From Candidatus Thermosaccharophagus tengchongensis (lineage in GTDB: Bacteria; Armatimonadota; Fervidibacteria; Fervidibacterales; Thermosaccharophagaceae), in NCBI GenBank assembly GCA_032161105.1, contig JAVHTD010000005.1: a stretch of 64,000 nucleotides of DNA; one strand, 5' to 3'. Of the stretch, positions 1-64,000 are shown piece by piece. The notes under the pieces were generated by a model. The model was not told where the DNA came from, did no database searches, and saw only the letters and a list, made by a program, of their open reading frames with translations. A program made the position numbers and the translations under genes. Positions within the stretch are counted from its first letter, which is position 1; every line of letters begins with the position of its first letter.

Positions 1-2
1 TC

Positions 3-395
3 GCCGAGCGATTGTGCTGCTGCAGCGCGAACCGTGAGTGGTTCACCGGTGAGTGAGCGGATATCAGTTTGACTCGTTGCATCAAATAGGGCGTGAATAA
101 GTGGCTCAAGAGCCCTTGTGTCCTTAAGTTTTCCGAGGGCAACGGCTGCATGAATGCGAACAAGCGGTTCTCTATCCTTCAGGGCTCGTATAAGGGTTGG
201 TGTGGCGCTCTTGTCTCCGATGCAGCCCAGTAGGGCTGCGATGAGATGCCTTGCAGGATGGCTTGGCTCTTCAAGAGCTTGTATGAGTGGCTTCACAGCT
301 GCCTCGCCGAGGCTTATCAATATTTCACCCGCTCGCATACGCACAAGCTCATCATCGGAACCAAGTTCCTGTATCAGCTCATCAATGGTGTCCAT
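3..395 (-). CDS. HEAT-repeat (PBS lyase-like) protein, runs off the left edge of the window
   Basis: Manual translation from ATG 395: MDTIDELIQELGSDDELVRMRAGEILISLGEAAVKPLIQAL...LIRALKDREPLVRIHAAVALGKLKDTRALEPLIHAL; GAGGTGA SD upstream; not in the ORF track because it is truncated. Confidence 0.85.
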   Translation of the reverse strand, partial: MDTIDELIQELGSDDELVRMRAGEILISLGEAAVKPLIQALEEPSHPARHLIAALLGCIGDKSATPTLIRALKDREPLVRIHAAVALGKLKDTRALEPLIHALFDATSQTDIRSLTGEPLTVRAAAAQSLG

Positions 396-536
396 CGCAA
401 TGTCACCTCATCACAGCAGCATGCGAGCGTTTATTGTGCCTACTTCAAAATGATAGCATTGGGGTGGGGCTAAGCGACAACCTTAGAGCGCGATTTGTGG
501 AAGCTTGCCGTTCGCTATCAACGCTCAAAGTTTTAG

Positions 537-1469
537 TCAGCTGCTGTTCATGCTCTCCCATGCTTCTATTCCGGCTCTAATTGCAGCAGCTGAGCAGAGA
601 AGCCGCTGCTTCTCCTCCTCTGTGAGCTCAATCTCCACAATCTCGGCAACACCGCTGCGGCAGAGCCTGACTGGAACACCCATGAAAACACCGCTTACGC
701 CGTATTCCCCGTCAAGCCACACTGACGCCGGAATAACCCTGCGCTCATCATTGACTATTGCTTTGACCATGACTGCAACTGCAGCTCCCGGGGCAAGCGC
801 TGCGCTCCCGGTTTTGAGCAGCCTGACGATCTCACCGCCTGCATCCCTTGTCCTTTCAACAATGTGCTGTAAGCTGCTCTCATCAAGCATCTCTGTAACC
901 GGTCTGCCGATGGCAATTGCGTGCCTCACCAGAGGGAGCATTGTCTCACCGTGCTCACCGATGACCATTCCATGCACATCCTTAACAGGCACAGAAAGCG
1001 ATGCTGAGAGCAGCCACCTGAAGCGAGCTGAGTCAAGGACTCCACCTTGCCCGATGACTCGCTCCCTCGGAAAGCCAGTTACCCGCCACGCAACATAGCT
1101 CATAACATCAACCGGATTGGTCACGACTATCAGGATGCAATTAGGTGCATGCTGTGATACAGCCCTGCACACGCTTTCAACTATGCGCCCATTCTCCCGA
1201 AGCAAGTCCATCCTTGTCATTCCCGGCTCCCTGCGTTTGCCACTCGCTATCACCACGACCTCGCTTCCCTCAATTGCTGCAATGTCGCTTGAGCCAGCCA
1301 CTTTGCAGTCAATGTCAAGCACTGCAAGCGCATGTGATATATCCAACGCCTTGCCCTCAGCAAGCCCTTCAACTATGTCAACGATTATCACCTCTCCGAG
1401 TCCCAATTCAGCAATCTTATGAGCGGCAGCTGTCCCAACTAACCCCGCACCGATAATCGCTACTTTCAT
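537..1469 (-). CDS. mdh: Malate dehydrogenase (LDH-like MDH family)
   Basis: GAGLVG Rossmann motif, RREPGMTRMDLL, VTNPVD, LDSARF, GEHG. Confidence 0.9.
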   Translation of the reverse strand: MKVAIIGAGLVGTAAAHKIAELGLGEVIIVDIVEGLAEGKALDISHALAVLDIDCKVAGSSDIAAIEGSEVVVIASGKRREPGMTRMDLLRENGRIVESVCRAVSQHAPNCILIVVTNPVDVMSYVAWRVTGFPRERVIGQGGVLDSARFRWLLSASLSVPVKDVHGMVIGEHGETMLPLVRHAIAIGRPVTEMLDESSLQHIVERTRDAGGEIVRLLKTGSAALAPGAAVAVMVKAIVNDERRVIPASVWLDGEYGVSGVFMGVPVRLCRSGVAEIVEIELTEEEKQRLLCSAAAIRAGIEAWESMNSS

Positions 1470-1515
1470 TCAAGCACCCCCATTCTTCCGCCATTGAGTT
1501 CGCATGGTTATGGCA

Positions 1516-2676
1516 TCACTGGCACTTCAGCTTGAGTTCCGTGAGTGCCTCACGGGTTAGCTTCGCAAGCCAAACCGCAATTCCCTTGAGATACCACTTC
1601 ATCACATCGGATTGCTTTTCGCCGTCACGCATTGCAGCAACGAGCTCAAGCTCATCGGATTTGACCTCCCGCGATTGCGCATAAACCGATGCGGCGATCT
1701 TTTGAGTCCAGATTAGCCATCCACTCATCCCCTCCATCTCGCGCATGCGTTGCTCGCACAACGAGAGCTTGATGAGGATTGCTATTGCCCTTCTGCGCTG
1801 CCATGGCTTTGCAAGTCTTACATCCACTTCGGCACCCTTCAACTGCTCGCTCAGGCATTCGTCGAAGGCAGGCTTCATCATCTCCGAGAGCGCAGCGCTG
1901 AACCATGGGATTTGAATGTCCAAATCAACAATCACTTCAACCAAGCCCTTTGGTGGCCGGATAGCAATGCGGTATTGTGGCTCCGGGATTGGGAGGGCAG
2001 CTAATCTTTGTAGCCGTTGCGCTGCACTCGGGTGTGTTGAAAGCCACGCATCTATTGCCGCAGCTTCAGAATGGGAGAGCCTTTCAAGCACGCTCAACGA
2101 TGCCCTTGCGTCAAACCCGGCTTTAGCCATCAGCTTGATTGCAAGTTCATCGGCGGTGCATTCAAGCTCTTGTGAGTAAGCGGAGCGTATGAGACCCGCA
2201 ATGGCTCTGATGCTCTCCGATAATAGCGCCCTATCAACATACGGCTCAATCAACGGTTTCTTACCCAACGGGATGCTTGAATATGGGACGCGCTTTGCAT
2301 CACCTCTGATAGCATGAGCGAGTTCGTGCGCGAGCACGAATGCCACCTCATCAACCGTGTGGAGCAAAGAGAGAAGCCGTTCGGTGATGAGTATTTCGTT
2401 TGTCGGGAGAGTGATTGCGTTTGCGAACGGCGCATCAATCACAAGCACTTTGTAGCTGGCATCCATCTCGGATGCCCTAATTAAGGCATTCATTATCTCA
2501 TCCAACTCCCAATCGCTCTCCGGCGAGAACCTTTGAACGAGTTCACGCAATGCCTCGGCTTTATCCGTCGGCTGATTTGCCGAGGAGGTTATTGGAGTTT
2601 CTGCCAACACAATGCATGCGATGATGAGCGTCATAATGGACTTTGCCTTCCTGCGTGCACCTTCCATCGCGCGCAA
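1516..2676 (-). CDS. M48 family zinc metallopeptidase, probably exported
   Basis: N-terminal hydrophobic segment, AFVLAHELAH (HExxH), YSQELECTAD, STHPS motif. Confidence 0.8.
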   Translation of the reverse strand: MRAMEGARRKAKSIMTLIIACIVLAETPITSSANQPTDKAEALRELVQRFSPESDWELDEIMNALIRASEMDASYKVLVIDAPFANAITLPTNEILITERLLSLLHTVDEVAFVLAHELAHAIRGDAKRVPYSSIPLGKKPLIEPYVDRALLSESIRAIAGLIRSAYSQELECTADELAIKLMAKAGFDARASLSVLERLSHSEAAAIDAWLSTHPSAAQRLQRLAALPIPEPQYRIAIRPPKGLVEVIVDLDIQIPWFSAALSEMMKPAFDECLSEQLKGAEVDVRLAKPWQRRRAIAILIKLSLCEQRMREMEGMSGWLIWTQKIAASVYAQSREVKSDELELVAAMRDGEKQSDVMKWYLKGIAVWLAKLTREALTELKLKCQ

Positions 2677-2748
2677 GTCACCTCAGGCGAAATGGAGTGA
2701 CGGCTATGTCAGAATTGTAGCAGCAGCGTTGCTTTCGGCTTATCGGAG

Positions 2749-3525
2749 GTGATAGCAATGCACACTGTATCCCTCTCCGAGATGACCCTCCGCATGGTCA
2801 AGGAGCAGCAATACGAAGTGGCAGTGCTCCCAATCGGGTCTTGTGAGCAACACGGAATGCACCTGCCATACGGCACCGACTCGTTTGAAGCGGAGTTGAT
2901 AGCGAAGCGAGTTTGCGAACGGGCGGTTGAGCTCGGCGCAAAAGTTGTATTGCTGCCAACTATACCGTATGGCGTTAACAGCAACATGCTCGCCTTCCCA
3001 TTGACGATCCACATTCAACCATCAACCTTGAACGCCTTTGTAAGGGATATCATATGCTCCCTTGAAAGGCACGGCATAAGGAAAATCGTTCTCTTCAATG
3101 GTCACGGCGGGAACGAGTTTAAACCTTTGCTAAGGGAGATTTATGGGCACACAAGCGCTTTCGTGTGCGTGGTTGAGTGGTGGAAGGTGGCTGGCGACAT
3201 CTACCCCGAACTGTTTGAGGAGCCCGGGGAACATTCGGGCGCTGTGGAGACAAGCGTTTCCTTGGCGCTGTTTCCTCACCTCATTCACATGGAGTGGGCT
3301 GATGAGGGTAAAGTTCGCCAAAGCAGGTTTGAGGCGATCAACGAAAGGTGGGTTGACATTGTGCGCCCATGGGAGCGCTTGACATTTACCGGTGGACAGG
3401 GCAACCCGAAGGAGGCAACCGCGGAGAAGGGGGAGAGGATCATAAACATCGTCGTTGAGAGGATAGCCAAGTTTTTGGCGGAGCTATCGGAATCGCCGAT
3501 TGATGAGCTGTTCCCATACATGTGA
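2749..3525 (+). CDS. Creatininase / creatinine amidohydrolase family protein
   Basis: LPIGSCEQHGMHLPYGTD, FNGHGGN, EHSGAVETS; likely start ATG 2758. Confidence 0.9.
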   Translation: MIAMHTVSLSEMTLRMVKEQQYEVAVLPIGSCEQHGMHLPYGTDSFEAELIAKRVCERAVELGAKVVLLPTIPYGVNSNMLAFPLTIHIQPSTLNAFVRDIICSLERHGIRKIVLFNGHGGNEFKPLLREIYGHTSAFVCVVEWWKVAGDIYPELFEEPGEHSGAVETSVSLALFPHLIHMEWADEGKVRQSRFEAINERWVDIVRPWERLTFTGGQGNPKEATAEKGERIINIVVERIAKFLAELSESPIDELFPYM

Positions 3526-3532
3526 AGTTGAA

Positions 3533-3922
3533 TCAACCACCCTTCGCAACAAGCACAACACCGATGCATATGAGCGCGACACCGGCAAGCCGGATCGCCG
3601 GCGGTGTCTGATTAAACAGCACCCATGAGATCAGCACTATGATGACTTGGTTGAGGGCGACAAAGGGATATGCGTATCCGATGCCGCGCTTTGAAACAAC
3701 GACAACATACAGCACCGCTGAAATAGCATAGGTGAGGAGACCGCTTATAACCTCCGGGGACAAAACGAGGTGCACCAGTTGCGGGAAAGCGCTTAAGGAG
3801 TGGACTTCGCCAACTCGCGAGGCTCCAAGTTGTATGAGCATCTGCCCGATGCCGCCCAACATGACGGCGATCAGGATCAATGCGAGTGGACTACTCGTCA
3901 GAATGCCAATCAGTGAGCCCAT
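3533..3922 (-). CDS. Small DMT/EamA-like membrane protein (ArnE/F-like)
   Basis: 129 aa, about 4 TM helices, GQ...G and YAYP motifs. Confidence 0.7.
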   Translation of the reverse strand: MGSLIGILTSSPLALILIAVMLGGIGQMLIQLGASRVGEVHSLSAFPQLVHLVLSPEVISGLLTYAISAVLYVVVVSKRGIGYAYPFVALNQVIIVLISWVLFNQTPPAIRLAGVALICIGVVLVAKGG

Positions 3923-4211
3923 TCAAAACACCTCGCTTTGGAAGCCCCCATGTGGGATGCTGTTCAATCTCGCCGCTGAGCGATGCAGTTCGGCAGCCTC
4001 GTTGAACCAGCACTTGACATGCACATTATAACGCTTCCGCTTCCCGAACTGAGTGGACATGCCAACTTGCCCGCTACTTCGGTGTGAAGAGTTTGCATCA
4101 TACGCGCACCAGATAAACCTACAAAACTACTCGCGCGCTATCATGGATAGTGAAGGCAGCAGCGCACCACTTCATCTCCGCATGAAATGCAAATTGTGAG
4201 GTGGAAAGAGA

Positions 4212-4631
4212 ATGGGAAGGACGGCGCGCTTTAGCATCTCAATGGACGAGGATTTGCTCAAGGCGTTTGATAGCCTAATACTGCGCAGGGGTTACACAAA
4301 TCGCTCCGAAGCCGTTCGTGACCTTGTGCGAAACAGGCTTGTGATGGATGAGTGGGAGCATGCCAAGGGGGATGTTGTGGCTGCGGTTGCCGTCGTTTAC
4401 GATCACCACAATCGCCTCGCCTTGAACAGGTTGACAGATATGCAGCACAGATTTCAGAAGCTCATCATATGCACAACGCATGTGCACCTTGATGAGCGCA
4501 ATTGCCTTGAAGTGGTCATACTCCGTGGGAAGTCGCGCGCCGTCCGTGAGGCAGCTGACAAGTTGATCAGCCTGCGCGGGGTTAAGCATGGCTCAATAAT
4601 GGCTACGACGACGGGAAAGGAATTGGTTTAG
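4212..4631 (+). CDS. nikR: Nickel-responsive regulator NikR
   Basis: RFSISMD ribbon-helix-helix, GYTNRSEAVRDL, YDHH, THVHLDERNCLEV. Confidence 0.95.
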   Translation: MGRTARFSISMDEDLLKAFDSLILRRGYTNRSEAVRDLVRNRLVMDEWEHAKGDVVAAVAVVYDHHNRLALNRLTDMQHRFQKLIICTTHVHLDERNCLEVVILRGKSRAVREAADKLISLRGVKHGSIMATTTGKELV

Positions 4632-4638
4632 ATTTGAG

Positions 4639-5343
4639 GTGCGATGTGGTGTGCCAGAGATGGACGAGCAAACGGCTGAAGGATTCACATTGATAGAGCT
4701 CCTTGTGGTGCTCACCGTCATCGGGATATTGGCGGCACTGCTTTTCCCGGTTTTCGCGCGCGCCCGCGAGAAGGCGAGGCAGGCAGTTTGCACAAACAAT
4801 CTACGACAGCTATATACAGCTCTTGCGATGTATGCCGATGACTATGACGGTTACTTTCCTCAAGGGCACAAGTTTGATCCAAACCGCACACCCCAGTTTT
4901 ACTGGTTTTGGTTCATGGACATTCAACCATACCTACGCATGAGGGATGTGCTTCTTTGCCCGAGCGATCCAGACCCGCTTGAGTTTCAAGGCTACAGGTT
5001 TAACTACGCTCTCAATTACCAAGTGCCGGAAAACTTTGATCCGAACAATATCGTTGAAGCGCTTAACCCACCGGGACCACCGCTGCACGAGATTGAGAAT
5101 CCGTCAAACACCATTGCGATGTGCGACGCGAACAATGTATGCATACATCATATCATCTGCCACACAGACCAGAGGGAGCTCGGATACAACGACGCCATTT
5201 GTTCCCAATACTACTGGCTTGGACCGATAAGGTTGGAGAGGCGGCACAACGGCGGCGCTAATTTCCTTTTCTTTGATGGGCATGTGAAATGGCTCACAAG
5301 GACGCGCTATGGTCAATGGACATACACGGCTGATGACGATTGA
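4639..5343 (+). CDS. Prepilin-type N-terminal cleavage/methylation protein (DUF1559 / H-X9-DG type)
   Basis: GFTLIELLVV, LFPVFARAREKARQAVC, C-terminal RHNGGANFLFFDGHVKW; true start may be 4651 or 4660. Confidence 0.9.
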   Translation: MRCGVPEMDEQTAEGFTLIELLVVLTVIGILAALLFPVFARAREKARQAVCTNNLRQLYTALAMYADDYDGYFPQGHKFDPNRTPQFYWFWFMDIQPYLRMRDVLLCPSDPDPLEFQGYRFNYALNYQVPENFDPNNIVEALNPPGPPLHEIENPSNTIAMCDANNVCIHHIICHTDQRELGYNDAICSQYYWLGPIRLERRHNGGANFLFFDGHVKWLTRTRYGQWTYTADDD

Positions 5344-5421
5344 TTGCCTTTGCCGCTCTGTGATGATGTGGGCATTTCGGGCAGCGCGCTTGAACGCTCA
5401 CCGCAACTGTTGGATGCTAAT

Positions 5422-8365
<2,944 letters not shown>

Positions 8366-8794
8366 TCCCCGAACGATGGAATGGAGTTGGAAACAACTCT
8401 CGGAGGGATAAGCCGTTGCTCAGCGCATCGCATTCAATTATGCCGCAACGAATACCTGCCAGAGTGTGCTCGCATGCTTAAATTGGCTCCACTGGCTCTC
8501 ACCCCCTTCGGCGAGCAATTTATGGTAAGTGGGACGCTGTCCAACTGCACCCTTTCAACATCACTCAGCCCTTTGTGTTGTGGCAAACTGAAAATTGAGT
8601 GTCACTCACAATGCCCGCAACTTAGGGTGCTGCCTTCGGATGCGAGATGCTTTTGGCATGTCCCCATGGCAGTGCTATGTGTGCAATTTGGGTTGCTTGT
8701 ATGGCATCATTTGACATGGGATTTATCGGTGTATGGCAATGGTAGCTGATAGTGCGACGGGATATATGACAATCTGCTCGGGAGGTTGAATCGC

Positions 8795-10315
8795 ATGCGC
8801 ATATTTCGCAGTCAACAGAGGGAGCTCAAGCAGCCCGACGAGGCGCTCATTGTTGCGGATGGGCGACAGATGCCTCAAGCTCAACCGACAACTCAAGTGA
8901 CCACTCAACAAAAGCCAATGAAGTCGCTGCTTTTCCCGGACGAGGAGAAAGAGATGCCGGAGGATACACAACCAATTGCCGGCAGGACTAAGATGACCAA
9001 GGAGGAAAGGGAGCTCATTTCCCAACTGCGCCGAGAGATACATGAGCGCGTGATAGTTGAAATGGACAGGCATGGCATTGGCGTTGACTCGCCATCAAGC
9101 CGTGACAGGGTGAAGGAGTTTGTTGAAATGGCGTTGCACGAGTTGCTCGCTGAGGAGGCAATACCGTTATCAAGCCGGCTGCGAAGCGAGCTTGTTCAAG
9201 ATGTCATTGACGAGATACTCGGCTACGGTCCGATACAACCCCTCCTTGACGATCCGACAATAACCGAAGTCATGGTTAACCATCCGAAGGGCGTGTTTTA
9301 TGAGCGTGGCGGGAGGATATACCGTTCCGATAGGACTTTTGATGATGAGGCACATGTGATGCGCATCATTGATAGGATAGTCTCACCGCTTGGGCGGCAG
9401 GTAAATGAGCGCCAGCCGATGGTTGATGCGCGTCTTCCTGACGGCTCTCGCGTTAACATCGTCATACCACCACTCGCTGTCAAAGGTCCATGCATAACGA
9501 TACGCAAGTTCTCAAAGAAGCCGCTCACGATTATGGACCTCATTAACTTTGGGACGCTCACCGAAGAGATGGCCATGTTCCTTGAGGCGTGTGTCAGGGC
9601 TCGCCTTAACATAATCGTCTCCGGCGGGACCGGCAGCGGAAAGACAACGACCCTAAATGTTCTGTCGCACTTCATACCGCCATATGAGCGTGTCATCACC
9701 ATTGAGGATGCAGCGGAACTGCAACTTGACCACGAGGACTTGGTCACGCTTGAAGCCCGCCCACCAAACATTGAGGGTGTCGGTGAAGTAACGATCAGGG
9801 ACTTGGTGAGGAATGCCCTTAGGATGCGCCCGGATAGGATAATTGTCGGTGAGGTGCGCGGTCCGGAGGCTTTGGACATGCTTCAGGCAATGAATACGGG
9901 TCATGATGGCTCTCTGAGCACGCTCCACAGCAATTCACCAAGGGACACCATCTCAAGGCTTGAGACGATGGTGCTTATGGCTGGCATGGATCTGCCGATG
10001 AGGGCGATAGCAAAACAGATTGCATCAGCGATTGACATCATCGTTCATCAGGCGAGGCTCTCAGATGGCAGCCGAAAGATAACGCACATAACTGAGGTGC
10101 AGGGAATAGAGGCTGAAACGATCATCTTGCAGGACATATTTGTCTTTCGCCAGATAGGAATTGACGAAAACGGGAAGGTGATTGGCTATCACGAGCCGCA
10201 GGGGATAAGACCACTGTGCATGGAGCGAATTAAGGTCGCCGGGATAAAACTCCCCGAGGATATATTCCAACAGCGCACGCCACAGCATCAGGCGCTCCTC
10301 GGAAGAAATTGGTGA
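8795..10315 (+). CDS. tadA: Tad/Flp pilus assembly ATPase CpaF/TadA
   Basis: GGTGSGKTT Walker A, IEDAAEL, LRMRPDRIIVGEVRG, AMNTGHDG; GGAGG SD before ATG 8795. Confidence 0.95.
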   Translation: MRIFRSQQRELKQPDEALIVADGRQMPQAQPTTQVTTQQKPMKSLLFPDEEKEMPEDTQPIAGRTKMTKEERELISQLRREIHERVIVEMDRHGIGVDSPSSRDRVKEFVEMALHELLAEEAIPLSSRLRSELVQDVIDEILGYGPIQPLLDDPTITEVMVNHPKGVFYERGGRIYRSDRTFDDEAHVMRIIDRIVSPLGRQVNERQPMVDARLPDGSRVNIVIPPLAVKGPCITIRKFSKKPLTIMDLINFGTLTEEMAMFLEACVRARLNIIVSGGTGSGKTTTLNVLSHFIPPYERVITIEDAAELQLDHEDLVTLEARPPNIEGVGEVTIRDLVRNALRMRPDRIIVGEVRGPEALDMLQAMNTGHDGSLSTLHSNSPRDTISRLETMVLMAGMDLPMRAIAKQIASAIDIIVHQARLSDGSRKITHITEVQGIEAETIILQDIFVFRQIGIDENGKVIGYHEPQGIRPLCMERIKVAGIKLPEDIFQQRTPQHQALLGRNW

Positions 10316-11298
10316 TGTGGGAGGGGATGGATGTGCCATTGCTTCTGCTCATATGTGGTGCACTCGTAGTCGTGCTTGCCATCATTTACGCTGCTTGGCT
10401 TAGCCGAAAGCCGGGGGAGCTTGAAAGGAGGTTTGAAAGGCTCGTTGAGGGTGGCACTGTGAGCGCTGCCGTTGATGTTGAAGGTGTTAGAAGGGTCCGC
10501 CCAGTTGTGCGTTTCCCGCTTCAACGGCTATCGCAGGTGCTCTCCAAGTCACGCTGGGCACAGCGTTACGAGCTCAAGCTAATAGCCGCTGGAATACCGT
10601 TGCGCGGCGGTGAGTTCGCCTCCATAGTCATTGTCAGTGTGGTCATGCTTGCTGCGATCACATGGCTGCTCTCAATGAACCTGCTCATAACGCTTATATC
10701 TGCATTAGTTGGTTGGTGGTTGCCGAATGCCTACCTTAACTGGCGCTATGTCTCAAGGAGGACTTTGCTTGAGAATCAGCTTGCCGATGCGTTGACAGTC
10801 ATGTCAGCAGCAATTGGTGCTGGCTTTGGCTTTCTTCAGTCAATGAAGCTGGCTGCTGAGCAGCTTCCACCGCCGATATCGGATGAGCTTGAGAGGGTTG
10901 TGCGCCTATCAAGCATGGGGATGCCGATGGAGCAGGCATTACAGCAGCTTGCCATACGCGCTCAAAGCTATGACTACGATATGACCGTAACAGCAATGGT
11001 GATACAACTCCGCCGCGGTGGCAATCTAACTCGTTTGTTGAACACCATCGCAGAGACCATAAGGCAGCGCATAGACTTGCGCGGCGAAATATCGGCAGCA
11101 ACGGCGCAGGCAAGACTTAGCGGGTGGGTTCTCATAGTGCTCCCAATAGCCGTTGGAGGAATAGCCTCTATACTCAATTGGGACTATATGCAGCGTCTCT
11201 TCATGACACCGCAGGGTCAGGCAATTTTGAAGTTCGTCATTGGGTGGCAACTGGTTGGCATCCTTTGGATAAGGCAACTGCTGAAGTTTGAGCTGTGA
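10315..11298 (+). CDS. tadB: Tad pilus assembly protein TadB (T2SSF domain)
   Basis: Follows tadA; QLADAL...AG.GF, GGNL, TAQARLSG. Confidence 0.9.
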   Translation: MWEGMDVPLLLLICGALVVVLAIIYAAWLSRKPGELERRFERLVEGGTVSAAVDVEGVRRVRPVVRFPLQRLSQVLSKSRWAQRYELKLIAAGIPLRGGEFASIVIVSVVMLAAITWLLSMNLLITLISALVGWWLPNAYLNWRYVSRRTLLENQLADALTVMSAAIGAGFGFLQSMKLAAEQLPPPISDELERVVRLSSMGMPMEQALQQLAIRAQSYDYDMTVTAMVIQLRRGGNLTRLLNTIAETIRQRIDLRGEISAATAQARLSGWVLIVLPIAVGGIASILNWDYMQRLFMTPQGQAILKFVIGWQLVGILWIRQLLKFEL

Positions 11299-11308
11299 GG
11301 GGATGGAA

Positions 11309-12241
11309 ATGATATTCATCCTTGCAGTTGGCTGGATGATCGCCGTAGTCACACTCATGCTCGGCGTGGCAAGCACTATAGCAGTTAGGCGCATTCAAGA
11401 ACGCTTTGATGAGTTGACTCGCCCTGCAGGTGAAGTTGAGGAGTTGTTGCTTGCTGAGGAACTTGAAAAGCCGTTTTTGGAGCGCGTCATAAAACCGCTC
11501 ATTGAACGGCTCGGATATGCTATGCGCCTTCCGAGCGAAGCCGCAAATCAGATTGACGCTTTACTTGAGATGGCAGGTAGACCGTGGAACATGAGTGTCA
11601 TTCACTTTGTTGGGTTGAGGTTGCTTTGCGGCGTGGTCGGCATTGGGCTTGCCATACCAGCCTTCATTGTGGCTACAAGCCTGCTTGGGCGCCCGGCAAC
11701 AGCCATTTTGCTTTCAAGCCCGTTGCCAATCATCGGCTTCCTTGCGCCATCGTTTGCATTGCGGAGGTATGCTAAGCGGCGTGTGGCGAGGATAAGGCGT
11801 GAGCTGCCGGATGTGATTGACCTCATAGTCCTTTCGCTTGAGGCAGGCATCGGGTTTGATGGCGCTATCGCAGAGGTGACGAAGCGTTTCAGGAGTCCAC
11901 TCGCTTACGAGCTCTCGAGGGTGCTTGCGGAGACATCACGCGGCAGGATGCGCTCCGAAGCATTGAGGGCGATGGCGAAGAGGCTGCGCTTGGAAGACAT
12001 CTCATTGCTTGTAGCCGCAGTTTATCAGGCTGAGACGCTTGGAACAAGCTTGAGTGAGGCATTACGCTCATTAGCTACGCAGCTTAGGCAACGCAGGCTG
12101 AGGATGCTCCGTGAGCAGGCAGCAAAGCTGCCAGTTAAGCTCCTCATCCCACTCGTGCTATGCATCTTTCCGGCATTGCTTGCTGTGCTCCTTGGACCGG
12201 CAGTTGTGCTTTTCTTTGAGGTCATGGGAGGCGGTAGGTGA
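11309..12241 (+). CDS. tadC: Tad pilus assembly protein TadC
   Basis: LPDVIDLIVLSLEAGIGFD, AAKLPVKLLIPLVLCIFPA. Confidence 0.9.
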   Translation: MIFILAVGWMIAVVTLMLGVASTIAVRRIQERFDELTRPAGEVEELLLAEELEKPFLERVIKPLIERLGYAMRLPSEAANQIDALLEMAGRPWNMSVIHFVGLRLLCGVVGIGLAIPAFIVATSLLGRPATAILLSSPLPIIGFLAPSFALRRYAKRRVARIRRELPDVIDLIVLSLEAGIGFDGAIAEVTKRFRSPLAYELSRVLAETSRGRMRSEALRAMAKRLRLEDISLLVAAVYQAETLGTSLSEALRSLATQLRQRRLRMLREQAAKLPVKLLIPLVLCIFPALLAVLLGPAVVLFFEVMGGGR

Positions 12242-12316
12242 ACTGTTAAGCCGTTGATGACATAGCCAGCTCCACTTCGTTTGTCTTGGTCCATTCGCTT
12301 TGGGATGCTGCACTGA

Positions 12317-13378
12317 TTATGTTGGCATGTGGAGATGCTTTTTTGCCTCTTCGGGTGTGTCAAACCAAAGGCGCTGCTCATACATGCGCTTGTAGTATTC
12401 TTTGAACGATGGGTGCTCCCTTATCTTTCGCCACCACCATTCGTTTGAGCGATACCAATCAACGGTTATGCGGAGCCCTTCCTCAAACTTGTATTTCGGC
12501 GACCAGTTGAGAGAGCGCAGTTTGCTTGCATCCATTGCATATCGCCTGTCATGTCCCGGTCTGTCGGCAACATATTTGATCAGCGTTTTTGGTTTGCCGA
12601 GCATCTCCAGAATGAGGTGCGCCACAGCGATGTTGTGCATCTCTTGATTGGCAGCGATGTTATAAACCTCGCCGGGTTCACCGCGCTCTATTAGCAGCTC
12701 AATGGCTTCGCAGTGATCCTCAACGAAGAGCCAATCTCGTATTTGCCTCCCATCACCGTATATCGGCAACGGCATCCCATCAATGGCGTTTGTTATCAGC
12801 AGCGGGATGAACTTCTCTGGGTGTTGATAGGGTCCGTATGTGTTGCAGCCTCGCGTGATGATGACCGGCAAACTGTATGAATGAAAGTATGCAAGTGCCA
12901 TCAAGTCTCCGCCAGCCTTGCTCGCTGAGTATGGATTGCGCGGGCACAGTCTGTATGTCTCGTCCGCAGCACCCTCGCTCAAGCTGCCGTAGACTTCATC
13001 CGAAGAAACTTGAATGAACTTCTTAACGCCGTATTTGCGGCACGCCTCAAGCAATATGTGAACGCCGTAGACATCCGTCATGATGAACGAGCCGGGCGAA
13101 AGGAGCGACCTGTCAACATGTGTTTCAGCGGCGAAGTTGACCACCACTTCGGGCTTGAATTGCTCAAACACTCTCGCAACGGTATCGGCATCGCATATGT
13201 CGCCCCTCAAGAAGTGAAATCTCTCCACGCCGAGCATGTCATGCAGGTTGTCAATGTTGCCGGCATATGTGAGCTTATCAAGGACGATGACCTCAAAGTC
13301 ATCATGCTTGCGCATCCACATGCGGGCGAAGTTGCTCCCTATGAAGCCAGCACCACCAGCTATCAGAATTGATGGCAT
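12317..13378 (-). CDS. rfbB: dTDP-glucose 4,6-dehydratase
   Basis: GGAGFIGSN, DKLTYAGN, FAAETHVDRS, SDEVYG, PYSASKA, DRPGHDRRY. Confidence 0.95.
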   Translation of the reverse strand: MPSILIAGGAGFIGSNFARMWMRKHDDFEVIVLDKLTYAGNIDNLHDMLGVERFHFLRGDICDADTVARVFEQFKPEVVVNFAAETHVDRSLLSPGSFIMTDVYGVHILLEACRKYGVKKFIQVSSDEVYGSLSEGAADETYRLCPRNPYSASKAGGDLMALAYFHSYSLPVIITRGCNTYGPYQHPEKFIPLLITNAIDGMPLPIYGDGRQIRDWLFVEDHCEAIELLIERGEPGEVYNIAANQEMHNIAVAHLILEMLGKPKTLIKYVADRPGHDRRYAMDASKLRSLNWSPKYKFEEGLRITVDWYRSNEWWWRKIREHPSFKEYYKRMYEQRLWFDTPEEAKKHLHMPT

Positions 13379-13610
13379 TGTTCAAGTGCACCCCCACAAG
13401 TTGGGTCAGCCAGCGGCAATTAAAGTTTGGCGGCAAGCGCTGCAGCGCGCAATATGTCATGATATCATGCTGAGCTAAGGGTTCCGTGAGCATGAGAAAG
13501 CAGTGATCCTTTCATAGCCTGAGTGCCAGTTTGACGGCATCACTGTGCCATTGGCGAAATTTGAAGATGGCTGCCAAGATGCAAAAGCGATTTGCGGGGA
13601 GTGAGGCGAA

Positions 13611-15059
13611 GTGAACTCGTGTAGCCATCAACATCTCTCCGCAAGGCTAAAGCTGCTCATCCTGCTCGTCATCCTCACCCATGCTGTGCTCTCGGTGTCA
13701 TACAACTTCATCATACCGTTGGGTTATGGTCCTGATGAACCGCACCATTACGGCTATGTGCAGCACCTTGTGCTCTACCGCTCTTTGCCGGTGCTCGGAC
13801 CTTCCACACACCCGTATCTATGTCACAGAGACCCACGCCCTCCAAATGCCATCGGCATACATCCGCCACTTTACTATGCCATCCTTGCACCCATCTATCG
13901 TCTCCTTGCCGATGGGAGGATTGATTTCACCCCGTCAGGTAGTGAGAAGCTCCCCTTTAAGCTGCTTCCGTATGAGCGCAGCAGGCTAATTCAAAGGGTG
14001 TTTCGCCTGTTCTCATTGTTGATGAGCTTGGCGACACTCTGGTTCGTTTGGGGCATAACATCATCTGTGTTCAAGGATGCGGAGTTATCGTTCGCCGTCT
14101 TGGCATTTGTTGCGCTGCTACCACACTACCTCATGTTGAGCGCGGTCATCAACAACGATTCCATCACGATACTCACAGCCCACGCATTCCTATTCACGGT
14201 CATATACAGCATGGGCAGTTCCGTAAACCCATTAGTCGGCTCTGGGCTAATCGGCATGTCTTGTGGCTTAATGCTCTTGAGCAAAGCCTCGTCGCTTTCA
14301 CTCACACCGCTACAGGTTATCGGAGCGCTTTCTTGCGGACGCAGGGCACAATCACGCATGCAGCGTTTGGCATGCATAGCGCTGGCACTCGTTCTGCCAG
14401 CCGCAATTGCTGGTTGGTGGTATGTGCGCTTCTATATCCTCAATGGCAGGCTGATGCCGATAGTCAAATGGGTTTATGAGCCGAGCATGCTTCTAAGCTC
14501 ACCTGCTGAGTTCCTGACTGACGGGCGCTCATGGCGGTTGCTGTGGCGGTTCATCAAAGGCTCACACCGAAGCCTTTGGGCACAGGTTGATTGGTTCATC
14601 TTCAAGCCCGAGCACGGCAAGCTATGGAGCCAATTCTACGGCTCACCAAACGCGGCGTTCTATCCATACTCGGAGGCAGTTTATTCGCTCATTGTGCTCT
14701 TGACCGTGCTCTCACTCTTTGGTTTGCTTCTGCGGTTTGCCATATGGCTTCGCAACCGGGATTTGAAACCGCATTATAGTCTTCAAATTGTTGCAGCGAT
14801 GCCATTTGCCCTCCTTTATGCAGCGCTGATGGACTACACTCTGTTCACCCATCCGGGTGGATATGAAGGCGGCAGGTATCTAATGCCAGCCATATGCTCT
14901 TTCGGGATCATCTTCTGGTGTGGCATCAGTGACTTGATTGGGGAAGGCTATCGCAAAGTTGCGATAGCGTGCGTCATCCTGCTCCTTCTTGCGCTGAATG
15001 CCCTTTGCATCGGCAACTTGGTCACATTCCTCAATCCACTCTATGCGCCGTCGTTTTAG
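13611..15059 (+). CDS. Polytopic membrane glycosyltransferase, GT-C/ArnT-like (DUF2142-like)
   Basis: PDEPHH, HPPLYY, INND, GRYLMP motifs; many TM helices. Confidence 0.7.
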   Translation: MNSCSHQHLSARLKLLILLVILTHAVLSVSYNFIIPLGYGPDEPHHYGYVQHLVLYRSLPVLGPSTHPYLCHRDPRPPNAIGIHPPLYYAILAPIYRLLADGRIDFTPSGSEKLPFKLLPYERSRLIQRVFRLFSLLMSLATLWFVWGITSSVFKDAELSFAVLAFVALLPHYLMLSAVINNDSITILTAHAFLFTVIYSMGSSVNPLVGSGLIGMSCGLMLLSKASSLSLTPLQVIGALSCGRRAQSRMQRLACIALALVLPAAIAGWWYVRFYILNGRLMPIVKWVYEPSMLLSSPAEFLTDGRSWRLLWRFIKGSHRSLWAQVDWFIFKPEHGKLWSQFYGSPNAAFYPYSEAVYSLIVLLTVLSLFGLLLRFAIWLRNRDLKPHYSLQIVAAMPFALLYAALMDYTLFTHPGGYEGGRYLMPAICSFGIIFWCGISDLIGEGYRKVAIACVILLLLALNALCIGNLVTFLNPLYAPSF

Positions 15060-15314
15060 GAGTGGGCTTGATGCCGGCTTCAATAGGCATGAAGTTCATG
15101 CCCGGCATGGCGATTTAATTAACCCGCAAGATGACTGCCTCACTTTCGTTTTCCCAAGATGGCTTTTAAGATGTGTAATCGGGCAGTGAAAGCTGCATCT
15201 CATGATCTGCGAAGTGGCAGTGGTCACGAACTTAACGCCGTTACGGTGGTTGGCGATAGCCTGCGAAGGTGAAGGGCATACCTTCGTCCACCGGTGAGGT
15301 GCTGCAGAAAAGCC

Positions 15315-16481
15315 ATGGAGTTTCGCACGCTCTACACAATTGACCAGAAGCTGTTTGGGCTCATCGCGAGCGTTGTGGGCATTGGCTTCAAGTGCGGGCA
15401 CTATAGCGCCGTTGCAGAACAATGGCAGAGGGTTGCCGTATCCAAGTATGTTGGGATGGGCAGTCTGCTTCTCACGACGCCACTGGTGAGGGCGCTCAGG
15501 GGGCGCTCAGAGGCGACAATTGCCCTCGTCACGCTCAAGCAGCATGAGGAATTGGCTTACATGCTCGGCTTTGATAAGTGCTTCACTCTGGATGCATCAT
15601 CCCCGGCTACAGCAATCAAGTCACTGTTGGGATTAATCATGTCGCTTCGCCGCTGGCATCCCGATGCATTCTTTGAGCTTGAGTTCTTTTCAAATGCGGC
15701 AGCGTTGATTGCCTTCCTTTCGGGGGCGAAGGTGCGCATCGGATTTCATCACGCACAATCGCCGCGCGGACGATTGTTAACGCATGTCATCCCAATTACT
15801 CCGAGGCACACATGCCAGCTCTTCCTTGCTCAAGCTTGGGCAATCGGAATTGAGGCGGAATTTGATTGGTCGCTTACACGCCCATCATATGAGTTGGAGA
15901 AGGTTCGTGAGCATGTTCTCAAGCTGCCACGCCCATTCATCGTCGTCAATCCAAACGCCGGTGAGATGGCTTTGCAGCGCCGCTGGTTTGGGGAGCGCTT
16001 CCGGGAGCTAATGATTCGCCTGTTGAATGCCTACCCGAACATCCATATATGCGTCATTGGCGCGCCAAAGGAAGCAAGCTATGTTAGGCATGTGCTCACC
16101 GGCATTGAGGAACACGAGCGCATACATAACTTGGTCGGGAAACTCAACCTGCATGAACTTTGCATGCTGCTTGATGAGGCTCTGCTGCTGGTCACAAACG
16201 ATAGCGGTCCAATGCACATTGCGGCGGCACTCGGCACACCGTGCGTTGCCATATTCGGTCCTGAATCGCCATCGCACTATGCCCCAATTGGGGATCAGCA
16301 CCAAGTCATATACAAGGCGTTGCCATGTTCGCCATGCCTTAACCCCTATGATGGCAAGATGTTTGCATGCCCATTTGAAATGGCGTGCATGCGTCTGATA
16401 AGCGTTGATGAAGTATTTGACAGCGTAGCCATACTGCTTGAAAGGCAAGCAGCCGTCAAGCGAGATTCCCAAAGCGCATGA
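15315..16481 (+). CDS. Glycosyltransferase family 9 (heptosyltransferase-like)
   Basis: LVTNDSGPMHIAAALGTPCVAIFGP, C-terminal PCSPC...CM; ATG 15315. Confidence 0.88.
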   Translation: MEFRTLYTIDQKLFGLIASVVGIGFKCGHYSAVAEQWQRVAVSKYVGMGSLLLTTPLVRALRGRSEATIALVTLKQHEELAYMLGFDKCFTLDASSPATAIKSLLGLIMSLRRWHPDAFFELEFFSNAAALIAFLSGAKVRIGFHHAQSPRGRLLTHVIPITPRHTCQLFLAQAWAIGIEAEFDWSLTRPSYELEKVREHVLKLPRPFIVVNPNAGEMALQRRWFGERFRELMIRLLNAYPNIHICVIGAPKEASYVRHVLTGIEEHERIHNLVGKLNLHELCMLLDEALLLVTNDSGPMHIAAALGTPCVAIFGPESPSHYAPIGDQHQVIYKALPCSPCLNPYDGKMFACPFEMACMRLISVDEVFDSVAILLERQAAVKRDSQSA

Positions 16482-19400
16482 AGGGGTGGATGGCAATGCG
16501 TGCTATGAATAAAGCCTTTAGCCTTTGCATCGGTCTCGTTGTGCTCTTCCCGTTCTCAATCGGCTATCCGATTGAACTTACTTTTACCGCTGCCATCAGC
16601 AAAGACGAGTGGGATTACGAAAACACGCTTGAGTTTCCACATCACCCATGGCGCACCGATAAGAGCAAGGGCGGTTATAGCGCACCAACGATGGAACGCC
16701 TGCTCGGCTTGCTTCACATTCAAGGTCCAATCCCGCCACATAGCAGTTGGGAAACTGCTCCGACAAAAGACCTGGTCAGGCACTTTCGCATTGCTTTCAA
16801 GCGCCCCGTGCAAGTCGGAACGCTGATTGGATTTATTGGTGATTGCGAAGTGAGCTACCTAAAGCCGGGGATCAATTCACCGAGTGACCCAAACAATGAG
16901 TTGCATTGGGCGAAGGTGGGCGAGCCCTTGCCGAGAAAGCCGTTTAGAGCTGTCACATTCCCAAAGGGCGCCGTTACGAGCGCCATCAGGCTCACATTCC
17001 GATTGCCACAGCCACCAGCCCAACCCAAACCCTCTGTCATATACGGCTTGGCGATTTTGCGCGAGAGGCTTTACGACTGGGCACAGTGGTCAACGCCAAT
17101 CGCCGAAAGTTACATTAGGCGAACCGCAGCCGAAGCCGAAAGGCACAGCCCATGGAGTTTAATTGATGGCAATGTGGATACCGACTGGAGAAGCGCAAGG
17201 GAAGAACCGATAACGGAGAGGTCGCCATCTTGGGTCATCTTGCGTTGGGAGCAACCAAGACGCATAAGCGGAGTGTGGCTTGTCAATGTATTTGGTAAGC
17301 GCATCGCTGTTGATGCGTATGTTGGGAGAGGCATTGTCAATCCGGCACTTGCCCACGAAAACGCATGGAAGCAAGTTGCTATAGCTGATGTTCCGATATG
17401 GTGGCGCCCACCTTACACCGACTTCGCTGTCAAATTCACCGAGCAAGTTGAAACGGCAGCTTTAAGGATTCGCATCGTAGAGCCATTGACGAGCGAAAAT
17501 CCGGACATCGCTTATGTGACGCAAGGCGGAAAGTTGAGAAACATTGCACGCATCGGAGAAGTTCTCGCACTTGAGGATGTTGGTGATAAGGACTTGCCGG
17601 TGCCCTCCAAGCCGAAGGAGTTAACACCGCCGATCCCGATTCGCTACGCGCTGCCAAAGGATGGCTATGTCACGATCGCGATAAACGACGCACACGGAAA
17701 ACGCCTCCGCAACTTGATTGCGCACTCCTTCAGGCGCAAGGGTGAGAATGTGGATTGGTGGGACGGGACTGATGATAATGGCAGGTTAGTTTCCCCCGGA
17801 AAATATGAGGCAACCATCATTTGGCGAGGGGAGCTCAATCTGCGCTACCAATTCTCGGTTTATTGGTCGGGGAAAACACCATGGCTTCTCCCAGACGGCA
17901 CTGGAGGATGGCTTTCAGATCACTGTCCACCGAGGAGCATAGCAATCGTTGGCGATAGGGTTTTCATCGGCGCATTCACTGCTGAATCCGGCGATACACT
18001 TATGGCGCTTGATCTAAAGGGAAATAAGCTTTGGGGAACCAAGTGGCTTGACCTCGGTGGGGCAGCGCTGCTTTGCTCTGATGGGGAAAAGCTCTATGTC
18101 GCAAGCAAAGGTGCTTGGCTCGGCTTTCGTGGCTTGCAAGCAACAATATCCGAGCTTGACCCAAAGACTTTCCAATTTCGCGGGTTGATGAGGTTGAAGG
18201 AGGATGCTGGCATTGAGGGCATTGCAGCACATAGCGGCACACTCTTCGTATCCTATCGCAACCGCGATGAAGTTGTGGCTTATGACATCGCCAAGCTTTC
18301 GCAATCTCCCGATGAACCCGAAAAGGCAATCATAAGGACATACAGCATCCACAAGCCGGGCGCAATTTGGTTTGATAAGCAGACAAGCAGCTTGCTCGTG
18401 GTCAGCTCAACAAGCATCGTCAAGGTTGACGCAACTTCAGGGGAGGTCAAAACGCTCATCACCGATTCACTTGATGAGCCGCAGTCAATATTTGTCTCCG
18501 AGGGTGGGGAAATTTTTGTCTCCGACAGGGGTCATAGCCACCAAGTCAAAGTCTTTTCCCCGGGTGGCAAACTCCTCAGGGTCATCGGTGAAGCTGGCGG
18601 GCGCACTGTTGGTCCATACAACCCGAAGCGCATGGCTAATCCCTACGGAATCGCCGTTGACGGCGCCGGAAGGCTTTGGGTTGCCGAAGAGGATTATCAA
18701 CCAAAGCGCCTCTCTATCTGGGATGCACGCACGGGCAAATTGCTCCGTGAGTTCATTGGCGGACCTGAGTATGGTGGTGGTCCAGTGTGGCTCAGCAGGG
18801 ATAAGCGCAGCGCCTACTACAGGGGCATGGAATTTGAGCTTGACTTTTCCAATGGCAATTGGAGGCTCAAACGGGTTTACTACCGAATCGGTGATGAGGC
18901 GCATGGGCACATCTTCCCAGTGACCCCGGATAGACCCATTGAGTTCAGCGGAAGGAGGCTTTTGGTCTATGACTTTGGGTTGCATACGGGCTATGTGCTG
19001 ATAGCTGAGGATATCGGTGACTACGCAAAGCCGCTTGCTGCATTTGGGTCATGTGAATGGGCAACTGGTGGCGCCGGCAGAAATCCATATGCATCGGGTG
19101 CGAGGCTATTGAGCGATGAATTTTTCCGGGCGCTGGGTGATAGGGACCCGTTCAAATTCAACTTTGTTTGGGCTGATGAAAACGGTGATGGGAGGTTGGA
19201 AATGGGCGAAGTGGGTTTCCACGAAGCACCGAAAGTCAACGGCGAAGTTGCGAGATTGTTCGTTTACTGGGGTTGCCTTTTGAGTCCGAAGGATTTGAGT
19301 GTTGCTATGGAAGGTGCTGGTAGGCTTTGGCTTGTCAAAGTCTCAAGCTGGACGAGAGCTGGCGCCCCAGTTTATGACCTTAAGGGCGCACGCCAAATCG

Positions 19401-20707
19401 GTCCAACACCGATAAGGGGAGTCGGCTGTGGACCGAGCACCGCTGTGCTTCCCAACGGCATGGTCGTTTACACGGGTGACCCAATACTCGGCATTGACAG
19501 TAACGGAACAGCCATTTGGTCATATCCAAATCCTTGGGGTGGCGTCCATGCCTCTCACGGCGCTCCATCTCCGATGCCGGGTAGAGTCATTGGGACGCTG
19601 CGAATCATCGGGGTTGCCAATGTCCCAACGCTTGGCGATGTTTTTGCAATCATCGGAAACAAGGGCGAAATCTATCTGTTCACGCACGATGGACTGCTCA
19701 TTGCAACGCTTTTCAAGGATCATCGCATCGCACCTTGGTGGAACATATTTCCTGAGCCAAGGCGTGGGATGTTAGTCGGCGACATCACGCTTCAGGAGGA
19801 ATGCTTTGGTCCGACATTCAATGCGACGAATGATGGACGATACTACTTCATCTGTGGACACCACCATGCAAGCATAGTTGAGCTTGAGGGGTTGAGAAAC
19901 TCGCAGCGGCTTAATGTGTGGCTAAAGCTGTCGCCAAAGGATATCTTGGCTTGCGAGCAATTCATCCTGCGGCGTGCTGCAATGGAGCGCAACAGGGAGG
20001 GCACACTGAAGTTGCTCTCAATTCGCAAGGCGCTTAAGCCGATGGAAATTGATGCCGACCTCGGTGAGTGGGATGAAAAGCAATTTGAGGATGTGATGAG
20101 CGATGGCGAGGCGAGAGCAAAGTTTGCCCTGATGTGGGATGAGCATTCGCTATATCTTGCGGCAAGGGTGAACGACAAAACACCGATGTTAAACAGCGCA
20201 AAGGATTTGCGCCTGCTGTTCAAGTTTGGGGATTGTGTTGATTTGCAGCTCGGATTGATGCGGACCCCGGAAAACCACCCACAGGAAATCTCTGTGGGCG
20301 ATGTGCGAATTCTCTTCTCGGTTGTCGGTGGCAAACCGGTGGCGGTCATATACCGATACAAAGTTCCGTGGGTGAAGGCGCCAGAGAGGTTCACATCGCC
20401 TGTGCGTAGCGTAAGCGTTGACGATGTGGAAACATTGACACGCTCAAAGGTTGCAGTGAAGCTGACCGGGAATGGATATGACATTGAGGCTGAAATCCCG
20501 TGGGATGAGATCTGGCGCAGCATCAAGCCGCCAACTGCGGGAGCTAAAATCCCGATTGACTTTGGGATACTGTTTTCAACTCCAACAGGCGATGGAACGG
20601 CTGAGCGAGTCTACTGGGCGAATAAACTTTCGGGAGTCGTTTCAGATCTGCCGAGCGAGGTTGAGGTGAGACCACACCTTTGGGGTTGGTGTGAGTTCAC
20701 CGAGTGA
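16478..20707 (+). CDS. Large secreted multidomain protein (discoidin-like, FlgD-Ig, NHL/beta-propeller, C-terminal CBM9/DOMON-like)
   Basis: Signal peptide; YVTIAINDAHGKRLRNL...WWDGTDDNG (FlgD-Ig); PYGIAVDGAGRLWVAE (NHL); IDADLGEW...MWDEHSLYLAARVND (CBM9-like). Confidence 0.75.
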   Translation: MKGWMAMRAMNKAFSLCIGLVVLFPFSIGYPIELTFTAAISKDEWDYENTLEFPHHPWRTDKSKGGYSAPTMERLLGLLHIQGPIPPHSSWETAPTKDLVRHFRIAFKRPVQVGTLIGFIGDCEVSYLKPGINSPSDPNNELHWAKVGEPLPRKPFRAVTFPKGAVTSAIRLTFRLPQPPAQPKPSVIYGLAILRERLYDWAQWSTPIAESYIRRTAAEAERHSPWSLIDGNVDTDWRSAREEPITERSPSWVILRWEQPRRISGVWLVNVFGKRIAVDAYVGRGIVNPALAHENAWKQVAIADVPIWWRPPYTDFAVKFTEQVETAALRIRIVEPLTSENPDIAYVTQGGKLRNIARIGEVLALEDVGDKDLPVPSKPKELTPPIPIRYALPKDGYVTIAINDAHGKRLRNLIAHSFRRKGENVDWWDGTDDNGRLVSPGKYEATIIWRGELNLRYQFSVYWSGKTPWLLPDGTGGWLSDHCPPRSIAIVGDRVFIGAFTAESGDTLMALDLKGNKLWGTKWLDLGGAALLCSDGEKLYVASKGAWLGFRGLQATISELDPKTFQFRGLMRLKEDAGIEGIAAHSGTLFVSYRNRDEVVAYDIAKLSQSPDEPEKAIIRTYSIHKPGAIWFDKQTSSLLVVSSTSIVKVDATSGEVKTLITDSLDEPQSIFVSEGGEIFVSDRGHSHQVKVFSPGGKLLRVIGEAGGRTVGPYNPKRMANPYGIAVDGAGRLWVAEEDYQPKRLSIWDARTGKLLREFIGGPEYGGGPVWLSRDKRSAYYRGMEFELDFSNGNWRLKRVYYRIGDEAHGHIFPVTPDRPIEFSGRRLLVYDFGLHTGYVLIAEDIGDYAKPLAAFGSCEWATGGAGRNPYASGARLLSDEFFRALGDRDPFKFNFVWADENGDGRLEMGEVGFHEAPKVNGEVARLFVYWGCLLSPKDLSVAMEGAGRLWLVKVSSWTRAGAPVYDLKGARQIGPTPIRGVGCGPSTAVLPNGMVVYTGDPILGIDSNGTAIWSYPNPWGGVHASHGAPSPMPGRVIGTLRIIGVANVPTLGDVFAIIGNKGEIYLFTHDGLLIATLFKDHRIAPWWNIFPEPRRGMLVGDITLQEECFGPTFNATNDGRYYFICGHHHASIVELEGLRNSQRLNVWLKLSPKDILACEQFILRRAAMERNREGTLKLLSIRKALKPMEIDADLGEWDEKQFEDVMSDGEARAKFALMWDEHSLYLAARVNDKTPMLNSAKDLRLLFKFGDCVDLQLGLMRTPENHPQEISVGDVRILFSVVGGKPVAVIYRYKVPWVKAPERFTSPVRSVSVDDVETLTRSKVAVKLTGNGYDIEAEIPWDEIWRSIKPPTAGAKIPIDFGILFSTPTGDGTAERVYWANKLSGVVSDLPSEVEVRPHLWGWCEFTE

Positions 20708-20796
20708 TTTTCCATGTAAGAGGGCATGCCCAATTCTCGCTCTATATGGTTGCCCTTGTGAGCATCGCATGAGGGGCATCAAAAGGTGAAGTAGGG

Positions 20797-22044
20797 ATGC
20801 TCTTCTTTGTGCCAATTGGGACGAGCGCAAAATTGCGCCGAACGCCAATTGCGACCTACATCTTCATCGGAATCAATGTGCTCGTTTATTTCCTCGAGCT
20901 CGTCGTCTTCTTTAGTGGCGGTAGTAATGCGCTTAGGGAGCTGTTTTACACATTCGGCTTTGTGCCATCTGAGCCAAGGTGGCATGCGCTGTTCACATCC
21001 ATGTTCGTTCACGATGCCCCATTGCCGTTTCATATAGCTGGCAACATGATATACCTTTGGATTTTTGGGAGGCACATTGAAGATGCTCTTGGGAGCGTTG
21101 TCTATGCCGTCTTCTACATGACAAGCCAGTTCGGTGCGATCTTCATGCAAGTCGTAGCACTCAGATTGCTGAACCCAAGGTGGCTATCCATACCGCAGGT
21201 TGGTGCATCTGGGGCTATAGCTGCGCTCCTCGGGCTTTTCGCCATTCGCTTCTATCATGAGCGCATAGAGCTGTTTTATGCCTGTGGTCCAGTCGCTTAT
21301 TTCAGGCATGGCACAACGCAGCTGCCATCACTGCTCGTGCTTGGCGTTTGGTTTGCGTTGGAGATTTTGAATGGTCTGCTCTCATCCGCTGGCACCGGTG
21401 GTGCAATGATTGCACACTGGGCGCATGTTGGCGGTTTCCTTGTCGGAGTTATCGCAGCCTTTTCATTTGGGTCTTTAAAGGATGCACAAGTTGAATCGCT
21501 CACCTCGCACGCCGAGTGGCTACTCAGGTGCGGCATGCGGCAAGCGGCGATGAAGTATCTGAAGCGCGCCGTCAGGGCGGATCCCACCAACGCGGTTGCG
21601 AGGCTGCTTCTTGCTGTCTCATCTGCGAAATCCGAGGGCGACAATGTGGCAACAGCCCATCTGCAAGCGGCTCTGCGTTACGGGGCGCACTCGGCATCCG
21701 GCGTTAGCTTTATTGCGGAAGCTATTGCATCGCTCCCGGAGGAACTGCGCGTGGAATTAACGCGAATTGGCACGCCGAAGATGAGGCTTGAAATGGCTGT
21801 GCTGCTTGAGCGCTCCCGCAACTACGATGCAGCTTTGGAACTGTTCAAAAGCGTCGCTTCGGATGAGCGTGCTGACGATGAGCATAGAGCGCTCGCCGCA
21901 ATACGCAGTGCTGACATACTTTTCAGGCATTGCGGCAATAGGGAAGGGGCAAGGAGAATGCTCAAATGGCTTTGTGAGCGCTTTCCAAGCTCTCATTGGG
22001 TTGACCTCGCAAGGCATATGCTTCGGCAGATTGGGATGGAGTAG
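20797..22044 (+). CDS. Rhomboid intramembrane serine protease with C-terminal TPR-like region
   Basis: HIAGNMIYLWIFG, GASGAI, AHWAHVGGF; helical repeats at the C-terminus. Confidence 0.88.
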   Translation: MLFFVPIGTSAKLRRTPIATYIFIGINVLVYFLELVVFFSGGSNALRELFYTFGFVPSEPRWHALFTSMFVHDAPLPFHIAGNMIYLWIFGRHIEDALGSVVYAVFYMTSQFGAIFMQVVALRLLNPRWLSIPQVGASGAIAALLGLFAIRFYHERIELFYACGPVAYFRHGTTQLPSLLVLGVWFALEILNGLLSSAGTGGAMIAHWAHVGGFLVGVIAAFSFGSLKDAQVESLTSHAEWLLRCGMRQAAMKYLKRAVRADPTNAVARLLLAVSSAKSEGDNVATAHLQAALRYGAHSASGVSFIAEAIASLPEELRVELTRIGTPKMRLEMAVLLERSRNYDAALELFKSVASDERADDEHRALAAIRSADILFRHCGNREGARRMLKWLCERFPSSHWVDLARHMLRQIGME

Positions 22045-22090
22045 CGCCGCAGCGAATGCGCCTAAAGTTTATCTTCGGGGGTGACGCGGG

Positions 22091-23017
22091 GTGAGTGTTA
22101 GGGTTGTCGTTGTTGGTGGCGCTAATGTTGACATGGTTGCAACTGCGCCGAGGCTCCCAAAGCCCGGTGAGACGGTGATTGGGACGAACTTCACAATCGC
22201 ATGCGGCGGCAAGGGCGCAAATCAAGCTGTTGCAGCCGCGCGGCTCGGCGCATCCGTTTCTTTCATCGGGCGTGTTGGAGACGACATGTTCGGGGAGATG
22301 CTTGAAAGAAGCTTGCGTGAAGCCGGCGTTGATACGACATTCTTAAAGCGGGACAGCAGCTCGCATACTGGGGTCGCTCAAATCTATGTCGCTCAAGATG
22401 GCGAGAATTGCATCATCGTTGTTCTCGGCGCAAATGGCAGGGTCAGCGGAGGAGACATTGAAGAAGCCGAGGAAAGGATCAGCAATTCGCATTGCCTCGT
22501 ATTGCAGCTTGAGATACCGTATGAGGCAGTGACCAGGGCGGTTGAGATCGCCAACAAACATGGAGTGAAGGTCGTATCCAACTTGGCACCAGCACAGGAG
22601 TTCGCTCGCGAACTTTTGAGCATGTGTGATGTTGTGACGCTTAACGAGAGCGAGGCAACGCAGATGACTGGGATCGCGATCAACGACTTGGATGATGCTA
22701 TGAGGGGAGCTAAGGCGCTGCTTGAGATGGGTGCAAGGGCGGTTGTGCTAACTATGGGTAAGCAAGGCGCTGTAGCAGCTGATGAGGGTGGCATTGAACA
22801 CATACCGGCTTTCAAAGTTGATTCAATTGATGCAACTGCAGCCGGCGACGCATTCACGGCAGCGCTCGCAGTCAGATTATGCGAGGGCGTATCATTGCGC
22901 GACGCGGTCGTGTTTGCAAATGCGGCTGGAGCACTCGCCACAACAAAGCTCGGCGCACAGCCATCGCTGCCATACAGGAGCGAAGTTGAAATGCTGCTCA
23001 GGGGCGCCATGAAGTAG
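22091..23017 (+). CDS. rbsK: Ribokinase
   Basis: GGKGANQAVAAARLG, NESEA, DATAAGDAF. Confidence 0.93.
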   Translation: MSVRVVVVGGANVDMVATAPRLPKPGETVIGTNFTIACGGKGANQAVAAARLGASVSFIGRVGDDMFGEMLERSLREAGVDTTFLKRDSSSHTGVAQIYVAQDGENCIIVVLGANGRVSGGDIEEAEERISNSHCLVLQLEIPYEAVTRAVEIANKHGVKVVSNLAPAQEFARELLSMCDVVTLNESEATQMTGIAINDLDDAMRGAKALLEMGARAVVLTMGKQGAVAADEGGIEHIPAFKVDSIDATAAGDAFTAALAVRLCEGVSLRDAVVFANAAGALATTKLGAQPSLPYRSEVEMLLRGAMK

Positions 23018-23053
23018 GCATCAGTTGATGATTCACTTTGGAGGTGGGTGTTC

Positions 23054-23605
23054 ATGTGCTGCAGTGCAATGCTCAAAATTCACGGCACCACAATACTGGC
23101 GGTTAAGCGCAATGGTGAGGTGGCGATGGCTGGCGATGGTCAGGTGACGATGGGTAACATCGCTGTGAAGCATACAGCCCGCAAGATACGCAAGCTCTAC
23201 GGCGGGAAAGTTCTTGCCGGGTTTGCTGGTGCAGTCGCAGATGCCCTTACGCTCTTTCAGAGGTTTGAGGATAAGCTGACCGAGTATCACGGCAATCTAA
23301 GGCGCGCCGCTTATGAACTTGCGAGGGATTGGCGCACCGACAGAGTCTTGAGGAGGCTTGAGGCGTTGCTCGTTGTCGCCGATGCCGAAGACCTATTGCT
23401 CATTGCCGGCTCGGGCGAGATCATTGAGCCAGATGATGGCGTGATTGGCATCGGGACTGGCGGTGGCTACGCAGAGGCTGCAGCGAGGGCGCTGCTCAAG
23501 TTTACAAACCTTGATGCGGCAACGATAGCGCAAGAGGCGCTCACAATAGCTTCTCGGCTCTGCATTTACACGAATGATCAAGTGGTCGTTGAGAAGTTGC
23601 CTTAA
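23054..23605 (+). CDS. hslV: ATP-dependent protease peptidase subunit HslV
   Basis: [40 protein letters not shown]; start 23054 or 23069. Confidence 0.95.
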
Positions 23606-23618
23606 TGGCGTGGCGAGA

Positions 23619-24488
23619 ATGAGGGTTGACAGCGCTTTGAAGTTGGTCATCTCGGAGCTGCTCAATGTCGGCATTCCAACGCCGCAAGCCGATGGGGAGT
23701 GGCTTTTGGCTCATTTGCTCGGATGCTCACGGGCGGAGGTTTACCTCCATCGTGACAGGTTGCTCAACGAAAGCGAAGTGCAGCGCTTGAAAGAATTGCT
23801 GAGCCAGCGTCTTCGCCGACGCCCATTGGCATACATCATCGGCTGCTGGGATTTCTTCGGGCTGAGGATAAAGTTGGATGAAAGGGCAATGATACCCCGT
23901 CCCGAGACGGAGCAGCTTGTTGAGATGGTGATTGATGAGTTACGCCCCATTCATTCGCATGAGCGCAGTCTGCTCTTAGCCGATGTTGGCACCGGGAGTG
24001 GCGCAATAGCGATAGCGTTGGCTGTGCATCTTCCAAAGGCGCACATAATTGCCACTGACATTTCGGAACGGGCTTTGGAGCTCGCAATGGAGAATGCAAT
24101 GCTGCATGGAGTCAAAGGGCGCATCACATTCCTACACGGCTCGTTGCTTGAACCGTTAGAGACCATGCCGCATGTCAGGTTGAATGCGATTGTTGCGAAT
24201 CTGCCGTATGTCTCAGACGATGAGGTGGAGTCGTTACCGCCAGAGGTGGTCAATTATGAGCCAAGGGAAAGTTGGTATGGTGGTGCGGATGGATTGCTTT
24301 ACATCGGAGAGCTCATTGAGGAATCGCCAAAACGGCTTTGCGGCGGCGGTTTGATTGCACTTGAGGTTGGCACAAGCCAAGCCGAGAAAGTCGCAGGGAT
24401 GCTCGCTGCAACTCGTGAGTATAATCGGATTGAGGTGCGCTGTGATTATGCCGGTTTCCAAAGGTTCGTGATGGCATGGCGTAAATGA
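23619..24488 (+). CDS. prmC: Release factor glutamine methyltransferase
   Basis: PLAYIIG, IPRPETE, DVGTGSGAIA, ANLPYV (NPPY variant). Confidence 0.93.
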   Translation: MRVDSALKLVISELLNVGIPTPQADGEWLLAHLLGCSRAEVYLHRDRLLNESEVQRLKELLSQRLRRRPLAYIIGCWDFFGLRIKLDERAMIPRPETEQLVEMVIDELRPIHSHERSLLLADVGTGSGAIAIALAVHLPKAHIIATDISERALELAMENAMLHGVKGRITFLHGSLLEPLETMPHVRLNAIVANLPYVSDDEVESLPPEVVNYEPRESWYGGADGLLYIGELIEESPKRLCGGGLIALEVGTSQAEKVAGMLAATREYNRIEVRCDYAGFQRFVMAWRK

Positions 24489-24510
24489 GAGGTGATGGAG
24501 GCAATTAGTC

Positions 24511-25557
24511 ATGACGAAGGTGATAAAGGCAGATCCCAACCTGCCAGTTGAGAGGTTGGTTCTGGAGTTGGGCGAGGTTGCAATGGCTTTGAAGCATGGT
24601 GCGCTTGTCGCATTCCCGACGGAAACGGTTTACGGGCTTGGTTGCGACCCGTTCAATAGGGAAGCTGTTAAACGCGTGTATGAGGTCAAGGGCAGACCGA
24701 GCGGGCGACCGTTGCCATTGCTCGTCTCTTCCGAGAGCCAAGTTAGAGAGCTCGCAAGCGAGATAAGCGATGCGGCGATGAGGTTGATGGAGCGCTTCTT
24801 CCCTGGTGCGTTGACGCTCATTCTGAGGCGCTCAAAAGTGGTGCCGGATGAAGTTTGCGGATATACCGACAAGGTTGGCGTGCGTTGTCCAAAGCACAAC
24901 ATCCCGTTGGCTTTAATGAGGGCTTGCGGGACTCCGTTGGTTGCACCCTCAGCTAACCTGTCTGGGCGCATCTCACCGACGGATGCAAGCGAAGTGTTGA
25001 GGCAGCTTGGTGGTCAAATTGAGTTTGTGGTTGATGGCGGCAGGACAAGCATCGGCATTGAGTCAACGGTTGTGGACATGACCGTTGACCCACCGAGGGT
25101 GATTCGCCTCGGCTCAATTTGTGTTGAAGAGATTGAAGCTGCAATAGGGATGAGAGTTGAGGTTGATGAGAGCGCTATGGTTGGGCGCTATCGCCCGGTT
25201 AGTTCACGCCTTGTGCTAATTGACATTGGCGAGCGTGAGGGGCGAATCAAGGCGCTTAAGGAGCACGCTGCAGCTTGCTTGGGGAGGGGCTTGAGCGTGT
25301 GCTTGATCCTCACTGATGAGTCAGTGCAACTTCTGAGCGCTTGTGGAAACATACCGAATGCAACGGTGCTCAATCTCGGCAGCGAGAGCGATTTGGAAGG
25401 GATAGCATCTCGGTTGTATGAGCGCATTTCTTTCGCCGACAGGGAAAGAATTGATGTGATACTTGTTGAAGCCATCCCAAGGCGTGGCATTGGGGCAGCC
25501 ATTATGCAGCGGCTCATTTCGGCAGCTCATAGGGTGATAAGTAGCAATTCGCGATAA
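24511..25557 (+). CDS. sua5: Threonylcarbamoyl-AMP synthase (Sua5 type)
   Basis: AFPTETVYGLG, KGRP, APSANLSG, GIESTVVD, C-terminal SUA5 domain. Confidence 0.92.
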   Translation: MTKVIKADPNLPVERLVLELGEVAMALKHGALVAFPTETVYGLGCDPFNREAVKRVYEVKGRPSGRPLPLLVSSESQVRELASEISDAAMRLMERFFPGALTLILRRSKVVPDEVCGYTDKVGVRCPKHNIPLALMRACGTPLVAPSANLSGRISPTDASEVLRQLGGQIEFVVDGGRTSIGIESTVVDMTVDPPRVIRLGSICVEEIEAAIGMRVEVDESAMVGRYRPVSSRLVLIDIGEREGRIKALKEHAAACLGRGLSVCLILTDESVQLLSACGNIPNATVLNLGSESDLEGIASRLYERISFADRERIDVILVEAIPRRGIGAAIMQRLISAAHRVISSNSR

Positions 25558-25614
25558 AGCGCTCCGATGAGGGATCAAGGACGCCTTTGGGCAATGGGGC
25601 GGTAGTGATACAGC

Positions 25615-26196
25615 TCATTTGCTCTGTGAGCTTTCCGCTTTCGGATTGACCTTGTAATTTGGCGTGCGCACACCCGTCGGGACATAACCTCTGTCAGTGG
25701 TCAAGTAGATTTGGTCAACCTTGATTCCCGGTTCCGTGCCGATAAGGTAGAATGTGTGCTCGCCAGGCGTTAGCCTGATTTGAACTGTTGAGCGAGGCCA
25801 ATGCCATCTGTTGTATGTGTTGTCCGTGATAACCATTGGGCGACCATCGTCAACTGCGACAGCCACCGAATTGCCGCAGCCGTGAATCCAATATGTGCGA
25901 ACCCAAACATAATAAACGCCACCTTGTGCCACATTGATTTTGTATGTGGCTCGCCCGATTGGTTGATCCTTCTCCTTCTTGAACCACGGTATTTCAACGA
26001 AAGCATTCCCTGAGACCTTCTCCGTCTCGTTCTTCTCAACTTTGGCTATGCGCATCGGCTGCTCTATTGAAGTGACATCCTCGGCTTCAAAACAGATGTA
26101 GTTAGCGGTTTGCGGTGAGCACAACTTGAGCCCAACAAAAGCCAATGTGAGCGATGCAAACAGCCCAATCAATACCACATGCATTCTTGATTTCAT
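25615..26196 (-). CDS. Membrane-anchored or secreted protein with a CBM6/35-like beta-sandwich
   Basis: N-terminal hydrophobic helix, FEAED, YYVWVR, LTPGEHT, VDQIYLT. Confidence 0.6.
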   Translation of the reverse strand: MKSRMHVVLIGLFASLTLAFVGLKLCSPQTANYICFEAEDVTSIEQPMRIAKVEKNETEKVSGNAFVEIPWFKKEKDQPIGRATYKINVAQGGVYYVWVRTYWIHGCGNSVAVAVDDGRPMVITDNTYNRWHWPRSTVQIRLTPGEHTFYLIGTEPGIKVDQIYLTTDRGYVPTGVRTPNYKVNPKAESSQSK

Positions 26197-26336
26197 GAGT
26201 CACACCTCCCGGTGCAGCTTGAGCCTTTGCCATGAATTAGACGACGACAGTTTATACTCCGTTGCGTTAGTGGTGGAGGTTGCACAGCCGTTTAAACCGG
26301 GCACAGAAGCACAACCAGCATCAGCTGCGATGTGCT

Positions 26337-26606
26337 TTAGTCAATGTCAATCGTTGGGGCTTCCTTTCCCTCTGGCGATTCAACTTTGGAGCCAGCCTTT
26401 GAGCTCTGCTGAGTGGACTTAGGTCCAGTGGGACCATAATCCGTAACATGCCATCCCGAACCCTTGAACACTATCGGCACCGGCTTGAATACCTTTCTCG
26501 CAGGTGAGCCACAGGCGGGACATGTGATTTGCGGATGCTCATTTGCGCCATGTTCAACATCAAAGTGATGTTTGCATATGGTGCATGCGTATTCGTAGAC
26601 GGGCAT
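26337..26606 (-). CDS. FmdB family zinc-ribbon protein
   Basis: MPVYEYACTIC...CPACG...VFKGSGWHVTDY; GGAGGTGA SD. Confidence 0.9.
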   Translation of the reverse strand: MPVYEYACTICKHHFDVEHGANEHPQITCPACGSPARKVFKPVPIVFKGSGWHVTDYGPTGPKSTQQSSKAGSKVESPEGKEAPTIDID

Positions 26607-26671
26607 TTGCGATCACCTCCCTTGTTGCCTCCCGCCCGTGTATCACCCTTTGCTTTTATGAGCTGCCCTGC

Positions 26672-27661
26672 TCACGAGTATCGCCACACCTTCAGCCCTT
26701 CAAAGTCAAACTTGAATTGCACGATCACACCGGGCATGTTCCTCAGTGCGTTTTCAACATCTGCTCGTTTCCCGCTCTTCGTGAGGAACACGAGACAACC
26801 TCCCCCTCCGGCACCGCAAGCCTTTCCACCCACGCACCCACTTCGCATAGCTGCATCAAAGATGGATTCAATCTGCTCGTTAGTTATGCTTTCGTGCAAA
26901 GCCTTCTGGCACTCCCAATTTTCGCCCATCAGCTTCCCAAATCCATCTATGTCACCGGATTTGAGCGCATCAGCCATCTCAAATGCGATTTCTCGCATCC
27001 TCACGAGCCACCCTCTGTTCTTGCCCGAAAAATAGTTACCCCACACATGCTCATGCAGCTTTGATGAAAGCCTCGCCTTACCTGTGTCAAACAGGATGAG
27101 CCTGCCCTCAAGCTCACTGATAATGCCCTCACCAAGTTCAAGCCTGTTCACATCAACGCTCCCATCACGGTGAAACACAAACAGGTTAATCCCGCCAAAC
27201 ACTGCCGCATACTGATCTTGCTTTCCACCGATTATCCCCAACTCACGCTCTATGCGATGTGACTTCTCCGCTATGAGCTTGCGCATCTCAAACGACTCCA
27301 CATCTTCGTTTATCGCCTTGATCAAAGCAAGCCAGAGGGCATTTAAAGCCGCACTTGTGCCCAAGCCCGAACTCGGTATACCGGCTTTATACGAGACCAT
27401 CGTCCCTCTGACTTCCTTACGAGGTAGCTCATCAGGCTCACCTTCGGTTGCCTCACGCTCAGCGTCAAGCAAACTCCCGCCCGTATCAAGCACGCCAGTA
27501 ACATAAGCCGGACGAAGTTGTCCCGTTGCGTCCGGGATAAGTGGCACAATCGCTGCATTAAGCGTTGCACCACCCTCGGGCTCGTTCTCGTAAAATTCTG
27601 GTGTGTCAGTCCAAGGTCCTCCGAAGTCTATTCGCACCGGTATGCGTGCCTCTATGCGCAA
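26672..27661 (-). CDS. GHMP sugar kinase (HddA/fucokinase-like)
   Basis: PVRIDFGGPWTD, SGLGTSAA, GGKQDQY, GGKACGAGGGG. Confidence 0.85.
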   Translation of the reverse strand: MRIEARIPVRIDFGGPWTDTPEFYENEPEGGATLNAAIVPLIPDATGQLRPAYVTGVLDTGGSLLDAEREATEGEPDELPRKEVRGTMVSYKAGIPSSGLGTSAALNALWLALIKAINEDVESFEMRKLIAEKSHRIERELGIIGGKQDQYAAVFGGINLFVFHRDGSVDVNRLELGEGIISELEGRLILFDTGKARLSSKLHEHVWGNYFSGKNRGWLVRMREIAFEMADALKSGDIDGFGKLMGENWECQKALHESITNEQIESIFDAAMRSGCVGGKACGAGGGGCLVFLTKSGKRADVENALRNMPGVIVQFKFDFEGLKVWRYS

Positions 27662-27708
27662 TTAACTCACCTCACTGAGCTAAGTTGTGAAGCGATGCCA
27701 CTGAGTTT

Positions 27709-29484
27709 TCATTTTACCAACTGGCGCGCGTAGCGCTTCAAGTCGTCAAGGATGTAATCTGACTTCAAATAAACGCCGTCAACTTGCGATGACTTGAGAT
27801 ACACATTGCTCTTCGTCTCATCATGAGCGCCGATTGTGAGCTTGATCTCTTTCCCCCTCTTAAGCCATGCTGTTGCCACAAGCTGCGGCTTATCAAAGCC
27901 ATACTTTTCGACCTCACCGGTTGTGCCGACATACTTATCGGCGCGCACTTGCTCAATCGTCCACAATATGTTACTCATGGCAGTGCTATCGGCGTTGGCG
28001 CGCTTAGGCTTGGTAACTTCCCAGCTATTACCGCGCCGTTCAACGAACACTTGCTTTCGTTTTCCGTCCTCAAGCCATTCAATTGCCAATCGCTCAACAT
28101 CATCGCGCTCAAGGCGCACAATTTCAAGGTTGCGCAACTCATCCACATCCTTGCACACCTTCTCAAGTATGTCCGATGGGACTTCGCATACAGTTTCTTG
28201 GTCAGCAGCCTTCGCAAACACTTTCCCGCCATCTGCCTTCCCAATTAGCAGTCTCATTGTCCTTTTTTGCTTTCGGTCATGCAGCTCAATTACGGCATGT
28301 GGCTTGTCCAAGCCATATTCACTGAGCTCCTTTGGTTGGTTTACGAAGCTTTTAGCCTCAAGGTCATGCACATCCCAGAGCAGGTTTGTCACGGTCGTAT
28401 TATCGGCGCGCATTTTCACCGGCTTGATCATTTCCCAATCTTCACGGTCACCGCTTTTTCTTCGCTCAAGCTCAATCTCCTTGCCACTGTGGACGAGCTT
28501 CAACCTGTCAATTTCGCTTGTGTCAAAGGCGAGCAGTCTTTTTGAGCGCAAGTCATTGAAGCGCTTTCTGACATCGTTTAGGCTTGACTCGTCTACCAGG
28601 AAGACGGAACGCCCAGAGGATGAACGAGCATACACCTTCGTGGAATCTTCAGCTGACTTGCCTCCGACATGCAGCTTAAGCGGCTGTTTTCGTCCCTTCA
28701 ACCACACCTCGGCAATAAATGATGGTTTCTCCAGCCCATACTTCTTCAGGGTCTCCTTAGTTGGCTTGTCATCCACGAACTTGGAAGCTTCAATCGTTGA
28801 AAGCTTATCAAGAGCAGTGTTGATTGAGCTTGAGTCAGCGTTTGTGCGCAATGGTTTTACTATCTGCCACTCATCACCCGACCGTTCGCACACTATAGTC
28901 TCGTCAGGATGCCTGAGCACCAACCTTTCAACTTTTTCCCTGTCAAACTTCATCACCCGTTTCTCGCGAATCTCATCAAGCCCTTTGAGGGCATCGTCAA
29001 GCAGCATGCTGTCAACTACAACTGGCTTGCGCTTATCCTCACGGTAGGCATATGCGTAAAGTGCATCGGGTGTCTTTTTTGCGAGCACAAGCTTATACTT
29101 TTTCCCACCACGCAACTGGATTTCAACCGCTCCCTGTGGCTCTCGGAAGCCAAACTCCTTTCTCTTCAATGCGTCTTCCTTCAGCGTTAGCTCTACTTTC
29201 ACCCGCTTAAGCCTGTCAAGCATGAACTTAACTGTATCGTTATTTGCCGGGGCATTTACTGGCGAGACGATGCGCCACGAATCCTTACCGACACGCTGCA
29301 GCGTGATCCTCTTTCGCTCCTTCAAATTGTGAAGTTCAATCCTCTCAATCTTGTTCGGGTCAACCGACCAAAGCGCTTTTCCTTCGGGAGCCGGTCCGCG
29401 CTCAAATAGCAAAATCCAAACACCAAGAGCTATCGCTAAGGCAAGCAGCAGTAGCGTCCCTTTCATGCCGCGCATGGGAAACAA
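27709..29484 (-). CDS. DUF4340 repeat protein
   Basis: N-terminal TM; repeated W.I..P....AD and YGL.KP units; sits after a GldG-like gene. Confidence 0.85.
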   Translation of the reverse strand: MFPMRGMKGTLLLLALAIALGVWILLFERGPAPEGKALWSVDPNKIERIELHNLKERKRITLQRVGKDSWRIVSPVNAPANNDTVKFMLDRLKRVKVELTLKEDALKRKEFGFREPQGAVEIQLRGGKKYKLVLAKKTPDALYAYAYREDKRKPVVVDSMLLDDALKGLDEIREKRVMKFDREKVERLVLRHPDETIVCERSGDEWQIVKPLRTNADSSSINTALDKLSTIEASKFVDDKPTKETLKKYGLEKPSFIAEVWLKGRKQPLKLHVGGKSAEDSTKVYARSSSGRSVFLVDESSLNDVRKRFNDLRSKRLLAFDTSEIDRLKLVHSGKEIELERRKSGDREDWEMIKPVKMRADNTTVTNLLWDVHDLEAKSFVNQPKELSEYGLDKPHAVIELHDRKQKRTMRLLIGKADGGKVFAKAADQETVCEVPSDILEKVCKDVDELRNLEIVRLERDDVERLAIEWLEDGKRKQVFVERRGNSWEVTKPKRANADSTAMSNILWTIEQVRADKYVGTTGEVEKYGFDKPQLVATAWLKRGKEIKLTIGAHDETKSNVYLKSSQVDGVYLKSDYILDDLKRYARQLVK

Positions 29485-29487
29485 CTT

Positions 29488-31038
29488 TCACCTCCGAGAT
29501 AGCCATACAGCTACCCCAGCCATTAACGCAAGCAAAGGCAGGATGATCACGCTCCACAAAAAGACGAAGAGTTGCTGCCTCGTTGTCGGTATGAAGGTAT
29601 CCGGTGGCTCTTCCCTTGGCTTTATCTCTATGAGCTCTTCCTCTTGGGCGAGCCAGTTGATCGTGTTGAGGAAGAAATCAGCGTTGTAAAACGCGGACAC
29701 ATATTGGTTGCTTGCGAAGTCGGAATCACCAATTAAGACGAGCCTCGTTTTCTTTTCGCCCTTTGCTGGTGACGATGGCGCTACAGCAAGAGCTATTGTG
29801 AACGGTCCACGCTCATCCTCTTTCGTTGGGGCAATGTTCTCTGTGAGTTCCTTCTTCAGCCATGCCTCGGATGTGGTCTTAAGTAACTCTGTCACTGTAA
29901 ATCCCGTCGGGGCTTGTTCGCTCTTCTTCAGCGCGGTGCACTCAGCCAAAAGGAGTGCATTAGCCCTCGCCTTCATGAATGGGCGAGTTATGTCATGAAA
30001 CTCAAAGTTGGCTATAAGGAGCACCCTCGGGTCTCTCGCCAGTGTGACTATGTCAAATACATAGCCGCCCCTCACCTCAACCCCATACTCCTCAAGTATC
30101 TCGTTCATGTGCTGGCTCTTTGGGTCAACCATGATTAGCGCTTTTCCGCCTCCCTTCAAATAGCCCTTGATTGCCTCAACTTCCTCCGGCATGAGCGGCT
30201 TTTGTGGTCCGGCAACGATTAGCACATCGCAATCCTTTGGGACTTGCTGCTTGCGCATCAGCTCAAGCCCTTCAACCCTATACTCAAGCTTCTCAAGGAA
30301 ATCTTTGAGCCTGCTATAGCCTTCGTCATCGTAGCTGCTATAGCTGTGCTCACCGTGCCCTTGAAGGAAGTAGACTTTTTTCTTCCTCTCACGCGTGAGC
30401 TTGAGTATGGCGCTCGTAAATTCTTGTTCGCTGCCGAAGGAGACGACTTCCCGTTTGCCCTCGCACTCAAATACGACGGTTGATGTTGATGTCACGCCAT
30501 ACTTCTCGGCGAGCAATGGGTTATCCCTTGGGTCCACAACAATTGCCCTCACATTTGGGGAGGCATCGTCGTAGCTTTTGAGCAGGTCTCTCATCCGCTC
30601 AAACTCAAATGAGTCACGCCTGTAAAAGCCCACAATCGTCACCTTCTTCTTCAACCCCTTGAGTATCTTGAGTGTCTGTGGCGATAGCGTGTGGCGCTTT
30701 GTCCTCGTCCAATCAAACCTTGCATGGTGCCTATCGCCAATCCAGTTTACCATGACCATGATCGCGGTCATGAGGAGCACACAAACGATGGCGTTTGTCC
30801 CCATCCGCCCCCTCCTCGTTACAAGGAACGAAAGTATCGCCTCGTAATTTGCAGCGATGGCGATGATGAGTGAGCATGCACCAATTACAGCCACAGCTAT
30901 CCACAACCAGCTTAACTTCGCGTGCTTCCACGCCATCTTCATCGTTATCCCGCTTATGAGCAGTGCGAGCCCAAATATGACCAATGTGAATGTCCATTGG
31001 CGCAGTTTGAGCCGTAATGACTCCATCATGAAGGGCAC
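29488..31038 (-). CDS. GldG-like ABC auxiliary component
   Basis: DWTRTKRHTLSPQT, VYFLQGHGE, IGDSDFASN, NWLA. Confidence 0.88.
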   Translation of the reverse strand: MPFMMESLRLKLRQWTFTLVIFGLALLISGITMKMAWKHAKLSWLWIAVAVIGACSLIIAIAANYEAILSFLVTRRGRMGTNAIVCVLLMTAIMVMVNWIGDRHHARFDWTRTKRHTLSPQTLKILKGLKKKVTIVGFYRRDSFEFERMRDLLKSYDDASPNVRAIVVDPRDNPLLAEKYGVTSTSTVVFECEGKREVVSFGSEQEFTSAILKLTRERKKKVYFLQGHGEHSYSSYDDEGYSRLKDFLEKLEYRVEGLELMRKQQVPKDCDVLIVAGPQKPLMPEEVEAIKGYLKGGGKALIMVDPKSQHMNEILEEYGVEVRGGYVFDIVTLARDPRVLLIANFEFHDITRPFMKARANALLLAECTALKKSEQAPTGFTVTELLKTTSEAWLKKELTENIAPTKEDERGPFTIALAVAPSSPAKGEKKTRLVLIGDSDFASNQYVSAFYNADFFLNTINWLAQEEELIEIKPREEPPDTFIPTTRQQLFVFLWSVIILPLLALMAGVAVWLSRR

Positions 31039-31118
31039 ACCCGTTCACCCCCGTCATGCGTGCTTGCTTCCGATGCCAATACCCTGTCACAAGCACAGTT
31101 TGAGCAATTGCAGCCCGT

Positions 31119-31916
31119 TCATCTCCAGAGACGGCTTTCAACCGTCCTCACCGTGAAGTAGAGAGCCAAGAAGGTAAAGGTGATGTAAAAGACGATATGC
31201 TTGGTATCAACCAAGCCCTCGGCGAAGTCCTTGTAACGGTGATATAGGGATATGCGTTGGAAGAATTCGCTCCAACCGCTCAGCCCCTCCGCTGGCCAGC
31301 TTATGATGTAGAGCATCAGCAGTGTCCCGAATGTGGCAACTGCAGCAATTATCTGGTTGTCAGTTGTTGCTGACCAAAATGTTCCGATGGAGAGCATGAC
31401 AGCGCCATAAAGTAGCAGCCCAATGTATGCGCTCCAATATGGACCTAAATCTGGATTGGCAATGCGTTTGACTATGAGTGGCACATACAGGGTCAGCGAG
31501 AGCGTAATGCAGAGCACGATGAACGAGCCCATGAACTTGCCGAGGACAGCCTGCCAGTCGCTGACTGGTGATGTGAGTAGCAATTCAAGCGTCCCGAGCC
31601 TCCTCTCTTCAGCGAATAGCCTCATCGTCATCATCGGCACGATGAACATGAGTATGACGGCGACATCCCAGTAGAAGTAGCGCATGTCAGAGGTGCGCCC
31701 AACCATGAAGATGGCAAAAAATATGTAGCCGCATAGAACGAGGAAGAAGATGAGCATCGCATATGCTATCCACGATGTGAAGAATGCTTTAACCTCACGC
31801 CACGCTATTAGCCAAACAATGTAGAGCCATGAGCAAAAGCAATGAAGCGCAGTTTTCAACCTTTGGCTTACGCCCGTTCTTGTTGCCGTAGCTGACTCTA
31901 TAGCTGATGCACCCAC
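31119..31916 (-). CDS. GldF-like ABC-2 permease
   Basis: TMRLFAEERRLGTLELLLTSP, NQIIAA. Confidence 0.9.
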   Translation of the reverse strand: MGASAIESATATRTGVSQRLKTALHCFCSWLYIVWLIAWREVKAFFTSWIAYAMLIFFLVLCGYIFFAIFMVGRTSDMRYFYWDVAVILMFIVPMMTMRLFAEERRLGTLELLLTSPVSDWQAVLGKFMGSFIVLCITLSLTLYVPLIVKRIANPDLGPYWSAYIGLLLYGAVMLSIGTFWSATTDNQIIAAVATFGTLLMLYIISWPAEGLSGWSEFFQRISLYHRYKDFAEGLVDTKHIVFYITFTFLALYFTVRTVESRLWR

Positions 31917-31931
31917 ACCAATGCACCTCGC

Positions 31932-32873
31932 TTACACCTTCACTCCCTCTTCACGAGTGATGATGTTGAGGAAGATCTCCTCAAGCGTCATTTCATCTCG
32001 GCGCAGCTCAAGTAATCCCCACCCATGGTTAACCACATGTTCGGCAATCATCGGTCGTATGTCCGTTCCGGGGCGCGCTTCAACTGCCAACAGGTTGTTT
32101 TCGCCATGCACCCTCTCAACCCTCACGACGCTTGGCAAACGCTCAAGTGAGCTCACCGCATCATCCGGGATGCGCTGCAACCGCACAAGTATGCGTTCGC
32201 TCTTCCTCAATCTCCTTTCAAGCCCATCTGGTGTATCCTCAGCGACAATGCGCCCTCTGTGTATGATTAGAACCGTTTTGCATGTCATGCTCACTTCCGG
32301 AAGGATATGGGTTGAGAGGATGACAGTGTGGTCATTTCCCAGCTCCTTTATGAGTTGGCGCACCTCAATGACCTGTATTGGGTCAAGTCCGATGGTCGGC
32401 TCATCAAGTATGAGCACCGGCGGGTCATGCACGAGCGCTTGCGCAATGCCGACGCGCTGCCTGTAACCCTTTGAGAGCGTTCCAATGATGTTATCAACGA
32501 CCTCTTTCAAGCCGCATCTTTCAACGACATAGTCAACTCGCTCCTTCCTTTTTCCTTTCGGGACGCGCCTTATCGCAGCCATATAATGGAGGTAGCTTCG
32601 GACGGTCATCTCGTTGTATAGTGGGACTGTCTCAGGCATATAGCCTATGAGCTGGCGCGATTCAATTGGGTTCTCAATGACATCGTATCCGCCCACCTTT
32701 ACAGTCCCATCAGTTGGGCTCAAATAGCCGCAAATGATTCGCATTGTCGTTGTCTTGCCAGCACCATTTGGTCCGAGGAAGCCAACCACTTCGCCCCTCT
32801 TAACAGTGAATGAGACATCGTCGAGGGCTTTAAGCGTGCCGTAATACTTTGTCAGGTGGTGCACTTCTATCAC
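31932..32873 (-). CDS. GldA-like ABC transporter ATP-binding protein
   Basis: GPNGAGKTT, LSKGYRQR, ILDEPTIGLDP. Confidence 0.93.
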   Translation of the reverse strand: MIEVHHLTKYYGTLKALDDVSFTVKRGEVVGFLGPNGAGKTTTMRIICGYLSPTDGTVKVGGYDVIENPIESRQLIGYMPETVPLYNEMTVRSYLHYMAAIRRVPKGKRKERVDYVVERCGLKEVVDNIIGTLSKGYRQRVGIAQALVHDPPVLILDEPTIGLDPIQVIEVRQLIKELGNDHTVILSTHILPEVSMTCKTVLIIHRGRIVAEDTPDGLERRLRKSERILVRLQRIPDDAVSSLERLPSVVRVERVHGENNLLAVEARPGTDIRPMIAEHVVNHGWGLLELRRDEMTLEEIFLNIITREEGVKV

Positions 32874-33187
32874 TTCTCATCCCCTCGCAGCCATTCATTT
32901 ATGCCATCCACAGCCTTCCTCATGTCGGTATAATGCATCTGTCGGGCAGTGAAGGCATCTCATTAGACTCTTAAGATGCAGCTGGCTGTGTTTCTTGATC
33001 CAGCTAAAAATTGGCTGCGTTGCCGTTTTCACAGCGCCCAAGCTTAGTAAGATGCGCCTTAATGAGTGAAGCTGACTTGCGATTCGCAAGTTGCAGAGTG
33101 AGGTTAAAGCATTGCTGAGCGAGCGCCAACAACTTAGTTTAGCACTTGAATTTGCGGATGTAAAACCGAGCATTGGGGTGATTTGCC

Positions 33188-34018
33188 ATGCCATCATGGC
33201 AGCCATTCTTGGAAGCCAAGGATGGGCTTGATGGCAGAGTTGTCATTGTTGGCATGCCCTGGGATGGCTCATCAAGCTTCCGAAGGGGCATGCGCCACGC
33301 CCCGGATGCCATACGGATGGCATCTCACAGCTTGGAAAGTTACAGCCACATTTTCCGGCTTGACTTGCGCGGTTTTGAGGTGGCAGACTTGGGCAATATG
33401 CTATTGCCACAATCCCATGAAGGGGTCATTGATGCGATCTCGTCGCTCATCTTCAAGCTCCATTCGCAGGGTAAGCGCACAGTCTGCATTGGCGGCGATC
33501 ATTCAGTCACGGTCGGAATAGTTGACGGCTTGCTCAAAGCCTATAAGGAGTTGCGTGTCATCGTTTTTGATGCTCACTCCGATTGGCGTGACGAATATGA
33601 CGGCTCAAGGCTGTCTCACGCATGCACGGTGCGCAGGTTGACCGAGCTTGTCGGCATTGACAATGTTCTCGTCTTCGGGGCTCGCTCATTCGTCGGTGAT
33701 GAGCCGATGGGGCTTTATCGCGACATAAGCGAACTTCCGTGGTTGGTAACTCCCAATGTGCCAACCCATATTAGCATTGACTTAGATGTGCTTGACCCAA
33801 GCATCATCTCGGCGGTCAGCAACCCGGAGCCAAATGGGCTGCACTTTCATGAGCTTGTGGGCGCAATACAAAAGCTGCGCATCAGGGGTTGCTGTATTAA
33901 CTCAGTTGATGTGGTTGAGCTATGTCCGCAACTTGATTTCGGGACAAGCGCAATCGTAGCAGCGAGGCTCATCGTTGAGTGCATACTTGGATTGCTTTTG
34001 TCAACCCCGGTTGGTTGA
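33188..34018 (+). CDS. speB: Agmatinase (ureohydrolase family)
   Basis: GGDHS, FDAHSD, SHAC, SIDLDVLDP, PEPNG. Confidence 0.82.
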   Translation: MPSWQPFLEAKDGLDGRVVIVGMPWDGSSSFRRGMRHAPDAIRMASHSLESYSHIFRLDLRGFEVADLGNMLLPQSHEGVIDAISSLIFKLHSQGKRTVCIGGDHSVTVGIVDGLLKAYKELRVIVFDAHSDWRDEYDGSRLSHACTVRRLTELVGIDNVLVFGARSFVGDEPMGLYRDISELPWLVTPNVPTHISIDLDVLDPSIISAVSNPEPNGLHFHELVGAIQKLRIRGCCINSVDVVELCPQLDFGTSAIVAARLIVECILGLLLSTPVG

Positions 34019-34061
34019 AGGCGGATTCCAAATTTCAAACGGCGCGGTTGAGGTGAGGCAT

Positions 34062-35468
34062 ATGGAGGTTGGGTTTGCATGCGCTGACATAACTCCGCCG
34101 CTCGGCTCAGTTATACCCGGCGGTTTCCATCCGAGATTTGCGACAGGCGTTCACGACCCATTGCTTGCCACTGCCGCTGTCTTCAGTGAGGGCGATGTCA
34201 AACTCGCCATCGTATCCGTAGATGCGCTCTCAATCAAGTCGTCAATTGTAGCCATGGCAAGGAGCATAGCCGAAGAGCGCATTGGCATACCAAAGTCGCA
34301 CATTTTGGTCGCAGCTACGCACACCCACAATGGTGGTCCAATTGCCGACGCGTTTTTGTGCGAAGCTGACAAGGACTACTGTGACAGCGTCGCTAAAGCC
34401 ATTGCGCAAGCCATCATTGAGGCTCATGAACATAGGCGTCATGCGCTAATTGCATGCGGCTTTGGATATGAGGATACGGTCGCTTTCAATCGCAGGTGCG
34501 TGATGAAGGATGGCACTCAGAGGACTCACCCGGGCAAGTTAGCAAAGGATGCTGTTGCCATAGCCGGTCCGATAGACCCCCGCCTCGGGGTCATTGCAGC
34601 AGTTGCCGATGATGGTGCATTCCTTGGCTGCATCGTCAATTACGCGTGTCATGCGACGGTGATGTGGGGAAGCGAATTCTCGGCTGACTACATCCACTAT
34701 GTCCGAGAGACGATAAGGGCAGTCATGGGAGAGCAAGCGCATGTGGTTTACCTAAACGGCGCATGCGGTGATGTGACGCAGGTCGCTCAGTTGATACCGC
34801 GTGAGCCCGAAGTTGGTGAGAAGTGGGCGAGGAGAGTAGGTGGTAAGATCGGCGCTGAAGCGCTCAAGGTCATCTTCGGGATGGACTTTGATGCTTACTC
34901 AACCGAGGTGCTCCCGCTCGCGGCATCGTCAAAGGTCCTAAGTTTGCCAACACGCAAGGTGCCACTGCAGATGCTTGAACAGGCAAAGCGATTGCTGGAA
35001 AGCAGCGACTCTTGGGACACTGAGCGAATTTATGCCCGTGAGCTTGTCCTGCTTGATGAAGCCAACAAGCGTGAGCCGATGGTTAATGCCGAAATCATGG
35101 CAATGCTGATAGCCGATACAGCCATCGTTTCATTCCCATGCGAATACTTCTGCCAGTTCGGGCTTGATGTGAGGAGGGCTTCACCGTATCCGAGCACTTT
35201 TATCGTTTCATGTGCCAATGGCATGGTTGGTTATGTCCCAACCGAAGAGGCATTTCGGACCGGTGGGTATGAACCGAGGCTGGCAAGGAGCAGCAAACTT
35301 ATGCCAGACGCAGGCGCGCTAATGCGCGAGGCTGCAATTGAACTATTGCGGGCTTTGCCCAAGCCGGCATTAAGGAGGGCGACAAAATTGCCAAACACAA
35401 GTTATTGGGATGCCGGCAGTTCACCGCCATCTTGTAGCGGCTTGGAGGTCAACCACGCTGGTGGTTAA
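34062..35468 (+). CDS. Neutral/alkaline ceramidase-like hydrolase
   Basis: DITPP, HDPL, ATHTHNGG, NYACHAT, NGACGD, GYVPT..AF..GGYE; GAGGTGA SD before ATG 34062. Confidence 0.75.
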   Translation: MEVGFACADITPPLGSVIPGGFHPRFATGVHDPLLATAAVFSEGDVKLAIVSVDALSIKSSIVAMARSIAEERIGIPKSHILVAATHTHNGGPIADAFLCEADKDYCDSVAKAIAQAIIEAHEHRRHALIACGFGYEDTVAFNRRCVMKDGTQRTHPGKLAKDAVAIAGPIDPRLGVIAAVADDGAFLGCIVNYACHATVMWGSEFSADYIHYVRETIRAVMGEQAHVVYLNGACGDVTQVAQLIPREPEVGEKWARRVGGKIGAEALKVIFGMDFDAYSTEVLPLAASSKVLSLPTRKVPLQMLEQAKRLLESSDSWDTERIYARELVLLDEANKREPMVNAEIMAMLIADTAIVSFPCEYFCQFGLDVRRASPYPSTFIVSCANGMVGYVPTEEAFRTGGYEPRLARSSKLMPDAGALMREAAIELLRALPKPALRRATKLPNTSYWDAGSSPPSCSGLEVNHAGG

Positions 35469-35553
35469 ATGCCACAGCATCAAACTCGGTCGGCAATCCA
35501 TAATGCCAACCTTCGGCACACCCCTGCGGAGCTAAATGAGGGGGGATTCTTCA

Positions 35554-36360
35554 ATGCCGCATTTGCTCGCAATTGATGTCGGAAACACGAACATCGTCTT
35601 CGGCTTGTTCAATCTGGACGAGCATGATGACTCAAGGGAGGGGCTTAAGCGAAGCCTTGTTTGCTCGTGGAGAATACACACCATCACATCAAGGACGCCA
35701 GAGGAGCATTTCTCGTTCCTCACAAATATGCTCAACTGGCAAAGCGTTAGCCCAAACGATGTTATTGCCGTTTGCATCTGCAGTGTAGTTCCACCGCTTA
35801 CCCCAACCCTTGAGGAAATGAGCAGGCGCTTCTTCAATGTTGCAGCGCTTGTCGTTGGCGCCGAGATGGACATGGGTGTGCGCATACTCTATGATGACCC
35901 GAAGGCTGTTGGCGCAGATAGGCTTGTTAACGCTATCGCTGCATATGAGCTTTACGGAGGACCCTGCATCGTCGTTGACTTCGGGACTGCTACGACATTT
36001 GACGCGATAACCGCAGATGGCGCATACCTTGGTGGCGCAATTGCCCCCGGAATTACCATCTCCGCAGAGGCGCTATTTGAGCGCACTGCAAAGCTTCCGA
36101 GGATTCAACTTGAAGTCCCAAGCAGAGCTATAGGGCGTTCAACTGTGGCAAGCATGCAGTCTGGCATCATATTCGGTTATGTGGGGCTCGTCAAGGAGTT
36201 GGTGGCGAGGTTTAAGGAGGAACTCGGCGAAGCGAAAGTTGTGGCAACCGGTGGTCTGGCAAGGATGATAGCGCCATTGGTTGATGTGATTGACGATGTT
36301 GAGGAGGACCTAACCCTCCTCGGATTGCGCATAGCGTTTAAGCGCCTGAGAAAAATCTGA
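35554..36360 (+). CDS. coaX: Type III pantothenate kinase
   Basis: IDVGNTN, GADR, VDFGTATTFD, GGAIAPG, ATGG. Confidence 0.95.
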   Translation: MPHLLAIDVGNTNIVFGLFNLDEHDDSREGLKRSLVCSWRIHTITSRTPEEHFSFLTNMLNWQSVSPNDVIAVCICSVVPPLTPTLEEMSRRFFNVAALVVGAEMDMGVRILYDDPKAVGADRLVNAIAAYELYGGPCIVVDFGTATTFDAITADGAYLGGAIAPGITISAEALFERTAKLPRIQLEVPSRAIGRSTVASMQSGIIFGYVGLVKELVARFKEELGEAKVVATGGLARMIAPLVDVIDDVEEDLTLLGLRIAFKRLRKI

Positions 36361-36508
36361 CAGGGCTAAATTGAGTCATTGGCTTATTGCAAGCTCTTGG
36401 CATCAACCGGGGTTGCGCATTTTGCGTCCTTTTGTGGGAGTGACCACAGTCCCACCAATGGGCATTCCCGTTCAAAAACGCAACTCCTCGCATGTGCGGC
36501 ACTATATG

Positions 36509-39340
36509 TCATTTCGTCAAGGAGAGCTCATCAATTGTGAATGAGCAGCCGAGGTGGTTGCCGAGCAGACCGGCGAGAAGATACTCATCCGTCGTGAGGT
36601 TTCCTATGAGCACCTCGTTCAAGATGGCGTTCTGCGGTTTCATCCCGAGTGCTTCGCACAGGGAGCGCAAATCAACCTTGACATTGACGATGCCGTTTGC
36701 ACCTCTGTTGACTTGCACGCCTGCTGTTTGTCCGGCGGTGACGATCTCATTGGGGTGTGGAAGCACTTGGCTCAACGGTATCATCACAGTGCGCCCGTTG
36801 ATGCGAAGGTAAAGGTTAACAAGCGTTCCTTCGCCCATGCGCATGCTGAGCTCCAGCATTGGCGATTGCATCACATAGACATCGTTGACTGGCGCTCTGA
36901 CCATCATTCTTCCTCCGGACATGCAGTTTACGACCTCAACTTTACCATTCGGTGTCAGGCGGACTGCAGGCTGGCTCTCATCGTTGTGAATTGCTCTCCA
37001 ACCGTTAGCTGAGGCGATTTCGCTCGGTGATTCCTGTGGCAAGTTGGATGGTGGCATCGGTGCTGTTTCAAGCGACTTTATCCTCTCATACCAAATGCGG
37101 GTCCTCGCCACAAGCACACCGTTGTCAACCGTCCATATCGCAACCCTGCCCGAATTTATCGGTTGTGGATCACTCCAGTGCACTACAGGTTGCCTGTCAA
37201 CATAGCATGTGATGTTGTTACCGAGTTTCAAAATGCGTATATAAAACCAGTGCCTGTGGAAGCCAGCAAAATTGAGCGTCGTAGCTTTCCTGAAAGCCAC
37301 ATCGGGGTTATATGCCACCCTTTCCCCTTTCCGCAAAAGCCCCGAGCCAGCGTTACCCCACCCAGCCAGCAGGAATGAATAGCCGCTGCCCACATTCCAA
37401 CCATCGGCGCAAAATGAGACATTGATATCGCGGGGGTTCGGATACGGGTTGCCGCGCTCACGCATCTTGATTGCCGCAAATACCTCAATGACCATATTCC
37501 CCTCAAAGCTCGCCTTGCTCCAAAGCGTTGGGAAACGGTGCTGTGTCCCGCCAAACCACGCCCAGCCCGGAGAACATGGCCATCTTGCCGTCACTTGCCA
37601 GACGCCCCTTGTGGAGCGCCAGCGAGTCGGAGCTATTGAGAATGTGTCGTCAATGAGATTGGAGCACACAAGGTTACATCTTGCCCAGTCCGGTTCATAG
37701 CCATCCCTTCTATAGCTGATAAACTGGGCAAGTTTGATAGCGGGGTGCTCAGCAGTTGCGATCACCCTGCTGCCAAGCATTATGACCAATCTGTTTGCCA
37801 TACGCTTAATGCGCACTGGCTCCTCGCTGACGCTATCTGGGTTTAGCCTCGCACTCGTCAATGCTAACGAGCCATAGCTTACTGTCACAAGGATATCGTT
37901 CGTTCCACCGACCCTTAGTGGTGCATTGATGCCGAATGGGATTGGCGATGGCAACCCAATGTGGAAGTTTGCTATTTGACGCGGTGATTCAACACGCCTG
38001 GTGACTTGCAAGGTTATGGGACGAGCGCCGGTCGCTTGCGGTGGGCAAAGGTGAAATGAGAAGCTACCCCTATTTCGCCCGCCGTTAGTCAACCAAAGCG
38101 TCAGTTCAAAGTCGCCAAAGAATATCCCCGGATGCCACCATAGGTTTGGGTCTTGAGGGTCACGCATGAGCGAGCCAGACAAAGTTGCCCACTCAGCCAT
38201 CGTGTCCTCATATGTGTATTGCTCGGTTATCTTCGTGTGCATGGCAGCAGATATAAGCTGCTGCAACGGAGCCACAATGACATCGTCAAAATAGGCTCTC
38301 CCATCGCCAGTCGCATACAGCCCAACTTGCCCCATGGGGAAGCCATTCAGGGTTGCACGAACGACTTCAATTCCATCCACCCAACCCCTCACGGTCGCAT
38401 TGTCGGCGCTAATGCGCAGCTCATACCATTGGTCGTCTTCAAGCGGCAATGCCTGTTCGGCAAGCACAACTTCTTTACCGCTCCTCACACGCACAAGCCT
38501 GACAGAGCCTTTCGGGAAATAGCGCCAGTTGCCTTTCGGCTCCAGAGTGAGCATCCAGAAATCATCCAATCCCTTTGCGTAAGCTATTAATCCAGCGGTT
38601 GCGCGCCCTTGAACTTTAACCGATGCCTGCGCTGCGTAGCTGTGCCAGAACCAATATCCCGTTAATGCGAATGCTTTCGGCTGTTGCGGCGTTACAGTTG
38701 CGCGGAGCGCAAATGGGTTGGCGCTCAAATTGGGGTTTGGCTGCGGGCTGTCAACGCCCTGCAATGACCACTGACCAGTCTTATCCCATGATGTGAGGTT
38801 ATCATCGCCTTGAGTGAAATCGTCCGTGAAGAAGACCTGTTCCGTGGGTTGATATCGCAACTCCTCAACTGAGAGGTGGGGACACCCAAGGGCGTATTTC
38901 AAAGCCCCACCAGACGGTATGTTGATATCTGCCCTGAGCAGCACCTCGTCATTTGAGAGCAACCTGATGCCCTCTGGAGAGCGTATGAGGAGCAGCTTCC
39001 ATCCGTTGCCATTCTGCAGCCCTTTACCGCGAGAGATCTCCCTTTTTTGTCCACGCCCATACCATGCAAGCTGTGTATCATTGCGCCCAACATGGATCAT
39101 GTAAAACTCCTGTTGGTTACCCGATATGCTGAAAGTGCACAGCGTTGTGTGCACGCAGCTGGCATCAATTTGGCGCAGTGTCATAGCGAGGCAGAATGAT
39201 GGGTCACTCGTCTGCTCAATCATCTCAAACTTGAGCTGCGCTTTCGCCACACCAATAGGCACGGATGACACGGATAAAAATAGGCACATGACAAGCCACA
39301 AGCAACCCACACATATGGCAAACGAATCTCGCTCGTTCAT
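36509..39340 (-). CDS. Secreted protein with LamG/DUF1080-like beta-sandwich domains
   Basis: Signal peptide; FTDDF...W; WYELRI...WVDG; GQVGL; a second similar unit (SGRVAIW). Confidence 0.55.
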   Translation of the reverse strand: MNERDSFAICVGCLWLVMCLFLSVSSVPIGVAKAQLKFEMIEQTSDPSFCLAMTLRQIDASCVHTTLCTFSISGNQQEFYMIHVGRNDTQLAWYGRGQKREISRGKGLQNGNGWKLLLIRSPEGIRLLSNDEVLLRADINIPSGGALKYALGCPHLSVEELRYQPTEQVFFTDDFTQGDDNLTSWDKTGQWSLQGVDSPQPNPNLSANPFALRATVTPQQPKAFALTGYWFWHSYAAQASVKVQGRATAGLIAYAKGLDDFWMLTLEPKGNWRYFPKGSVRLVRVRSGKEVVLAEQALPLEDDQWYELRISADNATVRGWVDGIEVVRATLNGFPMGQVGLYATGDGRAYFDDVIVAPLQQLISAAMHTKITEQYTYEDTMAEWATLSGSLMRDPQDPNLWWHPGIFFGDFELTLWLTNGGRNRGSFSFHLCPPQATGARPITLQVTRRVESPRQIANFHIGLPSPIPFGINAPLRVGGTNDILVTVSYGSLALTSARLNPDSVSEEPVRIKRMANRLVIMLGSRVIATAEHPAIKLAQFISYRRDGYEPDWARCNLVCSNLIDDTFSIAPTRWRSTRGVWQVTARWPCSPGWAWFGGTQHRFPTLWSKASFEGNMVIEVFAAIKMRERGNPYPNPRDINVSFCADGWNVGSGYSFLLAGWGNAGSGLLRKGERVAYNPDVAFRKATTLNFAGFHRHWFYIRILKLGNNITCYVDRQPVVHWSDPQPINSGRVAIWTVDNGVLVARTRIWYERIKSLETAPMPPSNLPQESPSEIASANGWRAIHNDESQPAVRLTPNGKVEVVNCMSGGRMMVRAPVNDVYVMQSPMLELSMRMGEGTLVNLYLRINGRTVMIPLSQVLPHPNEIVTAGQTAGVQVNRGANGIVNVKVDLRSLCEALGMKPQNAILNEVLIGNLTTDEYLLAGLLGNHLGCSFTIDELSLTK

Positions 39341-39595
39341 TTCCCAGCTACCTCCGAGCGACTTCTCGCTTCATTGCCGAGTATACCACACCCTCAATGC
39401 CACTGCAATCACACTTTTAGACACGCAGCCGTTTCAATCGGTGGCGTTGTTTGGCTTTGCGGCGTTACAAATTTTGGTGGCGGGCACAGCAATGCATTGT
39501 GGCTCGTATAAGCTCTACAGCTCATCAGTTCACTCGCGCATTGCTTTCGTGCCCGCCATAGGGGGTCTCTTACAGGTGTCTTTTTCAAGCCGCTG

Positions 39596-40480
39596 TTAAG
39601 CCAACCGCCCCATGCGTGCCGCTATCTCCCTAAGCCTCGCTATGCGCTCAGGGATAGGTGGGTGAGTGCTGAACAGTTTCCAGATGACATCGCCATATGC
39701 CGGATGGACTATGAACATGTGAGCTGTGCTCGGGTTAGCATCAACCATTGGCAACTGGCGCACCGCAGCATCAAGCTTTGCTAAAGCGCTCGCCAATGAG
39801 AGCGGCTTCCCACTCATGTATGCTGCGCCTTCGTCAGCCATATATTCGCGGGAGCGTGATATGGCGAGTTGAATGATCAACGCTGCAAGCGGCGCGAGAA
39901 TGATGAGCAGCACAAGGGCAATTAACTGGAGGACATTGCCATTGCGCTCCCTATCCCTGCCGAACGCCCCGAACCACAGCGCCCATTGTGCCATCCTTGC
40001 CAAGACCATGATTGCGCCGGCTATCGTCGCTGCGATGGCGGAGACAAGCGTATCCCTGTTGCGCACATGGGTCAACTCGTGAGCGAGCACTCCCTCAATT
40101 TCGTCCTCATTGAGCAATCTGAGCAACCCCTCAGTCACAGCAACAGCTGCGTGATGTGGATCTCTTCCTGTGGCGAAGGCATTCGGCTGCATCACTGGGA
40201 TTATGTAAAGGCGCGGCATTGGCAAGTTGGCTTTGGCAGTGAGTCGCCGCACGATGGCATGCAAGTGCGGATAACTTGTTGGGTCTGCTTCCCTTGCACG
40301 ATACATTGCAAGCACGATCTTATCGGAGAACCACCATGCACCGAAGTTCATCAGAGCCGCTATTATCAGCGCAAACAGCATCCCGTTTTTGCCGCCAATT
40401 AAGTCACCAATCAGGATGAGCAGCCCTGTTAGTGCACCAAGCAGAAGCACTGTCTTGATCTGATTGCCCATCATCTTCAC
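39596..40480 (-). CDS. htpX: Zinc metalloprotease HtpX
   Basis: PNAFATGR, AHELTHV, ISRSREYMAD, FSTHPP. Confidence 0.95.
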   Translation of the reverse strand: MKMMGNQIKTVLLLGALTGLLILIGDLIGGKNGMLFALIIAALMNFGAWWFSDKIVLAMYRAREADPTSYPHLHAIVRRLTAKANLPMPRLYIIPVMQPNAFATGRDPHHAAVAVTEGLLRLLNEDEIEGVLAHELTHVRNRDTLVSAIAATIAGAIMVLARMAQWALWFGAFGRDRERNGNVLQLIALVLLIILAPLAALIIQLAISRSREYMADEGAAYMSGKPLSLASALAKLDAAVRQLPMVDANPSTAHMFIVHPAYGDVIWKLFSTHPPIPERIARLREIAARMGRLA

Positions 40481-40734
40481 CCCGTTGGGCGAGCATTTTC
40501 AGCACTGTTGAAATGCAGCCACAAAGCATTATAGCGCGAGGCGGTCTCACATTTTGAAGCCCTTGTGAGAACTCCTTTGGAAGCGTCTGGCGCTAACAAT
40601 GCCGAGTGGATCATTTGCATTAGCTTCACCGCGAGTGCGTCATCCTAAACTTTGCAAGCAATCGTTGGTGGACTGCGAATCGCCGAATGGGGAGCTCGGC
40701 ACATAGCTTTTGCGCAAAACGGTTGAAGAGGGGA

Positions 40735-42663
40735 GTGGTTGCCATCGGGAAGAGCGTTGCGAGAAAAATCATTGACGAGCACATAGTTGAAGGCGAGCCA
40801 ATCCCGGGACGCGAGATTGCCGTGCGGATTGACCAGACTTTGATGCAGGATGCGACGGGGACGATGGCATGCCTTGAACTTGAGGCAATGGGTATTGAGC
40901 ATGTGCGCACAAAGCTGTCAGTTTGCTATGTTGACCATAACATGCTGCAACTCGGCTTTGAGAATGCCGATGACCATCGCTTCCTTAGGACATTCGCAGC
41001 CAAGCACGGCATATATTTCTCTCGCCCCGGAAATGGCATTTGTCATCAAGTGCACCTTGAGAGGTTTGCCATCCCCGGCGAATCGCTCCTTGGCTCCGAC
41101 AGCCATACCCCGACTTGTGGTGGAATCGGCATGTTAGCCATTGGCGCCGGTGGGCTTGATGTTGCACTCGCTATGGCTGGTGAGCCATTCCGAATGACCA
41201 TGCCAAAAGTTGTGCTCGTCAAGTTGACCGGCAAACTGCCAGATTGGGTTTCGGCGAAGGATGTGGCGCTTGAGCTCCTGCGCAGGCTTACGGTAAAGGG
41301 CGGCATCGGAAAGCTGTTTGAATACGGCGGTGACGGTGTGTTGGGGTTGTCCGTCCCAGAGAGAGCCACGATAGCCAACATGGGGACTGAACTTGGGGCA
41401 ACGACGAGCATTTTCCCGAGTGATGAGCAGGCGCTCGCATTCCTGCGAGCGCAGGGAAGGGAGGGCGATTGGAGACACATAGTGGCTGATGCGGATGCCG
41501 ACTACGATGGGCTGATTGAGCTTGACCTAAGTTCACTTGAGCCATTGGTCGCATGCCCGTCAAGCCCAGATAATGTCAAGCCAGTGAATGAACTTGAAGG
41601 GACACCAGTTGACCAAGTCTGCATCGGCAGCTGCACTAACTCATCCTATCGTGATCTGATGGTGGTTGCCGAAATATTGCGCGGCAAGCGAGTTCACCCA
41701 AGGGTGAGCGTTACGCTTTCTCCGGGCTCAAGGCAAGTTCTGCTCATGCTCGTGCGCAATGGCGCGCTTGCCGAACTGCTTTCAGCTGGCGTTAGGGTGC
41801 TTGAATGCGCTTGTGGTCCGTGTGTCGGTATGGGGCAAGCGCCACCGAGCGGCGGTGTTTCACTTCGCACATTCAATCGCAACTTCAAGGGCAGGAGTGG
41901 GACGAAGGATGACATGGTTTATCTTTGCAGCCCTGAGGTGGCGGCAGTCGCCGCAATCACTGGCGAGATAACCGACCCGAGGAAATTTGGCGACCCGCCG
42001 AGGATAGCCCTGCCAGAGCAATTTGCAATTGACGACTCGCTCATCATCCCGCCGGCTGATGATCCAAGCGAGGTTGAGGTGATTTTCGGACCGAACATAA
42101 AACCGCTTCCAGAGTTTGACCGGCTGCCGCAAACGCTCGCCGGCACTGTGCTGATCAAGTTGAGGGACAACATCACGACCGATGACATACTCCCCAGCGG
42201 CGCGAAGGTTATGGCGCTGCGCTCCAACTTGCCGGCAATATCCGAGTTTGTGTTTGAGCGCCTTGACCCGGCATTTGTTGAGCGTGCAAAGCTTCGTGGG
42301 GGTGGCTTCATTGTCGGTGGCGAAAATTATGGGCAGGGTTCAAGCAGGGAGCATGCGGCGCTTGCGCCACGCTATTTGGGCGTGCGCGCAGTCATAGCCA
42401 AATCTTTTGCCAGAATACATCACGCCAACTTGGTCAACTTCGGCATATTGCCGCTCACATTCTCAAGAGACGAGGATTATGACCTCATCTCCTGCGGCGA
42501 CGAGCTTGAGATGCCAGATGTCATTGGGCGTCTCAGGGAGGGGCAGCCTATACTCGTGCGCAACCTGAGCAACGGGAGCGAGTTCATGGCTGAGTATTCG
42601 CTCACGAGGCGTCAGGTTGAGATCGTCATTGCCGGCGGCGTGCTTAACATTGCCCGAAGGTGA
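40735..42663 (+). CDS. Aconitate hydratase (single-chain AcnA/homoaconitase-like)
   Basis: QDATG, GNGICHQ, GSDSHT, IGSCTNSS, CGPCVG, RTFNRNF, NYGQGSSREHAA; start uncertain (40687, 40735 or 40744). Confidence 0.9.
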   Translation: MVAIGKSVARKIIDEHIVEGEPIPGREIAVRIDQTLMQDATGTMACLELEAMGIEHVRTKLSVCYVDHNMLQLGFENADDHRFLRTFAAKHGIYFSRPGNGICHQVHLERFAIPGESLLGSDSHTPTCGGIGMLAIGAGGLDVALAMAGEPFRMTMPKVVLVKLTGKLPDWVSAKDVALELLRRLTVKGGIGKLFEYGGDGVLGLSVPERATIANMGTELGATTSIFPSDEQALAFLRAQGREGDWRHIVADADADYDGLIELDLSSLEPLVACPSSPDNVKPVNELEGTPVDQVCIGSCTNSSYRDLMVVAEILRGKRVHPRVSVTLSPGSRQVLLMLVRNGALAELLSAGVRVLECACGPCVGMGQAPPSGGVSLRTFNRNFKGRSGTKDDMVYLCSPEVAAVAAITGEITDPRKFGDPPRIALPEQFAIDDSLIIPPADDPSEVEVIFGPNIKPLPEFDRLPQTLAGTVLIKLRDNITTDDILPSGAKVMALRSNLPAISEFVFERLDPAFVERAKLRGGGFIVGGENYGQGSSREHAALAPRYLGVRAVIAKSFARIHHANLVNFGILPLTFSRDEDYDLISCGDELEMPDVIGRLREGQPILVRNLSNGSEFMAEYSLTRRQVEIVIAGGVLNIARR

Positions 42664-42678
42664 AGGTTCATCCTGTGA

Positions 42679-43950
42679 GTGGTGATGGCGATGAGGCTCT
42701 CCGATGGTGTTGCCGAGGAGGTGCTGGATAACGGCTTAAAGGTGTTGGTCAAGGAGGACCACACAACTCCGCTCGCAAGCTGCTACATGTGGTATCGCCT
42801 TGGCTCAAGGAATGAACACCCGGGTATAACGGGCATATCGCATTGGGTTGAGCATATGCTCTTCAAGGGGACGCCGAGGTTCCCGAAGGAGCTGCTAACG
42901 CGCTTGATAGAGCGAAAGGGTGGGCGCTGGAATGGGTTCACATCGCATGACTATACCGCTTACTTTGAGGACTTGCCCTCAAGCGACATAGAACTTGCGC
43001 TGCAAATTGAGTCCGATAGAATGACCAACGCCATCTTTGACCCGAAGGAAGTTGAGGCTGAGCGGACGGTCATCATAAGCGAGCGCCAAGGCGCAGAGAA
43101 CCATCCCGAGTTTTTGCTCAGTGAGGCAGTTCATGCTGTGGCATTTATAGCTCATCCATACCGATGGAGCGTCATCGGGTATGAGTCAGACCTGCGCTCA
43201 ATAACTCGTGATGAGCTGTTCTCCTATTATAAGCGCTACTATGCCCCAAACAACGCCGTTCTTGTCGTCGTCGGGGATGTTAAGGTGGATCGCATAATTG
43301 AGCTTGCAAGGAGGCACTTTGGCGAACTGGCGCGCGGCGAGACACCACCGGAGCCGAGAACAAAAGAGCCGGAGCAAAGGGGCGAAAGGCGCGTTACCGT
43401 CAGGAGGGAAGCATACGGCGAGTATGTCTTTATCGCCTATCACACGCCATCCGCTGCGTGCGAGGATATTCCCGCACTGTGCATCCTTGAAGCCATTCTC
43501 AGCATGGGTAAAAGCTCAAGGCTATACCGAAACTTGGTTGAAGGCAACATAGCAGTTTGGGCAGAAGCTCATTTGCACCTCGCGATAGACCCATCGCTGT
43601 TCTGGATGCGCGCTCAGGCGAGGGATGGCATCAATGTTGAGCACCTTGAAAGGGCGCTTCTAACAGAGGTTGAGCGCATCGTTCAAGACGGAGTTACGGC
43701 TCAGGAGCTCCAAAGAGCCTTAAGCCAAGTGGAAGCCTCCTTCATCTACTCTCAGGAAGGCGTCTCAATGAGGGCGATGCAGCTCGGCTTCTTTGAAATC
43801 CTCTCAAGCTACAAATACGCCGATGAGTTGCTTGAGCGCGTGAGGGCTGTGAGTGCCGACGAAGTGCAAGCGGTGGCTCAGCGCTACTTGCACGAGGACA
43901 ATCGCACTGTCGGGCACTTCATACCGACTTCATCTGGAAGGTCATCTTAA
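42679..43950 (+). CDS. M16 family peptidase, active subunit
   Basis: HWVEH (HxxEH) motif, YYAPNNA. Confidence 0.9.
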   Translation: MVMAMRLSDGVAEEVLDNGLKVLVKEDHTTPLASCYMWYRLGSRNEHPGITGISHWVEHMLFKGTPRFPKELLTRLIERKGGRWNGFTSHDYTAYFEDLPSSDIELALQIESDRMTNAIFDPKEVEAERTVIISERQGAENHPEFLLSEAVHAVAFIAHPYRWSVIGYESDLRSITRDELFSYYKRYYAPNNAVLVVVGDVKVDRIIELARRHFGELARGETPPEPRTKEPEQRGERRVTVRREAYGEYVFIAYHTPSAACEDIPALCILEAILSMGKSSRLYRNLVEGNIAVWAEAHLHLAIDPSLFWMRAQARDGINVEHLERALLTEVERIVQDGVTAQELQRALSQVEASFIYSQEGVSMRAMQLGFFEILSSYKYADELLERVRAVSADEVQAVAQRYLHEDNRTVGHFIPTSSGRSS

Positions 43951-43956
43951 GCGAAT

Positions 43957-45306
43957 GTGGAAGTTACTCAGGCATGCCTCAACGGGGTGAGTGGGATGAG
44001 GTCTCACTTATGGTGCATGGGTGGTATACCCTCCACATCGCCCATACATTGCGAGCCGATAGTCCATGTGCTTGATAACGGCATTACGGTCATCGCCGTT
44101 GAAAGGCGCAATCACCCGAGCGTGGCGATTTGCAGCTCCTTTGTGGCTGGGAGCATCAGGGATGCGCATGGCATGCGCGGCTTGGCAAATTTAACATCGC
44201 AAATGATTACGAGGGGGACGGCGAAACGCACATGGGTTCAAATTGCTGAGGAACTTGAGGATGTTGGAGCTCGCATATGGACTTGGTGCTCTCACGACTT
44301 TTCTGGCGTTGGTGTGAGCTGCCTTTCAAAGCATGTTGAGCGATCAATGGATGTGCTTTCGGATGTGTTGCTCAATCCATCTTTCCCGAGTGATGAGCTT
44401 GAAAAATGCAAGCTGCGCACAATAACACAGCTGCACACCCTTGATGACGATCCGTGGGCAGTTGCGGCAAAGATGATGCGCAAAGCGCTGTATCCCGAAG
44501 GGCATCCATACCGATATTTTTCGGAGGGGGAAGCGGAGGACATCCAGAAGCTGGATAGAGATGCGCTTTGCGAATTTCATCGGCGTTGGTATCGCCCGCA
44601 TGGAGCTGCATTAGCCATCATTGGTGACATCGCGCCAGATGAGGCAATCAAGTTGGCACAGCGTTATTTGGGCGAGTGGGAGGCTGGTATTGGTGAAGTT
44701 GAAGTGGGGGGCGTCTTGGAGGTCCAGCCGCAACCACCCAAATTTGAAGTCCGAACTATGGCTGACAAATCACAGGTTGCAGTCATGCTTGGTCAGCTCT
44801 GCGTGAGCAGGCGTGACGCTGACTATTATGCCCTCAGCGTCTTCAACTGCATTCTCGGCGGCAGCGCAGGCATCGGAAGGTTGTTCAATAGAGTTAGAGG
44901 TGAAGAGGGGCTCGCATACAGCGTTTGGTCGCGCATCTCGGGGCGATTGGGCAAAGGGATGTTTATAGCGGGTGCTGGCGTTGCTCCGGATAATGTCAAG
45001 AGGGCGATTGAGAGCATGCGGAATCAGATTAGGGCAATGTGCTCCGATGAGCCGCCAAACCAGGAGGAGCTGAACGACGCTGTTAATTACATCGTTGGCA
45101 GCTTCATCTTCCGTATTGAGACAAATGCGGGCATGGCTCAGGCGCTGTTGGATGCGCACATGTATGGACTTGGAGTTGACTACCTGAAAAGGCGAGAGGA
45201 GATATACCGCTCAATTACGCTTGAGCAGGTGATTGAAGCCGCTCAAAGGCACATCAGCGTTGATTCGCTCTCGGTAGCTGTGGCAGGACCTTGGAGTGAA
45301 AAGTGA
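43957..45306 (+). CDS. M16 family peptidase, non-catalytic partner subunit
   Basis: M16 fold motifs with HxxEH replaced by NLTSQ; RLFNRVRGEEGLAY. Confidence 0.85.
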   Translation: MEVTQACLNGVSGMRSHLWCMGGIPSTSPIHCEPIVHVLDNGITVIAVERRNHPSVAICSSFVAGSIRDAHGMRGLANLTSQMITRGTAKRTWVQIAEELEDVGARIWTWCSHDFSGVGVSCLSKHVERSMDVLSDVLLNPSFPSDELEKCKLRTITQLHTLDDDPWAVAAKMMRKALYPEGHPYRYFSEGEAEDIQKLDRDALCEFHRRWYRPHGAALAIIGDIAPDEAIKLAQRYLGEWEAGIGEVEVGGVLEVQPQPPKFEVRTMADKSQVAVMLGQLCVSRRDADYYALSVFNCILGGSAGIGRLFNRVRGEEGLAYSVWSRISGRLGKGMFIAGAGVAPDNVKRAIESMRNQIRAMCSDEPPNQEELNDAVNYIVGSFIFRIETNAGMAQALLDAHMYGLGVDYLKRREEIYRSITLEQVIEAAQRHISVDSLSVAVAGPWSEK

Positions 45307-46115
45307 TGGGCGTCATTTTTGATTCGCTCAGCAGCATCATCCGTTATAGGCAGCTCATTTATGTGCTCGTTTGGCGCGAGTTGCGCCTCCGCTACAAGCG
45401 AACCGTCCTTGGGATACTTTGGTCACTTGCGCCACCAATTGCGCAGGTGCTCATACTTGTTATCGTCGTTGAGCACTTCTTCAAGCGCGACCTGCCCAAC
45501 ATATCGGCATACTTCATGTGCGTCGTTTTTGCGTGGCAATTCTTTAGCGCCTCAATACTTGATGGGTGCTCATCACTCCTTCAACACGGCTCATTGGTCA
45601 AGGCTTTCCCCTTCCCGAGAGAAGTCTTGCCGTTTGTTTCCGTCCTGAGCAACTTGGTTCACTTCCTCATAAGCATGCTCGTTCTCCTTGTCTATTTGCT
45701 CGCTTTAAAGGTTCACCTCCAAACGAGGGCGCTCTTTGTTCCAGTCATCATTATCGGTCAAGTGATGCTCTCCACAGGTTTAGCGCTCATGCTTTCCTGC
45801 TGGACAGTCTACTACCACGATGTGAAGTTCATCGCGGACACGGCACTTAAGTGGCTTTATTTTGCGGTGCCGATCATGTATTTCCTTGAGGATGTGCCGC
45901 ATGGCTGGCTTCGCTTTTACTTGCTTAACCCAGTGGCTGTCTACATTGACGCATACAGGCGCTTGCTCATGTATCCGCCACCGCTTCCAAACAGGCAAGC
46001 GCTGCCGATTGATTGGATGCACATCATCATGGCGCTGATGACTTCCGCCATCGTTCTCCTCCTCGGTCTCCTCATCTTCCGAAAGCATTCCGACAAGCTC
46101 GCTGAGTGGCTTTAA
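45303..46115 (+). CDS. ABC-2 polysaccharide export permease (Wzm-like)
   Basis: RELRLRYKRTVLGILWS, FPRE, LNP...YR. Confidence 0.88.
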   Translation: MMGVIFDSLSSIIRYRQLIYVLVWRELRLRYKRTVLGILWSLAPPIAQVLILVIVVEHFFKRDLPNISAYFMCVVFAWQFFSASILDGCSSLLQHGSLVKAFPFPREVLPFVSVLSNLVHFLISMLVLLVYLLALKVHLQTRALFVPVIIIGQVMLSTGLALMLSCWTVYYHDVKFIADTALKWLYFAVPIMYFLEDVPHGWLRFYLLNPVAVYIDAYRRLLMYPPPLPNRQALPIDWMHIIMALMTSAIVLLLGLLIFRKHSDKLAEWL

Positions 46116-46154
46116 AAATTTTTCGCGGGAAAAGCGCGGCTTGAAATTGGCACC

Positions 46155-49100
46155 TCATCGGCTTGCGTCCTCTCCCTGCATAAACCGAACCATATCAAGC
46201 GGCTTGAGCTGAGTTGGCTCATCAAGCCACTTTAGGAAGACTTTCACAGCTTGCGATTTGGTCATCTCGCGTCCTATAAGCCTTTCACACAGCGATTTCA
46301 AGCTCCTCACGGCGATCGGCGTCGGCGATATTGCCGCATTGATGCACTCAATCACATCGTCGCTGAGCGCTTCAAGCCAGACATCATTACTCTCGCTCGC
46401 GCTCAAGCTCAGCAGGCGCTTCAACCGCTGCCTCGTGATGGATGTCGGAAGGCGTTCCATGAATGATTCAACTTTGCCCCTCAAATCTGGTGCAAGGAGG
46501 CGCCCCTTGCACTCATCGGCTATCTCCTCAATCCGCTTTTCCATCTCCTCAGGCGGTGTTAGGGAGAGGTGTTCGCCGAGCATCAGCTTGCAGCTCTGGC
46601 ACACTGGCGAGTCACGAAGCTGGCGCATAAGCTGCTCTTTTGTGACGGTGCATCGCTTTGACAGTTCGGCTCCGATTGCCCTAATCGCCTCAGCAGCGCC
46701 CATCACCTGCAGGCGTAGCTGCGCCGCTCTGCTGAGCAGCCTGAAGGCGCTGTGATGCCTGAGCTTGATGTATGGCTCAAAGCGTGAGGCGTTATGTTCA
46801 TTCTCGTGGTGTGTCAAATATTGCTCCGTGTAATTGCGGAGCAACTCCTCCCAAGACGAGATGAGCCAATCAAGCTTGCCCAAGATGACTTCACCTTCAT
46901 CAATGCTCTCAACCAAGCGCTCTGAGAGCACTTTCAGTTCATCGCTGAGCCTCAAATTCGCGCTCGTTAGCCAAGCGTGTATTTTCCGCAGCTCGCCGCA
47001 CTTTGCCAGCGAGTTGTAAATTTGAACGCACACATCCCATGCTGACTTGAGTTCATCTTCGCTCACTCCGTTGGCGTGGAGGGTTGCAACCCATCCTTTG
47101 AGACCATCATGCGGCATCAGCTCATCTGATATGGCGCTTACGGCTACACTTACAGTCCCAATGGCATTGAGCGATTGAGACCACATGGCGCTGCTGTGTT
47201 GCAGTTGCGTCATTAGCGTGACCAATTCGCCGTGCGCCCGTTCGCACATTTCGGATGCATGTCCCTTCCACGAGGTGAGGTTTCTCCAGAGCACTTGAAC
47301 TGCAGCTGGATGAGGGGAGCCCTCAACTTTTGGTGGCGGTATTTGGATGGCGCTCGCATACGAAGTTACGGCTTCCCAAGTTTCTCGGTCAACGAGCGGT
47401 GCTGCGCTTAATGCTGCCACTTGCCTGTGGAGTGGTGAGCCAAGCCGTTGCGGCAGCAACGGTGAGCCGTATCTGTCATGCGCCATAACCTCGCCACGCC
47501 TGAGCAGCGCCGCAATGAGCAATTCAAGCTGCTCATCACGGAGCCCATACTCGCTTTTACGGGCTGTAGCGGCAAGCTGCTCATATGCAATTGGCGCATC
47601 CAAGCTGGCTATTAGCTCGCATATGAGCTTTAAAGCGCCCTCGCATGGTGCAGCGCCATCAAGCACCTGTGTAGTTATTCCGAGCGGCATTGCAACGCAT
47701 CTCCAAAGCTCCTTCAGGTCGGCGCTCAGCCTTTGCGGGTTCTCACCAGCTAAGATTGAGTTGATGAGCCTTTTATGTTCGTCCGAGGGGCGCAACGGTG
47801 AGCGTGGTGCAACGGATGTAAACTGGGGGAAGACCTTCGGAACAGATGCGCCAGCGATTGCCACAAGGACATCGCTAAGGGATGCCTCAGTCGGTATGAG
47901 CGCCGATATGGGGAGCTTCCTTTCACCGACGAGCAATGTGCCGCCTAAGTATGCATTGCGCATTATCCGCTGCGTCTCATTTGCCCTTGCAGTCTCCTCC
48001 TCCCGCAAGCGCTTGTATATTGCCATTCCAATGTCGCTATCCCTGAGCGATGGGTCGTTTATCAGGATTGATGCAGCAGCGTTTTCCGTCAGGCGAATCA
48101 TCTCGCCTCTGCCGATTGTTTTCGGGATGAGAATGGCTATTGCGAACTTGAACCGATTCTCCTCAAGTGAGCGCAGCAGCTCCGCAGCGCACTTAACTTG
48201 CTCATCTGTTGCGATTGGCGGCGCGATGAGAATGTGGATATCGTAAGTGCACGATGGGGAAGCGATATGGTGTTGAAGTCTGAGCAGCCACTCAGCTGTA
48301 ACCTCCCTCAGGTCAATGCACTGCAGCATGAGATTGAACTGCGCATTTTGCCACTCAACTGCCGCTGTTCGCCCAAAGCCGATTTGCGGCATTGGCAGCG
48401 GTGATGTTGACATCGCCCTTAACGCATATTCAATCACCCTGATGTCCCCTTCCGAGAGTGTGTCAATTAACGCCTGCAGCCTCCGCCGAAGCATTTCCGT
48501 TGTGGTTGCGCCCAAGTCAACGGAATACACATCGCCGTAATCTTCCTCACGCCTGAGGCAGTCAATGTAGTTTGCGCTCATGCGCAATGTCTCCAGCAGC
48601 GAGAGCATGTAGCTGTAGTTCATTTCGGCACCCAAGCCCAAGTCCCAAAGGAATGTGTGAGAGAGCTTCCTCACTGGCGCATCCATGCCCGCAATCTTGA
48701 ATGCCACAAGCGCCCTCACAAGCTTCCTCACAGCTTCCTTTCGCTCGGGGAAAAGTTCGCCCACCCTCTCATCAAGGTGAGGGACAACTTCGTCGGCGTA
48801 TGAGTGCAGTTCGGGATGTGAAAGGATGTCGGCGTAAAAGTGCTCGTAGATTGCGTCTGGAGTGATTAGTTGAAATGCATCACAGTCGGCAAGGCGCATC
48901 GCTTGACTTTGAACGAAATCAACGATTGAGCGAGTCCTTGAGAAGAATCGTCCAGCGGCTCTCTCAAGGCATGCGAGCGTGAACGGGTGCAGCGGATAGC
49001 ACGCCATCAATTCCTCAGCGCTGAATTCAATCATGGGGAAGGCTTGTGTGAGTTTTCGGTGCCATTGGAGCATGAGTTGTGTGAACTGGCGCTCGTCCTT

Positions 49101-49931
49101 CAGCGGGAGCAAGTTCCTTCGTATGAGCTGGCGTGCATGCGCAAACGAAAGCGCATAGCGCACATATCTGTCCTTGATTTGCGTTATGGAATACGGCTCA
49201 AGCTCACCGAGCTCCTCAACTGTTCGTTGTATGGCTGCGATCAACCATGTATGCGAGCGCTGGCAATATTGCGCGATGAATTGAAGGAATGACGCATCAG
49301 CTTGCAGTTGGCTGTGTTCCTTTGCCTGAAGAAACATTGAGAGCTCATCAATGAGCCAAAGCATGCGCTCATACCCAAGCTCATTTGCAGCCCTTTGAAG
49401 TGCTCCGAGCGCCTCAGCACGCGATGGCGGCATTTTGGTCGGCAGATTTTGAGTTGCCTTGTGAGGGTGAATTCGCCTCAGCGATGCGACGGTCTCTTCC
49501 CAGAGAATTTGCTCAAGCGGCGCTTTTGGGGAATAGGAATCCAAGCTGATGAATGTGACCAACCACTTGTGCTTAGCGATTTCGCTCACCAATTTGGCAT
49601 AGCGTTCGTGCGAGCGCGTGAAGAGCTCTCTCGCCCATTGGAACTGGCAGAGGAGCCCGATGATGGCGAGCATATGGCTTTTCCCCGTCCCGAACGCGCC
49701 GCTAACCATGTATGCGCAGCCATTCGCTTTGCTCATGCCCGTGAGTATGCCCTCAATTGCGGCTTCATTTGCCCCGTGAACGACGAGGTATGATGCCGTG
49801 ATTTCTCGCAGCGCCTCTTGCCTTGCCCCTTCAAGTTCGGCGTGAGCGGCATGTGAGATGCTGGCGAGTTGAATTACGGTTGGCACGCCCCTTATCTCCA
49901 CTAAGTCGCCAATTCGCATGAGAGGATTCAC
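46155..49931 (-). CDS. Large P-loop ATPase, DUF6079 / BrxC-PglY-like
   Basis: N-terminal IGDLVEI...VIQL, GAFGTGKSH Walker A, LIDEL Walker B, YPLHP, RTRS, C-terminal C...CxxC. Confidence 0.72.
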   Translation of the reverse strand: MNPLMRIGDLVEIRGVPTVIQLASISHAAHAELEGARQEALREITASYLVVHGANEAAIEGILTGMSKANGCAYMVSGAFGTGKSHMLAIIGLLCQFQWARELFTRSHERYAKLVSEIAKHKWLVTFISLDSYSPKAPLEQILWEETVASLRRIHPHKATQNLPTKMPPSRAEALGALQRAANELGYERMLWLIDELSMFLQAKEHSQLQADASFLQFIAQYCQRSHTWLIAAIQRTVEELGELEPYSITQIKDRYVRYALSFAHARQLIRRNLLPLKDERQFTQLMLQWHRKLTQAFPMIEFSAEELMACYPLHPFTLACLERAAGRFFSRTRSIVDFVQSQAMRLADCDAFQLITPDAIYEHFYADILSHPELHSYADEVVPHLDERVGELFPERKEAVRKLVRALVAFKIAGMDAPVRKLSHTFLWDLGLGAEMNYSYMLSLLETLRMSANYIDCLRREEDYGDVYSVDLGATTTEMLRRRLQALIDTLSEGDIRVIEYALRAMSTSPLPMPQIGFGRTAAVEWQNAQFNLMLQCIDLREVTAEWLLRLQHHIASPSCTYDIHILIAPPIATDEQVKCAAELLRSLEENRFKFAIAILIPKTIGRGEMIRLTENAAASILINDPSLRDSDIGMAIYKRLREEETARANETQRIMRNAYLGGTLLVGERKLPISALIPTEASLSDVLVAIAGASVPKVFPQFTSVAPRSPLRPSDEHKRLINSILAGENPQRLSADLKELWRCVAMPLGITTQVLDGAAPCEGALKLICELIASLDAPIAYEQLAATARKSEYGLRDEQLELLIAALLRRGEVMAHDRYGSPLLPQRLGSPLHRQVAALSAAPLVDRETWEAVTSYASAIQIPPPKVEGSPHPAAVQVLWRNLTSWKGHASEMCERAHGELVTLMTQLQHSSAMWSQSLNAIGTVSVAVSAISDELMPHDGLKGWVATLHANGVSEDELKSAWDVCVQIYNSLAKCGELRKIHAWLTSANLRLSDELKVLSERLVESIDEGEVILGKLDWLISSWEELLRNYTEQYLTHHENEHNASRFEPYIKLRHHSAFRLLSRAAQLRLQVMGAAEAIRAIGAELSKRCTVTKEQLMRQLRDSPVCQSCKLMLGEHLSLTPPEEMEKRIEEIADECKGRLLAPDLRGKVESFMERLPTSITRQRLKRLLSLSASESNDVWLEALSDDVIECINAAISPTPIAVRSLKSLCERLIGREMTKSQAVKVFLKWLDEPTQLKPLDMVRFMQGEDASR

Positions 49932-50011
49932 CCCCTTCCGAATGCTATCACGAGATGGCTATGTGTGGTATCATCACTTGCAGCTTAAGGGCTGCTTTGG
50001 AGGTGAGATTC

Positions 50012-50845
50012 ATGCTTCTCCTAATGTTTGCCAAGCACCTTCAGGAGTTGGGCATTGAGGGTATGGCGGATGCGATTGCTGAACTCGGCTTTGACGGCGT
50101 TGACCTGACCGTGAGAGAAGGCGGTAGCATTGCCCCAAGTGATGCGAAGCATCATCTCCCGAAGGCGAAAAAGGCATTTGAGGAGCGTGGGCTTGTCATC
50201 GGGATGCTCACGACATCAATCACATCGCCGAATGATGGGCATGTTGAGGACATAGTCGGGAGCGCAAGCGACCTCGGGATAAAGTTCATCAAGCTCGGGT
50301 ATTGGCGATACGATGCCTTTGGAACGCTCAGAGGGCGCATAAGCGATGTGCGTCGCTCACTTAGCGGTCTGGAGAAAATCGCCGAAAGATATGGCGTCAC
50401 ATTTGGCGTGCACACGCACAGCGGCAACTTCGTCACTTGCGATGGCGCAATCACTTTCATGCTCCTTGATGGCTTTCCGAGTGAGCGAATTTGCGCATAC
50501 ATTGATCCAGGTCACATGACAGTTGAGGGTGGTCTTTGCGGTTGGAAGGCGTGCATTGACTTACTCGGCGATTATGTTCGCATGGTTGCCGTTAAGGATT
50601 TTGCATGGCGTGCGGTGAAGGACGAATTTGGCAATGTCAAATGGAGGGTTGAAGCGGCGCCGTTGCGCGACGGCATAACCAGATGGGATGAGGTTTTTGA
50701 CTGCCTTTCAAAGCTCGGCTTTGATGGCGTCATAAGCGTGCACAGCGAGTATCCGAATATGAGCGCGCATCAGATCATTGAGCAGACGAGGCTTGACCTC
50801 CAATACCTTCGCCCGATAATTGAGAGCACATTGCGCAGGAGTTAG
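50012..50845 (+). CDS. Sugar phosphate isomerase/epimerase (AP endonuclease 2 TIM barrel)
   Basis: GFDGVDLTVR, HTHSG, DPGH, VAVKD, SVHSEY; GGAGGTGA SD. Confidence 0.85.
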   Translation: MLLLMFAKHLQELGIEGMADAIAELGFDGVDLTVREGGSIAPSDAKHHLPKAKKAFEERGLVIGMLTTSITSPNDGHVEDIVGSASDLGIKFIKLGYWRYDAFGTLRGRISDVRRSLSGLEKIAERYGVTFGVHTHSGNFVTCDGAITFMLLDGFPSERICAYIDPGHMTVEGGLCGWKACIDLLGDYVRMVAVKDFAWRAVKDEFGNVKWRVEAAPLRDGITRWDEVFDCLSKLGFDGVISVHSEYPNMSAHQIIEQTRLDLQYLRPIIESTLRRS

Positions 50846-50917
50846 GGCACTCCGTGCGTCGGTGAAAAAAAACAGCTTTGGAAACTTCATCCCGATTCGG
50901 ATAAGGTGCATCGTTGC

Positions 50918-52462
50918 ATGGCGAAAGGGTGGCTCATTGCGATTTTAATCCTCGTTGCAAGCGTCTTCAGCGCTTTTCTGCTCAACGCTTGTCCGAGGCA
51001 TAGCCGTTATAGGCTTGAGCTTTACATCCAGTCAATCGGGCGATATGGCGATGGCGTTTGGAGGGTTGGCGCATCAAAGGCGGCGATAACGCCATTTGTG
51101 TGCGCAAACTTCGTTGACAGTGATGGCGATGGGCGATACGAGCCGATGAGCGGCGATAGGTTGAGCGGGACGAGGATTTGGCTTGCTGGCTTTCACAATT
51201 CACGCCCCGCCTCAAGGGTGCATGACCAACTTTGGGCGAGGGCTGTTGCCATTGATAATGGCGTTCACCGAATTGGCATCATTTCACTTGACCTGATTGG
51301 CTTGTTTTACGACGATGTGATTGACATACGAAATGAAGCTGAGCGGGTTGGCGCTAAATGTGACTACATCGTTGTGGCGTGCACGCACAACCACAACTCG
51401 CCAGATACGCTCGGTCTGTGGGGGCGATTCAGATTTTCGTGTGGCGTTGATGCGAGCTATCTGGAGATGGTGAAGCGGATGGCGGTTAAGGCGCTCACGG
51501 AAGCCATCTCAAACATGCGCAGTTGCAGGCTCTCGGTCGCTCAAGCCAAAACTGGCGTTGATGGGTTGATTGGCGATTCACGCCCACCGTTCGTGGTTGA
51601 TGATAGGCTCACCGTGATGCATTTTTATGATGCCACCACGCATGAGACAGTGTGCGCCATTGTTCATTGGGCGAATCATCCAGAGGCGTTTGGCTCAAGG
51701 AATACGATGGTCACATCCGACTTTGTTCACTGGGTGCGCACCACAGTTGAGAATGGCATTCGGTTGCCAGACGGCGGTTTTGTGGGCGGGCTTGGCGGTA
51801 TTGCGATTTACATCAACGGCGCAATCGGCGGATTGATGAGCCCGATGGGCGTGAGCGTGCGTTCGCTCGATGGGCGAGTCATTAAAGCTGACGGCTTGGA
51901 GAAAGCGAAAGCGCTCGGTGAGAGAGTCGGGTTGCTTGCGCTTAAGCATATCCGCAATGCCAAGTTCGTAAACGACACATCGGTTGAAGTTCGCTCAAGG
52001 ACAATAACGCTCCCAATTGAAAATTGGCTTCTCAGAATTGGAGCGCACATCGGTGTGATCAGGCATGGCTATTTTGTTCTTCGCTCCGCCGTCCCAACGG
52101 AGATAGCGTTCATTCGGCTCGGCGAAGTCAGCATGCTCTGCATACCTGGAGAGCTATATCCCGAGATTGTGATTGGAGGCGTGGAATCGCCGAGTGGTGC
52201 GGACTATGGCGGTGAAGTTTGTGAGAGCCCACCACTGATTGAACTCATGCCAACAAAATTTTCGCTGGTCATTGGGTTGGCGAATGACGAGCTCGGATAT
52301 TTTATCCCGAAGACGCAATGGGATGCTCGTCCACCGTATTCGTATGGGGAATGCCATTATGGCGAGGCAATGTCGCTCGGTCCAAATGCGGCATGTTCGC
52401 TTTACCGAGAGTTTGTGCGCTTGATGAAGTCAACCGCCGATGAACTAAAGAGCCGCGATTGA
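50918..52462 (+). CDS. Secreted neutral/alkaline ceramidase-like hydrolase
   Basis: Signal anchor, HDQLWARA, CTHNHNSPD, WANHPE, PGELYPE, GLANDELGY. Confidence 0.72.
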   Translation: MAKGWLIAILILVASVFSAFLLNACPRHSRYRLELYIQSIGRYGDGVWRVGASKAAITPFVCANFVDSDGDGRYEPMSGDRLSGTRIWLAGFHNSRPASRVHDQLWARAVAIDNGVHRIGIISLDLIGLFYDDVIDIRNEAERVGAKCDYIVVACTHNHNSPDTLGLWGRFRFSCGVDASYLEMVKRMAVKALTEAISNMRSCRLSVAQAKTGVDGLIGDSRPPFVVDDRLTVMHFYDATTHETVCAIVHWANHPEAFGSRNTMVTSDFVHWVRTTVENGIRLPDGGFVGGLGGIAIYINGAIGGLMSPMGVSVRSLDGRVIKADGLEKAKALGERVGLLALKHIRNAKFVNDTSVEVRSRTITLPIENWLLRIGAHIGVIRHGYFVLRSAVPTEIAFIRLGEVSMLCIPGELYPEIVIGGVESPSGADYGGEVCESPPLIELMPTKFSLVIGLANDELGYFIPKTQWDARPPYSYGECHYGEAMSLGPNAACSLYREFVRLMKSTADELKSRD

Positions 52463-52656
52463 GCTCAAACTTCCCACATTCACACATCGCTTGCGCTATC
52501 CAACTATCGCCATGTTAGCTGGATGCAAAGCCCATCCGACCACTGAGCGAGTTTTTGAACCCCAATCCGCATTCGGTGTAATGAGAGATTGCTTCCCATG
52601 GCAAATTGTGACAAAGTCTGTTTTAGCCGTGAGACGCGCTAAGGGGGTGCACGCAG

Positions 52657-52956
52657 ATGGAGGCATTGGCTGCCTTTTTATGGCTGACGGTTTTCCTGTT
52701 TGGGTGCGTGGTGCTCATTTTGATGTGCATCTCCGTCTACTTCCAGTGGCGCATTTTGGGTGTGCTTGCGAGCCTTGAGGCATACATGCGTCAGTTTGCG
52801 ACCGCAAAGTCAGAGAAGCCTGCCGAGGAACCAAGTGGAGAGCCGTTGAGCAATTCCGATGCACGCCGCGAGGCGACCAAAGAGGATGTGCAGTGCCATT
52901 CCGCAAGTGATGCATTGCAGGGGGACAAAGCCAATGAGCTTGCGAATCCAATTTAA
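52657..52956 (+). CDS. Small single-pass membrane hypothetical protein
   Basis: AGGGGG SD, hydrophobic N-terminus, acidic tail. Confidence 0.5.
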   Translation: MEALAAFLWLTVFLFGCVVLILMCISVYFQWRILGVLASLEAYMRQFATAKSEKPAEEPSGEPLSNSDARREATKEDVQCHSASDALQGDKANELANPI

Positions 52957-53026
52957 CCGAGTGACTTGCTCACAGATGCGGCGAGTGACTCCGTGGAATT
53001 AGCTGCCTTGACTCCCGTTCTTTGAG

Positions 53027-54145
53027 GTGAGTGTTGGAGTGTGGCGCAACAGTGCCTCAAGCGATCGCGCTGTCAACCACATCGTGATTTTGGTAGCCGT
53101 TGCTGTTTTGCTCTTTCTCCTATACAGGCTGAGGGCTATATTGCCCCTCTTCATTGTGGGCATGCTGCTTGCCTATCTCCTTGATCCAATCGTTGACGGA
53201 CTTGAAAGCAGAGGATGGTCTCGCAGTATGGCATCTCTTATCTCGTTCAGCTTCTTCCTTCTCCTATTCGCGGCGGTGGTGATAGCGATTGCGCCACTCG
53301 TCATTTCTCAAGTGCAGTCGCTCATTGAGGAGTGCATGCCTCCTCATGGGCGCTATTACATGTTCGCAATCAAACTGCTAAAGAGGATTGAGGAGAATAG
53401 CTCTTCAAACCCATTCATTGCGTATGCCTTGCAAGCGCTCGGCAGCCTCTCAAAGCAAATTGGCGAATTCATGCTTGAGCGGATTAAATGGGCTGTGACA
53501 TCAATTGGGAGCTTGCTCTCAGTCCTGCTGTTGCCGTTCATCACTTATTACTGGCTTCAGGTTATTGACCCGCTTCGCCAAAGGGTGCTTGCGCTCATAC
53601 CAGTGGAACATCGCGCTGAAGTTGTAACATTGCTTCATGAGACCAGCAAATTGATTGGGCGATACTTTCGCGGCTTCATGCTGATGTGCATTTGCGTCGG
53701 CTTTGTTGACGGAATTCTCCTGTGGATCATTTCCTTCATCTTCGGCAACGACCACGCTGCTGCAATTGGCTTCTTCGCTGGCATAACATACTCAATCCCA
53801 TACTTCGGAACCATCGGGAGCACCATCCTCGCCCTTTTTGTTGGTTACTTGACGAGCGAGCACTACCGAATTTGGGCAGCGTTGTGCTCAGCAGGTGTGA
53901 TCGTGATCGTCAACCAAGTTTTTGATTGGCTCATAGTGCCGAAGGTGATTGGGCAAAGGGTCGGATTGCCGCCGCTTGTCGCCATTTTCTCGGTCATGGC
54001 TGGCAGCGTTATGTTTGGCATTGTCGGGATGATAATCGCAGTGCCGTTGGCTGGTTGCATAAAGCTTGCTCTAATGCAGTTTGCTCCAAAGCTGTTTGAG
54101 CCAGTTGGGGAGTCCGATAAGGGTCATGCGGAAGTGGGCAATTAA
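53027..54145 (+). CDS. AI-2E family transporter (PerM-like)
   Basis: AYLLDPIV, IPYFG, VPKVIGQRVGLPP, GMIIAVP. Confidence 0.9.
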   Translation: MSVGVWRNSASSDRAVNHIVILVAVAVLLFLLYRLRAILPLFIVGMLLAYLLDPIVDGLESRGWSRSMASLISFSFFLLLFAAVVIAIAPLVISQVQSLIEECMPPHGRYYMFAIKLLKRIEENSSSNPFIAYALQALGSLSKQIGEFMLERIKWAVTSIGSLLSVLLLPFITYYWLQVIDPLRQRVLALIPVEHRAEVVTLLHETSKLIGRYFRGFMLMCICVGFVDGILLWIISFIFGNDHAAAIGFFAGITYSIPYFGTIGSTILALFVGYLTSEHYRIWAALCSAGVIVIVNQVFDWLIVPKVIGQRVGLPPLVAIFSVMAGSVMFGIVGMIIAVPLAGCIKLALMQFAPKLFEPVGESDKGHAEVGN

Positions 54146-54272
54146 AAGTCCGATGGGCATTTTAATGCGTTGAGCTGTTGGCTTTGGATGAGGGCATCGC
54201 AGTAAGCTCACACATGCTAAAATTGAGCATTGTGATCGGCGAGTTTGCTGACTCAGATGAGGGGGTGAGAGG

Positions 54273-56036
54273 ATGCGCAGGGTGTGCATTGCTCTTTTGG
54301 GCTCTTTAGCTTTGGATGCTATTGGTGGTGTTGGCATGGCGGCTGTTGTCATTGCTGAGCGCGGCGGGAGCAACTACCGAATCGTTATAGCCAAGGATGC
54401 CATACCATCGGAGCAGTATGCTGCGCAGGAGTTGCAACGCTACATAGAGCGCATGAGTGGTGCGAAGTTGCCGATAGTCACCGACGACCAACCGATGCAG
54501 AAGCGAGAGATCATGGTTGGTGAAAGCGCGCATACGAAAAAATTGCGTTTGAGGGTTGATGTGAAGGGGCTTGGCACGGATGGATTCATAATGCAAACTG
54601 TCGGGGAGAGTTTGATTATAGTTGGCGGAAAACCCAGAGGGACGCTGTATGGGGTTTATGCATTGCTTGAAGAGAAGTTTGGCGTGCGTTGGTTTGCACC
54701 CGATGTTGAGTATGTTCCGAAGGTTGAAAGGATTGAGTTGCCAAAATTGAACGAGATGCAAATTCCCGCTTTTGAATACCGAGAGGTCTTTTGGACGGAA
54801 ATGATGCGAGATGCCGATTTTGCGGCTCGCCATAGGTTGAATGGACAGCATTACAGGTTGACCGAGAAGCATGGTGGAAGGGCTGTTGTGTTTTACCCGT
54901 TTGTGCACAGCTTTGATCTGCTTATCCCAAGGGAACTTTACAAGGAGCATCCAGAGTATTTCCCACTGATAGGTGGAAAGCGTATCAACGGCTATGTGCA
55001 GCGCTGCCTGTCAAATCCTGATGTTTTGAGGCTCGCTATTGAGCGGGTTCGGCAATGGATAAAAGAGCATCCTGAAGCGACGATAATAGATGTCTCGCAG
55101 AACGACACTGGCAATTGGTGCCAGTGTGAGAATTGTAAGTCGCTTGATGACGCTGAGGGCTCACCATCGGCGTCAATCATTCGCTTTGTCAATGCCATAG
55201 CCGAAGCCATTGAGAAGGAATATCCGCACATTCGCATAGAGACACTCGCTTACACTTACAGCCGAAGACCGCCAAAGACGCTTCGCCCAAGGCACAATGT
55301 CATAATCAGACTATGCTCAATAGAGTGCTGTTTTTCGCACCCACTTGATGGCTGTCCATCGGAGCAAAACAAGCGCTTTGTGGAGGACATCAAAGCGTGG
55401 CGAAATGTTGCGCCGATACTCTATGTATGGGATTACACGACAAACTTTGCCCATTACATTCAGCCATTCCCCAACTTGGAGGTGCTTCAAGCGAATGTGC
55501 AATTCTTCTCAAAGCATAATGTAGTTGGCCTGTTTGAGCAGGGTAACTACTCTCAAGGCGGCAATGGTGAGATGGCACCATTGCGCTCTTACCTGCTCGC
55601 AAAGCTGCTGTGGAATCCGAATACCGATGTTAAAAAGCACATGGATGGGTTCCTCAATGGCTATTACGGCAATGCAGCAAAACCGATACGGGCTTACATT
55701 GACTTGCTCCATTCAAGAGTTCGTGAGAAGGGTTACCACGCCCACATTTATGATCCACCCACTGCCCCGTATATCAACGACGATGAGTTTTTGAATACCG
55801 CAGAGAAGTTGTTTGATGAGGCTGAAGCTGTTGCTGGTGACGATTCAATTCGTTTCAGAGTGCAGGTGACACGCTTGCCAATTTGGTATGTGAAGCTCGC
55901 GACAAACAGGGTAAAGGGAGACGAGAGGAAGAAGTTGATTGAGCGTTTTCTTGAGGTTGCAAGAAAGGCAGGCGTAACAAACATAAGTGAGGGAAAGAGC
56001 CTTAATGCGTGGGCGAAGGAAATGGGCGCTATGTGA
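54273..56036 (+). CDS. DUF4838 family protein (putative glycoside hydrolase-like)
   Basis: AAQELQRYI, RGTLYGVY.LLE, PAFEYRE, HPEYF, SQND..WCQC..C, WDY, LLWNP. Confidence 0.82.
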   Translation: MRRVCIALLGSLALDAIGGVGMAAVVIAERGGSNYRIVIAKDAIPSEQYAAQELQRYIERMSGAKLPIVTDDQPMQKREIMVGESAHTKKLRLRVDVKGLGTDGFIMQTVGESLIIVGGKPRGTLYGVYALLEEKFGVRWFAPDVEYVPKVERIELPKLNEMQIPAFEYREVFWTEMMRDADFAARHRLNGQHYRLTEKHGGRAVVFYPFVHSFDLLIPRELYKEHPEYFPLIGGKRINGYVQRCLSNPDVLRLAIERVRQWIKEHPEATIIDVSQNDTGNWCQCENCKSLDDAEGSPSASIIRFVNAIAEAIEKEYPHIRIETLAYTYSRRPPKTLRPRHNVIIRLCSIECCFSHPLDGCPSEQNKRFVEDIKAWRNVAPILYVWDYTTNFAHYIQPFPNLEVLQANVQFFSKHNVVGLFEQGNYSQGGNGEMAPLRSYLLAKLLWNPNTDVKKHMDGFLNGYYGNAAKPIRAYIDLLHSRVREKGYHAHIYDPPTAPYINDDEFLNTAEKLFDEAEAVAGDDSIRFRVQVTRLPIWYVKLATNRVKGDERKKLIERFLEVARKAGVTNISEGKSLNAWAKEMGAM

Positions 56037-56159
56037 GGCTATCTCCTTTGGTGAGGTAAGTTATCGCCCTGCGTTGCTGCGCAATGTTTTATAGCGCAGG
56101 AGCATCATTAGCATCGGGTTTGAATTGCGATATCGTCCACGGACGCTCCGCAGTTCGGG

Positions 56160-56188
56160 TTGACTTTGACAAATAAGTGCGTTAAACT
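56160..56188 (+). promoter_or_regulatory. Putative sigma70 promoter upstream of galU
   Basis: TTGACT (56160-65), 17-nt spacer, TAAACT (56183-88). Confidence 0.55.
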
Positions 56189-56250
56189 GATGTAACGCAA
56201 TGTGGGGTGAGGGAGCAATTTGCCCCAAGGTGTTTATGCGCCCGTAAGGT

Positions 56251-56279
56251 AACTGGTGTTCAACGAGAGCCAGTTTTTT
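56251..56279 (+). terminator. Putative intrinsic terminator/attenuator in the galU leader
   Basis: AACTGG...CCAGTT stem running into a T tract, about 20 nt before the galU ATG. Confidence 0.5.
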
Positions 56280-56298
56280 GACGAGGGAGTTGAGAGGG

Positions 56299-57147
56299 AT
56301 GGTTGAGAGGGGCGTTATTTTGGCAGCTGGGCGTGGAACAAGGTTACACCCCGTTACAAAGACGCAGCCAAAGGAAATGGTCCCAGTTGGCAGGAAGCCA
56401 GCAATTGAATATATCGTTGAGGAATTAGCGCAAGCTGGTATCGCAGACATCCTCATAGTGACGGGGAAACAGAAGTCTTCATTGGAAGCATATTTTGATG
56501 ATGGTGTCCCGCCCAAATACGACTCGTCGGTAAATGGCGCTCGCATTTACTTTGTAAGGCAACCTCAACCGCTTGGCACAGGCGATGCGGTTAAGCGTGC
56601 GGTTGGTTGGACAAACGATAAACCGTTCGTCGTTGCGATGGGAGACTGCATAATTTGGTCAAGCAGCCGTGACAACATTACTCAAGAACTCATTGAAGTT
56701 CACGAACGATACAATGCTGCAGCAACAATCGCGGTTGAATTGGTGAGCAAACAGGAGACAAACAAATACGGCGTAGTCAGCGTTAAAGGACATGGACGAA
56801 TAGCGCGGTTGACGGGCATTGTTGAAAAGCCACCGCCAGAGAAAGCTCCAAGCAGACTCGCCATTGCTGGAAGGTATGTGTTTGACCCGATTATCTATGA
56901 TGCATTGAACGAGGTTGAGGTTTGCAATGAAGGTGAGTTGGGCATAACCGATGCGATCGCCGTATTAGTGAACAAGGGTTTTCCGGTTTATTGCGTCAGG
57001 CTTAAGAGAGGACAAGTTCGGATGGATGTCGGAAACTTTGAGGGTTACTTCAAAGCGTTCATTTGGGCTGCAATTAACGATAAGGAACATGGTGGCTTGA
57101 TCGCTACCTTCATCCGACGGATACTCAATTCTACCAGACAGGTTTGA
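56299..57147 (+). CDS. galU: UTP-glucose-1-phosphate uridylyltransferase-like nucleotidyltransferase
   Basis: ILAAGRGTRL.P.TK.QPKEM, KPAIEYIVEE, VRQ.QPLGTGDAV, VEKP, GRYVF. Confidence 0.8.
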   Translation: MVERGVILAAGRGTRLHPVTKTQPKEMVPVGRKPAIEYIVEELAQAGIADILIVTGKQKSSLEAYFDDGVPPKYDSSVNGARIYFVRQPQPLGTGDAVKRAVGWTNDKPFVVAMGDCIIWSSSRDNITQELIEVHERYNAAATIAVELVSKQETNKYGVVSVKGHGRIARLTGIVEKPPPEKAPSRLAIAGRYVFDPIIYDALNEVEVCNEGELGITDAIAVLVNKGFPVYCVRLKRGQVRMDVGNFEGYFKAFIWAAINDKEHGGLIATFIRRILNSTRQV

Positions 57148-57205
57148 AGCATGATCTTCTGATGCATGTCAATACCGCTTGCGACTTTCCAAATTGCCAA
57201 ATCGC

Positions 57206-57276
57206 TGCTAAAATGGAATATAGAAGCGCAAGCTAAAGCTTGCGCACAAAAATAAAAAAATCAACACAGGGAGGTG
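57206..57276 (+). promoter_or_regulatory. Extended -10 promoter, 5' hairpin, A-rich tract and strong SD of the GyrA-CTD mini-gene
   Basis: TGcTAAAAT 57206-14; GCGCAAGC-TAAA-GCTTGCGC 57226-45; A-rich tract; GGGAGGTG SD. Confidence 0.55.
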
Positions 57277-57282
57277 TGAGCG

Positions 57283-57585
57283 ATGGAGGCAAAGTATGTG
57301 CTTGTCGTCACGAAGAATGGCTACGCAAAGCGAGTGCCCATAGAGGATGTGCGTGTCCGTAAGCGCCCTGCAAAGGGTGTTTCCGGAGTTGACCTTGCTG
57401 AAGGTGATACGCTCATTGCAGCACTGCCGGTTGGCGAGGGTGGTGAGATTGTCGTCGCAACAGTGCAAGGGCGCGTTGTCAGACTTAGGTTGGAAGAAAT
57501 CAAGACCGCATCGCGCTCCGCAAAAGGCTCTCGCTTGATGGTGCTTGAGGAGGGCGACTCTATAGCCAGTGTTGCTCTCATATAG
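57283..57585 (+). CDS. Stand-alone DNA gyrase A C-terminal beta-pinwheel repeat protein (2 blades)
   Basis: Two roughly 50-aa repeats: VLVVTKNGYAKRV..EDVRVRKRPAKGV...LAEGDTLIAA and IVVATVQGRVVRL..EEIKTASRSAKGS.LMVLEEGDSIASV. Confidence 0.85.
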   Translation: MEAKYVLVVTKNGYAKRVPIEDVRVRKRPAKGVSGVDLAEGDTLIAALPVGEGGEIVVATVQGRVVRLRLEEIKTASRSAKGSRLMVLEEGDSIASVALI

Positions 57586-57640
57586 TAGACACAAGCTGCC
57601 AAATGGAAGTGTAGGGGAACATTCAGCTGCAATTAAAAGT

Positions 57641-57680
57641 GCAAGCGTCGGGTTAGGATACCCGACGCTTTTGCTATTTT
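57641..57680 (+). terminator. Intrinsic terminator after the GyrA-CTD mini-gene
   Basis: AAGCGTCGGGT / ACCCGACGCTT 11-bp stem followed by TTGCTATTTT. Confidence 0.75.
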
Positions 57681-57730
57681 AGGCTCTATTCTGTGGAAAG
57701 GTATTCAGTGATGCATCGGAGGTAGGGGAT

Positions 57731-57755
57731 AAAAAGCCCCTACGGGTGGCTTTTT
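57731..57755 (-). terminator. Possibly bidirectional terminator after the SNF2/YqhG-like operon
   Basis: AAAAAGCC-CCTACGGGT-GGCTTTTT directly at the stop codon. Confidence 0.65.
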
Positions 57756-59667
57756 AGCTCCATTTCTTCAGGTGGCGTAAGAGCCATAGCGTGCTTAATT
57801 GCTTCGTTAAAATTGTTTTGCCAGAGCCATCGGCAACAACGAGCAAGCCGTTCATCCCGTCACGCCACAGATAAATTGCCCTGTATTGCGTCGCAATAAA
57901 ACGGCAGTTTTTCCCCTTTAAATCGTGTTTTGGCATTGGCTGTGGAAGCAATGATGGTGGTAGTTTGCGCTCCAGCGATTTGAGCAAATTAATGCATAAG
58001 CTGCACATTGTTTTCCCTTTCAAGCACGAAAAGCAGTATCTTTGCTCGCAAAGTATGCATTTGCTACTGCACAGGTGGCAAACAGTTGCCCCACAAATGC
58101 CGCACTGCGTGACATGTTTCGGGCAAACTATTTTAGCGCATGATTGACAATAAACGACATGTTCGCTGCAGAGGGTAGTTGAACAACAGTTGGCTCTAAA
58201 AGCGTGCATTGTGCAAATATTTGAACCGCAACTTGAGCAAATATTTCTGCATTTCGCGCAAATTATTTGCCCACATGTTGAACACACTGAGCCGTCCTCA
58301 GCGCAGACAGACTTGCCACAGGTGGAGCATCTGTGAATTCTCTCACTGTTTTGTTGCAAACAATCATTACAAATTGCCTTATCACACACAGTGCAGATAA
58401 TGGCATCATTGGCACATACAATCTTTCCACATATGTAGCATTCAGCTGAACACATCTTACAGATTCCTCTCCCGCAAAACTCACATTTTGCGCTGTGTGG
58501 CTCGCAAATTCGCTTGCCGCAAATTTCGCACACCATAAAGCATTCCTTGCAAACAGGCAGATTGCAAATTTCGCAAAAGCCCTCAATGCAACCTCTGCAG
58601 TATGCTCTGCCACATGTTGAGCATTCCAAAATGCAATCGCTACACACAGCGTGTTTACATGCGCAAAGGTTTACAAGGCTCATTTGTGAGGCACAACTGG
58701 CACATGTTGGGAGAGCGAAAGTGCCATCATAAAGGTTGTGGTAAGCCTTGAAGGACAGTTGATGTGAGTCCTGCACCACAGTAAACTTGAATTCAGCCAC
58801 TGGAACGCTAATTTCAGCGATACCCACAACATGAATTGAGACGAAAGGTTGACGCCTTTGCGCTTCCTCTTCCATCCTCTCATTCCTCTCATCAATCAAC
58901 CTTTCCATTTCGTGCCAAAATTGCCTGCTATTTCCCGCTTTGATGGCAGCTTCTCCGAACAGGCTGGAGTAATAGCTCGCAATGCGCATAAGTTCGGCTT
59001 TTGAGCGCTCACGCGCGGTTTTGGTCAACCCAGAAAGCCAATCTGATAGCAAACTTTCGTGCCTCTCTTTGAGCAATTCAAGGAGCTTTCTCAGAAGCGA
59101 ACGGTTATACGATGGTTTTGCTGGTTTGGCGTCAAAAAGAATTCTGTCCACCCTGTGAGTGACATCCTCAACAAATCCGTTTTCAAGCACCATAAAGCTT
59201 TTTAGCGCGCCTTTTTCGTATGCTGGCGTGCAAGATAATGAGAGACTGACAAGTAAACCACGCAACTTTGCCCTCCTTCTCTTGACCGAGATAAGCTTGC
59301 AATTCCCGAAGCGCAAATTCGGCTCCGTTGGCTTTTCAACCTCGGGCAATTCAATGGCGATATGCAATGCAGCGGACTTTAGCCACTCGTGGACGCGATG
59401 GAAAAGTCGACTTCCGGGAGAAAATAGCAGGGCACCTTGAACAGCTTCGCACGCATCCTTTTCAAACACGACGATGAGCTCTTCACTGTCCCATTCAAAC
59501 GGGGAACCTTCAGGCAACACGATTTGCAGCAATTTCCCTCTATCTATCACCTTTGCACCGATGGACTTGAAAAATTGGCGGCATAAAAAACGAAGCCATG
59601 ATTCCAAATCATTGGCTGTGGTCGCATTACACACTGTATCCCGATCCAATCGCTCAAATTGCCGCAT
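57754..59667 (-). CDS. YqhG-like protein fused to a long tandem Cys-rich zinc-finger array
   Basis: N-terminal half resembles B. subtilis YqhG from memory (FF, PGSRLFH, AELMRIASYY, PFVSIHVVG); C-terminal half is CxxC-x4-Cxx[C/H/D] repeats; lies directly downstream of a YqhH-like helicase. Confidence 0.7.
   Translation of the reverse strand: MRQFERLDRDTVCNATTANDLESWLRFLCRQFFKSIGAKVIDRGKLLQIVLPEGSPFEWDSEELIVVFEKDACEAVQGALLFSPGSRLFHRVHEWLKSAALHIAIELPEVEKPTEPNLRFGNCKLISVKRRRAKLRGLLVSLSLSCTPAYEKGALKSFMVLENGFVEDVTHRVDRILFDAKPAKPSYNRSLLRKLLELLKERHESLLSDWLSGLTKTARERSKAELMRIASYYSSLFGEAAIKAGNSRQFWHEMERLIDERNERMEEEAQRRQPFVSIHVVGIAEISVPVAEFKFTVVQDSHQLSFKAYHNLYDGTFALPTCASCASQMSLVNLCACKHAVCSDCILECSTCGRAYCRGCIEGFCEICNLPVCKECFMVCEICGKRICEPHSAKCEFCGRGICKMCSAECYICGKIVCANDAIICTVCDKAICNDCLQQNSERIHRCSTCGKSVCAEDGSVCSTCGQIICAKCRNICSSCGSNICTMHAFRANCCSTTLCSEHVVYCQSCAKIVCPKHVTQCGICGATVCHLCSSKCILCEQRYCFSCLKGKTMCSLCINLLKSLERKLPPSLLPQPMPKHDLKGKNCRFIATQYRAIYLWRDGMNGLLVVADGSGKTILTKQLSTLWLLRHLKKWS
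57994..58704 (-). repeat. About 13 tandem 15-aa protein repeats C-x2-C-x4-C-x2-[C/H/D]-x3
   Basis: e.g. CEICNLPVCKECFMV, CEICGKRICEPHSAK, CEFCGRGICKMCSAE, CSTCGQIICAKCRNI, CQSCAKIVCPKHVTQ. Confidence 0.9.
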
Positions 59668-59720
59668 TTTTATCCCCCGCCGAGGGCACAACTTCGGCGA
59701 TTAAACACATCCGCTCATCA

Positions 59721-61523
59721 TCAGCTTTGCCTTATGAGCTCCCAAAGCATCTGGTTTGCCTGCCTTATGCGCTCGTAACGCTCCGCTGCCCTCTGAATAA
59801 GTTTCCCAATTTGTGAAAGGCGCTCTTTTTCCTCATCTGGCGTCTCGCTCTGCATGATTGCTTCTGCAACAAGCCGTTCAATGCTCTCTTCAAGGTGTGC
59901 GATACCGAGCATTAGCTCAAGTTCGCCAACCGTCATCTCAAACAAGCCGATCTTCGTTATTAGCAACTCAAGTATGCGCTCTTCAACTGTGTGTTCTGTT
60001 GCCAAGTTTACAACGAACACGGGCTTATCCTGTCCCAACCTGTGAACACGCCCGATGCGCTGCTCAAGGCGCATAGGATTCCAAGGTAGGTCAAAATTGA
60101 TCACCACTCTGCAGAACTGTAAGTTTCGCCCTTCGGCTCCTGACTCCGTGCTTATCATTATCCTCGCGCTTTCTCTGAACCTCTCAACAGCCCTGTCCTT
60201 TGCCCTTTCGCTCATGCTCCCATGATACAGGACGACTTCCTCACCGCGTTTTTCAAGGGCTTCCTTGAGCAACTCCATACTCGCGATGTAATCGGTGAAT
60301 ATGAGCACCTTCTCCTCAATTGCGTTCACAAGTTGTGCGGTGTGCTCAACCTTTGCGCATAGCGGTGTCGCCCTCGCAAGCTCATAAAATTCAGCCAGCC
60401 GTTCCCTTATCTCGTCCGGATATTCATCACACACCATCTTTAGCAAAGTCCTTTCCACCGCACGGGGCGTGCTGCAAAGTTCCTTTTGAAGCAATATGAG
60501 CGTAAGCTTCAAATGCCTTTCCTTCCCGGACGACTTGCTGAGCCGCTTATAGCTCTGCCTCAAAAAAGTCGTCATCTCTTCATACAAGCGAAGTTCTGGC
60601 GGAGTGAGTGAGATGTAATGTGTTGTAGCGTATCTCGGTGGAAGCATTATTCCAACTTCGTCCCTATGATGCCGTATCATCACCGATGAGATCAACCGGC
60701 GCAGCTCCCCAACATTCTTTGGCATCCTCGGATCATCAGCCATAACATACCGCCTTTTGAAGCTCTGCAGTGTTCCAAGCTGACCCGGCTTTATCAGGGT
60801 CACAAGGTTGTAAAGTTCAAGCAGGTTGTTCTGAATAGGAGTTGCGGTTAGAAGCAGAGTGTAGCGCTTTCGTATCTTGCGGCAGAAGCGATGGGCAAGC
60901 GTTGAGCTGTTCCTAAGTTTGTGGGCTTCATCAATTATGAGCAAGTCAAATTCACGCCCATGTATGGCGCTGCTATGAGGCTCGCGCTTTGCCAGGTCAA
61001 TTGATCCTATTACGCGCTCATGCGAGAACCAATCATCCTTTCGCCGGGCTATGGTGAATGTCTCCCCAAACTTCTCAAGCATCTCATGACGCCATTGGTA
61101 GGTTAATGAAGCCGGCACGAGTATGAGCACACTTTTAACAAGTCCCCTCACGATCAGCTCTTTCATCACCAACCCGGCTTCAATTGTTTTGCCCAGACCG
61201 ACATCATCGGCGAGTAAAGCACACCCACCCATTTCGTTCAACACTCTTAAGGCGGTTTCAACTTGGTGCGGGAAGTGAGAAATGCGCACTTGACCCCAGC
61301 ATTGCAACTCCTCAAAGGATTGCATGGCACGAAGCTGCTCAGCCATCAGCAACAGAAAGTGGGCTTCATTTGATGGGATAGAGCACTCCGAAGCAGTGAA
61401 GTCGGGTATGCGCCACTCAACGATTGGGGTAAAATCCAGGAACTTTTCCGCCACTTTTTCCGGGGACATCCACTCGCTATCATCATCCAGCTTTTCATGC
61501 TTGTAAAGTTCAGCCTTTGGCAT
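59721..61523 (-). CDS. SNF2-family helicase/translocase (YqhH-like)
   Basis: LADDVGLGKT, IIDEAH, LLTATP, GRNLQFC, FDLPWNPMRLEQRIGRVHRLGQ. Confidence 0.9.
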   Translation of the reverse strand: MPKAELYKHEKLDDDSEWMSPEKVAEKFLDFTPIVEWRIPDFTASECSIPSNEAHFLLLMAEQLRAMQSFEELQCWGQVRISHFPHQVETALRVLNEMGGCALLADDVGLGKTIEAGLVMKELIVRGLVKSVLILVPASLTYQWRHEMLEKFGETFTIARRKDDWFSHERVIGSIDLAKREPHSSAIHGREFDLLIIDEAHKLRNSSTLAHRFCRKIRKRYTLLLTATPIQNNLLELYNLVTLIKPGQLGTLQSFKRRYVMADDPRMPKNVGELRRLISSVMIRHHRDEVGIMLPPRYATTHYISLTPPELRLYEEMTTFLRQSYKRLSKSSGKERHLKLTLILLQKELCSTPRAVERTLLKMVCDEYPDEIRERLAEFYELARATPLCAKVEHTAQLVNAIEEKVLIFTDYIASMELLKEALEKRGEEVVLYHGSMSERAKDRAVERFRESARIMISTESGAEGRNLQFCRVVINFDLPWNPMRLEQRIGRVHRLGQDKPVFVVNLATEHTVEERILELLITKIGLFEMTVGELELMLGIAHLEESIERLVAEAIMQSETPDEEKERLSQIGKLIQRAAERYERIRQANQMLWELIRQS

Positions 61524-61807
61524 TGCGTGTTTCCCCTCGTGCTCTACATCAGCTTTCGTTGCAACCTTGTGCTGCTGGTTCGGGTGACGACCAACTTACA
61601 AAAGTTTAATGCATTTGCCTGCCAGTGTGAAGCAGATGTAAGGTTGGGGTTCAACCTATATATCGGGTGAGGCTGTGCGTTCATCTGCACAGTAATTGGT
61701 GTGCCCGTATAGGTGCCGCTGCGATTAACATTTGATGACTGCGCGACATAATTTATGCGTGAGCATGGAGTGCTCATGCAGCAAGGTTAAGAGCTGTTGA
61801 GGCGCCC

Positions 61808-61954
61808 CTCCTCTCATCACGAGTGGTGGAGGGTCACGCGCCCGATGAAGCCCGGCAACCTACCGATGGTGAAGGTGGCGAGCCATCGGCAAGGTGCCAA
61901 ATGCGTTGAGTCCTTGGCAGGCGTAAAAGCCCCAAGGGCGAGAGATGAGAGGAG
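61808..61954 (+). ncRNA. SAM-I (S-box) riboswitch aptamer
   Basis: P1 CTCCTCTCATC/GATGAGAGGAG; ATCAcGAGTGGTGGAGGG...CCCGATGAAGCCCGGCAACC...GGTGCCAA consensus; upstream of a SAM synthetase. Confidence 0.92.
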
Positions 61955-62071
61955 TGGGATACCGTAGACGGCAGACATCATGCCGATGCTCAGGTCCCGC
62001 TCCTCTCCGCAAGGGGCGCTTCCAAGCCGTTTGGTGGCGTTCGCAATATCGCTGTGGTGAGGAGGCGGGAC

Positions 62072-62257
62072 ATGGGCAAGGGCTTAAAAGGCACAGGCGT
62101 TGAGCATCGCTGGCTGAAGAGGATTGCATGTGCTTCCCCACTAAGAGATCCTTCAACTCTTACGGAGTTGCTTAGCCACAAGCGTTGCGGATGCACCCCA
62201 AACGGCTGGCAGCCCCAAGATCAAGCACATGGTGCAATACCCATGGGGAGGAGGTAA
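62072..62257 (+). CDS. Putative 61-aa upstream (leader) ORF between the riboswitch and the SAM synthetase
   Basis: GAGGAGG SD before ATG 62072; TAA stop overlaps the SD of the downstream gene; no recognisable domain. Confidence 0.45.
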   Translation: MGKGLKGTGVEHRWLKRIACASPLRDPSTLTELLSHKRCGCTPNGWQPQDQAHGAIPMGRR

Positions 62258-62262
62258 TTCAA

Positions 62263-63531
62263 ATGCACTTGAAGGTGAGCGCCGGTAAGAACATCACTGT
62301 TGATGACATGCCGATGGAGATAGTTGAGCGCAAGGGGAAGGGTCATCCTGACACGCTTTGTGATGGGGCTGCTGAGGAACTCAGCAGGATGCTATGCATG
62401 TTCTATCGTGAGCATGCTGGACGCATACTTCACCACAATGTGGACAAGTGTGTCCTTGCCGGTGGACGCTCATCACCGAGGCTTGGCGGGGGTGCAATTG
62501 AAGAGCCAATCTATGTTCTGCTTGTTGGCAGGGCAACTCTTGAGTGGCGTGGCTCACAGGATGAAATTCGGCGCGTGCCAATCGGGAGGATGGTGCTGCA
62601 GGGCATTCAGAGTTGGTTTAAGGAGCAGCTCCCACATTTGCCCATACCGGGCGCACTTATGGTTGACTACAGGATAAAGCGAGGAAGCGAGGACTTGATC
62701 GCCAATTACGACATGACCTCCAATGTTCCGAGGGCAAATGACACTTCGCTTGCGGTCGCATTTGCTCCCCTCTCAGCGACCGAGCAGCTCGTCAAAGAGA
62801 CGGAGATGTTCCTCAACTCGCCCGAGTTGAAAGCCGAACTGCCAGCACTCGGTGAGGATATAAAGGTTATGGGGGTAAGGGTGGGCAGGCATATAAGGTT
62901 AACGGTGGCAGCTGCGTTCATTGACCGATATGTGAGGTCAGTTAGCGAATACTACGAATTGAAGGAAGCGGTAAAGTGGAGACTCAAACAACACTTGTGG
63001 GAGAATTGCCTGACCAAGTTCCCGGTGGAGTATGATGTTGACATTGAGCTCAACACAGCTGATGAAGGCGATACCATTTACATCACCGTTACTGGGACGA
63101 GTGCCGAGTGCGGTGATGATGGACAGGTTGGGAGGGGTAACAGGATTAACGGATTGATAACACCATACCGCCCAATGAGCCTTGAAGCTGCAGCCGGCAA
63201 GAATCCTGTATCTCATGTCGGTAAGATCTATCAGGTGATGGCTCAATTGATCGCAAACAAGCTTGTTGAAGCACGACCATCCCTCAGGCAAGTCTATTGC
63301 TATATGGTTAGCCAAATTGGGCATCCGATCACAGATCCGCAAGCGGTCAACATTGAATACTACGGTGATGTGTCGGAAAGCGAGATGAGACAACTTGCAA
63401 GCAATGCTGTTGATCAAGTGTTATCGCAGTGGCGTGAAATACAAGATGGATTTGTTGAAGGGACATGGGGGGTTAACTACCCGGGCATGGTTGTTGCCCG
63501 CCAAGTTGAACCAGCCAAGAAGGGCACTTAA
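62263..63531 (+). CDS. mat: S-adenosylmethionine synthetase, archaeal type (COG1812/MetK2)
   Basis: [83 protein letters not shown]. Confidence 0.93.
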
Positions 63532-63540
63532 AGAGTGCGA

Positions 63541-63571
63541 GCGAAGTTGTTGGTAGCCCCAACAATTCCGC
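63541..63571 (+). terminator. Hairpin after mat (possible terminator)
   Basis: GCGAAGTTGTTGG / CCAACAATTCCGC imperfect stem; weak U tract. Confidence 0.4.
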
Positions 63572-63738
63572 GAAATTTAGCTACCTCAACCGCAACATGG
63601 GAGATTTAATCACCGATGGTTGAATCCAATGTAAGCGCAGCTCTAAGGGACCGCGCGGCATCTAAATTGGCGGAAAGTGACATTCAATCCAATACCGCGT
63701 TGAGCATGGCATAATTGCCTGCTTGGAGGTGCAACGAG

Positions 63739-63999
63739 GTGAGATCAGGAAACTGCTGCAGGACTGTGATAGCTGTAGTGTTGCTCGGTGCAGTGTCAGT
63801 TTTGCTCGTTGAACTTGTTTGTGCGCAGGGTGGCAACTTCACAGCTGCTCAAGTTGTATCCGCACTTGAGCGGCACCTTCGCAAGCGCATTACAAATCCA
63901 GTCGACCCCAAGAATCTGCGCATAAAGGTGGTTCCATCCCCAAACCCGGAGGAGACTGCCAAGGGAAAATTCCAACTCGTTGAGATCAGCGGCAGCCCT
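63739..63999 (+). CDS. Secreted or membrane-anchored protein, runs off the right edge (possibly DUF2993/LmeA-like)
   Basis: GGAGGTG SD, then GTG; VRSGNCCRTVIAVVLLGAVSVLLVELVCAQGG...LRIKVVPSP..ETAKGKFQLVEISGSP is open to the window end. Confidence 0.55.
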   Translation, partial: MRSGNCCRTVIAVVLLGAVSVLLVELVCAQGGNFTAAQVVSALERHLRKRITNPVDPKNLRIKVVPSPNPEETAKGKFQLVEISGSP

Positions 64000-64000
64000 G

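Follow-up and report, generated by a model that had tools for sequence, protein, structure and literature searches.

A small two-blade gyrase-tail protein encoded by its own gene family in Armatimonadota is predicted to assemble into a six-blade ring

The 64,000-nucleotide stretch of Candidatus Thermosaccharophagus tengchongensis DNA analysed here (the window) contains, at 57283-57585 on the + strand, a functional gene that is transcribed on its own, the product of which (100 amino acids, 10.6 kDa, pI 9.45) is made of two blades of the type that builds the C-terminal tail of the DNA gyrase subunit GyrA. The coding sequence is supported by Pfam, dN/dS, orthologues, and an AF2 model. The gene is under purifying selection, and its family is composed of two-blade proteins, roughly 96-104 amino acids long, from several Armatimonadota lineages. 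The family and the gyrase tail are paralogues, and the family is no recently detached part of that tail. The chances are judged about even that the mini-protein is a trimeric six-blade pinwheel that would bind and bend DNA; the ring is predicted by modelling, and its DNA binding and cellular role are proposed.

Through its tail, gyrase wraps DNA and sets the sign of supercoiling. To our knowledge, a free form of this tail was hitherto known solely in Borrelia, whose gyrA encodes it internally. The gene described here shows that one third of this domain has a separate gene family, which is selected across several Armatimonadota lineages and includes hyperthermophile relatives possessing both gyrase and reverse gyrase. 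At present, the family is mislabelled as "gyrase subunit A" or "hypothetical". If the trimeric ring is true, it would be the first natural pinwheel assembled from subunits, with a bearing on the evolution of repeat toroids, and it would add a small protein of a new type to the architectural DNA-binding proteins.

The first-pass annotation of this DNA described a 100-amino-acid open reading frame made of two gyrase-A pinwheel blades, and the frame was found with the sequence that it had quoted. Pfam placed PF03989 (DNA_gyraseA_C) in two stretches of the mini-protein (E 1.8e-28), and the score of 98.1 bits against a cut-off of 27 excludes a chance match. PF03989 is the sole Pfam domain, and the breakage-reunion domain PF00521 is absent. 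Against the NCBIfam gyrA models (TIGR01063 / NF004043), the mini-protein reached 67 bits, the cut-offs being 877 and 902, and its alignment was confined to model positions 699-797 of 800. A PADLOC search gave no match for the mini-protein. Blade 1 (residues 5-50; 57295..57432, + strand) carries the basic loop R24-V-R-K-R-P-A-K-G32, and blade 2 (residues about 55-99; 57445..57579, + strand) carries the basic loop K74-T-A-S-R-S-A-K-G82. R28 of the first loop and R78 of the second are invariant in the family.

These two loops had been described as resembling the GyrA box, which is the motif QRRGGKG in blade 1 of GyrA. The basic loops RKRPAKG and ASRSAKG are present, but each represents the ordinary basic beta2-beta3 loop common to every PF03989 blade and not specifically a GyrA box. 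RKRPAKG is identical to the GyrA box of Mycobacterium tuberculosis, QKRGGKG, at four of seven residues. The counterpart of the box reads RRRG(T/A)KG in members from the sister family, Candidatus Fervidibacter, and QGRGGGG in members of the type found in family f25, and blade 1 of the GyrA encoded by this genome carries QGRGGKG. The motif has no discriminating power because it is also found in blade 5 of GyrA.

The mini-gene is accompanied by expression signals of its own. An extended -10, a 5' hairpin, an A-rich tract, a strong Shine-Dalgarno sequence, and an 11-bp terminator had been claimed, and all five were located. The promoter-like site at 57186..57214 (+ strand) consists of TTTCCA, a 17-nt spacer, and TAAAAT, with 9 of 12 matches, and TG at 57206-57207 makes it an extended -10. 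Taken by itself this site is weak, because shuffled sequences give about as many (0.8 expected, one found). The stretch GCTAAAAT in the -10 region is invariant in all four genomes of the genus. The leader hairpin at 57226..57245 (+ strand) has an 8-bp stem, GCGCAAGC/GCTTGCGC, and the loop TAAA, with a z of -3.8 for the fold of the leader. It is kept in two of the four genus genomes, that of the window (G000) and G003, in which one pair is changed on both sides (G-C to A-T), and it is deleted in G001 and G002. It is no known RNA element, since Rfam gave zero matches on 57100-57760. The A-rich leader tract follows at 57246..57268 (+ strand), with a core, AAAATAAA, that is invariant in 4/4 genus genomes. 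The Shine-Dalgarno sequence GGGAGGTG at 57269..57276 (+ strand) lies 6 nt 5' of the ATG, and the pattern GGG.GGTG is shared by the same four genomes. The intrinsic terminator at 57643..57680 (+ strand; z -3.2) has an 11-pair stem at 57643-57670, seven of its pairs being G-C, a 6-nt loop, and the tail TTGCTATTTT. Like the hairpin, it is found in 2/4 genus genomes, being kept in G003 and missing from G001 and G002. The last two genomes (loci L011 and L012) contain a tandem duplicate of TTGACGCTAAAAT upstream of the mini-gene. In both, which lack the 5' hairpin, this duplicate yields the promoter-like arrangement TTGACG-17-TAAAAT.

Environmental sequence data also contain the gene. The window stretch occurs in 17 hot-spring metagenome runs from 11 studies. 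A metatranscriptome run yielded one 415-nt contig on 57282-57696, which spans the open reading frame and the 3' UTR; this evidence is one assembled contig, its source strain is 97% identical, and an RNA library may contain DNA. This contig differs from the window at 12 positions, of which 11 are coding and 10 of these synonymous, the exception being G53S. Assembled RNA contigs give no transcript start, end, or level. The neighbouring genes had no contig in the same run, a missing cover that proves nothing. Run X19 gave merely two short pieces, both outside the open reading frame.

The mini-gene had been presented as a single odd gene. It is instead one member of a sizeable family that extends across several Armatimonadota lineages. 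An orthologue of 100-101 amino acids is present in all three other genomes of the genus Candidatus Thermosaccharophagus, with 77-88% identity and shared gene order, and an orthologue with about 40% identity is present in 20 of 20 genomes of the sister family Candidatus Fervidibacter. Homologues of the same size were thus present in every relative searched in the order. Among the matches listed from a sample of 401 Armatimonadota genomes, the high-scoring form (E <= 1e-28) is limited to the order of the window, where it occurs in 24/24 genomes; the phylum table lists the best 150 of 444 matches, and claims are restricted to families that were searched separately. In family f25, a two-blade gene of 97-99 amino acids was found in 13 of 15 genomes. 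Another order of Armatimonadota has a form of about 101 amino acids in 46/61 genomes, which are distributed by family as f32 13/16, f20 9/15, f14 7/7, f24 13/14, f46 4/4, f44 0/4, and f48 0/1. The f25 form and the form of the other order have two PF03989 blades each and score 108.4 and 87.7 bits, respectively.

The size of the family was also followed with profiles. A short-protein profile built from 13 members of three clades was run against targets of 52-182 amino acids and gave 574 clusters at E <= 1e-12. Among the best 120 of these clusters, 77 were 96-104 amino acids long and all 77 were Met-initiated, two were 105-140 amino acids long, and 41 exceeded 140 amino acids and resembled C-terminal fragments of GyrA. 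The first-pass annotation had proposed a search for short PF03989 proteins, and this search recovered two-blade proteins of the same size in several Armatimonadota lineages. In the ESM Atlas, clusters of 101-amino-acid PF03989 proteins have 144 and 99 members and are commonest in Armatimonadota. The short members are labelled "hypothetical protein" or, automatically, "DNA gyrase subunit A".

A pattern scan with the profile of the order covered 185,579 species, one genome per species, and 80 loci were kept. A small frame was found in 17 of the 80 loci, with a length of 100-125 amino acids in 16 and 208 amino acids in one; 15 of these loci are titled Armatimonadota, Fervidibacter, or Thermosaccharophagus, and two "uncultured bacterium". 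In the other 63 loci, the frame remains open to the edge of the locus (more than 300 codons in 60), and these represent GyrA of other phyla. A profile search of 1.84 billion representatives returned 10,217 matches. The best 150 of them were nearly all long GyrA proteins with three stretches, and this search says little about the spread of the mini-protein because only two of the listed matches were short (100 and 150 amino acids).

The assembly of the mini-protein was approached by structure prediction. The AF2 monomer model had a mean pLDDT of 85 and a pTM of 0.79 and was weakest at residues 21-40 (pLDDT 69 and 61). The best PDB matches of the model were the GyrA C-terminal domains 1zi0, 5ztj, 4g3n, 3l6v, and 1suu (TMq 0.80-0.88). 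In total, the predicted structure matched 18 GyrA/ParC chains at E <= 7.3e-4, with ParC tails scoring lower. When three copies were modelled, all three runs gave an ipSAE of 0.89, whereas the three controls gave 0.00-0.01. In the calibration, which used two copies and not the three at which the mini-protein was modelled, the ipSAE mark was reached by 20 of 30 proteins with a solved one-chain pair and 1 of 23 with a solved single chain. The three runs had at least 98% of their contacts in common, with a partner pLDDT of at least 89. Each modelled copy contacts both others through residues 3-49 against residues 55-100 of the next, forming a closed head-to-tail ring, and loop 23-36, which is uncertain in the monomer model, sits in the modelled interface. 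The proposal that three two-blade copies could build a six-blade pinwheel is supported at the level of the model only (ipSAE 0.89 against 0.01).

According to the proposed mechanism, three subunits would join head to tail, with blade 2 of one placed against blade 1 of the next, and the long loop of blade 1 would pack on the neighbouring subunit. The result would be a closed six-blade pinwheel resembling the tail of GyrA.

A different assembly is unlikely, although it has a real share of the probability. In such a case, the ring would be an artefact of the predictor, and the protein would exist as a monomer, four-blade dimer, eight-blade tetramer, or filament that binds nucleic acid, possibly RNA, or another ligand. 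The modelling was carried out at three copies alone, and resemblance to solved structures can be enough for a high score. The score of the ring may reflect memory, because the interface mimics the way in which blades touch each other within solved GyrA tails. The AF2 monomer reaches a pTM of 0.79 by itself. Designed or cut two-bladed propellers can also deviate from the parent ring, as described for the homo-pentamers of tachylectin fragments in the accessible text of PMC7734218. However, the known GyrA and ParC tails of the PF03989 repeat, as represented by the PDB matches, have five to six blades, and the modelled contacts are cyclic and consistent over three runs. The same partial source reports that a two-bladed variant of the designed Pizza propeller trimerises and recreates a six-bladed propeller (PMC7734218).

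The proposed binding of DNA by a trimeric ring draws on the charge and the conserved residues of the family. The pI is 9.45 in the window protein, 10.1-11.3 in the sister family, and 10.1 as the median of 62 f25-type members. One member, from genome G306, is not basic and has a net charge of 0 and a pI of 6.1. Ten residues are invariant across three clades, among them K16, R28, and R78. R28 aligns with R766 and R667 of Salmonella Typhi GyrA (5ztj), and the blade-2 arginine R78 aligns with R716, with R712 lying four residues before; this mapping to the window protein is indirect because it was made via an alignment of an f25 member to 5ztj. R667, R716, and R766 belong to the per-blade arginines of S. 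Typhi GyrA, in which mutation of R667 or R716 abolishes DNA binding, and mutation of R612, R766, or R817 lowers it, according to the accessible part of PMC7210945. In the ring, DNA would be bound and bent on the basic rim via R28 and R78 of each subunit, together with nearby lysines and arginines. Such a ring would be an architectural DNA-binding protein that works independently of gyrase, comparable to Gac of Borrelia.

The genomic context in which such a protein would act includes other DNA-organizing proteins. HU is encoded in the genome, so no gap among the nucleoid proteins calls for the mini-protein, and the idea that it replaces a missing HU was rejected. Reverse gyrase is also encoded, with a score of 1112 bits, above the cut-off; the loci recorded are G000:C2:200514-203669, C10:41567-43051, and C24:9-437. 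On C24, a frame of 154 amino acids that lies at the edge of the contig also matches the reverse gyrase model, in its C-terminal part. The genome is that of a thermophile with gyrase and reverse gyrase and without topoisomerase IV, which makes the balance of supercoiling a live issue in a hot-spring organism. Fervidibacter sacchari, a relative available in culture, has a growth range of 65-87.5 deg C, and its RNA-Seq and proteome tables cover 97.4% of genes, as stated in the accessible part of PMC11535203.

These features also bear on a second alternative, to which a minor probability is assigned. The mini-protein, whether or not it forms a ring, may act via protein contacts, for example by modulating gyrase, reverse gyrase, or an SMC complex in trans or by serving as their decoy, much as the ParC tail binds MukB. 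The fold search also matched the ParC C-terminal domain solved with MukB (4mn4), and a pinwheel can therefore offer a surface for binding proteins. The presence of gyrase and reverse gyrase without topoisomerase IV and the non-basic G306 member are compatible with this explanation. On the other hand, it is the counterparts of GyrA's DNA-binding loop arginines that are invariant in every clade, the members are for the most part strongly basic, and a search for a conserved neighbour or co-occurring partner gene found none.

The preferred reading of a DNA-binding trimer has a more far-reaching form, which is considered quite improbable. The protein would be a natural obligate homo-oligomeric beta-pinwheel, representing a surviving or re-created two-blade stage on the way to the gyrase tail. 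Its symmetric, all-basic ring would wrap DNA for a full turn and constrain writhe as a small bacterial DNA-spooling particle independent of topoisomerase.

Several results establish that the mini-gene is independent of gyrA. The source assembly (2.74 Mb, 44 contigs) is 97% complete. The genome has a single PF00521 gene, located on contig C1; it encodes an 823-amino-acid GyrA in which PF03989 matches six times. The mini-gene lies on C5. A check of the gyrA and parC tails of the genome thus found GyrA complete with six blades and ParC absent, there being no second PF00521 gene. The mini-gene is therefore not a tail that became detached from a truncated GyrA or ParC. The tails of all 11 Armatimonadota GyrA proteins examined divide into three two-blade units. 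The dN/dS of the mini-gene is 0.02-0.21 over six pairs within the genus and 0.02-0.06 in three sister-family pairs with unsaturated dS, three further pairs being without dS. The start and end points are constant in 17 aligned members of three clades: at most eight residues precede the first strand, and no residue follows the last one. The claim that the gene is no gyrA fragment is accordingly upheld by the complete six-bladed GyrA of the genome, the dN/dS values, and the same-size orthologues throughout the order.

The origin of the family was addressed with a maximum-likelihood tree that combined 33 two-blade units of GyrA with 17 mini-proteins and was based on about 100 columns, on which the family may be either ancient or fast-evolving. 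GyrA blade pairs 1-2, 3-4, and 5-6 formed one clade each (100/100, 100/99, and 90/95, respectively). All 17 mini-proteins fell outside the three GyrA blade-pair clades, in three clusters of which the deep order is not settled. This placement indicates that they did not originate recently from a gyrA copy in these lineages. A single origin of the 17 mini-proteins is compatible with the data (p-AU 0.217), and a clade of mini-proteins with blades 5-6 is also compatible (p-AU 0.367).

That the mini-gene is what remains of a decaying second copy of gyrA or parC, or an artefact of gene calling, is next to impossible and is refuted by the conservation and selection data: look-alike artefacts do exist, since several entries of 131-143 amino acids start with a Met that is internal to a GyrA blade (MGR...) and 41 of the best 120 short matches are GyrA fragments longer than 140 amino acids, but the mini-gene has identical boundaries in 17 aligned members of three clades, a dN/dS of 0.02-0.21, an orthologue in 24/24 genomes of the order among the matches listed, its own promoter-like site, Shine-Dalgarno sequence, and terminator, topoisomerase sequence on neither side, and a product that falls outside the GyrA blade-pair clades. 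Three of the look-alikes, P0195, P0214, and P0237 (131-143 amino acids), which lie on long contigs and resembled independent mini-proteins, were rejected as such on account of their internal-Met start (MGR...) and the acidic tail of GyrA. They are probably truncated gene calls and can be confused with mini-proteins in a census.

Among known systems, the GyrA C-terminal domain shares with the mini-protein the PF03989 repeat, the predicted blade fold (TMq 0.80-0.88), the basic beta2-beta3 loops, and the aligned loop arginines. The GyrA tail consists of six blades in about 300 amino acids, whereas the mini-protein has two blades in 100 amino acids. Unlike the GyrA tail, the mini-protein has no breakage-reunion domain and no acidic tail, is encoded at a separate locus, and falls outside the GyrA blade-pair clades.

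The second system for comparison is Gac of Borrelia, described in the first-pass annotation as an HU-like protein. It is a free gyrase-tail-type protein produced apart from gyrase, as is the mini-protein. The accessible text of PMC10127594 describes Gac of Borrelia burgdorferi as a free 35-kDa GyrA tail that binds DNA, represses ospC, and arises from a promoter and a start internal to gyrA; this agrees with the first-pass annotation, in which Borrelia was cited as making the free domain from within gyrA. Gac is a complete six-blade domain in one 35-kDa chain, whereas the mini-protein has two blades in 10.6 kDa. Gac is encoded inside gyrA, whereas the mini-gene lies on C5 between an NTP-transferase gene and a Cys-rich open reading frame, with gyrA on C1.

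Two-blade subunits that form a toroid are represented in nature by the Ralstonia lectin RSL. Both RSL and the two-bladed Pizza variant (Pizza2) resemble the mini-protein in having a two-blade chain that trimerises to six blades, which for the mini-protein is a prediction of the model. They are beta-propellers that bind sugars or nothing, whereas the mini-protein is a beta-pinwheel. The accessible part of a survey of repeat toroids that includes pinwheels gives zero highly repetitive pinwheel families (PMC9218822). In the literature outside subscription journals, no paper was found on a stand-alone, two-blade, or oligomeric natural pinwheel.

The surroundings of the mini-gene are consistent with the statement that no topoisomerase lies on either side, as none was found among the flanking genes in the window. 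The upstream neighbour is an NTP_transferase gene at 56278-57147 (+ strand). Downstream, on the - strand, a 645-amino-acid Cys-rich open reading frame without a Pfam match is followed by a SNF2 helicase. The Cys-rich frame (57754-59691, - strand) is abundant in paired cysteines and has no Pfam or PADLOC match. The SNF2-family helicase beside it (59721-61523, - strand) has its best PADLOC matches among BrxH/DrmD-type helicases. This pair also adjoins the mini-gene in all three other genomes of the genus, and the two genes may form a two-gene module. In addition, a 128-amino-acid antisense frame (57208-57594, - strand) overlaps the entire mini-gene and is probably its shadow frame.

The gene had been described as monocistronic. 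It is a separate unit in the window, but in Fervidibacter it is part of a tight gene cluster. The order of this cluster is a TPR gene, a Pyr_redox_2 (pyridine-nucleotide-disulphide) oxidoreductase, two receiver-only response regulators, the mini-gene, and a DapB-like dehydrogenase, all on the same strand and overlapping or separated by a few bases. An example is found at L026 4001-8202 (genome G007), and the cluster occurs likewise at L025, L027, L029, L031, and L032. No neighbour genes common to the clades were found, and the neighbourhoods revealed no tie to DNA metabolism. The GyrA open frames of several Fervidibacter genomes are 1266-1320 amino acids long (G004:C14, G005:C4, G008:C2, G017:C224, and G019:C552), against 818-886 amino acids in other relatives. 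This size suggests an insertion such as an intein.
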